Below the pieces are notes generated by a model, which worked only from the letters and a program-made list of their open reading frames with translations, was not told the DNA's origin and did no database searches. The translations under genes were made by a program, and so were the position numbers. Positions 1-64,000 of a DNA stretch of 64,000 nt are shown here, piece after piece. Within the stretch, counting starts at the first letter, position 1, and each line of letters opens with the position of its first letter. The DNA comes from Eledone cirrhosa. Lineage: Eukaryota. Location: the NCBI GenBank assembly GCA_964016885.1, contig OZ024745.1:83576001-83640000 (forward strand), in the 5' to 3' direction.

Positions 1-79
1 AAAAAGTAAAACTTAAAAAACAAAAACTAAGTCAGACATTCGAATACTACATTACAATGAAACTTATGCTTATTCATTT

Positions 80-3000
80 TTGGGGCCCTTTCTGCCCGTG
101 TGTTTGTTTGTTTATGTGTGTTCGTATACAGCGTGGTGATAATGCCACACAAGGGCCAAGTGGGATGGCGGATCCACAGATGGCTATGTAAACATACATT
201 CGCCAATCCTCGATAAGAGTGTTTAAATATCGAACATAAACAGTTCGAATAACGGTGAAATGGAGACTAGAACGTCATGTGACAGACTCTCACACAACAG
301 GTGCCCCCTGGCTCAGCAGCAGGAACCTGACTGTCAACCAAATACTGCTGATGTTGGAGGAAGAAGAAGAAGGAAAGGGGCCAGAACCAACTGGACGAAA
401 GAATTGAATAGAACTGTTATGCAATGCTACCTGAAAAGTAACCCCAAGGAGAGGGGCTACAGGAGACGGATGCATAACATCTGGAACGAGATTGGTTTAT
501 TTAAATTAGATGAACAAAAATTGGCCGGGCAGGCTCGGGTAATAAGAACTAATGGGTGGATAAGCCAGCTGGAACTGGAGGAACTGAGCAGAGAGAATGG
601 CTTGGAGATGGCGGGTGTAGTATGCCAGACAAGCGAGCCGGCGGGAAATGAAGGTGAGGAGGTACTGAGAACGGAGGAACCACCCGAAGCAGACAATGAT
701 CTGAATACTAAGATAAATAATACCTGGAACAGAGATACGGCCACTGAGGAGATGAATGTTGACGGGCTAGGACAAGATTCGGTTGTCATCCTAAATTTAG
801 TGGTAGATGAGTTGAACAATGATAGTGGGAGACCTATGAACCTAAGATTTGTAGACTGGAAAAAGTTAAAAGAAACAACAGCTAAGGTAAACAAAGTCAT
901 CCCATACCTTGAGGCGAGGAGTCTTCACCAGTGCAACAATATCCTCAAAGCAACAGCAAATACGGTGAGGAAACTACTTAGTATAAAAGCGAGAGGAAAC
1001 AACAGACAAGAAAGAGCAGAGCCGTGGTGGAAGAAACGACTGAGTGGGCAAATCGGGGAAATGAGAAATGACATAGGAAAGCTTGAGTCACTACTGAATG
1101 GGACACTAAAAAACATAGGCACTAAAAATAGACTGGAAATAAAATACAAAACTAGGAGTAAAAAGCTAAATATTATCATAGAGGAATTGAAGCAACGCAT
1201 TGTAGCAAAGAGTGCCAAAATCAGGCGATACGAGAACAGAGTCAGTCAGTATAAACAGAACCGCATGTTCGACAACAACCAGAAGATGCTGTTTGGACAG
1301 CTTGAGGGGAAAGAAAGAGGCAACGACTTGATCCCTGGGGCGGAACAAGCTAAAACATTCTGGAGAGGAATATGGGAGCAGGATGTTAGACACAATGCCC
1401 AGGCAGGGTGGATTGAGACAGTACAGAGGGAGATCGGTGAGCAGGCACACCAACAAACTGATTTGAGTATCACAGTTGAAACTCTTAAGGGGCAGGCCAA
1501 AAAACTAACCAACTGGAAATCACCAGGCCCAGATGGTGTGCAGGGGTATTGGATTAAAAATATAACATCCCTCCACCCGAAACTGACAACCATGTTCAAT
1601 GACTGCTTGATGTTAGGTGAGGTACCAGAGTGGTTGACAAAAGGTACCACAGTTCTGATAATGAAAGACCGAATCAAGGGTAATGATGTTACCAACTATA
1701 GACCTATCACATGTCTGCCCGTAATGTGGAAACTGTTGACGAGCATTGTGTCTGAGGAAATCTACCATCACCTCCACACAAACAGCTTGTTACCGGACGA
1801 ACAGAAAGGATGCCGAAAGAAGTCACGTGGTACAAAGGACCAGTTGCTTATTGATAAGATGGTAATGGGGAATTGCAGGAGGAGACACACTGATCTTGCC
1901 ATGGGATGGATAGACTACAGAAAGGCATTTGACATGGTGCCTCATTCCTGGATCACCAAAAGCCTGGAGATCTTCAGGGTGGCAGATAACATCAGACAGT
2001 TGCTGGGCAGGAGTATGGGGTCCTGGGAGACAGAGTTGACATCAACTGGAGTATCCTTGGGAAGCGTGAAGATCAAGAGAGGTATCTTCCAGGGAGATAG
2101 CCTGTCCCCTCTGTTGTTTGTCCTTGCCCTGATGCCCTTGACCATTATGCTGCGAAAAGTGAGAGCAGGATACAAGTTGGGAAGGGGAGAGCTTACCATC
2201 AATCACCTCCTCTTCATGGACGATCTTAAGCTCTTCGGGAAAAGTGAGAAGGGGTTGGATGTGCTTGTTGACACTGTCCGTATTTTCAGCAGTGATATAT
2301 GTATGCAGTTTGGTATTGGTAAATGTGGAGTCATTGTGATGAAGAGGGGTAGGTTGAGCAGAAGTAACGGGATCCAGATACCAACAGGTGAGATGATAAA
2401 GGAAATTGACTCTGAGGAAGGATACAAGTATCTGGGCGTTCTGGAGGCTGATGGCATAAAGAACAAAAAAATGAAGGAATTGTTAAGAACTGAATACATT
2501 CGGAGAGTAAGGAGCGTATTGAAGTCACATCTGAACAGCAGAAATGCCATAAGCGCAGTAAATTCCCGAGCTGTGTCTATTATTAGGTACAGTGCGGGAA
2601 TTCTTAGATGGAATGTTGCTGAACAAAAAGAAATGGATAGGAAGACTAGGAAGCTATTGACTATCTACAACATGTTCCACAAGAGGAGTGATGTCGATAG
2701 ACTCTAACTAAGGAGATCTGAGGGTGGAAGAGGTCTTATCAGCATAGAGGACTGTGTTCAGATGGAGAAAAACAACCTATACAAATACGTGACCTATAGT
2801 AAGGAGCCAATGCTCAGAGCTGTACTGAAGGAGGGGACAGTAGGCCAGGGGATATCCAAGGAGGAAATAACATCAAGGAGGAAGAGCAGCCTTAAGGGAA
2901 AATCCCTTCATAGTACCTTCTTTGAGAAAACTGAATTTAGAGATCCACAGACATGGAACTGGTTGAGAAGAGGAGACCTCAAAAAGGCTACAGAAGGAAT

Positions 3001-3727
3001 GCTAATGGCTGCGCAGGAGCAGGCCCTCAAAACGAAGTGGTTGAAGCACCATATATACAAGGAGGAGGCTAGCCCACTGTGCAGGATCTGTGGAGAGAGA
3101 GAGGAGACTGTGGCTCACATTGTGTCCGAGTGTAAACACCTAGCCCAGACCCACTATAAGGGCTGGAGACACGATGTGATGGGCAGGGTGATCCACTGGC
3201 ACCTGTGCAAAGTAAACAATCTACCACATTCTGAGAAATGGTATGAGCATAGGCCAGAGGTGGTGATGGAGAACAGTCAGGTGAAGGTGCTGTGGGATTT
3301 TAGGATACAGACGGACAAAAAACTGGAACACAATAGACCTGACCTGGTGGTTGTGGACAAAGAAAAAAGATCGTGCCTGATTGTGGATGTGGCCTGCCCG
3401 TTCGACACGAGAGTGCAAGAGAAGGAGAGGGAGAAAATTAACCGATACCAGGACCTAAAGTGGGAGGTGAAAAGGATTTGGAACTGCCATGAAGTCAAAG
3501 TGATCCCGATTGTCATAGGCGCACTGGGGACTATCTCCAAAGGTTTCCAGGGATGGTTAAAGAAAATCGGCTCCTTCACGCTTTTTGGAACGCTTCAAAA
3601 GGCATGCTTGCTTGGAACAGCAAGAACCCTCCGATACGTCCTGAATATCTGAGGCTGCAGGTAGTGGCTTGATATTCAATCCAACGGACTTTCCAGTTAA
3701 CCAACATCAATGACTGAGATTCAAGGA
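80..3727 (+). mobile_element. R4/Dong-clade non-LTR retrotransposon, family A, near full length
   Basis: Single RT-RLE ORF, short 3' UTR shared with the copies ending at 49728 and 56628, and an (AAT)n tail. The 5' boundary is uncertain. Confidence 0.9.
260..3652 (+). pseudogene. Dong/R4 polyprotein (N-terminal Myb-like motif, RT, CCHC, PD-(D/E)xK restriction-like endonuclease) with one in-frame TAA at 2705-2707
   Basis: Motifs KSPGPDG, NYRPITCL, IDYRKAFD, GIFQGDSLSP, FMDD, CRICGEREETVAHIVSEC, RHD, RPDLVVVD...VDV and KINRY. ORFs 260..2707 and 2762..3652 are in the same frame. Confidence 0.93.
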
Positions 3728-3738
3728 ATAACAATAAC

Positions 3739-3787
<49 letters not shown>
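3728..3787. repeat. (AAT)n microsatellite, Dong tail/target
   Basis: Seen directly. Confidence 0.95.
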
Positions 3788-3788
<1 letters not shown>

Positions 3789-4032
3789 TTACTTATCGCA
3801 AATCCCAGGAAACCCGCGTATAGGAGAAATACAAAAGATAGTACTGATGGGAACTGCCCATATACTGAGGAAGATTCTGTCAATATAAGTACATCACAAG
3901 TCTAAACACTAAAGATGCATGTGTGAATATGTATGTTCTTTCTTGAACATGGCGGACCTTGTTGTCTCTTGAGGTCACTGGTTGTGACATGGTGATAACT
4001 CGTATGAACATAAAACAAGAGAAATGCAACTG
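3788..4032 (+). mobile_element. 5'-truncated Dong family B copy (ORF end plus 3' UTR) nested in the family A tail
   Basis: Closely matches about 61686..61929 and has (AAT)n on both sides. Confidence 0.9.
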
Positions 4033-4390
4033 TAATAATAATAATAATAATAATAATTGTTTCTACATTTAGTAAAAAGCCACCAAATACCCAGTGCATT
4101 ACTGGTACTTTATTTAATAATAAATAATCATTATTATTATTATAATTATATATATATATATATATATATACAATTATATATCTTTAAGTCGTTTGGAAGC
4201 CTCGACAATGCAAATGGGTAAATCTCCGGGTAACAAGGTCAGGTGGTGGAGAGAGAGATGTAAGTGGGTGTACGTTGAGATGCGTGGTGTGTATAAGATG
4301 TGTGAGATGTGTAGAATCAAGGGAAGAGTGTAAAGGATAACATTAAAATAACAACACAAGAGAGAGTTACCTTGGGAGAGATTTAATAGT

Positions 4391-4426
4391 CCCTATATAT
4401 TTCGGATTCACATCCATCAACTGGGG
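4391..4426 (-). ncRNA. Candidate minimal type I hammerhead ribozyme with variant core, left pLTR
   Basis: Minus strand reads CCC-CAGTTGA-T-GGAT gtga ATCC-GAAA-TATA-TA-GGG. Confidence 0.5.
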
Positions 4427-4832
4427 TTTTTCCGGGGTGGGGGAAAAGGTTGTCTGTCGGACAAGTCCGGAACGCGTCCTTCGCTGTTTGTTGTTTTGAA
4501 TATCTGAGGTATTCGGCAGGGCGCGCGTGCGCGTGAAATGGGGTCGGTCGTACAGAGGTCAGCGGCCGAATGAGGGAGTGGGATGGCGCTAGCTGTCAGT
4601 CCATTCTCTGCCTGTTTGTTAAATGTTACTGTGTGTGTGTGTGCGTGTGTTGTTGTCTCGCTTGAGTGTGTGTGTGTGTGTGTGTGCGTGTGTTGTTGCC
4701 TTGTTCCTCTGTATTGGCAGTGTAGTATGTTCGTATGGTGGAATGCTACTGTGTGTGTGTGCGTCTGTGTGTGTAGTTGTTTCGTTTGCGTGTGTGTGTG
4801 TGTGTGCGTGTGTTGTTGCATCGCTTGTTAAC

Positions 4833-7442
4833 TTAAACTAGCCATCTCATTTCGCTTCTCTCTGATCGGTTGTTTATTTGCGGTTGCAGTCGTTTGATAA
4901 AAAGCGCTTCCCTGATACGTAACGTGCCGACGTTTCTTTCAGTCGCTAGAATTGTGACAATGGGCCTTCCGTTTTTGTTTCCGCATTTGTCTATGTGTTT
5001 CCGGAAAGACGAGGCCCTGGTTTTAATGTGTTCCTTGATCCGGATGTGCAAAGGTCGAATTGTGCTACCTATGTAGTATTGGTTGCACCTGTCACATTCT
5101 ATCTTATACACGACGTATGTGCGTAGGCAACAGTTCGCATGGCGTATCGGGCAGTCTCTGAGGGAGCATGCGTCAGTAGATCTTTCGGGTTTCCTGGAGA
5201 GGCATCTTCGCAGGGAGGGGCTCGAGTGGGCCAGGTGGATGTCGAGGCCCTCCCTCCGTATAACCTTGCGGATAGCGTTGGTGGTTTTCTCGCCCAGGTG
5301 TGGCATTTTAAGGAAGTACTTGCCTTGGGTGCTTCTCTGTCTCTTACGTCTGGTGTCTCCTATTCTGTCTGTGATCGAGGTAGGGTACCCGTTCGTCGCC
5401 AGCACCTCGAGGAATCGCTTGGTATGAGTGACACCACTCGCGGGATCGCTGCATCTGTTATTGATTTGCGCGATCTCGTTCGTGATGTATCCTCTTTTGG
5501 CACTGTTAGGGAGGGCGGTCTTGTAGTGAACGAATAGGTCCCTGCAGGCTGCCTTTCGGTAGAAGTTGCAGTGGATCCTTCCCTGTTCCGTGATGTTGAT
5601 TCGGAAGTCGAGGAGGGCAAGTGACCCGTCTTCGTTGGGGTGTTCAACACTGAAGTCAATGTTCTCGTCCGTGTTGTTCAACGTCTCATAGATTCTGTTC
5701 GCCGTGTCTTGGGAAGATGTGAGGATGAGGATATCATCCACGTACCTTGAGAAAAAGGCTACGGCGTTGGGGTGGCAGGCGTTGAGTGCCTTGCGTTCGA
5801 GGTTGTCCATGAAAGAGACCGCTAGCACACCTTATAGGCTTGATCCCATGGGCAATCCCGAGGTTTGTTGGTATATTTGGTCAAGGAATCCGAAGTAGGT
5901 GTTGTCGACGACGATGGATAGGAGTTGGTTGATGTCAGTGGTGGTGAGCCCGAAGCAGTGTAGGTCGGTGGATTGGACGCGTTCCATTAGTATATTGACG
6001 GCCGGGAATGCCGGGACCGAGGTGTAGAGAGCGACTACATCAAGGCTGAAGGCATATCTGTTATTCCTTCTGGTGTCGGGATCCATTTGATGCAGGCGCT
6101 TCAACACCTCCTCGGAGCTGTTAACGTGTCCCGGCAAGGTGTCTAAGATGGGTTTGAGTATTCTGGCTAGGAGCCATGAAATTTTGTAGAGTGGTCCCTC
6201 CACGCTCGATACGATGGGCCTGATTTTCAGGTCGGGTCCCTGTTTGTGTGTTTTCACGAGGTGGTAGAAGGCGGGTATTCTGCTGTTCCTCGTGAGGAGG
6301 TTGTATCTCAGCTTCTTCGGGAGCTTCCGCCGGTCGCAGATGTTGGTCCAGGCGGAGTTGATGTGTTCTTCTATCTGCGCGGGAGTGATTCCCGTGACCT
6401 TGGAGTTGAGGTTGTCATCGTCAAGGTGTTGGAGGGCCAGGGTGTTGTAGGCCTCTCTGCTGATGACGCAGAATTATTTTCCCTTGTCGGAGGGGAGATA
6501 GATGTGGTTCTTCGATTTTAGGTTGGAGAGAGTGGTGAGTTGAGATTTGGTGAGGTTATGTATTGTGCGTGTGTGTGTTTGTGAAGTATATCCGAGATGG
6601 AGCGTCTTAGCCTGATGAGTTTAGTGTCGAGTTCGTGGTTGGGGGGTGGGGGGTGGGGGTTGTCGGGGTGGTAAGTGGGGAACTTGGGGTGGGTTGCGTC
6701 GGCGCTGTTATTTTCTGTGGCGCTGTTGATGGCGGTCGCCCATTTAAGTTGGTAAGCGGCTCGGCAAAAGTTGGCCTCGATGTTGAGTTTGAGTCTGTCG
6801 TCGAGACGTTGTGTGACGATGAACTTAGGTCCGAGGTGTAGGAGTTTCAGCTCGTTGCTCGTGACAGTGCCGGTTAGGTCGGTGACCAAGTGCGTCGCAT
6901 CGTTGAGGTATGGCTCGGTTTGGTGGTTGTGGCGGTGGCGGTTGTTAAGTTGTTGTTTTCCACGTGGTTCTGGTCCGTCTGTTCGTTAGTGTCGATGTTC
7001 TCGTTGTGGCGTTTCGACAAGATCCACTCATATTTTCGCTTGAGCCGATTTTTCTCGTATTGGACTCTGGAGTGGTAGCACTGGTCGATTGCTTTAGTGA
7101 TTTTCAGGAGCAAGTCTCCGGGTGCTATTGGCAGTCGATGTGTCCGCTCTGAGAGTGTCTGCTTATGGACGTGTAATTGGCGGTTGAGATGTCTCAGGAT
7201 CTGTTTAATACACGTGCGATGTATGCGGTTAGTGGTGTTTTGGAAGGCTGGTGTACGTAGACTTACTGGTAAGCGGATGTTCTTGATGGTGTTGGGGATG
7301 ACATCGTTTTTTAGGCAGCGTTTCAGGAAAATAATTTGGCAGCCAGCGTTGGCCCATTTTTCCGACAGTCTAAACAGTTCCCTTACGGATGCAAACAATT
7401 CCTGGCTCAGGTGTAAGGATAAGAGAGTATTGAAGTTTGCTT
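4833..7442 (-). pseudogene. PLE polyprotein with frameshifts and a TAA at 5832-5834
   Basis: Motifs KTHK..IRPIVS, SLDVVALYTSVP, QTSGLPMGS, RYVDD, LLDF and VVYKIECDRCNQYYIGST..RIKEH..REALFI..N. Confidence 0.9.
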
Positions 7443-8033
7443 AAAACCAGGGCCTCGTCTTTCCGGAAACACATAGACAAATGCGGAAACAAAGACGGAA
7501 GGCCCATTGTCACAATTCTAGCGACTGAAAGAAACGTCGGCACGTTAGTATCAAGGAAACGCTTTTTATCAAACGACTGCAACCGCAAATAAACAACCGA
7601 TCAGAGAGAAGCGAAATGAGATGGCTAGTTTAAGTTAACAAGCGATGCAACAACACACGCACACACACACACGCAAACGAGACAACTACACACACACACA
7701 CACGCACACACACAGTAGCATTCCACCATACGAACATACTACACTGCCAATACAGAGGAACAAGGCAACAACACACGCACACACACACACACTCAAGCGA
7801 GACAACAACACACGCACACACACACACACAGTAACATTTAACAAACAGGCAGAGAATGGACTGTGAGCTAGCGCCATCCCACTCCCTCATTCGGCCGCTG
7901 ACCTCTGTACGACCGACCCCATTTCACGCGCACGCGCACCCTGCCGAATACCTCAGATATTCAAAACAACAAACAGCGAAGGACGCGTTCCGGACTTGTC
8001 CGACAGACAACCTTTTCCCCCACCCCTGAAAAA

Positions 8034-8069
8034 CCCCAGTTGATGGATGTGAATCCGAAATATATAGGG
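8034..8069 (+). ncRNA. Candidate minimal hammerhead ribozyme with variant core, right pLTR
   Basis: Same motif as 4391..4426. Confidence 0.5.
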
Positions 8070-8327
8070 ACTATTAAATCTCTCCCAAGGTAACTCTCTC
8101 TTGTGTTGTTATTTTAATGTTATCCTTTATACTCTTCCCTTCATTCTACACATCTCACACATCTTATACACACCACGCATCTCAACGTACACCCACTTAC
8201 ATCTCTCTCTCCACCACCGGACCTTGTTACCCGGAGATTTACCCATTTGCATTGTCGAGGCTTCCAAACGACTTAAAGATATTTACTTATTGTTCCACAA
8301 TGCTTCAAGCAAACTTCAATACTCTCT

Positions 8328-8384
<57 letters not shown>

Positions 8385-8639
8385 GTGGGGGGGGGGGTAT
8401 ATAATTGTATATATATATAGTTATATATAATTACATTTCTGTTGTGGTTTGTCCCGTGACACAAATCACAAAGAAACACAAAACCTCCATCTCAATTTTA
8501 CTTTTGAAAATCATAAGAATTGTGAAACAGGTAAAGTAAATAAATAAATGTTCTTAAAAGACCCCAGTTGCATTTACGTATGCAGTAGATGTACAGGGAA
8601 AGTTGGCAGTAGTAATCACAGTAATAAACACATTTTCCA

Positions 8640-9291
8640 ATGCAGGTGGGTTCTATAGCTTCCGATACATAGGTGATCAGATTAGCGTGGGAGCGGGGTG
8701 TTCCGAGGCCATAGTATCTAGAATAAGGACGAGTTGGAAGAAGTTTAGGGAGCTGATTCCTCTGTTGACAAAGAAGGGTTTCTCCCTGCGGATGGTTATA
8801 TGATGCCTGTGTGAGATGCGTGATGCTGCATGGTAGTGAGACATGGGCAGCAACTGCAGCGGATATGCGACGGCTGGAGAGAAATGAAGCAAGTAGGCTC
8901 CGTTGGATGTGCAATGTCAATGTGCGTGAACGACCAAGCATGAACGAGTTGAGAAAGAAACTGGGTATAAGAGGGATAAGTTGTGGTGTGCAGGAGAGAA
9001 GGCTGAGATAGTATGGACATGTGATGCGCATGGAGAATGACCGCTGGATAAAGAAGTGCCAAGAAATCCCAGTCGAAGGAACATGCAGTAGAGGTAGACC
9101 ACGAAAGACATGGGCGGAGGTGGTGAGAGTAGACCTCAGATCGCTGAAACTCACCGAGGAGATGAAGGACCGTGACAAGTGGAGAGATGCTGTGCTGAAT
9201 AGGACCGTCCAACCTTTGTAAGCGGGGAAAAGCGGACGTAAAACGATGATGATGATGATAATGATGATGATGATGATGATTATGATGATGA
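8640..9291 (+). mobile_element. 5'-truncated RTE-clade LINE 3' end with (GAT)n tail
   Basis: Motifs FRYIG, LHGSETW, LRWMC, RRLR*YGHVMR, RGRPRKTW and DRDKWR. (GAT)n at 9245..9291. Confidence 0.88.
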
Positions 9292-9293
9292 TA

Positions 9294-9465
9294 CAGTGAG
9301 ATTCCGTTATAACGAAATTCACGGGGCATAAAAAATCCATTGTAACGAATAAAATTCTTTATGACGAGATCGACAGAAACAAACCGAGCGTTTGTTTGTT
9401 ATTCACTCGGGGATTGAAAAAAATGTTATACTAATAAATGGTAGTCGTTATAACAGAATTTTACC

Positions 9466-9467
<2 letters not shown>
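9294..9467. mobile_element. pogo/Tigger-like MITE
   Basis: TA-CAGTGAGATTCCGTTATAACGA ... TCGTTATAACAGAATTTTACCAT-TA form imperfect TIRs with TA flanks. Confidence 0.65.
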
Positions 9468-9529
<62 letters not shown>

Positions 9530-9532
<3 letters not shown>

Positions 9533-10070
9533 TCCTGCTACAGGTTAGGTATCACAATTTTGACACACAGTTCTGGTCTATCTAAAGTTATAATAAAAGA
9601 CACTTGCTGAAGGTGATCTGTTGTGGAATATGACCTGAAACGATGTGGTCATGAACCCTGCTTTTTCTCTAAAAGACCTTTCTTCAAACAAAATAAATAT
9701 ATATGAACCATTGAATTTCGAGCCGTTTATGATCCGATTTTGTCCCCAGCTTTTACCCATCTCGGATATATTCTTGCATAAATGCTTCAAATCGGATCTC
9801 ACGGCTGAAAATATCAGTTTCTGGCAATGAGATTCTTAGATTATTAAATGACTTTTATTCTTCCCGGCTAATGAGGCACACACTTATATAGGACGCTATT
9901 ATCCACTATCGATATCGAAACGATCAAATTTAGATATGAATTATCTTTGCTACAATGTCTATGTAATATTGTCCATAAAATATACAATATTACTGAAATC
10001 AAAATATTACGCCTTGAGCCCGAATTAAGTAGAATTGTTGTCCTGTAAAGATAATTGTTGAATAATTCAA
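9530..10070 (+). mobile_element. Possible decayed PLE pLTR plus ORF N-terminus
   Basis: Hammerhead-like CTGAAG...GAAAC...GTC at about 9607-9650. Peptide IFLHKCFKSDL resembles PLE1 IFLKRCLKNDV. Follows (TA)n. Confidence 0.35.
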
Positions 10071-11256
10071 ATATATCTCCAATATTGTTTATTGTGTGTG
10101 GACACGTGTGTGTGTGTGTGCATGTGTTTGTGTGCATGTGTGTGTGTGCGTATGTGTGCAAGTATGCGTGTATGTGCGTTATAAGTTGTCATTGTTTTGT
10201 CTTACTGGTTTTGGTAGAGTGGAAAGAGACTGGATTACTATTCAACAACAAGAACGGACATCTAAATTAAATGAACATATAAATTAACGTTACACCGCTG
10301 ATGCGAGCTTTATAAGAGATTTAACTAATTATTTATGTGATAGAGACACGTACACACACAAAGATATATATAAGTATAAATACTGTTTGACTTAAGTGGC
10401 ACTAGCAAACTTTGACAATTGTAATGCGTTCATCAATAATAATGATTTCTTTATTCAATATATATATATATAAAGAAAGACAGAAAGAAAGGAAGAAAAG
10501 AAGAAAGAAAAAGTAAACTTATCCAAGCATCTCATTTCTTCTTTGATGAAGCTGAGCAAAGAAGCGGAAAAGGTGGATGGTTCGGAGAAGAGCGATATAA
10601 AATATAGAGACTTGGGAGATGAAGATATGGATGAGAAGATAAAGATGATAGAAAAAAGGGAAGATATTAAGTAGTGTTTAGAGAGCAAAATGGGGTGGAA
10701 GGGAACGGGATGTTTTGAGAGAGTGGAAAGACTGAGTGAGACTTATCGAAACAAAGTTTAGTGATCTATCTGACTTGGAGAAGTGTTTGGAGATGGTCAG
10801 TTTAATAGGAGTACCACAGAATCTGGACTGTGTAATTGTTGGCTTGGAATAATGCCGAGTCTGTACTGAACTGGTTTAGAAAGCTCTACTCTAAATATAT
10901 TTCAAACTTACTTCTATTTGATATATCTATATTCCATTAGAAGCTGTGAACTTCATTTGAACCATCTCTCAAATCAATGGCAATGATACTGATATAGTTA
11001 TACATACTAGGCTGTCTTTAATCCGATATAACAACTATGCATGATTGTTGGAACCTTCAGCTACACCGTTCAAATTCGGCATGCAAGGCAATGGTGCAGT
11101 GGAGGTAAATCTATCTCGTTTAACTGTTTTATTACACAATCCAAAATCCAGCGTGCTGTTTGTAAAAGGTGGTCTATACAGCGATGACCGTCTTCTAATC
11201 CTCAGAAACAATACTCTCGCTCAACAAATGTACTCAGAATGGATCTTCGTTATTTG

Positions 11257-11372
11257 GTTCAAATCCCGCCGAGGTTCACTTTGCCTTTCATCTTTACGGG
11301 GTCGATAACGATAAAATAGAGTACCAGTAATGCACTGGTTAATTGCTGGCCTTGTGTCAAAAGTAGAAACAG
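11257..11372 (+). mobile_element. tRNA-derived Nin/Deu-domain SINE, partial
   Basis: B-box GTTCAAATCC followed by GCCTTTCATC.TT.CGGGGTCGATAA...AGTACCAG. Confidence 0.8.
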
Positions 11373-11748
11373 TGATTTGGTTAAGAAATATAACTAATCA
11401 CCAAACATCAAAATTCAATTAAAATAGTATAGTTTCTGAACGTCACAATCGACCTTTCAAATTCTCTATACAAATTCTCTATACAAATCCTTTCGAACAT
11501 CAACCAGGATTCCGTTCCTCAATATTGTTGCAAATCCACTCAATCTGTTTTTTTATATTCAGATTATTTTACCAGTTCAAGTTCCTTACATTGAAAAAAA
11601 AAAAAAAAAAAAAGACAAAACTTTACAATAGCATCCCCACGAGTTAATTTCAGACGATTATATCTTCTCCTTCGCGTATAACTGTAAATATAAAACATCC
11701 TTCTCAGCACGCCAATTTTAAATAGAAAATAATCAGAGCAAACAATAT

Positions 11749-11882
11749 TTTATTAAGGGCAGAACGCATGTGGTTTATATCACACAGATGATGAGTTTGA
11801 GATGTTTAAAACATAGATTATGTATTAAACATCTCAAACTCATCTGTGTGATATAAACCACATGCGTTCTGCCCTTAATAAA
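11749..11882. repeat. Near-perfect inverted repeat of about 130 bp
   Basis: Arms TTTATTAAGGGCAGAACGCATGTGG... and ...CCACATGCGTTCTGCCCTTAATAAA. Confidence 0.92.
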
Positions 11883-11934
11883 CGAATAACGTTCTGCCCT
11901 TAATAAACGAAATAACGAAACATAGATTATGTAT

Positions 11935-12230
11935 CGTTAGCTGGACATCTTCTGTAGACAACACCCTACGAAAGAACTCCTCCATGGAAATTTACCACCA
12001 ATATCACACGTCATCAAGGAGAGGAAAGGATGAGCTCATCAGCAACGTTCTTCTTTGAGAACCGAAGCATAGATACGGAAATGTTGGTAGATCACATCGA
12101 ACCTACTTAATGTAACTTTACGAGAATTCTGAGTACATGCGTGAAGACCTACCACGAACAGTGACAAACTGAACAGACTGGAGAGAATAAGATATGGGGA
12201 TCCGTGCAATAAGAACCCCTAGATGATGGA
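11935..12230 (+). mobile_element. Decayed RTE-clade LINE 3' fragment
   Basis: Translates as HPTKELLHGNLPPISHVIKER..KDELISNVLL.EPKH..GRSHRTY..DWRE. Confidence 0.6.
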
Positions 12231-14621
12231 TGAATCATTGAAAGTTGGGAAAGAAAATTATGATGGCATAACATTTTGTAACATCATCTTTCTTCCTATT
12301 TACTCTACCACTACCTAGTCAATAGCTTTTACTATCACATTAATTTCATTTCTCTATACATCCATTTATTATTCTTTTTTTTTTTAAGTTCTTAATCTTT
12401 AAATTCTTATACTTTTTATATTGTTTTTAAATTTCCAAAACATTATACTATATTTATCCATAGTTTACCGTCTTCACTTTAATCTATATTTTCACTTATC
12501 TTTTACGTTTTACTCATATTTTTGCCATTCCAACGTACTTCCAACTCAATTTTCTTACTACTTACCCCTACTACTTCACACGTTTTCCATTATCACAATC
12601 CCTAATTCCTATAAATTCTTTTTTGTGTTTATCTATACGTAACTATCTTTACAAAAGATCTTTATATTTACTCTTATATTTTTCTATATATCTATTCACT
12701 ATTTTTATGCTTCACATTTGTTATATTCCCAAACCTAATTTGATTTTATACTATTTCTATTTTATTCGTCCGGCTTTATATCTTCTTACTCTCATTCCCG
12801 GACATTCCCTCACATTCCTGTTTCCCTATTGTTTACTTTCTCAGCATTAATTTATATTTATTTACTATACAATGAAATCTTTATTTTAATTAATTTTCAA
12901 TTTTAATTCGTACTTCCACTCTACCTCACAAATCTTATCGTTTAATTCAGTTTTTGTTTTTCCATATGTAAAATTCTTTAGAAAATCTCTGTGTTTGTTT
13001 TTTATATATCTTTCTGTGTTAATTCTGTCATATTTCTAAGCATAATTTATATATATTTTATCAATCACTATAGCTGATTTCCCAGCAACTATCCATCGTC
13101 CTTCATACACTTATTAAACTGGGTGTTTTCATATACTGCCTCTGTTACTACTCTATCCTATTATCGTTAGCCACACATTCACACTTCTTCACCTTTGAAA
13201 CACTCCCAAACTTCTCTATTTGCCACATTGTACTATTTTATGTTCTTCTTAACCATTCTCCTCTTTAAATTATGTTTTCATTCTGAATATTGGCACAAAT
13301 ACAATTCATCAAAATCAGGCACCCATCAATAATCAATAAACCACACATTAACTGTACTGTGTGAATTAGAATGTATATTAACATAGTATAAATGAACATA
13401 TAATCAAACCCCTCATAAAATGAAATGCAAAACCCATCACATGAAACTATAAACTCGCACTAACAATGAGCTACAAAAAGCATGAAATTCAACATCTGTT
13501 TTATCAAGTTAGTAGATCACATATATGCTTTATATAGTATTCTCAAAAATAATAGACGATTGATTATAGAAACATTATTCATAACACATTATAATGTTAC
13601 ATATCCCATGTTCTTATACCATTATCCTTCCTCTAACCTATTAAATTTCTATGAGCAACTCATAAGCACCCGGGTAACTGAGTTGATATTTAAAATTTCA
13701 CAGCCCCCTACCCTTGTTAAAAACATGGATTTCTACTTTTTTAATCTACTTAAAAGTATAATAAAGTGATATCAGTAAATAATATACTCTCTCTTCCCCC
13801 CTATCTCTCTCTCTAATATTTTTACCACAGAATTTGGTCATATATTCCCCAATTGCTTCTCATAATTTACTGAAGAGAGTGTAATTGAAGAAACGTATGT
13901 GATCTCAATATCTCCAAATTGCAGACATACCGATATTATCTCTTCCTTTTAAGTTCAATAAAAGTTATCTCATGTATGTAAAATAACTGCAAACCTTAAG
14001 GACTTTCCTTCCTATGACAAAAATTACATATTATTTTTCAAACTGTATTCACCTTTAATACTAAATCACTAAAACGTTGACTGATATTAAAAGGAATTTT
14101 GTGGATGCTTTTGGATAAACAAGTATAGTACTATAGTATCCACAGAAAATGACACGGTTTATAGATAAAACTAATATTGTTAGTAGCTTCTTTGATTACA
14201 ACTAGTAATCAAGTAAAGATATTTCAATCCTCTATTTTCATTGATCTCTACCTTATGTCCTATCCCGCAATCACCATCTTTCATTTTACATTCACTTAAA
14301 TAACTTAGAATAATTTTCTCCCACATTTCTTTAATAATTATTAAACACATATTCACTACGACATTTTTCATTCTATCTATCTATCTATCTCTCTGTCTAT
14401 CAAACGTGTGTAACTTCGCGGAGAAGTTTCCGTTATTTTATGTAAGAAAAAAACGTGAGTTTTTAGTTAAATTTTATATTATTGTGTAACTTGACCCCCC
14501 CGTCTGGACCCTCAGGTGGTGGGTCAACTCATTTTCGCCCCTACAGGGGTGAAATATTCGTTTGAAAAATTTTTTCTCCATCGAATTTTGGAAAAAAAAA
14601 AATTATAAGTTTGATTACGTT

Positions 14622-16549
14622 ATGAACGCTGCGTTCAACGATAATGGTGGTGGAGAGTCGGTAAGACTACAGAGCCCGCAGTCAACATCGTCTTCTTCCC
14701 TAGATACTATAGAGATGGAAAGACGAAATGAAAATGTAAAAACAAATTCATATCCAAACAACACAAATGACACCAAAATGTTCAATGACAACAAAAATAA
14801 CAGCAACACCAATAATGATGATAAAAACAACAATGATAACAACAACAAAGAAAAAAATAAAGACAACACCAATAACACCAGCATCAAAGACAACAACAAC
14901 ACCAAAACCAACACCAAGGAAAATACGAATAATATCAACATCGGTGACAACAAGAATAACAACAACAATAACAACAATAATGACAACACCACCAACACGG
15001 ATAATTCCACAAAGAAACCAATATCTCCTTTGCACAGACAGTTCAGAAAAAGGAGAACTGACATATCTCGACATAACAAATGCCGAACAACTTTTAAAGG
15101 ACGCTAGGAGATATGTCACTTTCGAAAAAAATGGTGCTTTCAGCATCAATTCTCCGGTAGAAATTCGCAAGGAAACTGCTCTCAAAACGATAGTTTTTAG
15201 GACAGTTTCCAATTCTACCCGAAAACCAGTCCAATTGTCACAGAAAGAAATTGAACTGGTTTTCAAAAATTCAATGAATGATATTGCATTCATTCAAAGA
15301 AGCAAACTTTTTGGGAGTATTTCGGTACTCATGAAGGATCAATTGACGGCCCCAAATTACTGTGTCGCCAATTGTATCCAACCTGTACACCTTTTTCCCT
15401 ACATACATGGGAAAAAGGACACAAAAGATCAAAATCACGAGTGTCACACCAAAGGTGAACATATGGTGGATACTGTGCGGCTTCATCAATTTTGATGAAG
15501 ACAGAATACTGTCAGTAGGAAAGTCCCCCAGAGATGTATTCAATAGGACTAGCATTGAAGTTCTGGTGCAAATGAGCCCAGAGCGAATAGCTATGATCCC
15601 ACAACGTGTACTCCTGGACAGACTCACCTACATAAACTTTTCGGTTGAGGGTAGGCGGCCTTTATGTTACCATTGCTTTAGCAGGGGTCACCTGAGGGCT
15701 TCCTGTCCTAAATTAATGAGTCAAAAAAAGGCTCTTCTGCCGACACCCATCAAAACAACACAGCCACCAACACCACCACAACAACAACAACACCAACACA
15801 CAAAAATAACCACAACAAACACAGTCCCACCCAACCCCACTCCACCTAAAACCACTGCAAAATCACATACAGACACAACAGCTCCCCAAGACATACCCCT
15901 CCCCAATCACACAGACGATACAACAGATGAGGCTATCTCGCCATCACCCAGTGAAGACGAGGGAGAACCCCATCGCTTGAAAAGAAAGAAAAGACATCAC
16001 AAAAGCAAAAAACCAGTAAACACTACCGCAAACATACAACCACCAACACAAACAACAAAAACATCACAAACAAAACCCCCACCTCCTGAAAACAAAATAC
16101 CTACAACAAAACGAAAGCACACACAAGAACTACAGACGAAAACAAACACAACACAAGAAAACTACACTTACACTTACATAAACACTGAAAACAAAACACT
16201 AATGGAGACCATCACGAACGACCCTTCGGTGAAAACCGAAGGGAAAACTTTCGCCCACTCTATTAGGAATAACAAAAAACTGAACCTAAAACTGATTAGG
16301 GTCCCTATACAAACTTATAGGTCCCTAAAAGAAACATTTGAGAAGGATGTGGGGAATTCCTGCGTGAAACCACTTAACCGCGTCCTTCTCAAATGTCTCC
16401 CCACCCCAGACACCCCCATCCCACCAGACCCCACCGCACCAAACATCTCCCTCCGCACCCCGCCGGAAACCACCACCGATCCAGACAACCCCTCCAACAC
16501 CCCCATGGAAATCGCGCGGCCTGGTCCCCAGGAGACGAAGGGTGAGTGA
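14622..16549 (+). pseudogene. Tx1 ORF1 (gag-like, CCHC knuckle), frameshifted
   Basis: GRRPLCYHCFSRGHLRASCP, an Asn-rich N-terminus and a Pro/Thr-rich C-terminus, split over three frames. Confidence 0.8.
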
Positions 16550-16582
16550 TCTCTTTTCCTCTTTTAACTTTTCAGCACCAAC

Positions 16583-19500
16583 ATGGCCAATATAAGAGTT
16601 GGATGTGTGAAAGTACGCGGCCTGGGGATGCCCTGGAAACAGGGCAAACTCTTAAACGACCTCAGGTCGCACAGTATGGATGTGGTAGCCATTTGCGAGT
16701 CCAGGATCCACAGCGAGCGACAGCTGGCCCCATCTTCGATTACTTTGAGATCTACGCATCTCTCTGTCAACCGGGGCGTGGGGGAAGAGTTACCGTTTTG
16801 CTGCGGAAACACCTGGGCCTCGTAACACAGACGGTACATCTGGACCCGGAGGGTCGACTGGTGGTCCTAGACGTTGACGGTAGTGAAGGTGGAGCCTTCA
16901 GGCTTGTGGCCACATATGCCCCATCCGGGATACCGCGGCCAGACTTCTTCAAACGTCTAGAGACTTTTCTGGGAACGTCCCGCTCCTTGCTTTTAGTGGG
17001 GGACTGGAATGGAATCCTAGATGCACGTTGGGACTATGTGGGAGCATGTCCCGATAAAGGGGGGTGTAACAGCCTCAAACAGTTAATCGACCCATTTGAC
17101 CTGGCCGATAGATATCGCCTAGATTTTCCGACTGGGCCACTGTGGACGTGGACTAATCGTAGCGGAACATCTAGATCGTACCTAGATAGGGTTCTAGTTA
17201 GAAATAAGGATAGGGACATGGTTGCCTATTCAGATCACAAACTAGTGACCTGCAAGGCCAACCTTGATATAACCCATAGACAAGGAGCCCGCTACTGGAA
17301 GCTGAACTTGTCGTTACCGACAAGTAAAGCCTACAGTAGACGGATTAGCACTTTAGTTAAACAGCACTTGACAGGGGCCATTGTCAACAACAGAAGGTGG
17401 TACTCTCTCAAGATGGCAGTTAGATTAGACTCGTTAGTTTTAAGTAAAGAATTAGCGTTAGATAGAAATAGAACCGAGAAGGAACTGGTAGATAAAGTAG
17501 AAGAGGCAATTAGAAGTGGCAACGTAGCCAGCGTGCTAGCAACGAGAACGGCCTTGGACCAGTTCTTCGACGCAAAGCACGAGGGCTGCGTCGTCAGAAG
17601 CAAAATACGTGCTCTGGGAAACGAGGGAGCCAAAGCTGTTAGCTGGGCCCGAGTGACGGAGGCAAAAAGTGGAAACAAGTCCACCATTCGGTCTTTGAAG
17701 GACCAAAACGGACGCGTGATACGTGAGCCGAAGCAGGTGTGTGCGGTCTTTCAGCGGCACTTTTCTCAACTGTTCGGGCGGGGCGGCGCGCCGGGAGGGA
17801 CTATGGATTTCGGTCCATACGTCGACGGCCTACCGCGACTCTCGGACAGCGAGGCAAAGTTCTGCGAAAGCCGATTTCAGCCGCTGAGATAGGGGACACG
17901 TTGAGCCAATGCGGCAAACGCAAATCTCCAGGTCTCGACGATCTACCCTACGAATTTTACGTAGCAATGCCGGACTTATTCTCCGGTCTCCTGGAAGCGG
18001 TCTACTGCAACTGGCAACAGAACGGGAGAATTCCCAGTTCTGTAACCGGGGGCGTAGTCACATTAATCAGGAAGGACGAGAATAAGGGGCATGACATAGG
18101 CGTTTCCTGCCCATAACTCTGCTAAACACAGAGTTACAGATTTTGGCCAAGGTGTTGGCAAAGAGGCTGGCGCTTGTCGTCGAGAACCTGGTGGGAGAAG
18201 CGCAGACAGGCGCAATCCCGACCAGGTCTATACACGACAACCTCCACCTCATGCGATACATCATAGAGAGGGTAGGGTGTAAACCCGGCTTCGGTGGGGC
18301 CCTGATCAACTTGGATCAGTCTAAGGCTTTCGATAGGTTTCACCATCGTTACCTGGATGCGGTGCTCGAGGCGGCAGGCTTCGGACCCGTGTTCACGTGC
18401 TGGATTGCTGCAATGCACAACAGCAACATCTGCTCAAGGGTCAAGGTGAACGGCTACCTCTCTGAGCCGTTCCATATTACGCGATCCATTTGACAGGGAT
18501 GCCCTCTCTCCTCCCTTCTGTACGTACTGACTCTCGAGCCACTACTTCGGAAGTTGGAGCTATTGCAGGGCATCCCTCTGGATCCGGGACTGCGGAAAGC
18601 GGCGTCGGCCTACGCCGACGACGTGACAGTAATGGTGTTGAACGCCTCGCAAATCAAGGAAGTCGGCACCTTACTGAAGGAATACGAAAGTTTCACAGGA
18701 GCGAAGCTAAATCGGGACAAGTCCATCAGTTTGCAACTCGGATCGTGGAGAGGCAAACCGATGCCTTCCGATGGCGTCGTCGGACGCTGGACAGAAGGAC
18801 CGGTAAAGCTGCTCGGGGTCTGGTTTGGTCCGGACCTCCAGGTGGAGAAGAACTGGAACGAAGTGACGGCCAAGGTGTTTGCACTCACCCAGAAGTGGGC
18901 CGAGTGCAAACTATCCTTGAAAGTTCGAGTGGAGGTGGCGAACACTGTTATAGCGTCCGCCATCTACTGCCGCTTGACCATCGTGCCTTGTCCAGCCAAA
19001 ACGCTCGCCAAAATGGAGCGCGCGCTCTTCCAATTCCTTTGGAAGAGGCGGGCTCCTTTGGTGAGAAGATTCATCTGCTGCCAACACCCTTCTAACGGGG
19101 GGCTGGGGATGCCGTGGTTGACGATGCGCAAACACGCGCTCAGGCTGCGGCATCTCTACGTATTCCTCACCGGACAACCGGTGTGGGCCCCGTTCGTGAG
19201 GCGAGCCTTCCCACGACTCGTCTCGCTGACCGAGCTGCAGTCCTGGGTCAAGCAAAGACCGAGGAAAATGGGCGACTGGCACATCGAATGTGCTCAGGCG
19301 GTCACAGCCCTCTGGCAGGCGGACCCGGCGATCAGTGGAAACTCCACTTCGTCATTCTATAGAGGGTTGATCCGCAGCAAGTGCGACGACGCGCTCGGTG
19401 AAACTCTAGGCGTAGAGGAAGATGAACTGGCCAGTCTGTTCGGTAGGACCTTCCGCCCGGGACCGATGGACAACTTCCAAAAGTCCCTGGCCTGGCAGTG

Positions 19501-19993
19501 CTACCGAGGAGCTCTACCAGTTCGAGACAAACTCTACAGACATGGGCGGCCGGGCAGGGACCCTGCAAAAAAGATCTGTCCGAGGTGCTTGCGTAACGAA
19601 GAAACCGTCGCGCACGCATTCATACACTGCCCGGGCGTCACTGACCTGTGGGGTTATGTAGAACGACTATTGTCGCGGGTGGAACCAATCCGGTTGACCA
19701 CCGAGTCCATTGTCATGATCAAACCGCCACGCTCCTTCAAAAACGAAGGAGAGGCGGTTTTCCTTTGTGTGATAGCTATGGCGAAAGAGGTTGTATGGTG
19801 GACAAGGTTGAAAGGGTTGAGGTCAGACACCTTTCTCTCCGGCCAACAACTGGTTCTTTTTTTCAAATACCACTTTGGAAGAGGAATCAGGATGGAGAGA
19901 GAGGTGCTGCACCCCAGCAAATTTTATGAAAGGTGGGTGAAAGTGGCGAGAATGGCCCGAGTGAATGGGCCTTCTCTCTATATCAGCCTGTAG
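16583..19993 (+). pseudogene. Tx1 ORF2 (APE endonuclease, RT, zinc motif), frameshifted
   Basis: Motifs TYAP, GDWN, SYLDR, SDH, KSPGLD, LDQSKAFD, QGCPLS, YADD and CPRC..ETVAHAFIHC. Confidence 0.92.
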
Positions 19994-20232
19994 GTTGAGG
20001 AAAAGGAGGAGGAGAGGAAAGGAGTACAAACTATTCGTACTCCTGGAGTTGAGGGTTGCACATTTTTTTCGGGGGTATGTGTTACCCATATGAACTGTCT
20101 CCCCCTATTGGGGAAAATTGACTAACTTTTTAAATTGCATTTGTGATAACATTTTACACGTTTTTATTGTATGTAAACTTCCCCCTTTGTATTTGTCCCC
20201 TTCTTTTGTGCCCCTGTGGCTAATAAAGAAAC

Positions 20233-20233
20233 A

Positions 20234-20283
<50 letters not shown>

Positions 20284-20308
20284 CCTACCTATCTATTTAT
20301 CTATCTAC
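20233..20308. repeat. (TATC)n microsatellite
   Basis: Seen directly. Confidence 0.95.
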
Positions 20309-20416
20309 AGACTCTTGCATTGTTGCCCTTGTCCGAAGATGGCTATATTGGTCAATATACATAGATGACTATAGATTGACAGTCAGACAAAGAGATAGTA
20401 AGAAAAACAGATAGAT

Positions 20417-21619
20417 ATCTCTCTTTATTTGCCACAGGGGCGTACACAAATGGGACATTACAAGACGTGACGGCGGGCGTTTTACATAAAAATCATATAA
20501 CTTTAACATTAATAAATAACAATAAACTATATATAATAAAATAACAATTGAAATCCACAATAAGGGGAAACGTTACTGCAGGGTTGTTTTACACCCCATG
20601 GATAGAACAGCTCTCAAAACCAGGAACACGTTTTGTAGATGTTCCTCTCTTCCCTCTGTTTATCTTCCTCAACCTACAGGTTTATATACATTCACAGGGG
20701 CATTTTCGCCACATTCACCCACCTTTCAGCGAATTTACTGGGGTGTAGCACCTCTCTCTCCACTCTCACCTTCCTTCTGAAGTGGTACTTAAAGAAGAGG
20801 ATAAGTTGTTGTCCGGGCAGAAAGGTGAACCCTCTGTCCTTTTAACCTCGTCCACCATATTACCTCTTTCGCCATATTCACCAGACAGTGGAAAACCGCC
20901 TCTCCTTGATTCTTAAATGAAGGCGGCGGGGTGATCCTCATGATGGACTCGGCTGACAACTGGATGCGTCCCATACGTGACAGTAGCTGTTCGACATAAT
21001 TCCACAGGTCCGTCACCCCTGGGCACTGAACAATTGCGTGCAGAATGGTTTAGATGTCCTGCTCCGATCTTGGACAGGTCCTTTTGGCAGGATCTCTGCC
21101 AGGGCGTCCGTACCTGTACATTCTGTCTCGAACTTAGAGCTCCTCGTTAGCACTGCCAGGCTAGAGACCTCTGGAAGTTATCCATAGGCCCTGGACGGAA
21201 AGTCCTCCCGAACAGACTGTTCAGTTCGTCCTCCTCGATGCCTAGAGTTTCCCCGAGAACGTCGTCGCACTTATCCTCCACTAATCCCCTATAGAATGTC
21301 GACATGGAGTCTCCGCTGATTGCCGTTTTCGCTTTACAGAGGGATGTGAGCGCCTGAAGTCACTCGAGGTGCCAGGCACCCATTTTCGGTCTTCGCTTGA
21401 CCCAGGACTGCAGCTCTGTTAGTGAGACGAGTTGTGGAAGAGCTTGTCTCACAAACGACAGCCACACCGGTTCAGCGGTCAGGAATACCTGGAGATGGTG
21501 TAGCCTCAGCGCGTGTTTGCGCATCACCAGCCACGGTATGCCAAGTCCTCCGTTAGAAGGGTGTTGACAGCAGATGGATCTCCTCACCAATGGAGCCTGT
21601 TTCTTCCAGAGGAACTTGA
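20417..21619 (-). mobile_element. 5'-truncated Tx1 copy (ORF2 C-terminus plus 3' UTR)
   Basis: KFLWKKQAPLVRRSICCQHPSNGGLG and WWTRLKG. Flanks are GATA-like. Confidence 0.88.
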
Positions 21620-22257
21620 GGTATTCGCGGGGACAGAGAGATAGACAGATAGGTAGACAAACAAGCAGACAGATACATAGGTACAAGAAAGTCACCGTAA
21701 TTTTGAGGATAAATGTTTTTTATCTTTGTAGATACATAGATGACTATAGAGAGTCGCTGAAACCTCTGAACATATTGTCAATAGTGCAAAAGAAAGTTGT
21801 GGAGGAATATATCAAACTACGATTACTCTGTCAAGGTTATCATAAAGGTGATCCTCACATGATCCTTTTGCTTTTTCATATAGATGAGTTATTGTTTCTA
21901 TAATGCAATCTTTTATTTGAAACATTTGAATAATATTCCGTTGGTGATTTAGGGGTTCTTTAGGGTTTCTGTTCAAATATTTGATATTGATTTTAATTTT
22001 AGATATCTAAAGGCACTATTATATGAAATAAGAATTCCTTGTAGAAATTTAAAATTGCTAAAAGAGAAATTAAATATATGTATTACGTGTTATATTGTTA
22101 AGAAAGTAATTGTAACATACTTACTTATACATTGGAACAATCTCTATGTCTTCCTTTTTGAAGATTGGGATTTTCAGTCTCGATTGCTACCGATTAGGTG
22201 CCTTTCCAGAGATCGAAGCCACCCGGTACACGAGTTAGCCAAAGAATAATTTTCCTA

Positions 22258-22750
22258 TTTAAGGCTTTTAACATCCCGAGCCGGTTGTCATCTCCCCAAA
22301 GGCCTTGCAACATTTAAGCTCTTTAGCTTCTCTTGTCACCTCAGCTTATAATAGATTAGTCACCGATCCCAGATGCACGTCGTGTACATGAGCAGATGCT
22401 GTTGTGACCGGGTTTAGGAGATCAGCAAGGTATTCTCTCCATTTCTCGATGAGGCACCTCTCTGAAGAGAGGAGAACCACAGATGCGTTCTTGATAGCAA
22501 ATGTGTAGGAGGGCTTATTATTACGAAATCCCATGTCTTAAATTTGGAAGGCTTTACTGTCTCTGCTGCGATTCTTCGGGTATGCTTCTACCGCAAGTAC
22601 AAAAATTAGGACTTATTTCCAAACCAAGCTGTGTATGCCTCCTTCTTTATTCGGATGGTATCTTCGATCTGATTGAAAACCAATGGGTCCCCCCAGCCAT
22701 CCGGCACCACATCAAGCCTCTTCCGCCCACATCATTTAACATCAGAAACT
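22258..22750 (-). mobile_element. Decayed RTE-clade LINE internal fragment (pre-RT region)
   Basis: LLSSERCLIEKWREYLADLLNP...EV..K.LK..KA.G. Confidence 0.6.
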
Positions 22751-23046
22751 GCTGAGCTAAAATAAATGTACCTATACTCTACTAATCTATTGAGTACCTG
22801 TTTCGACAGTGGTCGCATGCCGATTTACATCTGGATCCTACATATTATATATATATATAGCTGCCAATATTGGAATTGAAATATCAAGACCCTAGAGGTA
22901 TGTCATATATAAAATCATATATTTTATCTGACGAGGACGTACTGGAAAAAAAAACACAGTACCTTCGAAATATATATAATAAAGAATATATTTTGATTAT
23001 GTCAATATCTTCATTTGTTAATATTTTGAATAATATATAATAATAT

Positions 23047-23919
23047 ATAGGAACGAGTAGGAACCTGACGGCTGAGCTCAAGCCGTTTCGACGGCTAATT
23101 CTGGACTAAATGAAAATGTTTATCCTGGTATATGAATAGCTGAGTTTCTCAGGGGGTAATTCCATATATGGTCACAAGGATTGGTCAAAAGTTTGTTGTT
23201 GAGACACATAATTCTATCATGGCAATTTGTGGGAGGAAGGGGTAGCTGAACCTGCCAGTAAAAGAAAGAGGGAGAGGGGGTGGAGGAAACCCAGTCGTGC
23301 GTTGATAGTGCCAACTACAGCAGGGCAGGAGGTCAAGGAAGTATACTAGGGAGGGGGAGGGGGCGGAAGTCGAAACAATAAGTAAAACACTATGGGGTAA
23401 ATATATAGAAAAATACCGAGAATGTTAAAAAAACAATTAAATATAAAAAAAAAACAATTTCTGGTTACTATTTCCTAAGGACAGCTATCAAGTCTCTCAC
23501 TGGTACTGCTAGACTAAAGAAAAGTTTACTAGGTGGGACGGAATTATAATGAGACCCTATTAAGAGGTAGTAGTAATCACCCGAGTATATCTTACGGTGA
23601 CGGGTCAACAAGTGTGGGGGGGGGGGGGGCAAAATACTAAAGAAACTACCACGAAATAATAATTCTGAGTCCCGAGACTAATACGAAATAATTGTTTCTA
23701 CCCTAGGCACAAGGCCAGCAACCACCCAGTGCAAAAAATAAACTAATACGAAATAATAATTCAGAATCCCGAAAAAGAATACTAATACTATCTCTAAGGG
23801 TGCGGCTACGATACAAAAATTCTAGTGCAAAGTACATAAATGCTCGTACGAAGTATATGAAAAATTTGATACGTTATGGTGAGTTATGGTCCACCTGGTT
23901 CCTTACCACATTTCCTTCG

Positions 23920-23921
<2 letters not shown>
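23047..23921. mobile_element. Interrupted member of the short palindromic PLE-like family
   Basis: Left arm 23047..23106 and tail 23873..23921 match 45344..45532. Both flanks are (TA)n. Confidence 0.6.
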
Positions 23922-23951
<30 letters not shown>

Positions 23952-25041
23952 GATATTAAATAAATGGAAACTATATTTATAAAACCATATTTATTTCATT
24001 ATATATATTTCAAGGATATCATATTAAAAATATGGTATGCCTTCTTCAGACAAAATACAATATAAACAGTCTTATAAATAGATAGATTTGACATACCTTA
24101 CAACTTCAACTTCCATTTAAAAAGTTGATTTGGTAGTTATATATACTCCAAATACTTGTTGAGTGCTTTTATATCAGTTATAAATATTTACTCGTTGTAA
24201 CCCAACAATTTAAATAAAACTTTGCATATATATATATATATATATATTCGCAAATCTGTTTATTTAAGCTCATGTTAACGCAGCCATCCGTTCGTTATAA
24301 AATCGATAAAATAAGCTCAATATAAATTCCTTGGTAGATTATAATTAATGCTGGTGATACCTTGACATAGCGAGAGCACTAAAGCTATCTCACAGAATAA
24401 AAAGAAATTGAAGTATTAAGACATTATGTTAAAATTTGATATATCATGCACTATATGCTGTCAGTCCCACGTTTATCCTTTAACGTAAAACATAATTTCC
24501 GCTTAGCACCTTTTCACTTCAAATTGTATTTCTTTCCATTAAATATCCTTCTGTCATTTCTTTCCTCGTTGTCAGAAGTTACAGTTAATTTATAATATTA
24601 ATATTCTGAATTATCTCTTTCTCGCTTTTCTTAAATATATATATATTTTCCCTGTTGCTATTCCCTTTGGCGCTTCATTTTTCATACATTATTTTGATTT
24701 CCATTTTCTTTTTACTTGCAATTTCCCATCGGTATTATTTCTAGCTACTTCAAAATTTTTTTAAATTAGTACATTGATAGTGCAAATCTATTCCTCAATT
24801 ATATATTTTACACCCCCATCCAATTCACTCGTGAAGATTGCTTTCTCAATTTAATTTTTTAGCTAGAATATATTTTTAACACATTACCAAATTAAACTTA
24901 AATATTCAATTCAACAAAATAGTTCAAATATTGTGGATCTGCATGACCTTTTAGAGCGGATTCCGCCTGTTTTATTATGAATCTTACCATTCTGGGTTTC
25001 AAGAATTAGAAAATACTGATATTAAAAAAGGCGCTCAACAA

Positions 25042-25362
25042 TCTATATACTACTAAAACTCTGTGATTGGTTGCTTGTCTGTAATGTAATACAACCAAGA
25101 GGGCGCATAATGGGAAAATACTTTGGAAGGCAGTTGGCCCTGAAATGGGGACACAAATGGAATAAAACAATTTTCGCGTAAATCGAACCACGGGTTCCCG
25201 AGATAAGGGGTTTTCCCAGGTCTCCATAAACAGAGAGAGAGAGAGAAAGATAGAAAGAAAGAGATAGTGGTTGTGAGATTGAAAGAGAGACATAGAGAGA
25301 GGGAGAGGAGACAGAGGAGAATGGAAGAGAGAAAGAGAGCTGGTGGTGTTGTTGTGTATATA

Positions 25363-25428
<66 letters not shown>

Positions 25429-25469
25429 TGTATCTATGACCAGTGCATATAGATCACAGACACCTACAC

Positions 25470-25500
<31 letters not shown>

Positions 25501-25691
25501 ATATGTATAAACACACACATAGATTTATATATATACATACACACACGTTTATATATGGGCCTTCCAGTTTCATTTTACATTATATACATGTCTGTGTATA
25601 TTTTAATTATTTAAAAATTCTTTTTATGTCAACATGATTTTAAAAAAATATTTTGTGTTGAATGTGACCTAATGGGTCACGGGTGGTCTAA
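25042..25691 (+). mobile_element. Possible non-autonomous Helitron carrying GA/GT/TA microsatellites
   Basis: 5' end A|TCTATATACTACTAAAA. 3' hairpin GTGACC-taatg-GGTCAC followed by CTAA. Confidence 0.45.
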
Positions 25692-26429
25692 ACTATATAT
25701 AAATTTAAGCAACTTCCGTCAGTCACACAAGGGGTGTGCATGTGTGGTTGTGTGAATGTATGTGTGTGTGTAAAAGGAAAAATGTGGATGGTGAAAAAGC
25801 TATAGCAAAACAGCGGCTGGCGTTCTATTTGCTACGCTGTGTGTGTATGTGTATGTGTATGTGCATTCTTTTGTTGTTGTTGTTTATTTTGTAAATGTAT
25901 GTCTGTTTGTTATTGTGAATGCATGTGTATTTATGTGAATTTATGTCTGTGAGTGTATCTTTGTAAGTGTGTCTGTGCTTACGCCTTTATATTTATATAT
26001 TCATACATATAAATGCACATACACTTACACGTCACCGTGTTGAAAAAAATTCTAGTAATACAATAAGTCGACCAAGTTACATAAATTGAAAAATTTCTCT
26101 GAGTTCAGCCACATTTTCGCACTAATTTCGTATTAGTAATATATTTTCTTTCGTCTTTATGTTTAAACTAATGTATCAGGCAGTTGAATGGTTACTGGAA
26201 TCAGATGGACTCGAAGAGAAATTTATAACGACTTTCTTTTCGGCTATTCAGAAGATAAAACAGGGAACTTCTAGAAACATTGTTAGAACAAGCAACGTAT
26301 TTTTCACACAAGCTATTATTCGCTGATAGGAAATATGAGGCTATGAAAACCATGAATAAAGATAAAGTTAGAACATTTGTATGGTTAAAAACAAAACACG
26401 CCTTACCACGCAGTTATAAACACATGTAA

Positions 26430-26810
26430 GTATGTATATATATAAATATATATACATACACACGCATACACACACACGCACACACGCACACACACATACA
26501 CATATATATATATATATATATACACACATATGTATATATATATACATATACACATATATATATATATATATACATATGTGTGTATATATATATATATATA
26601 TATGTGTATGTGTGTGTGCGTGTGTGTGTGTATGCGTGTGTATGTATATATATTTATATATGTATATATATATACATATACACATATGTATATATATATA
26701 TACATATATATATAGAGAGATAGATAGATACATATATACACATAGACACACAAACATATATATATATATATGGGTGTGTGTGTATGTGTGTGTGCATGTA
26801 TATATATTAA
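26430..26810. repeat. Compound TA/CA/TG microsatellite with internal inverted symmetry
   Basis: Seen directly. Confidence 0.85.
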
Positions 26811-27028
26811 ATATTCGTAGATGTGAAAAAAGAACAGTGCTCATTCAGGGATGAGAGATGATAAATGATATTATTTATTTATGTTCATACACGGAACAAA
26901 AGCACAAAGATAATGAACTAGGTAGTAAGGTTTAGCTAACTGCACCCTAACGCAACACACCACATTCACACCACTACACAAGTGTATGCCTCAGACTACA
27001 TCAACTAATTCTCCATATCCACACACAC

Positions 27029-27059
<31 letters not shown>

Positions 27060-27699
27060 CGTGTGTGTGTGTGTGTGTGGTGTTGGCGCGCGCGCACGCG
27101 TGTGTGTACGTCATTATTATCCTTTTCCATTTAGAGGGTTTTAATTCCCACTATCAGGCTAATTTCCTTTAGTCACAATACGGCGAAAGCTTCTAGTGCT
27201 AACCCAATTTCAAACCTCGCTCGCTGTCTTCAAAACAAAGACGCTTGCCTTGTCAATATGTTTATATATATATGAGTGTCAGGTTATTCACATCGATAAG
27301 ACCTCCAGTAAAACATCTGTGAAACATGTAACAGTCGATGTAGAATAAATACACTTTAAAGCGAAACTTGGCTATCTTATACTATATAGATAGATATGTA
27401 TATACAGTCAAACCAGTATTCCTCCAGTGTACATCACAACGCTCTTTGCTTGAGAGAATCTATTTATAACTGGAAGAAATCTACATTTCCATTATCTCAA
27501 TTATATTAATGTGTAAAGTAGTTATTATTTATCTAAATCCAATCTGATATATATTTGTTGAGGGCGATGAGTAAAAACCTATTCGCTATATATTATCAGA
27601 AGATAAGGATTTTCTTTGTTATATAATATACCATTTTCTTGAATATTTAACGTATCGGCATAAAATTTCCATTCCTTTTATAACCTCTTTGGTCTTACA

Positions 27700-27960
27700 A
27701 TGCGTGATAGTTAAATTATCTCCCTACACAATCAATTATTTGTTTGATTGCCAACGTTTTGTTCTGTTCAATTCAGAGCTTAACGCAATCTGAGTAAAGG
27801 AATTTTCTTCTCGTTCACTTGAGCTTTCGAAATATCTCGGGTGCCGGACGCCAGAGCGGCTTGGCATAACACTAGAGTTAACAATCTCAAGCCACTTCGA
27901 CTATATAGGAGATGCGTTCAGGAAATGCAATCAACAGGCTTGGGTGCCTTCATCTTCGCA
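27700..27960 (-). mobile_element. Possible decayed hAT transposase C-terminus
   Basis: Across frameshifts: IAFPE..LLTL..ASG.R.F.KLK..IE..IKQIID. Weak match. Confidence 0.3.
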
Positions 27961-28282
27961 GGAAATATTCTAAGAAAACTGTTTAATATGAAATTCGCAT
28001 TGCCAAATGTTACGTTCACATTGAAACACATTTGAATTACTTAAGTGAAGCGCCTTTTAAAACTATTTTCAAATATTGATCAGCTGAAAGTACTATGATG
28101 ACGTCGTTCCAAGTGCACAGCTAGAGGCCACTGAAGTTGCATAGATTAGAAGAAAACAAGCAATTAAAATGTTTAACTGAAGAAATAATCCAATATGTTC
28201 TACAGTCGCATTATTTAAGGAGAAACTGAAAATTTGATGTTTTATAATTCATTGAAGAGAAAATTCCTGTTCGACTAATAAT

Positions 28283-28413
28283 TGTTTCTACTTTTGGCAC
28301 AAGGCCAGCAGTTAACCAGTGTATTACTGGTACTTTATTTTATCGACCCCGTAAGGATGAAAAGCAAAGTTAACCTCGGCGGGATTTGAACTCAGAATGG
28401 CAGGGGCCGTAAC
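28283..28413 (-). mobile_element. 5'-truncated Nin-domain SINE with 17-bp target-site duplication
   Basis: CCTGTTCGACTAATAAT at 28266-28282 and 28414-28430, with a B-box and Nin core between. Confidence 0.88.
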
Positions 28414-29004
28414 CCTGTTCGACTAATAATGAATGCAATTTACATCTCGATATCCTTTTTGTTTGGACAAAACAAAAACTGAATACAAAACAAAACCAGA
28501 TATCTATGCGTTAAAAAGGAAGTAACATAATGATCAAATAAATCTAATTAACCTAACTGAAGTTCACCTGAGGAATATTCGCTGTTGGAAATCTAGAAAT
28601 AAAGAAGTGTAGTAATTAATCAACGTGTTAACCTTAGGTTATATATTACATCAGTAAATAGTTGTAGTGGTGCACAATGCCAGGAATTATTTTTGGAGAG
28701 AGAAAGTTTTATCTGACCTTTAATGAACCTATCATAATGAATGTTTTTGTTGTTGTTTTTTTTTACTGTATTCGTTAGTTATAATAGTGTAGTCATTTTA
28801 GACAGGAAAGAGAACTAGCAGATCTGGGGATTCATCGGAAGAAATGCATTGCAATGTTTAGTCCGACTATATCCTATTATATCATATTCCACCATGTTTT
28901 AGGCTACTTTTAATCTTCTAGGCACAATAAATATTAGATGTGCACTGAGATCATTGTAATCGATTAAACATTTACCCGAACCATGTGACCGAATACTAAT
29001 ATTG

Positions 29005-29343
29005 TATGTACGTATGGACCCGTAACTCCCGATAAGGTCATAGGGGCACCGTATTGAAGTACGGCGTTTCTTGGGCATTTTAAGCCTGACGGAGACCAAC
29101 CCTTTCAAGGCCTGAGTACAGTACATTTCTTCCAGAGAAAGAAGGAAAGTAAGAGAGGGGAAACGAGAAAGAGCTATAGAGGAAGAATCGACCTCAGTAC
29201 TAGACTTCTACTTTTTTATCAAACTCGAAAGGATGAAAGGCAAAGTTGACCTCGGCGGGATTTGAACTCAGAGAGCAGAGAGCCGGAACGAATACCATAA
29301 AGCATTCTATCCGACTTTCTAACGACTTTGCCAATTCGTCCCC
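29005..29343 (-). mobile_element. Nin-domain SINE, long-tail variant, copy 1
   Basis: A-box TGGCAAAGTCGTT, B-box, Nin core and a tail of about 130 bp shared with 29532..29874. Confidence 0.8.
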
Positions 29344-29531
29344 TATATTAGGACTAAATATCAGAGAAATGCAACAGTTAGAATCTGTTAAGAAATACAG
29401 TAATATCCAAATAGTTGAATAATTACAACCCCTGTACGTGACAAGAATTCAATAAGATTTCTTCTTCGATGTCTCTTATGTTTTTACTACGGCCTCTATT
29501 ACTCAGTACTCTGACCACGATTCTTTTATAC

Positions 29532-29874
29532 CATGCATGCGTGGTCCCGTAACTCCCGAGGGAGTCGTAGGGGCACCTTGTTGACATACGGCGTTTCTAA
29601 TGCATTTTTGAACTTGTCGGAGCCCATCTCCTCTCCAGGTCTGATTACAGTAGATTTCTTCCAGAGAAGGATAGAATGTGAGAGAATGGAAGTGAAAAAG
29701 AGAGATAATGGAAAAACATCTACCCCAGTACTAGACCAGTATTTTTTTATCGACCTCGATTGGATGAAAGGCAAAGTTGACCTCGGTAGGATTTAAACCC
29801 TGAGAGCAGTGAGCCAAAACGAATACAATGAAAATGTTTGTCTGACGTTCTAACGACTCTGACAATTCGCCACC
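29532..29874 (-). mobile_element. Nin-domain SINE, long-tail variant, copy 2
   Basis: Diverged and collinear with 29005..29343. Confidence 0.78.
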
Positions 29875-29969
29875 TCTGTTATACCATCGTCATTAGGAAA
29901 AATATATGTTATATTGACAAGAAAAACTGGTACTCCATCATTTACGACAGCTCATGAAATTAACGGGTA

Positions 29970-30180
29970 ATGGTTGAGTATTCCTCAAACATCTGTACCC
30001 TTAACTTAATTCTCATGGAGATTCAGTGTGACACAGAATGTAACAAGGCTGGTCTTTCGAATTACAGGTACAACTCATGTTTGCCAACTGAATGAACTGG
30101 AGTAATATGAAATGAAGTAACTTAAACTCACGAAACTTACGATCATTAGTCGAATACCCTAACCACTAAGCTACGTCCCT
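29970..30180 (-). mobile_element. Second tRNA-derived SINE family, decayed
   Basis: Minus-strand head GGGACGTAGCTTAGTGGTTAGGGTATTCG contains an A-box. Confidence 0.6.
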
Positions 30181-30963
30181 TTGACAATAACAGAGTGATA
30201 AAATCAACCCACTTGGTTATTCCAATTGAACAATGAAATAATGCAATGGATTTGCTCAAATCTACAATAAACATTCTAAGTTACTTTAGTTTTCGGAATG
30301 AATAGATTCATTTATTCTTCTTTCTTTAATATAATAACGATCCAACATTCTATCATTCTAGACTGTATTATTCCCCTCCTTCTATATCCACGTACTTAAC
30401 GTTTATTTCGTTCATACACTGACAGGGAAAGAAAAGATTCATTCTGTATTGAATAATCATATATGATGTCAACCCTTCTCTTATTCGATCAGCAAACTTA
30501 TAGAGACAACATATTTCTTCTTATATTATAGGACTCGTTGGTCAATGTTTTTTTACGTAATCATGACGTTACTTGCATTGCTAATACATCATTTCCAATA
30601 GTAAATTCAACTTGACGTGAAATTATGTCGCCTAACTCAGCAATAAATAACACTCCAGAACTTTTTTGTTTCATAATGGACTTCCCTATATTTACTATCA
30701 AATAATGCTCGTGAGTTTTATGAGTTTAATTTAATCCATCAGATGCAGAAAATAGAATGCAAATCTATAAAATGTCCACGTTACCTTCTACTCTCAAAGT
30801 TAACCGTAAAAAGCGTGATTTTAAAAGTACTAAATATTTCAAGAGGGAAGTTATATTATAAAAAAAAAACTGCTTGAACACTTTCATGATTGATGAAAAA
30901 GGTAATTTGTGCTCACACTGGCCAACTGGAATATAAAGGAAGTATATTTGCGTGTAAAATATT

Positions 30964-32130
30964 TTAGTAATACTGATGGAAACGGAGAATTAGGTGGTGA
31001 TGATAGGAAGAGGAGGTCATAGCAGATTCTAAGGCAATCAACAGTCCCATTTCAATTTTTCGCAGTGGAGGATGCAGTAATATCTCGCAATGAATTCTTT
31101 GCCTTCTTTTATACTGGGCGAAAACGGAGGGTTTTTTGTTTTTTTTGTCATTTTTTTGCAGGAGATGGATTGTTACTTCTCCTCCTTGCCACAATTTACA
31201 TCCGATTATGCAATATCGAGGAGGGGCATGTCCACTACCGGTGTTGATATTGCAGTTTCTTCTCATGTTGCCAGTGCAGCTGCTGTGACTCTACCTATTG
31301 CTGTTCGTTTGGCCCTATTTGCTTGCGTTGAGGGCCCCACCCTCGCCCTCCTCACATCTGCTGTGGAAGATCTTGGCATCTTTGCTGCTTCTACTGTTGT
31401 TACAGGGAGTGTGTTTGTCACCAGTGCCGCTGTGATTATAGATTATGTGGTCGGAATTGCCACTGGTCTTCTTTGCCACTGTGCCTGAGATATTGACAGT
31501 AGTACGTTGTTTCTTTTTTTTTGTGAAGGGGTAGCTAGTTGTGCGCAAAATTTCTTTAAGTGGATTGCAGCACCACATGTGGGGTCTGGAAGGTGATCTT
31601 TGCTCTATACTATGGTCAGTTCTTTAACAGTTCTTCATTAGAGGGTATTATTTGAGTAGATCCCACCAAAGAGTTGCTGGATGGCTGGTTTCTAGTTGGC
31701 TAGCGGCTTGTCGAGATATTTGACTGGCCTGTTTGCTGCGGGATACTGACTCATTCGTTGATTGACTGGTTTTTAGAATGTCTGCATAAAGCCGAAACAT
31801 TGGTTTCTATGTCAGTAAATATTCTGCTGTGGTTTTTGTTGTCATTATTGTAGGTTCTGTGATGGTAGTGGTGATGGTGGTGCTTTCACTACAGCTGGCT
31901 GGATGAGTAGCTGGCTGGTTGAATGACTGAGACTGTTCTTGAAGATAGTGGTCATTTTGACGTTGGTATTCTTCATAGTGTGTCTGCTGTTTGCACGTGC
32001 TTCCTCAAGCTCAAAGCCTGGCGAATTGAATGAAGAAGATAGAAACAAGCAGGACACATACATTTTAGCAATCTTGATACTTTTGTCGCTTGAGAATTCT
32101 CAAAGAATATTTGTTTTGGGATATTTTTGC
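30964..32130 (-). pseudogene. Possible decayed Tx1 ORF1-like remnant
   Basis: Coding-like, Thr/Pro/Lys-biased broken frames. SYPFTKKKKQRTTV weakly resembles ORF1 SHPLPLTPNKMEQRRLCTV. Confidence 0.3.
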
Positions 32131-32313
32131 CGCTAAAGTCAGAAATAAGCACACACACCCCACACCCCACACACAAAATGGGCCGTTTTCTTAAATTGCT
32201 ATAAATAAAACTGACTATTTACAGAATCCAAACAAAGGTTCAATTATCAATAACTTGTTCCATTTGGAGTGAAGTAAAACAAGTGTGTACAATTCCGAAG
32301 CAACCATAATTAT

Positions 32314-32735
32314 AATTTCAACATTTGGCATAAGACCAGCAATTTGAAATGTAATGGAAACTCAATAAAATCGACCCCAGTGATTTGCTGGTATTTTATT
32401 TTATCGACCCCACAATGATAAAAGGTGATGCTAAGTTCAGAAACATTTGAAATGAGAACTTAAATGGACAAAACTATATGCTCCAAAGCATGTCTGACGC
32501 TCTACAAATTAACCCCCTTCCCTGTCCTAATAATTGTTTCTGATTTAGGCACAGGACCAACAACTGGGTGAGGGGAAATTCGATTATATCGATGCCAGTG
32601 CATTAAATGTGCTTTATGTTATCCTTATTTAAGGATGAAAGGCAAAGATAACCTTGTCGGGGCTTTAACACAGAACGTAAACAAACGTAACTATATGCTG
32701 CAAAACATGGAGTCCGACGATCTACCAATTCTGCC
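32314..32735 (-). mobile_element. Two tandem decayed Nin-domain SINEs
   Basis: Repeated GGCACAAG.CCAGCAA, ATCGACCCC and GGATGAAAGGCAAAG motifs. Confidence 0.7.
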
Positions 32736-32765
32736 CAATAATAATAATGATGATAATGATGATAA

Positions 32766-33180
32766 CAGGGGGAGAACCACCCAGTGGTATTCTAGGAACC
32801 CCACAAATCCTAAACCAGCTTAACTTTCAAGGGCTCCATAGGTACCTTCCCCTCTTTTCTCGAAACTCTCCAGCCTACAAGTACATGCTCAGATTAGGCT
32901 CACCCACTTGGGCCATTCTCACAACATTCAGCCAGCTGTTAAGAAATATAATGCGGAGCAGCACCTTCCCTCCCAATTGGAATTTGAAAACGTCGATAAG
33001 GGCTTGCCTGCAAAGAAAAGTTGTCTGTTTTTTCAGTCCTTTCAGCCTCGTCAAACATGCAAGCTCTTTCGCTATAGCTACTAGCCAAAAGAAAACTGCC
33101 TGCCCTTCCCGGCGAAAAGAAGACTGTGGAGCGATCTTTAGGATGCAGTCGATTGATAGCCGGATCCGAGAAGTAGCAAG
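32766..33180 (-). mobile_element. Old Tx1 3' fragment next to an (AAT)/(GAT) run
   Basis: Minus strand reads WLNVVRMAQVGEPNLSMYL*, homologous to WVKVARMARVNGPSLYISL*. Confidence 0.75.
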
Positions 33181-33189
33181 AAGAATGAA

Positions 33190-33960
33190 AAGAACGAACG
33201 ATTTTCAATTTTTTTAGGTCACTCTTATAGGTGATGATATAGTGGATCACGGGCCACCCTTTTGAGCTCGGATGAATCCCCCCATATCTTATGGTTTGCA
33301 GGGTGTTTAAAAGTTATATTAGTGATACTAAAATAAAATTCCTTGCAAGAGTGAAAGCAGCCGAAGCCTATTTGAGTTCAAAGCTCCGACGCCATTGAAC
33401 CCAACAACGTCATGCCATTTTGATAGTAATTTCAAACTCTAGCATTGAAACCTCCAATTATGATGAGCTTATTTTTGTATGGAATTGTAGAGACCGCTGC
33501 CAGAATCCGGATCATAAAATGCTTCGATATGCTGCTGAGATGAATAAAAATGTTGGGGCGAAAAACTCACTAGTGTAACAGAGCTGTTGTTTACTACATT
33601 CAGAGAAAGGGGCTTGGAACGATCGCCGACACCTTTGAGGAATGTAGTTAGGTGTTTAGCAATGTCAGATCTGATGATAAAACCAATACCAGATTCACAG
33701 TGGACTTCTTCACCTTTTTCTAACTAGAAGGCGATGCATCCTTCTCGTACTTCTTCCGTTTGAAACGTGCCAGGTAGTCGGCTTTCACTTATGGTCAGCT
33801 CAATATTATATCTGATATGTTCATAATAAAAAATTGTTGCAAGTGTTAACCCAGTTATTTGCCCCACCTCAGTTGACTTTCAAGATCTCCTCCACCATTT
33901 GACGAGTTTTGTTGTTCATCTTATTCAACTGCCAAATACGCTGATGTATTTTTCTTTGAA
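33190..33960 (-). mobile_element. Decayed RTE/BovB-like APE endonuclease fragment
   Basis: FAPT, KLIIIGGFNARV, ITN and IHYIITYKSDLKK. Confidence 0.65.
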
Positions 33961-34238
33961 ATTAACCAGATAAAATGCTATTCAAGGACATTTCGCTAGA
34001 ATAGAAATCATGTGTTATTAAATTCAATCAATGTAGAAAATTACTAATATCGTACGTTCGTGTGTTCAACACATGAATGCAATTTTAACATGATGGATAA
34101 TGATGTCTCCCAAGGGGACGATAAATTAGTCTTCAGGCTATATTTGGATTTGTAGAAATGCGCATATATGAGTGCATGTATGATGTATGTATGTATGGAG
34201 GATGTATGTATAGTATGTATCTCTCTCTCTCTCTCTCT

Positions 34239-34338
<100 letters not shown>

Positions 34339-34401
34339 GTGGGTGGGAGGTAAGACGGAAATAGAAATATATATAAGCAGTCAGAGAGAAATAGATAGAT
34401 A

Positions 34402-37400
34402 TATTTCTTTATTTACCATAAAGGTATAAAAAGAAGGGACAAATACAAAGGGGGAGTTTACATAAAATCGAGTAAAAATGGTATAAAATGAAAATAATCG
34501 AAAACAACCTCAAAAGGGAGGGGACGTGATGGGGGTTGCACACACCCCCGAAAAAGTGTGCAATCCTTTGCTCGGGGAGCACATGGAGAAGGTGCTCCCC
34601 TCTCCTTCACTTCTTTACCTACAGGATGGTATACAGAGAAGGCCCATTTACACGAGCCATTCTCGCCACTATCACCCACCTTTCATAAAACTGCCTGTGG
34701 CCAAGCACCTCTCTCTCCATTCTTATCCTTCTTCCGAAGTGATATCGGAAGAAGTAGACCAGACTATGGTCAGAGAGGAAGTTGCCTGACCTCAGACCTT
34801 TCAATCGTGTCCACCAAACAACCTCTTTCAACATGGCTACTACGCACAGAAAAACCACCTTTGCTGTCTTTGTGAAGAGGGGAGGCGGCTTGATTGTCAT
34901 CACGGACTCGGCGGTCAATCGAATCGGCGCCACCCGCTACAACAGTCGTTCGCCGTAGCCCCACAGAATAGCCACGCCCGGACATTACACCAATGTGTGC
35001 GCAACGGTTTCTTCGTGACGCACGCATCTAGGGCAAATCTTTTTCGAGGGATCCCTGCCCGGGCGCCCGTGTCTGTAGAGCCTCTCTCGAACGGGTAGAG
35101 CCCCCCGGTAGCACTGCCAGGCCAGTGACTTCTGGAAGTTTTCCATTGGTCCCGGGCCGAAAGTCGTATCGAACAGGCTGGCCAGTTCGTCCTCTTCCAT
35201 GTCCAGCGACTCTCCAAGGGAAGGGTGTCATCGCCCCTGCTAGCCACCAGCCCTCTATAGAATGATGAGGTGGATTCTCCACCAATGGCCTGGCCCGCTT
35301 GCCAGAGAGCCCTGAGCGCCTGGGCACACTCAGTGTGCCAGTCTCCCAGTTTTCCGGATCTTTGCTTGACCCAGGACTGCAGCTCGGTGAGCGAGACGAG
35401 TCTCGCAAAGGCTCGTTTCACGAACGGAGCCCACACCGGTTGACCAGTGAGGAATACCTGTAGGTGCCATAGCCTTAATGCGTGCCTACGCATCATCAAC
35501 CACGGCATCCCCAGCCCTCCTTTCGAAGGTTGTTGGCAGCAGATGGATCTTCTCACCATAGGAGGGCGCTTCTTCCAAAGAAATTGGAAGAGCATGCGTT
35601 CCATGGTGGTGAGTGTTTCCTTAGGGCAAGGCACGACAGTCAGGCGGTAGTAAGTAACGGACGCTATGTAAATGTTCGCCACCTCCCCCCGACCTTTTAG
35701 GGACAGCTTACAGGTGGCCCATTTCTGGGTTAGTGCAAACACCTTGTTCGTAACCTCGTCCCAGTTCTTTTCCACCTGGAGGTCCGGTCCAAACCAGACC
35801 CCAAGCAACTTCACCGGGCCCTCCGTCCAGTGTCCGACGACACCGTCGGGAGGCATCGGTCTGCCTCTCCACGTTCCGAGTTGCAGCTCGATAGATTTTT
35901 CCCGGTTCAGTTTCGCTCCTGACAACCTTTCGTAATCCTCCAGTAAGGTACCGATCGCCTCGATCTCTGAGTCGGTCGATACCATTACTGTTACGTCATC
36001 GGCGTAGGCCGACACCGCTTTGCTCAATCTTGGTTCCAGGGGGATACCCTGCAACAACTCCAACTACCTCAGTAAAGGCTCGAGAGTCTATACGTACAGA
36101 AGCGAGGAGAGAGGGCACCCCTGTCGAATGGATCGTGTGATTTCGAACGGCTTCGAAAGGTAGCCGTTCACCTTGATCCTAGAACAGATGTGGTTGCTAT
36201 GTAAGGCAGTGATCCAGCCTCTGAAAACAGAACCGAACCCAGCCGCCGCTAGCACCGCATCCAGGTAACCATGGTCGACCCTATCGAAGGCCTTAGACTG
36301 ATCCAACTTGATCAGGGCCCCACCGAAGCCGGGTTTGTTGCCAACCCTCTCTATGATATATCGCATGAGGTGGAGGTTATCGTGAATGGACCTGGATGGG
36401 ATAGCACATGTCTGCGCATCTCCAACCAGGCCACCCACGACAAGCGCCAACCTCTTTGCTAACACCTTGGCCAAAATCTTTAACTCTGTGTTTAGCAGGG
36501 TTATGGGCCGAAAATTATTTATACTATCCCCCTTGTTCTCGTCCTTCCTCACCAGCGAGACTACGCCCTTGGCTACAGAACAAGGAATTCTCCCGTTCTG
36601 CTGCCAATTGCAGTAGACCGCTTCGAGGAGTTCGGAGAAGAAGACCGGCATTGCTAAATAAAGTTCGTAAGGTATACAATCGAGACCTGGAGATTTGCGT
36701 CTGCTGCATTGGCTCAGCGCATCCCCGATCTCATCAGCCGAGATTGGTCCCTCGCAGGACTCTGCCTCTTCGCTCGAGAGACGCGGCAGGCCGTCGAGGT
36801 ATGGACCGAAATCCACGTCCCCGTCCGGACCCTCGCCTCCCCCGAATAATCGGGCAAAGTGCCTTTGAAAGGCCTCGCACATCTGCTTAGGTTAGGCTCC
36901 CGGATCACCCGTTCATCCTCGTCTTGCAAAGCCCGGATGGTGGATCGATTTCCACTCTTAGCTTCTGTCACGCGGGCCCAGCCAACGGCTTTGGTCCCTT
37001 CATTACCTATAGCACGTATTTTACTTCGAATGACGCAGCCTTCGTGCTTTGCATCGAAAAACTGGTTCAAGGCCGTCCTCGATGCCAGCACTCTGGCTAC
37101 ATCTTCGCTCTTGATTGCCTCTTCTAATTTACCTGTTAATTCTTTCTCGTTTCTATTCCTATCGGCAGCTAACATCTTGCTATAACTTATTGATTCTGTT
37201 CTAATCTCTCTTTTGAGAGATGCCCACCATCGGTTGTTGACGATTGCACCCGTCAACCTCTCCTTAACTAATCTGCTAATCCGGTTTCTGTAAGTCTATT
37301 TTGCCGGTAAAGACAAATTAAATTTCCAGTAACCGGGACCCTGTTTATGTGTTTTCTCGAGATTGACTACGCAGGTCACTAATTTGTGATCCGTATAGCC

Positions 37401-38741
37401 AACCGTGAGCATTTCTGGACAGCTTAATATCCTTACTTCTAACTAAGAATCTATCTAAGTACGATCTAGATTGACCACTATGGTTCGTCCAAGTCCAGGT
37501 TGGCACAGTTGGAAAATCTAGTCGATATCTATCGACCAAGTTAAAACGGTCGAGTAACCCCTTGAGGCTGTTACCCCCCCCCCCCCTATTAGTACATGCT
37601 CCTGCATAGTCCCAACGTGCATCTAGGATGTCATTCCAATCCCCTGCTAGAAGCAAGGAACGCGACGTTCCCAGAAAAGTCTCCAAACGCTGGAAGAAGT
37701 CGGGCCGTTCAGCTCCGAAAGGGGAGTAGACGGCGACCAGTCTCAAGGCCGCACCTTCACTACTGCCAACGTCTAGCACCAACAAACGACCCTCCGGGTC
37801 CGAGTGAACAGCCTGTACGGCGAGACCCAGGTGTTTTTCCAGCAGTACGACAACACCACCCCCACCTCCAGGTTGACAGAGAGATACATGCACCTCAAAG
37901 TCATCGAAGGTAGGGGCCAGCTGCCGCACGACGCTGATCCGAGTCTCACAGATAACCATTACATTTATACCACGTGACCTGAGGTCATTTAGAAGCTTTG
38001 CTTGCTTCCAAGTTGAGCCCAGGCCACGTGCATTCAAACATCCTACTCTTAACACATCCATGTGGGCGGCAAAGCCAAAGGAGAGTGTAGAGACCTACCT
38101 TTCTGCTTCCCGGGGTTCGGGTCGCACGACTTCCATGGGGTCGGGGGTGTTGGGTGAAGCGGTGTCTTGTGGTGGTGTGGGGTCGTCAGTGTGTGGTGGG
38201 GTTGGGGTGTTTGGAGTTGTGTTGGGGAGGGGAAAGGGAGAGGGAAAGCTTTTTAGTAGGACGCGGTTTATGGGTTTGACAGAGGGTGGTCTTACGTCCT
38301 CCTTAAAATCCTTTTTTAGTTTTTGGAAGAGGTTCATTGGGATCTTTATTAATTTTAAATGTGGGTAGTTTTCTGAAGAAACAAAGTTTACACCTTTGGT
38401 TTGTACCGAAGGATTATTGTTCATGAGTTCATTTAATTTATTATTGTTTCTGTTGATATAAGTATAGTGTAATGTCTTTTTTTCGGATGGTGTGAGTGTT
38501 TCGAAGAGGGGAGGGGCAGGTTTTGTTTTGTTTGTTGCTGGAGGGGTGTTTTATGTTTTGTTGGATTGTGTTGACATTTGGGTAGGGGTTGTTTGGCCTT
38601 GTGTGTTTTGCACATGTTTTCTTTTTTTCCTTTTAATCTGTCTGAAGGACTCCGTTTCTTCCTCCGAATTCGTTGGGTTATCTTCAGTGTTGGAAGGAAG
38701 AGGTATGTTTGCTGGTAATTTTTCCGTGTTGGTTTTCTAAA
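34402..38741 (-). mobile_element. 5'-truncated Tx1 copy (ORF1 C-terminus plus disrupted ORF2 from 38061 to 34619) with 19-bp TSD
   Basis: APE, RT and YADD motifs. AGAGAGAAATAG(A/G)TAGATA at 34383-34401 and 38742-38760. Confidence 0.92.
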
Positions 38742-39355
38742 AGAGAGAAATAGGTAGATAGATAGATAAATAGATAAAGAGATATGCTCGCTTCATGAAT
38801 ATGTCCGTGATTTAAAGGAATACAAAATTGGAAAGGACGTGTAGAATATATATCCCCAAGTAAAAAAATATTCTATATAATATTATGCGCGTATTTTATT
38901 TTATTTGATTTTCTTTTAATGATTATGAAATTCCCATTTTAGAAGCATGAAACATGTTAAGGAAAGTGCGACGTTAATTCTTTCGCTCATAAGAATTCCC
39001 GTTTTTTTAAGGATTCTTAATTTTATTTTTGCATCAATATATTGCACAGGCAGTGTATTTAACAAGTATTTATCAGATATACAGAAAAAAGGCCCAAGCA
39101 CAACGTACTGACACTCACTCACACACACACATACCACAGACACCACACACACAAGGCGTTCCAGGGTGAGTATGCACATTTATACACCTCAAGCATTTAT
39201 GCATATATATCGAAGTGTTTCATGAGTGAGGCAGGAACATAGAAGCAAATAACCACACATATATATACACACAATGATTTTACCCACGTATTATAAATAA
39301 ATATGGTATCATTGGATTATAATGTCCACAACTGTGTTTTTCATTGCTGAGATTT

Positions 39356-39404
<49 letters not shown>

Positions 39405-39645
39405 AAATGTGGAGAGGAAGCACACGAGTTAGGATATATTTATATATATATATGAAAACAGGGAGAAAGAGACGATTATGAGGAACAAACATTTTTTTTT
39501 TTCCTTTTTTGTTTCTCTCTTTATTCTGGGTTAGAAAATGATTAAAACGAAATGTTTTACTTTGTGTGAAGTGTTAAGGTATTAGTTGATTTATGTATTA
39601 TTTAACAATGGCATTTATTTATCTATTTATATATTTAATTATTGT

Positions 39646-39687
39646 CTATTACCGGTTTCGGCATTTAAATGCATTATCAAATGATAG
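39646..39687 (-). ncRNA. Candidate minimal hammerhead with U3-A8 core
   Basis: TTGATAA-T-GCATT ta AATGC-C-GAAA-CCGG-TA-ATAG. Confidence 0.55.
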
Positions 39688-42387
39688 TGAAATGTATTAG
39701 TGTGGTGTCGCACATGTTAAACAGAAGATGCAGAAAGAATAATGTTATTTACAAGCAAGGTTTAAGAAGTGAAAAGAAAAAAGGAAAAGGAAAAAAAACG
39801 TGCATAATGTGGAACGTAAAAAGTCAATGTGGAAGAAAAAAATAATGTTATTTACAAGCACAGTCATTGAAGTTAAGCAGATCAAAATGTATTAAAATAG
39901 CAAGAGTGCTTAGTTGAACCATGGTTCCGTGATGGAGGCAAATGGTGGACTGAGGTTTGATATGATTTCCCTTTTTAGAGAGTTAATATGCAGGGGAAGC
40001 AATTCTTGGTGGGTGATATTTAATTTATTTAAGAAAAAGGATTAGATAGGGTGTGAGGGAGGTAACACTTGTAAATGTTTGATAGTTTGTTGCAGTTTTA
40101 GATTGGTCCGATTTTTAGAGCATTGAGTAGTGGTTGAAATTTATTAATGAAATGTTTCATTGGTACGTTGGATGAAAGTAGCGTTGTCTATGAATTTTAA
40201 ATGGGAAAAGTTTTTAAGTTTGGATGTTGGTTGAGAGCACAATTGGCGATATGTTCACTAAATGCAATCTTTCTGTATTCCTGTATTTTAATTTGTGATT
40301 TATGGTCGGTCATACGTTGACGGAGGCTGTTTTTTATCTGTCCTATGTAGTGCTCTTGACAACATGAGCAGGTCAAAACATAGATAAGGTTTTCAGATGC
40401 ACATGTAAAGTTGTGTTTAACTGTGAAACGTTGTCCTTGTTTAAAATGGAATGTTGAACATTCTATTAGATTTATGCATATGTCACAGTTGAGCCTTCCG
40501 CATTTTGTTACTGTAGGGTTTATTGTGAGGGTTTGTGGGATTTTGGCTTGTGTGAGGATGTTTTTTTATGGATTTGGGTTGTCTTTTGCTCTTTATAATG
40601 TTGTGTGTTTGGAGGATATTGTTCATTCTTGGGTCTCTTTTTAGTAAAGGAATGTTCTGGAGGATGGTGTCGAATGCCTCATTGTTGAGGGGTTGTGTGT
40701 GGAGATGTATGGTAGAGTTTTTGTGGCGGTTCATTCCTGGGTTTGGGGTGTCTGAGTTCCTGGATGTCTAGTTTTAGGGCACGTTGGAATCCATTGGTGA
40801 TTAGGGATGTTGGGTAGTTTCTGCTGATAAGTGTGTTTTTTAATTCTTCTAGTCGTGTGTAGCATGTGTATTTATCTAAAACTATTGTTCAGATCCTTCT
40901 GGCTAGGTTATAAGGAATTGCCATTTTGGTGTGTCTAGGGTGGCACGAGTTGAATGGAAGGTATTGTTTGGAGTCCGTGGGTTTGTAGCATATGTCTGTT
41001 TCTATTTTGTTGCTTGTTTTCTTGATGTGGATGTCGAGGAAAGGGAGTTGTTCATGGCTGTAATCCATTGTGAATTGTAAGTTAGTGTTGAGTCCATTCA
41101 GAAGGGTTTTGAACTCAAACAGTCTATCTATACTTTCATGCCACAGGATGAAGCAGTCGTCCAGATATCTCTTCCAGTTCTTTTCTATGTGTTGGTAGAA
41201 GTGGTTGCCGTATTTGTCTAGAACTTTGCGGTAGAGAATGGTTTCCAAATATCCCATGACAAGGTTGGCGTATGAGGGGGCCACTTTCGTTCCCATGGCA
41301 GTCCCAGATTTCTGTCTGTAGTATTTGGCATTGAATTCTAAGAAATTGTTTTCCAAGATGAATTTGAGTCCCTCCAACACAAATTCTTTAGGGATGCTCT
41401 GTGGAAGTTCACTAGGGAAATTTTCCATCCAGAATTGTATTGCCTCTATACATAGGCTGTGTGGGATATTGAAATATAAATTGATGACATCAAAAGTGAC
41501 TAGTAGGGTATGTTCGTTATTGAGTGTTTTGGGGAGGTGGTTGAGCATGTCAAGGTCGTCCCTTATGAAGCTTTTTATATGTTTTAGGAACGGTTTAAGC
41601 AGAATATCTAGGAAGTTGCTTAGGCGGTGGGTTTCACATGTGGTGCCTGTTATTATGGGTCTTAATTTAAGGTCATCAGGAGGGGCTATATTGATGTAAA
41701 CGCCTGTGGCATATGCATAAATCTAATAGAAGGTTCAACATTCATTTTAAACAATGACAACGTTTCACAGTTAAACACAACTTTACATGTGCATCTGAAA
41801 ACCTTATCTATGTTTTGACCTGCTCAGGTTGTCAAGAGCACTACAAACAGCCACCGTCCATAAATCACAAATTAAAATACAGGAATACAGAAAGATTGCA
41901 TTTAGTGAACATATCGCCAATTGTGCTCTCAACCAACATCCAAACTTTAAAATGTTCCCTATTTACAAATTCATAGACAACGCTACTTTCATCCAACGTA
42001 CCAATAAGGAAACACATTTCATTAATAAATTTCAACCACTACTCAATGCTCTATAAATCGGACCAATCTAAAACTGCAACAAACCATCAAACATTTACAA
42101 GAGTTACCTCCCTCACACACTACCTAATCCTTTTTCTTAAATAAATGAAATATCACCCACCAAGAATTGCTTCTCCTTATTAACACATTTTGATCTTCTT
42201 AACTTCAATGACTGTGCTTGTAAATAACATTATTTTTTCTTCCACATTGACTTTTTACGTTCCACATTATGCACGTTATTTTTTCCTTTTTCTTTTTTCT
42301 TTTCACTTCTTAAACCTTGTTTGTAAATAACATTATTCTTTCTGCATCTTCTGTTTAACATGTGCGACACCACACTAATACATTTCA

Positions 42388-42429
42388 CTATCATTTGATA
42401 ATGCATATAAATGCTGAAACCGGTAATAG
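42388..42429 (+). ncRNA. Second copy of the U3-A8 hammerhead candidate, two substitutions
   Basis: TTGATAATGCATATAAATGCTGAAACCGGTAATAG. Confidence 0.5.
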
Positions 42430-42619
42430 ACAATAATTAAATATATAAATAGATGAATAAATGCCATTGTTAAATAATAAATGAATCAACTAATACCTTA
42501 ACACTTCACACAAAGTAAAACATTTCGTTTTAATTTCATTTTCTAACTCAGAAAAAAGAGAGAAACAAAAAAGGAAAAAGATATATTTTTCTTCCGCATA
42601 ATCGTCTCTTTCTCCCTGT

Positions 42620-42663
<44 letters not shown>

Positions 42664-42671
42664 ATATATAT

Positions 42672-42823
42672 AGGAAAATGTTTAACCCCGACGGCAGAGC
42701 TCAAGCCGTTTCGACGGCTATTTCTGGACGTTAAACATTTTCCTGTTACCCACTCTGCTTCCCTAAGTATTGAGTACTCTTGTGCGTTATGGTCCATCTG
42801 GTTCCTTACCACACTTCCTTCGT
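42672..42823 (+). mobile_element. Short palindromic PLE-like insertion with most of the right arm deleted
   Basis: AGGAAAATGTTTAAC...GTTAAACATTTTCCT plus the shared tail. Confidence 0.7.
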
Positions 42824-42833
42824 TATATATATA

Positions 42834-44217
42834 CTAGCGGTCCCGTCCGGCTGGCGCCGGCTAGGGATACCGACATGTTATCCTTTTAGGAATCCCCCTA
42901 CACTCCACTGAAAAGATACCGCACGCCCTCTGAAGTCAGCGAGTGGGGAGGGTTAACGTACTCTGATGTTGGGTTTGAATAGTTTTTAGATTCCCCAGTT
43001 CAGTTGCAAGTACGTTAAAGAAAATTGATAGTTACAACAATAAAGGTTGAACAGAGAACACATTTTTTAACAAACAATAATTTGTACAACCATAATGGAA
43101 ATTCCAAGTAACAGAAAATATTTAAATTACATTGTTAGAACCTCAGAGTATACAATATCCTTTGTTCGGTCCTCCGGAGCAAAGATGAAGAGATGGTTTG
43201 GCGAGGTCACACTAAAGCATCCTACATAAAATTGACTATGGGAGAATCACTCATTTCGTAGCTCGTCTCGCGGAGAAGCTCTGTAGACGTTAACCTCAGG
43301 ACACTCCTGTCAGGAGTAAGTTGTAGTGACTTAGTAAGCTGTAGGGACTTAGAGGCCCACCACCAATCTCCAGGACACTGTTTTCAAGACAAATGAGCGC
43401 CTCATTGAAAACGACATCGTATGTTACGTTTGGATTGTGTCTGCGTGTGCGGTGGAGGATGTCCTCAGCTAGATTTTCACGGTGGTTGTTCCACAGTGCG
43501 AGAGGGTCGGCGAGATCGCAGTTGTGCAGCATAATAGCAAAAGGTTTTCGCAGCTGAGAAGGGACTTTAGCAGTTGCTGCTTCTTGCAGAGTGAGGTGCC
43601 AATGGCTGTTATCGTGTAACATACCACGCATCTGGCAAGCCAAACGGTAAGTGGCACATTGGTTGCCATTGATGGTTCTCAGATCTTGGAAAGGTTGTGG
43701 TCCTCTAATCTCGAACAGTAACAATGACGATAAGCCGTCTGTGCTTTCGTGAAATAAATAGTTTTTTTGTTTTTGTGTATGCAAAAATATATGTACACGA
43801 ATATATATATATTAAAATAACAGATTAAAGTTTAAGCCAAGAATCGATGCTTTCACCCTTAACGGGAGCTTCTGAAACTAAAACAATCCGTCTGTGAACG
43901 CAGAAGTAAATATTTCGAAAAACGTTGTCTGATGCAGACAGCCAGACATACAAAGACATATTATAAGAAAGAGAGTGGAATGTTGTGCGACGTCATAAGA
44001 AAAAGTGAGGAATGACGTATAACTGGAAGTGTTGACATTTGAAATTTTAAAGAAGTGAATATTTAAATAATGTCTTTAATCTTTTAACAAATTCAGTAGA
44101 CAAAAATGCCCTCACTTTTTTACTTGGATAAAGTTACATCTATGGTGCAAATTTCGTGCTGTTTGGCGGAAAGTGTGTTACCTACATACGGCCATACCGA
44201 CAGCTTTATATTATAGA
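42834..44217 (-). mobile_element. Internally deleted Helitron with both termini
   Basis: 5' end A|TCTATAATATAAAG. 3' hairpin CCGGC-gcca-GCCGG followed by CTAG|T. RepHel peptides RGPQPFQDLRTING..TYRLAC..G.L.D..W..TL.EA and FSHSQFYVGC..TKDIVYSEVL*. Confidence 0.9.
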
Positions 44218-44228
44218 TATATATATAT

Positions 44229-44420
44229 CGGATAGAGTAAAAACGAGGTGAACCTTAACTTACCAGAGTACTCGATACTTGGAGTAGTACAGTGGGTAAT
44301 ATGAAAAGATTCAGGACCCCGACGGCTGAGCTCCGGCCGTTTCCACAGCTCTATCCGAACGTTCGGATCTAGCTGTCGACATGGCTGGAGCTCAGCCGTC
44401 GGGGTCCTGAATATTTTCAT
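44229..44420 (-). mobile_element. Short palindromic PLE-like insertion, second subfamily
   Basis: Palindrome at 44301..44420 plus a tail homologous to 45455..45532. Both flanks are (TA)n. Confidence 0.75.
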
Positions 44421-44441
44421 TTATATATATATACAGAGCGA

Positions 44442-44585
44442 GAGTGGAGGAGATGTAATATCCCGACCGCAGTGCCAGACGTTTTCGTGTTGTGCGTTCA
44501 GCAAACCATTTTCAAGGATGTTAAACACATAAGCCGAAACCACTTGACACTGCGGTCGGGATTTTACATATCTCTATATCCACTC
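44442..44585. repeat. Imperfect inverted repeat with a hammerhead-like GAAAC...GGTC half
   Basis: GTAATATCCCGACCGCAGTG and CACTGCGGTCGGGATTTTAC. Confidence 0.7.
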
Positions 44586-44657
44586 ATTGAGTACTTCCAT
44601 GACTAGTGATTTCCTCGGTCCCAGCACCACAGATTCTCTCCCCCTCTCTCTCTCTCT

Positions 44658-44714
<57 letters not shown>

Positions 44715-44889
44715 GTTCCCTCTCTCCGTCTCCCTCTCTCTTTCTTTCTCAATCTAAAACTTCACTGGACAGCGCTTTGGCATGTGTCAGAAGCTGTGAC
44801 CCCGGGTGGAACAGAAGTAGCGCTGGTAGAGGTCGAAATGCCAAAGTCCATCTCATCATCCGATGACCTCTCTTTCCCTGTCGTGCTTT

Positions 44890-44972
<83 letters not shown>

Positions 44973-45343
44973 TATGTTTACGTACATACATATATGTATA
45001 CAGACGTACAGTAGTATGTATATATACATACATGCACACATATATATATGTACGTATGGATTCACCAAACATTTATTATAATGCTCGGTGTGTTTGTAAA
45101 CAAACATCCTGTGTTAAGCCGCAGTGTCTAGCAACCACCGTTGCTCGTTTGTTCAACACTGACAAAGGAACACTGTACTAGTTTCAAGCTTGTTTGCTAT
45201 CGTCAGCAACGTATACCTTCCTGCGAGATTGTTGAACGTCCGAAAGTATATACTTTCCCTATGCACATTAACGGCTGAGCAGCCCAATTTGCATATCGAG
45301 TGGGTTAATCGGCCGGGTGCACCGATTATATATATATATATAT

Positions 45344-45530
45344 ATAGGAACGAGTAGGACCCCGACGGCTGAGCTCAAGCCGTTTCGACGGCTAGTCCAG
45401 AACTAGCCATCGAAACGGCTTCAGCTCAGGCTTCGGGGTCCTAGTCGTTCCTATTACCCACTCTACTACCCTAAGTATTGAGTACTTTGGTGCGTTATGG
45501 TCCACCTGGTTCCTTACCACATTTCCTTCG

Positions 45531-45532
<2 letters not shown>
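45344..45532 (+). mobile_element. Short palindromic PLE-like insertion, most complete copy
   Basis: Palindrome of about 110 bp at 45344..45454 plus a tail of about 80 bp, between (TA)n runs. Confidence 0.8.
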
Positions 45533-45580
<48 letters not shown>

Positions 45581-45938
45581 AAGTGAGTCCTTCATCAGTG
45601 ACCCTCCAACCGTCCTCGGCATTTCATCGCTTTAAGGGCCATATACCTCAGGTTGGTGCGAACAACGGCTAAAAAAAGTCGTTGGGACACGTAAATAAAG
45701 GGGGACGCTAGAGTAACAACAAAAGGGTTTAAGCAACGGAAAGTGAGTAGAAATAGACAAGTCCCAGATCTCTATGAATATAAACTCTGTGAAATCGTGA
45801 ACAAGAGACGAAAGACCATCGAACCTGGTAGAAATGTGAGCAAGGAAAGAATTTCGCAAACGGAAAAAATGAAACGAAATTTCATTTCCCACTCTTAGTA
45901 CGGCTGTTACTTAAATATAAGTATATATACGTACATAC

Positions 45939-45978
<40 letters not shown>

Positions 45979-45994
45979 CTGTATACGTACATAC

Positions 45995-46028
<34 letters not shown>

Positions 46029-46034
46029 AGCATA

Positions 46035-46285
46035 AATAAGGTTTCATACACTTAACATGTATGCGCAACTTTAGGTTTAGGGGTCCAGTATGGTCACCAG
46101 TGTATATGGGGAGAGTCGCTTCAATACTATCCTTTCATTGGGAGCAAGGACGCAATTGCCAGTGATTGTTTCATTGAGCCAGATGAGGGGCTAGTATTGA
46201 AGTGGCTTCTCTACTATGAACTGGTGGCCATAGATGGACTCCGAAACCTAAAGTCGCGCATTTATGTTAAGTATGAAACTTTATT
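46035..46285. repeat. Diverged inverted repeat of about 250 bp
   Basis: AATAAGGTTTCATAC...CTTCAATACTA and TAGTATTGAAG...GTATGAAACTTTATT. Confidence 0.8.
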
Positions 46286-46702
46286 TTTACTAAATAAGCT
46301 CTCTTGCAATAGATTTAGCACTGTTTTGGTTGACAAATTATCTACGGGTATCCTGTATACGTACACCCATCCACCACAAATACACGCATACACACACACA
46401 CATATATATACACATATATATATGTATATATATATAGCTGTCGAAACAGCCGGAGCTCAACCGTCGCGGGCCTGACTCTTCTATATATATATATATATAT
46501 ACAAATATATATATGAAAATGTTGAAATTATTGAAACGAATCAGTCACTACAATGACAATAGCGTATACAAATCGGGCAAAATACACCTATGGACAGAAA
46601 CTAAGTGGCCAGTAGCCACTATATTCCAATGTTTCTTTCCGTCTTAACTACCGTGAAATGAACCAAAGTCAGATATAACAAATACATGTGCGTGATTCTG
46701 CA

Positions 46703-47087
46703 CCTGCAGGGAGGGAGCGTGTACATATATAACTGGTTGTTAATGTCAGTATATATATGTGCATGATTGTACACAGACAGAAAGCAAGCATGTGTAGAAT
46801 CCTAACTTGATGTCAGAAAATAATTTATTACAAATTTTGTCTGTCTTTTTTTGTTTTTTCAATCACACAAATTTTCTGTCTGGAAGAATGTTAAAAATAC
46901 CAACGGAACCTTTTAACAGATGGGTGCGTATTAAATTTAATGTAAAATGTATTTTTTTAAAAACACAAATACATAAACATAATATTTTCTGACAATCTCA
47001 AGTTGGGATTCTATTTATTCCCTTGCTTTCCGTCTCTCTCTCTCCTTGAACAATCACACACACATTAATATTATTCCCTGCCTGCAG
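46703..47087. repeat. Old fold-back or MITE-like inverted repeat
   Basis: Nested complementary blocks GAATCCTAACTTGA/TCAAGTTGGGATTC, TGTCAGAAAATA/TATTTTCTGACA and CTGCAGG/CCTGCAG. Confidence 0.6.
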
Positions 47088-47954
47088 ATAGGTTGTCGAA
47101 CATGTAAATTACGTTGAGGAAATTAATTTAGTTTTTAAAATTCAGAAATAAAAGCACTCATAAACATTCTACAGAATTTAGGAATGTCTCAATTAGTTGC
47201 CAGTTGAAGGACATTAGCAGTAAAATTACTTAACATGTCGTATGAGATTCTTTAATAAATTACTTTAGATGTTACGGCGAGAGATTTTCTGCCTTATATA
47301 AACCGTGCGGATGCTGTGATTAAACATTTTTCAAAATTATCAGATTTCTGTTAAGTGCACTTAAATATCCGAGGAGATATTGTTTATATATATTATTCCC
47401 GTATGTTCAGGTTTCAACGGCTCTCTCTTTCAAATTACCCCCTTTTATGACTGGAAAATAATATATATATATATATATATATTGGTAAGTAGGCATATAT
47501 GTGTGTGTGTGCTTGTATATATATATATGTATGTATATATATATCTCCGGGAGAGATGACCCCTTAGCCTTTGTCAAGGCAGAATTCTAGGAGAAAGAAA
47601 ACTCTGATATAACACCTGCAACCCTGATGGTATTCATTGATGTTGACTTGTTCTTCTTTTTGGTAAATATCATCTTGGTTAAGAGAGTGGGACTGGCTTT
47701 GTGCAGTGCTTTTGTTCACTATAAAAGCTTCACGGCACAGGCATTGCTTTATATCTGGAGATCTCTCTGCACTTGTCGTCACATGGTACCATGGACCCAG
47801 CACGATGTGTCAATAATTGTCACAAGTGTAGTGTTTGTACCAGATTTTTAAATTACTGGCTGGACTAAAAAGTCACACTCGTTCAGCGCATCGGTAGGGG
47901 TTCTCCTATATGGATATAAAGTAGTGGCCGTACTCGAAAACGAGTTGGCAGCCA

Positions 47955-48002
<48 letters not shown>

Positions 48003-48032
48003 GTGTGTGTGTGTGTGTGTGTGTATATATAA

Positions 48033-48181
48033 TGAAAGAGTGAAGAATATCATGGTTGGCTGTACAAAAAGGGTTTCATTTACAGTATTAACAATTGTTT
48101 CATTAATCAAATGAAATAATTGTTAATACTGTAAATAAAACCCTTTTTGTACAGTCAACCATGATATTCTTCACACTTTCA
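48033..48181. repeat. Hairpin of about 150 bp next to a (TA)n(TG)n tract
   Basis: TGAAAGAGTGAAGAATATCATGGTTG... and ...CAACCATGATATTCTTCACACTTTCA. Confidence 0.9.
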
Positions 48182-48439
48182 CTATCATTACTCCAAGAAT
48201 CACCTACATAAGTATTCTCGTAAACTCGTCACCTAACTAAGGAAAGTTCTTGTTGAGTCAAAAAACGCCGAACGTCGTTGGACGTCCTCTGTAGTTTTCG
48301 TCAACGAGTGTTCCAGTTAACTCAATCACCGGAACTGATTGTTTGTGAAATACACGTGCACATTTAACGTAGTTCTCTTCTCTTGTAATTGTCTTTATAA
48401 AAAGAGGACATAATTGCATCTCATTTAATTTGACTCTTT

Positions 48440-49250
48440 CCCTAATTAGTCATGCTAGGACTCTTTCTGTCACTTTCATATCTTGTTTCATGAGTGTTAT
48501 GCCATGGTAGCTGTTCTCTTCTAGTGCATCATCTTTTTCCTTGGAGAAATTAATAATCATGCTGCTCCACATCTCAGTGGGTATGGCCCATCCTGTATTA
48601 TGCGCTTAATTAATTCAACTCCCAGTTCCATACATGCTTTCAGCATCTCAACGACTATCTCTGGCAATCCACCAGCATTATCATTCATCTCCTTAATGTT
48701 TTGACCCTATAACTGTCTATTGCAATAGCTGGTTCCTCGTTTGGGCTATTTTGAGGGTGTTTTCCGTTCCTTCCAATCATTCTCCACAATCATCAACCTA
48801 ACACATATGCATTTCCAGGCCTCTTTATTTAGAGCATCTGTGATGCTAAATGCACCAGCGTTATTTTAAACATACTCTTCCTAACAACATCGTGATTAAC
48901 ACTGACACACTACCTTGCTATGCGGGACATCACACGTCTCTGAACCTCACGTCACAAGACATTGGAAACCTCCTACTTTCAGTCACTTTGCATGGAATGT
49001 ATACGTGTCGTACAAATTCTTCTTTAGCTACCTGGTACTGGTCTGTGCTATCTTCATTTCTCCAGTCTTTTCACGCATGTCTCTTGGCTTTAATAGCTCT
49101 ATCCACGGTGCTGTTCCACCATGAAGTCACCACCCTCAGTCTGGTTGGTGCTTTCCTCTATCCAGATGTCTTATCAGTATTCTGTAGTATATTGCCACGT
49201 AAAAACTTCAAATTGTCCTCGATGCTATATGTATCTTACTCGTCTTCCTT
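48440..49250 (-). mobile_element. Decayed RTE-clade LINE internal fragment
   Basis: WWNSTVDRAIKAKRHA, IVVEMLKAC and KGKDDALE..YHGITLM. Confidence 0.65.
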
Positions 49251-49526
49251 CTACACATATTTATCATACGAATTTCAATTCATTAAAAAAAAATTGAATT
49301 TCATATGTGTAAAGGATTTAATTTGACATTCATCACAAACTTAGCGCTTATAAAATAGAGTTTTTATAATTATAATTATGTTCTGTTGTACTAGTGAAAA
49401 ACATTACTGAAAATATTCGAACTTAACAAAAAATTCTACAAATAACAATTGCAAACAACTTAAAACAACAAAAAATTCGGAGCTCACAATAACACGTCTT
49501 CACAAGTCAGTCGCCAATAATAATAA

Positions 49527-49728
49527 TAGGTACTATCTCAAAGAGTTTCTAGGATGGTTAAAGAAGTTTAGTCCAGCCCCGCCTTTTGGAACACTTCAAA
49601 AGGCATGGTTGCTGAGAACAGTAAGAACCCTCCGATACGTCCTGAATGTCCGAGGCTGCAGGTAGCGGCTTGATATTCATTTCAACAAATTTTCCAGTTA
49701 AATAACATCAATGACTGAGACTCAAAGA
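49527..49728 (+). mobile_element. 5'-truncated Dong family A 3' fragment
   Basis: Matches about 3527..3727 and has (AAT)n on both sides. Confidence 0.88.
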
Positions 49729-49742
49729 ACAATAATAATAAC

Positions 49743-49781
<39 letters not shown>

Positions 49782-49783
<2 letters not shown>

Positions 49784-52700
49784 TTTCTTTATTAACCACA
49801 AGGGTTTACATAAAGTAGACATTAAGGACAGTACAGGACAATACAGGGCGGTACAAATGGGCATTTCTACGTGTAAAAAAAACAAGAAACTGAGGATGTA
49901 ATAATAGAACAATGAAAAAATTCCCCAATAGGGGGGAGACTTCCGAGGAACATTCGTGGAGAAAGCCCATTAAAAAGCCACAGTGACCCTGACCACCAGG
50001 GCAAGTGCCCTCTCCCAGTTTTCCACCTTTGATGAAATTTGAAAAAGTTAATCAGGGCATCACCGAAGAGGTAAGTGCTCGTCTTCATCCCTTTCAAACG
50101 TGTCCGCCATGGCCACAAGACAGATAAAAACTGCCTGCACTTCACGGCTAAAGGAAGAGGGCGGGGCAATCCTCACGATGGACTCAGTTGATAGCTGGAT
50201 CCGTCCTACACGTGACAGCAGGTGTTTGACATAAACCCACAAGTCAGCAATGCTCGGACACTGGACGAGTGCGTGCAGGACGGTTTCTTCGCCCTGCGCG
50301 CATCTCGGACATGCCCGGCTGACGGCACCTCCATGCCTGAAGAGTTTATCCCGAACATGGCAAAGCTCCTCGGTAGCACTGCCAGGCCAGGGATTTCTGG
50401 AAGTTGTCCATAGGCCCTGGCCCGAAAGTCCTTCCGAAGAGATTGGCTAGTTGATTTTCTTCGACGCCTAGAGTTTCTCCAAGTACATCGTCGCTCTTCC
50501 CCTCCACTAATCCTCTATAGAACGCCAAGGTGGAGTTTCCACCGATCACATTGCCCGATTGGTCGAGGGCTGTGAGCGCCTGAAGACATTCCAGTCTCCA
50601 GGCGATCCCTCTCGGTCTTCGCTTGACCCAGGACTGCAGCTCCGTCAAGGAGACGAGCTGGGGAAAGACGTGTTTAGCAAACGGCGACCACACCTGATCA
50701 CCGTCTGTATTTTATTTTTTGAGGGGGAAGGAAGAGAAATTTTTCTTTTTTGGTTTCTTTTTTTTTTCTTTTTTCCTGATACCGTTTCCCACTCCTCGTC
50801 GTCACAATCTGTCTCCAGTTGCGATAAGCCGGGGAGTGGAAAATCCTCCACAGGCGTTGGTTTTGGTTGTGGCGTGGTGGATGGTGTAGGCGCTGGTGCT
50901 AGTTCTGGCGCGTTGGGTGGTGGTGGTGTTGGTTTTGCTACTGTTGCTGGGGTTGTTGCTGTTACAGTTGCTTCTGTTGTTGCTGCTACAGTTGTTGCTG
51001 CTATTTCTGCTGCTGGTGGTTTTGATGGTTGAGTCACTGGGGTGGGTAAGAGAGGTGGCCTCAACCTTTTAGCCTGAGGGCAGAAAGCCATTAGGTGTGT
51101 TCCTTCAGCACAAACGACGCACCTAGGTCTTCCGCCCTCGACGATTACGGTGAGGTGGCTGCCGTCAGTGAGGTCTATTACCTCTGGGATCTCCTCAATG
51201 CTTTTATAGTCCGCTTGGATCAGGAGCTCCATCCCAGATCGGGACCAGTTCTCCTGCTTTTCTTTTGCTATTTCTATTATTTTGGTGTTGGCCTCGATGC
51301 CGGCGAGGACGGCAGCCATTAGCCAGGGAATTTCGATGGCAGGTGGAACGTGGGTCACCCTGATCTTCACAAGTCTCTGGCCACAATAGCTTGGGATAAG
51401 TGTGAAGTCGTCACTTCTTAATGGGGCCATGGAGTGTTCTCTGGCCTCCTGTGGTGTTTCAAAGAACACGTCCACGGTTCCATACTTCTGCCCACGTCTG
51501 ATGTGGGTTTTTTTTGCCCACACATGTCCCAAAGCTTTTTGGATTTGGGACTCAGATGCCCGTTCTACTCGGCGCGATTTTATGTTTATTGTCCGATAAG
51601 ACACGGTGCAGAGGCGACGTTGCTCCATTTTATTAGGTGTGAGGGGGAGGGGGTGGCTGACCCTGTACCCATCTTTCTTTACCATTCCTTTGGCTTCGTC
51701 TAATTCTTCCTGAGTTATCTGGATCGCTTCGCACGTTATTGCTACTCTGGCAAAACTCAGGGTAGTTTTCTTAATTTCATTGTTGCTGTTATTATTATCG
51801 TTATTTTTGCTATTGTTAATTTTAGTTTCAGTTGTGGTGGTGGTGGCGTCAGTGGTGTTCGGTGTGGAAGAGTTCATTTTGGTTGAATTCATTTCAATAT
51901 CATCAGTTAATTTATTTTTTCTTTTGTTTCTGTTGTCGCTGTGGTGGTGGTGGTGGTGGTGGCGGCTTTAACACCTGCAGTCATTGGTAATAGCGGGAAA
52001 TGAACGTCTGCCTGAGACAAATTAAAAATATTGCTACTGCTTACAATTCCAGTGTTGGCAAACGTAGCAATAATTACAATGGTGGTGTCGATGTGAGGTG
52101 TTGGACTGTGAGAAAGGAGTGACTCCTCCCCCCGATCCAGGACGGCTGGGAGATGCGTACACATCGTAGCCGCCGAAGATCGGTGCGAAGGCCCGTGCCT
52201 CAGAGATTCTGGTCTCGCTGATGCCCACCACATCTATGTTTAGTGACCTGAGATCGTTCAGCAGGTGCCCCTGCTTCCAAGACGACCCCATACTACCTAT
52301 TCTGAGAGTAGCCATGTTGGCTAGGATAGGAGGAAAACAAGTGAGAAGGGAGAGGTACAAAAAATTACCTCTGGCTCTTCTTTAGGAAGGGAGGGGTTGA
52401 TCCATCCCTCCGACCATTGGTGGGTTTCTCCACGAGAATATCCGTGAATATTCTTTTGGGGATGTTCCCTCGGAAGTCTCCAATTGATGTGGGGAACTTT
52501 TTTTTTAATGTTATGTAATTTTTTGTGTAATTTCTATTATTTTTATGTGTGTGTGTGTGGGGGGGTGGTGCAATTTTGGTGGTTTCTACGTAGTTTGTTT
52601 CTGTGATGTTGGTGTGGTGTTGAATGTAATTTAAAAGCTTTGTGTTGTCTGTGTCTATGGCTGTGTATTGTGTCTGCTGTTGGGGGTGTTGGTGCTTTCT

Positions 52701-54085
52701 GTGTTTGCTGTCGTGTTGTTGGAGGTGACGATAGGGTAGATGGTAAGGGTGGTGGTGGTGCTGGTGGTGGTGGTGGCGGTGGCGGTGGCGGTGGTGGTGG
52801 TGGTGGAGGTGGTGTTGGTGGTGGTGGTGATTATGGTGTAGGTGGTTGTGGGGGTGTGGCTGTTGATGGTGGTGGAGGAGGTGGGGTAGTTTTCATTTTC
52901 TTTTTTTTAAGGTTCTTTCTTCCTCTTTTTTGTGGGGGGGGGGGGGGGGGGGTGAGGGTAGGGAGTTCTTCCTTTTTTTGTTGGAAAAGTCTCCACTCTT
53001 CGGCCTCATCGCACTCCTTGTCCGATTTGGCTATATCAGGTATGCTTTCCATTGGTTTTGTGGGTGGTGGAAGAGATGGTGTTTTTCTTGTTGGGGATGG
53101 TGATTTCTCTTCTGCCACTGTGTTCTTTGTTTGTTTATTCTGCTCCAGTTGCGGGGCATGGCATGGGGAGAAGGGGTGGGCGCGTGCCTGTTTTGGTAAT
53201 TTTGTGGCAGAATGCCTTAAGATGCGTCTTGTCACCACATCCATGACACCTTGAGCGCCTACCTTTGACAGTCACAGGTAGATGGCTGCCGTCGTCCAGG
53301 TCTATTACTTCGGGGATGGCCTCAACGCTTTCGTGGTTTACTTGGATGATTAGCTCCATCTCCGACCCTGTCCAATTTTCCTGTCTTATTCGTATGTCGT
53401 TGAGTATGGTTGTTGAATCCTCAACGTCAGCGAGGACGGCTGCCATCAGCCACGCCATCTCCACTGAGGGTGGAACCTGCCCTACTCGAACCTCCACGAC
53501 TCTCTGGCCGCAATATGTGGGCATCATTGTGATTTCGTCGCTGCGGAGTGATGCAATGGAGTGTGCTCTGGCTTCCTCTGGTTTAGCGAAGAGCACATCC
53601 ACAGTGCCATATATCGATCCCCGGGCTATATATGTTTTCTGTGCCCAGACGTGGTGGTAGTGGTGTTTGATTTCTGTAACGCAGGAAATTTTTCGTTATA
53701 ATTTTCACTACTGCTACTACAGTTCCAGTGAAAGCTGCTGTTGATATCATTATCACTGTCGCTGTCGCTGCTGCTGCTGTTTCTTTTGTTTTTTACTTTG
53801 CCTTGTGATTAGGTGGAATTGGCTGTTCCACCCCCTGAACAACTCGCTGTTCCTCCCTGTGGACAATTTTCTTTGTCCGCCATGTTTTTATAATTTTATT
53901 TTGGGGTTATGATTGTAAATAAAAGCAAATTTAGCTCTTAATGGCGCGAGATACAGTTAAAGAAACCACCTCCTTTGACAGAGGGGTTCTTTATCTACAC
54001 ACCGATGTAAAAATGTATTATTACAACTTTCGATAACTCATAAAAAATTCAATCAGCTTACTCCGCCGTAGTTACCACCGGTTTG
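49782..54085 (-). mobile_element. Rearranged Tx1 lineage-B composite in (ATT)n: 5' UTR, ORF1, APE start, second ORF1, ORF2 3' end
   Basis: Two CCHC-bearing ORF1 paralogues, APE start MATLRIG..WKQGHLLNDLRS at 52315, and ORF2 C-terminus at about 50000-50705. Confidence 0.85.
50645..51892 (-). CDS. Tx1 ORF1 protein, open 415-aa frame ending in out-of-frame ORF2 sequence
   Basis: GGRPRCVVCAEGTHLMAFCP knuckle, homologous to 53135..53602. Confidence 0.7.
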   Translation of the reverse strand: MNSTKMNSSTPNTTDATTTTTETKINNSKNNDNNNSNNEIKKTTLSFARVAITCEAIQITQEELDEAKGMVKKDGYRVSHPLPLTPNKMEQRRLCTVSYRTINIKSRRVERASESQIQKALGHVWAKKTHIRRGQKYGTVDVFFETPQEAREHSMAPLRSDDFTLIPSYCGQRLVKIRVTHVPPAIEIPWLMAAVLAGIEANTKIIEIAKEKQENWSRSGMELLIQADYKSIEEIPEVIDLTDGSHLTVIVEGGRPRCVVCAEGTHLMAFCPQAKRLRPPLLPTPVTQPSKPPAAEIAATTVAATTEATVTATTPATVAKPTPPPPNAPELAPAPTPSTTPQPKPTPVEDFPLPGLSQLETDCDDEEWETVSGKKKKKRNQKRKISLPSPSKNKIQTVIRCGRRLLNTSFPSSSP

Positions 54086-54123
54086 TAATGATAACCAATA
54101 ATAATAATAATAATAATAATAAT

Positions 54124-56628
54124 GCAAAGAGTGCAAAGATTAGGCGATACGAGAGCAGAGTCAGAAGTATAGACAGAACCGCATGTTTGACAACAACCCG
54201 AAGATGTTGTTTGGACAGCTTGAAGGGAAAGAAAGAGGCAACGACTTGACCCTGAGGCGGAACAAACTAAGACATTCTGGAGAGGAATATGGGAGCAGGA
54301 TCTTAAACATAATGATCAGGCATAAAGATTGAGACAGTACAAAAGGAGATTAGTGAACAGGCACACCAAGTATTACAGTTGAAACTCTTAAGAGGCAGGC
54401 CAAAAAACTAACCAATTGGAAATCACCAGGCCCAGATGGTGTGCAGGGGTATTGGATTAAAAATATAACATCCCTCCACCCGAAACTGACAAACATGTTC
54501 AATGACTGCTTGATGTCAGGTGATGTACCAGAGTGGTTGACAAAAGGTACCACAGTTCTGGTAATGAAAGACCGAATCAAGGGTAATGATGTTACCAACT
54601 ATAGACCTATCACATGTCTGTCCGTAATGTTGAAACTGTTAACAAGCATTGTGTCTGAGGAAATCTACAATCACCTCCACATAAACAACTTGTTACCGGA
54701 CGAACAGAAAGGATGCCGAAAGAAGTCCCGTGGTACAAAAGACCAGTTACTTATTGAGAAGATGGTAATGAGGAATTGCAAGAGGAGACACTTGGTCTTG
54801 CCATGGGATGGATAGACTACAAAAAGGCATTTGACATGGTACCTCATTCTTGGATCACCAAAAGCCTAGAGATCTTCAAGGTGGCAGATAACATCAGACA
54901 GTTCTTGACCAAAAGTATGAAGTCCTGGAAAACAGAGTTAACATCGGGTGGAGAATCCTTGGGAAGCGTGAAGAACACGAGAGGTATCTTCCAGGGAGAT
55001 AGTCTGTCCCCTCTGTTGTTTGGACTTGCTCTGATGCCTCTGACCATTATACTGCGAAAAGTGAGAGCAGGATGCAAGTTGGGAAAAGGAGAGCTTACCA
55101 TCAATCAGCTCCTCATCATGGACGATCTTAAGCTCTTCGGGAAGAGTGAGAATGAGTTGGATGTACTTGTTGACACTGTCCGTATTTTCAGCAATGATAT
55201 ATGTATGCAATTTGGTATTAGTAAGTGTGGAGTCCTTGTGACGAAGAGGGGGTAAATTGAGCAGAAGCAACGGAATCCAGGTACCAACAGGTAAGATGAT
55301 AAAGGAAATTGACACTGAAGTTATACAAATATTTAGGTGTTCTGGAGGCTGATGACATCAATAACACAAAAATGAAGGAATTGATAAGATCTGAATACAT
55401 TCGGAGAATAAGGAGCGTATTAAAATCACATCTAAACAGTAGGAATGCCATAAGTGCAGTAAATTCCCGAGATGTGTCTATTATTAGGTACAGTGCTGGA
55501 ATTCTGAGATGGAATGTTGCTGAACAAAAAGAAATGTATAGGAAGACTAGGAAGCTATTGACTATCTACAACATGTTCCACAAGAGGAGTGATGTCGATA
55601 GACTCTACATAAGGAGATCTGAAGGTGGAAGAGGTCTTATCAGCATAGGGGACTGTGTTCAGATGGAGAAAAACAACCTACGCAAATACGTGACTGATAG
55701 TAGGGAGCCAATGCTCAGAATTTTAGTGAAGGAGAGAACAATAGACAAGGGGATGTCCAAGGAGGAAATAACAACAAGGAGAAAGAGCAACCTTCATGAA
55801 AAATCCCTTCATAGTACCTTCTTTGAGAAAACTGAATTCAGAGATCCACAGACATGGAACTGGTTGAAAAGAGGACACCTTAGAAAGGCTACAGAAGGAA
55901 TGCTAATGGCTGCGCAAGAGCAGTCCCTCAAAACGAAGTGGCTGCAACACCATATTTACAAGGAGGAGGCCAGCCCACTGTGTAGGATATGTGGAGAGAG
56001 AGAGGAGACTGTGGCTCACATTGTTTCCGAGTGTAGACACCTAGACCAGATTCACTATAAAGGCTGGAGACATGATGTGATGGGCAGGGTGATCCACTCG
56101 CACCTATGCAAAGTAAACAATTGACCAGATTCTGAGAAGTGGTATGAGCATAAGCCAGAGTCGGTGATAGAAAACGATCAGGTGGAGGTGCTGTGGGATT
56201 TTAGGATACAGACGGACAAGAAACTGGAACACAATAGACCTGACCTGGTGGTTTTGGACAAGGAAAAAAGATCGTGTCTGATTGTGGATGTGGCCTGCCC
56301 ATTCGGCACGAGAGTGCAAGAGAAGGAGAGGGAGAAAATTAACCGATACCAGGACTTAAAGAGGGAGGTTAAAAGGATTTGGAACTGCCATGAAGTCAAA
56401 GTGGTCCCGATTGCCATAGGCGCACTAGGTACTATCTCAAAAGTTTCCAGGGATGGTTAAAGAAAATTGGCCCCGCCTCTCTTTTTGGAACACTTCAAAA
56501 GGCATGCTTGCTGGGAACAGCAAGAACTCTCCGATACGTCCTGAATATCTGAGGCTGCAGGTAGTGGCTTGATATTCATTTCAACAAACTTTCCCGTTAA
56601 CTAACATCAATGACTGAGACACAAAGAA
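54124..56628 (+). mobile_element. 5'-truncated, frameshifted Dong family A copy
   Basis: Collinear with about 1206..3727 and has (AAT)n on both sides. Confidence 0.92.
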
Positions 56629-56630
56629 GA

Positions 56631-56631
<1 letters not shown>

Positions 56632-56720
<89 letters not shown>

Positions 56721-56792
56721 AGAAGAAGAAGAAGAAGAAGAAGAAGAAGAAGAAGAAGAAGAAGAAGAAGAAGAAGAAGAAGAAGGGAAGAA
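56632..56792. repeat. (AAT)n followed by a long (AAG)n
   Basis: Seen directly. Confidence 0.95.
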
Positions 56793-57049
56793 GACGCACG
56801 AGGTGGCGGAAGGTCATGAAATCGCTCCCGTAAGTTTTGAATTTTTAACATATTTAAATCATTTGTGAAATAACAACTCTTAGTACAAATGCTATGTAAA
56901 GCATCCGGCTTGAGCCCAAAAAAATTCGGACCCAAAATATTCAACTTTGTATTGTACATTGTATATTCAAAAAAGAAAATGGCTATAAATGGAAGAAGAA
57001 CTCCCCCCCCACTCCTCTGTCTACATTATATAGAACAGCCAAACAACAC

Positions 57050-57830
57050 CAATCTCACCAACACCAGAAACTAGATACACCACCTACCCCATCACCTCTC
57101 TGTGTACACTAAACACAACAGCCAGATAACGGCAATTTCACCACCACCACTCACTACTGCCATCATTACCACACCTATCCCATCACCGCCGCCACCACTC
57201 CTTCATTGCTACCACCGTTACAACACCATCACTACAGTAATACGATCACATCACCACCACCATTGCCTCGGTATCGACATCATCACCACCACTGTCTCAG
57301 TATCGATACCGCCGCTACTGTCTCCCACATCTCCCCGCTGGCTGCTGCCACCACATTATAGAATTACTATTATAGAATTACTATTATTATTGTCTCAAAT
57401 TTAAAAAAAAAAATGTTTCATTCCAATTTTAAGGGAATATGTCAACAACACAAAATATAATAAAAAATATATATTAAACATACGAACACAAACTCATAGA
57501 TACTACATATCAGTAACCAAACGCCACCGCTGCCACCACCCCACCCCATCCATAATTGCTACCACTATCCCATCGTCGCCGCCACCACTCCTTCAATGCT
57601 ACCACCACTATTCTCCTGTTAACTTGAGAGAGAAAGGGGGAGGTGGCGGTATCACTAGACAAGGGAGAGGCTAGCAAAAGATATAAATAGATTGACTTAG
57701 TGACCTGGCCACCGGCCAAACGTCAACATCAACAACTATGGGACTGCTGGCTCACCCCTTCCTCACCAACAATATAAAAAGCCCCGGCACCACCACCGAC
57801 ATAGCCAACAACAATAACAGGCAACTACAA
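57050..57830. repeat. Degenerate (CAC)n low-complexity region with a duplicated block of about 37 bp
   Basis: CGCCGCCACCACTCCTTCA.TGCTACCACC occurs at about 57187 and about 57578. Confidence 0.6.
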
Positions 57831-57979
57831 CAAAAAGTATATTATATTATTGTAATGCTCTGGGTGATTGCTGGCCTTGTGCCTGGAGTGGAGACAATTA
57901 TTAATAATTTCATTCTTAAGCCACGCAATGCTCACATTAAGGAACCACTCATGATAATAACAATTTAAAAAAACAACAA

Positions 57980-60900
57980 AAAGAAAACCCCGTGACCAAG
58001 AAATACCGGGATGGCGGTCGACGGGGAATAGTCGTGTCTCTAGGGGAGAACGACCCCTCTAGTCTTGGTTGACACTCGTTCTAGAAGTGGTAACACGAAA
58101 TGATTACCCTTGGCGGATAAGGATAAAACGCGACAAAATAAAGTAAATGTCTAATGATAAAATCTCATACCGGATCGGCCGTCACCCGGGTAAAAAAGGG
58201 CCGCGTCCCTCAGAGAGGAACCAGACTGGGGTCGAAAAATCAGCTAATGGTTCAAACCTTCCCATCACTTCGGAGCTGGAGACCTCCCATAACCGGAATA
58301 CTCCTACTGTTGGCCCTCCATGCTCACCACCAAGAAATCCAAAAAAAAAGAGAGAAAAATGGTCAAGGGAAGATAATAAAGAAGTCCTTGAGGCTTTCTA
58401 CACTGCCATGTACTACCCATCAAATACATCGAATACAGAACACACATATATCAACTGGAAAAAGAAACATCCCGAAAACAGAGGCTATATTGACAGTAAC
58501 AAACTAGCCAATATACGAAGAAATATTGTAAGAGAAAAGTTACTAACTGATATAGAAATTGATCAGATCAAGCTATTAGCACAAAGTCAGCGAAGGGAAA
58601 ATGAAACATGTGTCAGTGAAAACGAGGTAAACTGTAACACTTCGAATCCCAGGGTTGGGGCGGAATCACTGGCAACAGAACAAATTAAAGAAAGGATCGA
58701 AAAAGTGGAGGGATTGCATGCTCAAGAAGAAACTCCAAATGAAAATAATGAGATCGTAAATGATAATGAAATGAATGAGAATGAACTTGCCAACTTGAAG
58801 GATGAAATTATGATCGAATGGATGAAAATGAAAGAATCTGACATGGGGCAACGAGACACCCTCCCTAAGATCCAGAACTCCAAACAGAACCAAAAGATAA
58901 TACACAAGACTAACATAATTCTCAAAAACAATATCATCACAAACAAACTAAATATTACTGATTTAAATCATCTCTATTAAGCGTCGGCTAAAGTCACCAC
59001 TCACTTATGTGGAGTGAAGATGAAAAAACAAAGGAATTCCCACAAGAAATCTACTTGGCAAGAGAACATCAATCGCCAAATAAACCATCTCCAATCTGAC
59101 ATAGAAATTTTAAAAAACTATAAAGTAGGTGAACATGTTAAACAAAATCAACTTAGAAAATTGAAAAGAAAGTACAGTATAAAATCAATAAGTGACATAG
59201 ACATGCTGATAGAAATAATCAAGCGAAAAGTGTCGGCCAAAGCTGCTCGTATAAGGCGCTTTGAAAAGCGATCTAGATTCTATAAGGACAATATGTTCAA
59301 AAACAACCAAAGAAACTTCTACAGAAAAATTGGTAAGTCAACAATAATTTCTAAATCAATACCACCCAAGGAGGAAGTGCAAGAATTCTGGTGAAAGATC
59401 TGGGCCGAAGAAAAAGTACATAATATACATGCCCCATGGATAGAGAGACAAATGAAAGATACAGCTCACCTTGAAGAGCAAATATGGGAAAATATAACAG
59501 TTGAACAGTTGCGCTTGGCTCTAAGAAAAACCAGCAAATGGAAATCCCCAGGAAAAGACAAAATACAAAATGTTTGGATAAATGCCTTCACAGAGTCTCA
59601 TGAGCTGTTAGCCCAACTTTACAATGAAATAGTTAAGGAGCCAGAAAAGATACCATCATGGCTAGTTAATGGCATTACATTCCTGCTTCCGAAGAATGAT
59701 TAGACAAACAATCCCAAAAATTACAGACCGATAACTTGCTTGACCGCAATGTATTACATTTTAACATCAGTCCTAACTGAATATACATATGACCACCTGA
59801 TAACAAATGACCTATTTCCCATTGAGCAGAAAGGGGTAAACGAGGCTCATATGGCTGTAAGGATCAGCTTTTGGTTAACAAAATGATACTGGAAGATTGT
59901 CATAATAGACACAAAAATCTATCAATTGCTTGGAGAGATTATAAAAAGCATTCGATAGTTTGCCACACAGTTGGATTGAAAAATGTTTAGAGATTTTCAA
60001 AATATCCCCCGTTGTCAGGAGTTTTTTGTCATTCAGTATGAAGACATGGAAAAAGACACTCCTTTTGAATAGTGAAACAAAATCACTGGAAGCTGGAGAA
60101 GTTAATATTAATTGTGGAATTTTTCAGGGTGACTCTTTATCACCGCTTTTATTCTGCATCGCACTTATACCATTAAGTAAAATGCTCAATGAAACAAAAC
60201 ATGGATATAAAGTCTATGACAAAACCATTATTCACTTGTTCTACATGGATGACCTGAAACTATTTGCAAAAAATGATGAACAATTGCAAGGGCTATTATC
60301 CACTGTGGAGCAGTTCAGTGATGATATTAAAATGGAGTTTGGACTAGATAAATGCGCCAAAGCAACGTTCACCAGAGGAAAGCTCCTGAAGAGTTCAGAC
60401 ATTAATCTTGATCGGGGGAACGTTATAAGAGAATTTGATCAAGAAAAAACTTACAAATATCTAGGTGTTTGTGAAGGAAACGGAATCAAGCACTCGACAA
60501 TGAGGGAAAGGATAAGGAAGGAATGTTACCGCAGAGTAAGAGCAATCTTAAGAACGGAATTGAATAGAAGGAATAGGATCGATGCCATAAACACGCTTGC
60601 CATAACAGTAGTAACCTACAGTTACAATGTCATCAACTGGTCAAGCACAGAGATCCGTAGACTCGATACAAAAATTCGAAAATTCTTAACCATGCACAGA
60701 ATGCATCACCCTAAGGCAGATATAGATAGAATATATCTCCCTAGGAAAGAAGGAGGACGTGGGTTAATCCAGTTAGACATTGCGTTGAAAACTGCAACAA
60801 TTGGATTATCTACATATCTAAGGGAATCACATGATTGGATGATCAAACTCGTTTTGAAACACGAAAGCATCAAAAGATCATATTCCATTACAAAAGATGC

Positions 60901-61929
60901 ACAAAGATACAGTAATGGACCACAAATTTCAGAAGTCCCATTTACTGCTGAAATGGAAAACACAGAAAAAGCAAAGCAGGTAAAAGTAACTGCAAAGAAA
61001 GAACTGCTACAGAAACTGGCTACGAAATGGCAAGAAAAGCCTCTGTATGGAAAATACCCAGAGCGAGCTAACAATCCTGATGTTGACAAAACTTTAACCC
61101 ATCAGTGGTTGGCATCCTCTGGACTGAAATCGGAGACTGAAGGACTGATTATATCAGCACAAGATCAGTGTCTGCCAACAAAAAATTACCGAGCCAACAT
61201 AATAAAAAATGGATGCAGCCCATTATGCCGTGTATGCAAAAAACAACCAGAGACCATTGACCATATAATTTCAATGTGCAGTCCTATAGCTCCAACCGAA
61301 TACCTAAACAGGCATGGCAGAGCTGCACAATACATACATTAGATAATGTGTAATTATTTTGACCTGCCCCATCAAAAGAATTGGTGGGAGCATCAACCAT
61401 ACTTGAAAATATCACATCTCAATCTTGTGGAACTTTAGCACCCAAACAGACCGAAAAATAGATGCAAATAGACCTGATATAATACTGAAGGACTTTAAAA
61501 AGAGGGTATGCCTGCTAATTGATATGTCCGTTCCAATAGACAAGAATGTATCTATAAAAACATTTGAAAAATTGAGCAAGTATAAGGACCTGGAGATAGA
61601 AATTGGAAAAATGTGGAAATTGAGAACTAAAACAATACCAGTGGTTGTAGGCGCTCTGGGAATGATACCTAAGGGGTCTAATAATTACTTATCGCAAATC
61701 CCAGGAAACCCGCCTATAGGAGAAATACGAAAGATAGTACTAATGGGAACTGCCCATATACTAAGGAAGATTCTGTCAATATAAGTACATCTCAAGTCTA
61801 AACTCTAAAGATGCATGTGTGAGTATGTATGTTCTTTCTTGAACATGGCGGACCTTGTTTTCTCTTCAGGTCACTGGTTGTGACTTGGTGATAACTCGTA
61901 TGAACATAAAGCAAGATAAATGCAACTGT
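57980..61929 (+). mobile_element. Full-length disabled Dong/R4 family B element (ORF 58147..61784)
   Basis: Motifs REKWSRED, KSPGKD, GIFQGDSLSP, YMDD, CRVC..ETIDHIISMC and RPDII..LIDM..KY, with an (AAT)n tail. Confidence 0.92.
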
Positions 61930-61952
61930 AATAATAATAATAATAATAATGA

Positions 61953-64000
61953 TTTCATTTATTGGCCACAAGGGCCGACATATAGGGGACAACGCAATAG
62001 ACAGGGACAGTGGGGGTTTACATAGAGATCGAGTAAGTATAAATAACAAAAAACAAAATAACAATAAAAATACAACAATGAAAGTTCCCCAATAAGAGGG
62101 ATCACCACCCAGGGTTGACTCAAGTACCCCACCAGTCCTGAGCCATCCGACGCTCCTAGGGCACCCGGGAAGGGCACCCCTCTCCTTCTCGAATTCACCA
62201 GCCTACAGGCGCATAATCAGAGTAGGCCCACTCACGCGGGCCATTCTCGCCACATTCACCCACCTTTCAGTAAATGTACTGGGGGGCAGCACTTCTCTCT
62301 CCACCCTCACCTTCCTTTCCAAGTGAAACTTGAAGAAGTTGATGAGGGATTGGCCGAAGAGAAAAGTGTCTGTCTTCAGTCCTTTCAACCTGGTCCACCA
62401 TGCAACCTCTTTCGCTACTGCCACCAGGCAGAGGAAAATTGCCTGCCCTTCCTGACCAAAAGAAGGCGGCGGGTCAATCTTCACTATGGACTCGGACGAT
62501 AGCCGGATCCGTTCTACACGCGACAATAGCTGTTCGACATAACCCCACAAGTCAGCAATGCACGGACACTGGACGAGTGCGTGCAGAACGGTTTCGTCGC
62601 TCTGCGCGCATCTCGGGCAGGTTCGTCTGACAGCACTTCCGTGCCTGTAGAGTTTATCCCGAACCGGCAGCGCCCCCCGGTAGCACTGCCAAGCGAGGGA
62701 TTTCTGGAAGTTATCCATCGTCCCCGGCTCGAAAGTCCTCCGGAACATACTGGTCAGTTCTACTTCGTTGACGCCCAGAGCCTCTCCTAGTACGTCATCG
62801 CACTTGCCCTCCACTAATCCTCTATAGAAATCTTGAGTGGAAGTTCCACTGACCGCATTGCTCACCTTGCAGAGTGCAGTGAGCGCCTGGCAACATTCCA
62901 GATGCCAGTCGCCCAGTCTCGGTCTCTTCTTGACCCAGGACTGCAGCTCAGTCAAAGAGATGAGCTGCGGAAAGGCCTATCTAACAAACGGCGACCACAC
63001 CTGTTCACCGTTTAGGCAAAATATCTGGAGATGTCGCAGCCTCAGCGCATGTCTGCGCATCATTAGCCACGGCATGCCCAGCCCTCCACGAAGAGGGTGC
63101 TGGCAGCAGATGGACCGCCTCACCAACGGGACCCGTCCCCTCCACAAAAATTTGAAAAGGAGCCGTTCCAAATTGGCGAGGCGTGGACGGGGGCAAGGCA
63201 CGACGGTCAGGCGGTAGTAGATGACGGACGCGATGTACGCGTTCGCCACCTCCGCCCGCCCTTTCAGTGATAGCTTTCTCTCAGCCCATTTCTGGGTGAG
63301 GTTGGCTATCCTGCTCGTCACCTCGTCCCAATTCTTATCCACCTGGAGGTCTGGTCCGAACCAAACCCCGAGCAACTTTACCGGTCCGTCTGTCCAGCGC
63401 CCAACGACGCTGTTGGACGGCATGGACTTGCCTCTCCAGGTGCCGAGCTGCAAGCCCACCGACTTTTCCGGGTTAAGTTTTGCTCCCGTCAACCTTTCAT
63501 ATTCCTCCAAATGGGTGCGGATCACCTCGATTTCCGAGGTGTCCGACACCATCACGGTGATGTCGTCCGCATAAGCGGACGCAGCCTTTCTACGTCCCGG
63601 TTCGAGCGGGATGCCCTGCAACAACTCCAGCTTCCGCAGTAGAGGCTCAAGAGTCAATGCGTACAGAAGTGAGGAGAGAGGGCACCCTTGACGGACCGAT
63701 CGAGAGATCTGAAACGGTTCCGAGAGGTGGCCATTAACTTTGACCACCGAGCAGATGCCGCTGTACATTGCAGCGATCCAGCTTCTGAAGACGGGGCCGA
63801 AGCCAGCCGCCTCGAGGACAGCCTCCAAGTACCGATGGTCGACCCTATCGAATGCTTTCGATTGATCTAAATTGATCAGAGCCCCACCGAAGCCAGGTTT
63901 GCACCCAACCCTCTCTATGATGTATCGCATGAGGTGGAGGTTGTCGTGTATGGACCTGGTCAGGATTGCGCAAGTTTGCGCCTCCCCAACCAAATCTTTG
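61953..64000 (-). mobile_element. Tx1 lineage-B 3' part inserted in the Dong B (AAT)n tail, running off the window
   Basis: LDQSKAFD, RQGCPLS, YADD and CPRC..H..C, with one in-frame TAG at 62977-62979. Confidence 0.92.

Follow-up and report, generated by a model that had tools for sequence, protein, structure and literature searches.

Among described Penelope-like elements (PLEs), the Hydra clade of C-terminal EN+ PLEs is closest to the family considered here. According to the available part of its description (Craig et al., 2021, PMC8557442), the reverse transcriptase (RT) plus GIY-YIG frame, a motif set defined in its section 11, the (TA)n target and a hammerhead in the terminal repeat are all features that recur at our locus; a Hydra family is listed for Octopus bimaculoides, and a canonical hammerhead core is held by the authors to be usual for the clade, not defining. 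A typical EN+ PLE insertion, as far as the accessible portions of PMC3846280 and PMC8557442 go, consists of an inverted 5′-truncated pLTR, a one-sided tail and partial tandems. In the published accounts as available, the inverted ends are explained by self-priming or EN resolution, not by joint run-off. For Poseidon of Anolis, the available part of an in vitro study (Frangieh et al., 2024, PMC11167929) reports that the PLE protein nicks and extends both strands, that two internal RNA start sites bound the tail and that the product length follows the RNA 5′ end; that part describes neither a palindromic joining of the products nor an in vivo trace of hammerhead cleavage, and reports no reads ending at the cut site of its element. 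In the Schistosoma Cercyon PLEs (Cervera & de la Pena, 2014, PMC4209133, available part), the hammerhead is characterized by U3-A8 covariation, a G10.1-C11.1 pair and a palindromic loop III. The building of the inverted ends, the RNA strand that is copied and in vivo cutting by the hammerhead are stated to be open in the accessible portions of PMC3846280, PMC8557442 and PMC11167929.

The window, by which we mean the whole 64-kb stretch of DNA analysed, contains five pieces of one family, at 23047, 42670, 44229, 45344 and 46432, with (TA)n at each (Table 1). Positions with a minus sign are relative to T0, the last arm base (the A of the TA at which the tail begins), and T1 lies 80 nt downstream of T0. 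A first-pass annotation had described five related palindromic copies; all five are real and lie at (TA)n, but the palindrome-plus-tail form is confined to two of them (45345 and 44229), and the copy placed at 46437 is a solo arm. The segments 45345-45453 and 44301-44420 are palindromes, each with a tail of 72-78 bp. In copy B, the join is blunt, with both arms stopping at -58, and in copy C, the inverted arm (~60 bp) is longer than the sense arm (~16 bp). The motif of stem III plus GUC that had been quoted is present on the minus strand of copy A, in its left arm (45345), and several private changes distinguish the arm on the tail side. The tail of copy A is the 5′ leader of the unit, the start codon of which follows 171 nt after T0. 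An Rfam scan of the window returned 93 weak matches, with no hammerhead among them and none at the gathering score.

Table 1. Coordinates in the window of the five related pieces and their parts.
Feature	Position	Strand	Description
Copy A, inverted arm	45345..45394	-	Putative cDNA primed at T0, end at -49 (stem II 3′ strand); minus-strand reading: GAAA, stem III, GUC, stem I 3′ strand
Copy A, junction	45393..45394	.	TA microhomology, 2 nt; 45394 = A at -59, the predicted RNA start
Copy A, sense arm	45393..45453	+	From initiator-like site to T0; hammerhead 3′ half, several private substitutions
Copy A, tail	45454..45531	+	First 78 nt of next tandem unit, up to predicted priming site T1 in (TA)n
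Copy B, older subfamily	44229..44422	-	Tail 44229-44300, palindrome 44301-44420, axis 44360|44361
Copy C	42670..42823	+	Inverted arm to -58 (end 42729); sense arm trimmed to ~-15 (start 42730); full tail
Copy D	23047..23920	+	Inverted arm of ~820 bp to at least -727 of parent 3′ UTR, plus last 44 bp of tail
Putative hammerhead in copy D	23060..23157	-	Whole but degenerate; core 23146-23152, C3-A8 mismatch; stem I and 10.1 changes
Copy E	46437..46482	+	Solo B-subfamily arm between (TA)n tracts; no partner arm, no tail

The source of these short inserts of ~190 bases (stubs) is an RT element, as the first-pass annotation had proposed in ascribing them to PLEs: a unit of 3,531 bp with RT plus GIY-YIG carries both the arm and the tail. 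The link was provided by the sampled tile L074, in which a 5′-truncated copy of 2.87 kb is bounded by the stub arm and tail and encloses an RT plus GIY-YIG frame; the relatives of this copy are 98-100% identical in 40/40 scored copies (2,881 candidates). In a tandem array, three 3,531-bp units differ by at most one base and hold a frame of 717 codons with YRDD and YIG motifs (identified by eye), that is, an RT with a C-terminal GIY-YIG. The frame has the motifs DKT, RWR (for RWK), a CxCX5C linker, CxxC and CxH, the last two flanking a conserved E and N, and no CCHH; 2,036 homologues were found at E≤1e-30, and a Pfam scan of two truncated pieces of L074 returned no family. The stub tail is the beginning of the next tandem unit, and every stub base maps to the PLE unit. 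T0 and T1, the two fixed termini of the stubs, both lie on an internal TA of the unit and are followed in the genome by (TA)n, with a flank of exactly (TA)4 at T0 in 69/96 and a TA-type flank after T1 in 73/96 parsed stubs. B-type arms (the subfamily of 44229) also occur in long copies, and protein pieces were found at 4/20 such loci. Tandem or partial tandem units, an inverted 5′ copy and a one-sided tail are all present, as in EN+ PLEs. An array at L186+L187 (contig C1, 437.198-437.214 Mb), in which the 3,531-bp unit is repeated more than four times in near-identical form, with an intact frame and an inverted 5′ arm, is likely a source locus. In one RNA run (a small share, as assembled contigs), one piece of the 3′ UTR was covered.

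On the basis of the motifs, the (TA)n target and collinearity judged by eye, we assign the parent of the stubs to the Hydra clade as a young member. Its protein is visibly collinear with that of Hydra-1_Obim in the supplement of PMC8557442 as available, in which two 10-nt motifs of the parent family have no match. The unit is 3.5 kb long here, in contrast to less than 3 kb in the clade as described in the accessible part of PMC8557442; the canonical motif is listed there for Hydra-1_oBim, whereas the family here has a U3-A8 core and a loop II of ~37 nt, and it is further distinguished by tandem arrays and by stubs on the order of 10^4-10^5. Moreover, the tail measures 78-80 nt compared with 30-40 nt in a typical EN+ PLE (published sources as available), and the minimum without a frame dominates here. 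The three features of the Cercyon hammerhead are shared, with the differences, relative to the available part of PMC4209133, that four further stem III pairs are present here and that loop II holds the predicted start.

Judged by its sequence, the parent has a type I hammerhead that is complete and is built around a U3-A8 core, in agreement with the earlier proposal that the arms are hammerhead-derived: the whole motif is located upstream of and in the arm, with stem I, a UUGANAA core and stem II with a loop of ~37 nt on the upstream side. Of the A-type arms, 6,338 contain the core plus stem II, as do 97 of the B type. Across 46 distinct whole motifs, the stems are conserved, position 7 is free, stem II covaries across subfamilies (G-C in 30, A-U in 16), and the core is U3-A8 in 42/46 and C3-A8 in 4/46, which is not the canonical core of the Hydra clade; all stem features of type I, with UC, are present in 27/46. 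The parent ribozyme folds into a three-way form with a stability no better than that of shuffles (z -0.38), and this form is the minimum-energy fold in only 18/46 motifs. A parent PLE with CTGANGA upstream of the arm had been anticipated; the search returned 27 hits, none of which shares stem I or II; their flanks are unrelated or consist of junction fillers. The related statement that the CUGANGA half is missing holds insofar as the 5′ core and the stem II 5′ strand are absent from the stubs, but the parental core reads UUGANAA, and copy D retains the 5′ half. The subfamily of copy A often has the C3-A8 mismatch. A C3-A8 core also occurs in about a fifth of the listed core-plus-stem-II matches, a sub-lineage with a broken 3-8 pair that is still amplified, which suggests that cleavage is dispensable.

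The genome searched comprises 3.0 Gb. An exact 23-mer of the arm has 32,616 matches, compared with none for the reversed control, and two oriented palindrome-plus-tail patterns have 9,414 and 6,025 matches (lower bounds, with a few percent counted on both strands), i.e., at least 15,439 genome-wide. In 40 tiles of 10 kb chosen by position, 21 hits represent ~19 inserts; therefore, there is about one insert per 20 kb, older subfamilies included. For structure, 96 stubs chosen by position rather than similarity were parsed from 58 regions with 23-mer matches, 60 regions with palindrome-plus-tail patterns, the 40 tiles and the window; locus L098, a duplicate of L074, was left out, and the long arm of L140 was dropped as well. 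Most of the sampled copies lie on contig C1 and were selected by an exact motif, so that the sample is biased towards young copies. Occasional inserts are matched by the tail pattern in both orientations (3/100 and 1/100 of the listed matches of the two patterns), which suggests rare T1/T1 pairs.

The 96 stubs have 87 distinct centres, with at most three alike, which bears out the earlier suggestion that copies formed de novo. The junctions are private and consist of overlaps of 0-2 nt or of A/T-rich fillers. The central hairpin had been read as the parental stem II, a reading that does not hold; the hairpin is a chimera created at the junction. Its left half mirrors the 3′ strand of stem II; in the parent, the genuine 5′ strand is found 38 nt farther upstream. 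Likewise, the axes had been placed at stem II, but they coincide either with an initiator-like site, 5′ of the 3′ strand of stem II, or with the cut site. A parvovirus-type flip/flop or rolling hairpin was considered for the central flip and rejected, the centres being private and mapped to the parent. Since loop II is quasi-palindromic, arm lengths were compared after a strict split, by which 26 stubs have a longer inverted arm, 51 have a longer sense arm and 19 have arms of equal length. The inverted arm, which lacks a tail, also exceeds the sense arm in 7/13 long truncated copies and in copies C and D.

The stops of the two arms of an insert are coupled, and arm ends are concentrated at two edges, the first of which is -59. 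In the 96 stubs, 175/192 arms end at or before -62, 90 of these at -58 to -62, and the ribozyme core is at -102. The base at -59 is the A of a conserved, initiator-like TYAGT inside hammerhead loop II; TTAGTY or TCAGTY is found at -61 in 41/46 parents, although loop II otherwise diverges between subfamilies. Both arms of the full-length copy L119 end at the same edge. Beyond -59, the junctions contain A/T runs, and the non-parental base that follows -59 (antisense strand) is C in 3,282 cases versus T in 419, with G at -60 in 0/26 distinct parents. By hand count, the extra C, which corresponds to a cap-like G in the sense strand, is unexplainable by the other arm in 43/100 listed C matches, and for 57/100 a plain join is an alternative reading. 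Reverse transcription of the cap has been reported to leave such an extra base (PMC4038843, available part), and a TATA-less internal promoter with an initiator is described for the Penelope of D. virilis in the accessible portion of PMC2377424. These features point to a capped transcription start at -59, inside loop II. An RNA starting at -59 would not contain the UUGANAA half, which would explain why this half is absent from the stubs. Two other candidates were set aside: a TATA box at -88 is present in some A subfamilies and absent from B parents and is not claimed, and a start at -63 (TCATTT) is not conserved across subfamilies, so that -59 is preferred.

The second edge is -18. The pattern used for very short palindromes has 648 matches, and in 38/100 of those listed (hand count) both arms stop at -18/-19, the base after GUC; 26 of the 38 have a non-parental filler and 12 are blunt or ambiguous by one base, and most other listed matches join at stem III repeats. 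The cut-site examples that were fetched, picked from that class, are whole T0/T1 inserts in 20/20 cases, 13 with strictly perfect termini. We infer that the stop at -18 corresponds to a 5′ end left by hammerhead cleavage after GUC in vivo. The C3-A8 subfamily accounts for 8/38 cut-site inserts versus 27/68 (p=0.056), a difference that is suggestive only. In a longer-than-unit copy (L111:650-700), the sense part starts at the predicted cut (-18/-19) and the inverted arm extends to ~-24.

The stubs are head-to-head PLE inserts, and we consider it likely that each was formed at its own site by the joint run-off of two cDNAs on one RNA. Reverse transcription would be primed by both nicked strands of the (TA)n target, at T0 and T1 of a single RNA. 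Such a use of both strands and of two start sites bounding the tail accords with the in vitro behaviour of the Poseidon protein (PMC11167929, available part). The two cDNAs would run off the RNA 5′ end, which would be either the cap (-59) or the ribozyme cut (-18), and would then be trimmed, tailed and end-joined. Long copies would be T0/T1 pairs with more element upstream, from tandem read-through or circular RNA. Terminating at T1, the stubs probably represent dead ends. In L1 twin priming, two target strands also prime on one RNA and leave an inversion without duplication; here, in contrast, both cDNAs would cover the same 5′ segment, which results in a palindrome. Two observations are not accounted for by the run-off model, namely, the twofold excess of stubs with a longer sense arm over those with a longer inverted arm and the combination of one T0 with one T1 in nearly all inserts.

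The use of a single RNA is consistent with the concordance of the two arms, which agree in subfamily in 68/70 inserts and have 19 symmetric variants versus 0.16 expected by chance, although such concordance could also result from subfamilies active at different times or from inter-arm conversion. It is unlikely, in our opinion, that each strand was instead primed on its own RNA molecule, in an RNP dimer with two RNAs. The PLE protein is a predicted dimer (PMC11167929, available part), the arms differ at a diagnostic site in 2/70 inserts, and mixed inserts, in which the inverted arm ends at -58 and the sense arm at -18, do exist (83 found, ~20 of them exact); however, about 850 would be expected in the searched orientation if the arms chose their templates independently (a rough estimate, as the searched patterns differ in stringency), against at most 83. 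Furthermore, in long truncated copies with both inner ends visible, a long arm is never paired with a start-site arm, i.e., one ending at -43 to -65 (0/22, 9 + 13).

Long palindromes are unstable, and the stubs might thus be long inverted-repeat copies from which the middle was later deleted, with the hot spots arising from local microhomology. About half of the very short class does join at stem III internal repeats, but we regard this origin as improbable for the stubs, given that both arms have sharp edges, at -59 and at -18, that the former recurs in full-length L119, and that the extra base, the A runs and the fillers are non-parental. A slightly poorer prospect still is a non-autonomous unit (MITE, SINE or retrozyme-like) that spread in ready-made palindromic form. 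In its favour, the 40 top-ranking BLAST hits look alike, but their uniformity is a ranking bias, and position-ordered samples give the 87 centres; in addition, no terminal inverted repeats occur at both ends. The first-pass view that the inserts only resemble MITEs is upheld, since the tail is at one end, the centres are private and the partner is an RT element; the target site duplication is unreadable inside (TA)n. A non-LTR retrozyme consists of tandem monomers, each with a whole hammerhead (10.64898/2026.07.22.740005, available part), and the stubs are head-to-head and lack the hammerhead 5′ half.

The mechanism originally proposed, namely, that a cDNA primed at the tail snaps back at stem II and then primes its own mirror arm, is very improbable. 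In its favour, the axes are clustered immediately 5′ of the 3′ strand of stem II, the longer sense arms fit it, the quasi-palindromic loop sequence would explain a common 30-nt centre and self-priming has been proposed for PLE palindromes (PMC3846280, available part). However, a cDNA folding back cannot copy sequence it never held, and snap-back therefore fails as a general route, the inverted arm being the longer one in 26/96 stubs, 7/13 long copies and copies C and D; moreover, the extra C and A fillers lie on both arms and the cut-site-centred class is entirely without stem II.

The insert architecture and the clade have already been published, and the joint run-off mechanism is new to the literature searched. 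Neither joint run-off palindromes in PLEs nor genomic traces of PLE hammerhead cleavage were found described in that literature, which covered few subscription journals. Taking joint run-off as the preferred reading, we lean towards regarding the stubs as a fossil 5′-end library of germ-line PLE RNA. One sense RNA would be copied from both target strands; a start inside the hammerhead would disarm the 5′ copy and leave the downstream copies whole; the U3-A8 hammerhead would cut in vivo and yield dead-end inserts; and the inverted pLTR of all EN+ PLEs would be a second run-off cDNA. The family is young and has an intact frame, and its thousands of junctions allow predictions to the exact base: a cap at -59, a cut at -18 and two priming sites 80 nt apart on one RNA. 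Such stubs are liable to be filed as MITEs or SINEs, and searches restricted to CUGANGA miss the U3-A8 ribozyme.

Several other elements occur in the window. A different PLE occupies 39400-42620 on the minus strand, with RT at 41722-40889 (Pfam RVT_1) and GIY-YIG at 40565-40197; it has a long inverted 5′ arm, a short tail and (TA)n at both ends, as in the stub family. Near 39650 this PLE also has a minimal hammerhead-like motif, the core of which is U3-A8. A third PLE-like copy at 4172-8288 has broken RT and GIY-YIG frames (minus strand) between inverted arms of ~750 bp, and a weak match to the parent RT (26-29%) at 10845-11254 is an old, distant PLE fragment. Copy B adjoins an unrelated element of ~150 bp (44434-44590) with inverted arms of ~35 bp and a GAAAC motif inside. 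Near-perfect palindromes of 110-130 bp at 11750-11880 and 48050-48165 are unrelated to the stub family. Directly after copy C, from 42833 onward, there is a palindromic GC-rich start that is Helitron-like, and the frame at 43296-43811 resembles a Helitron helicase region.
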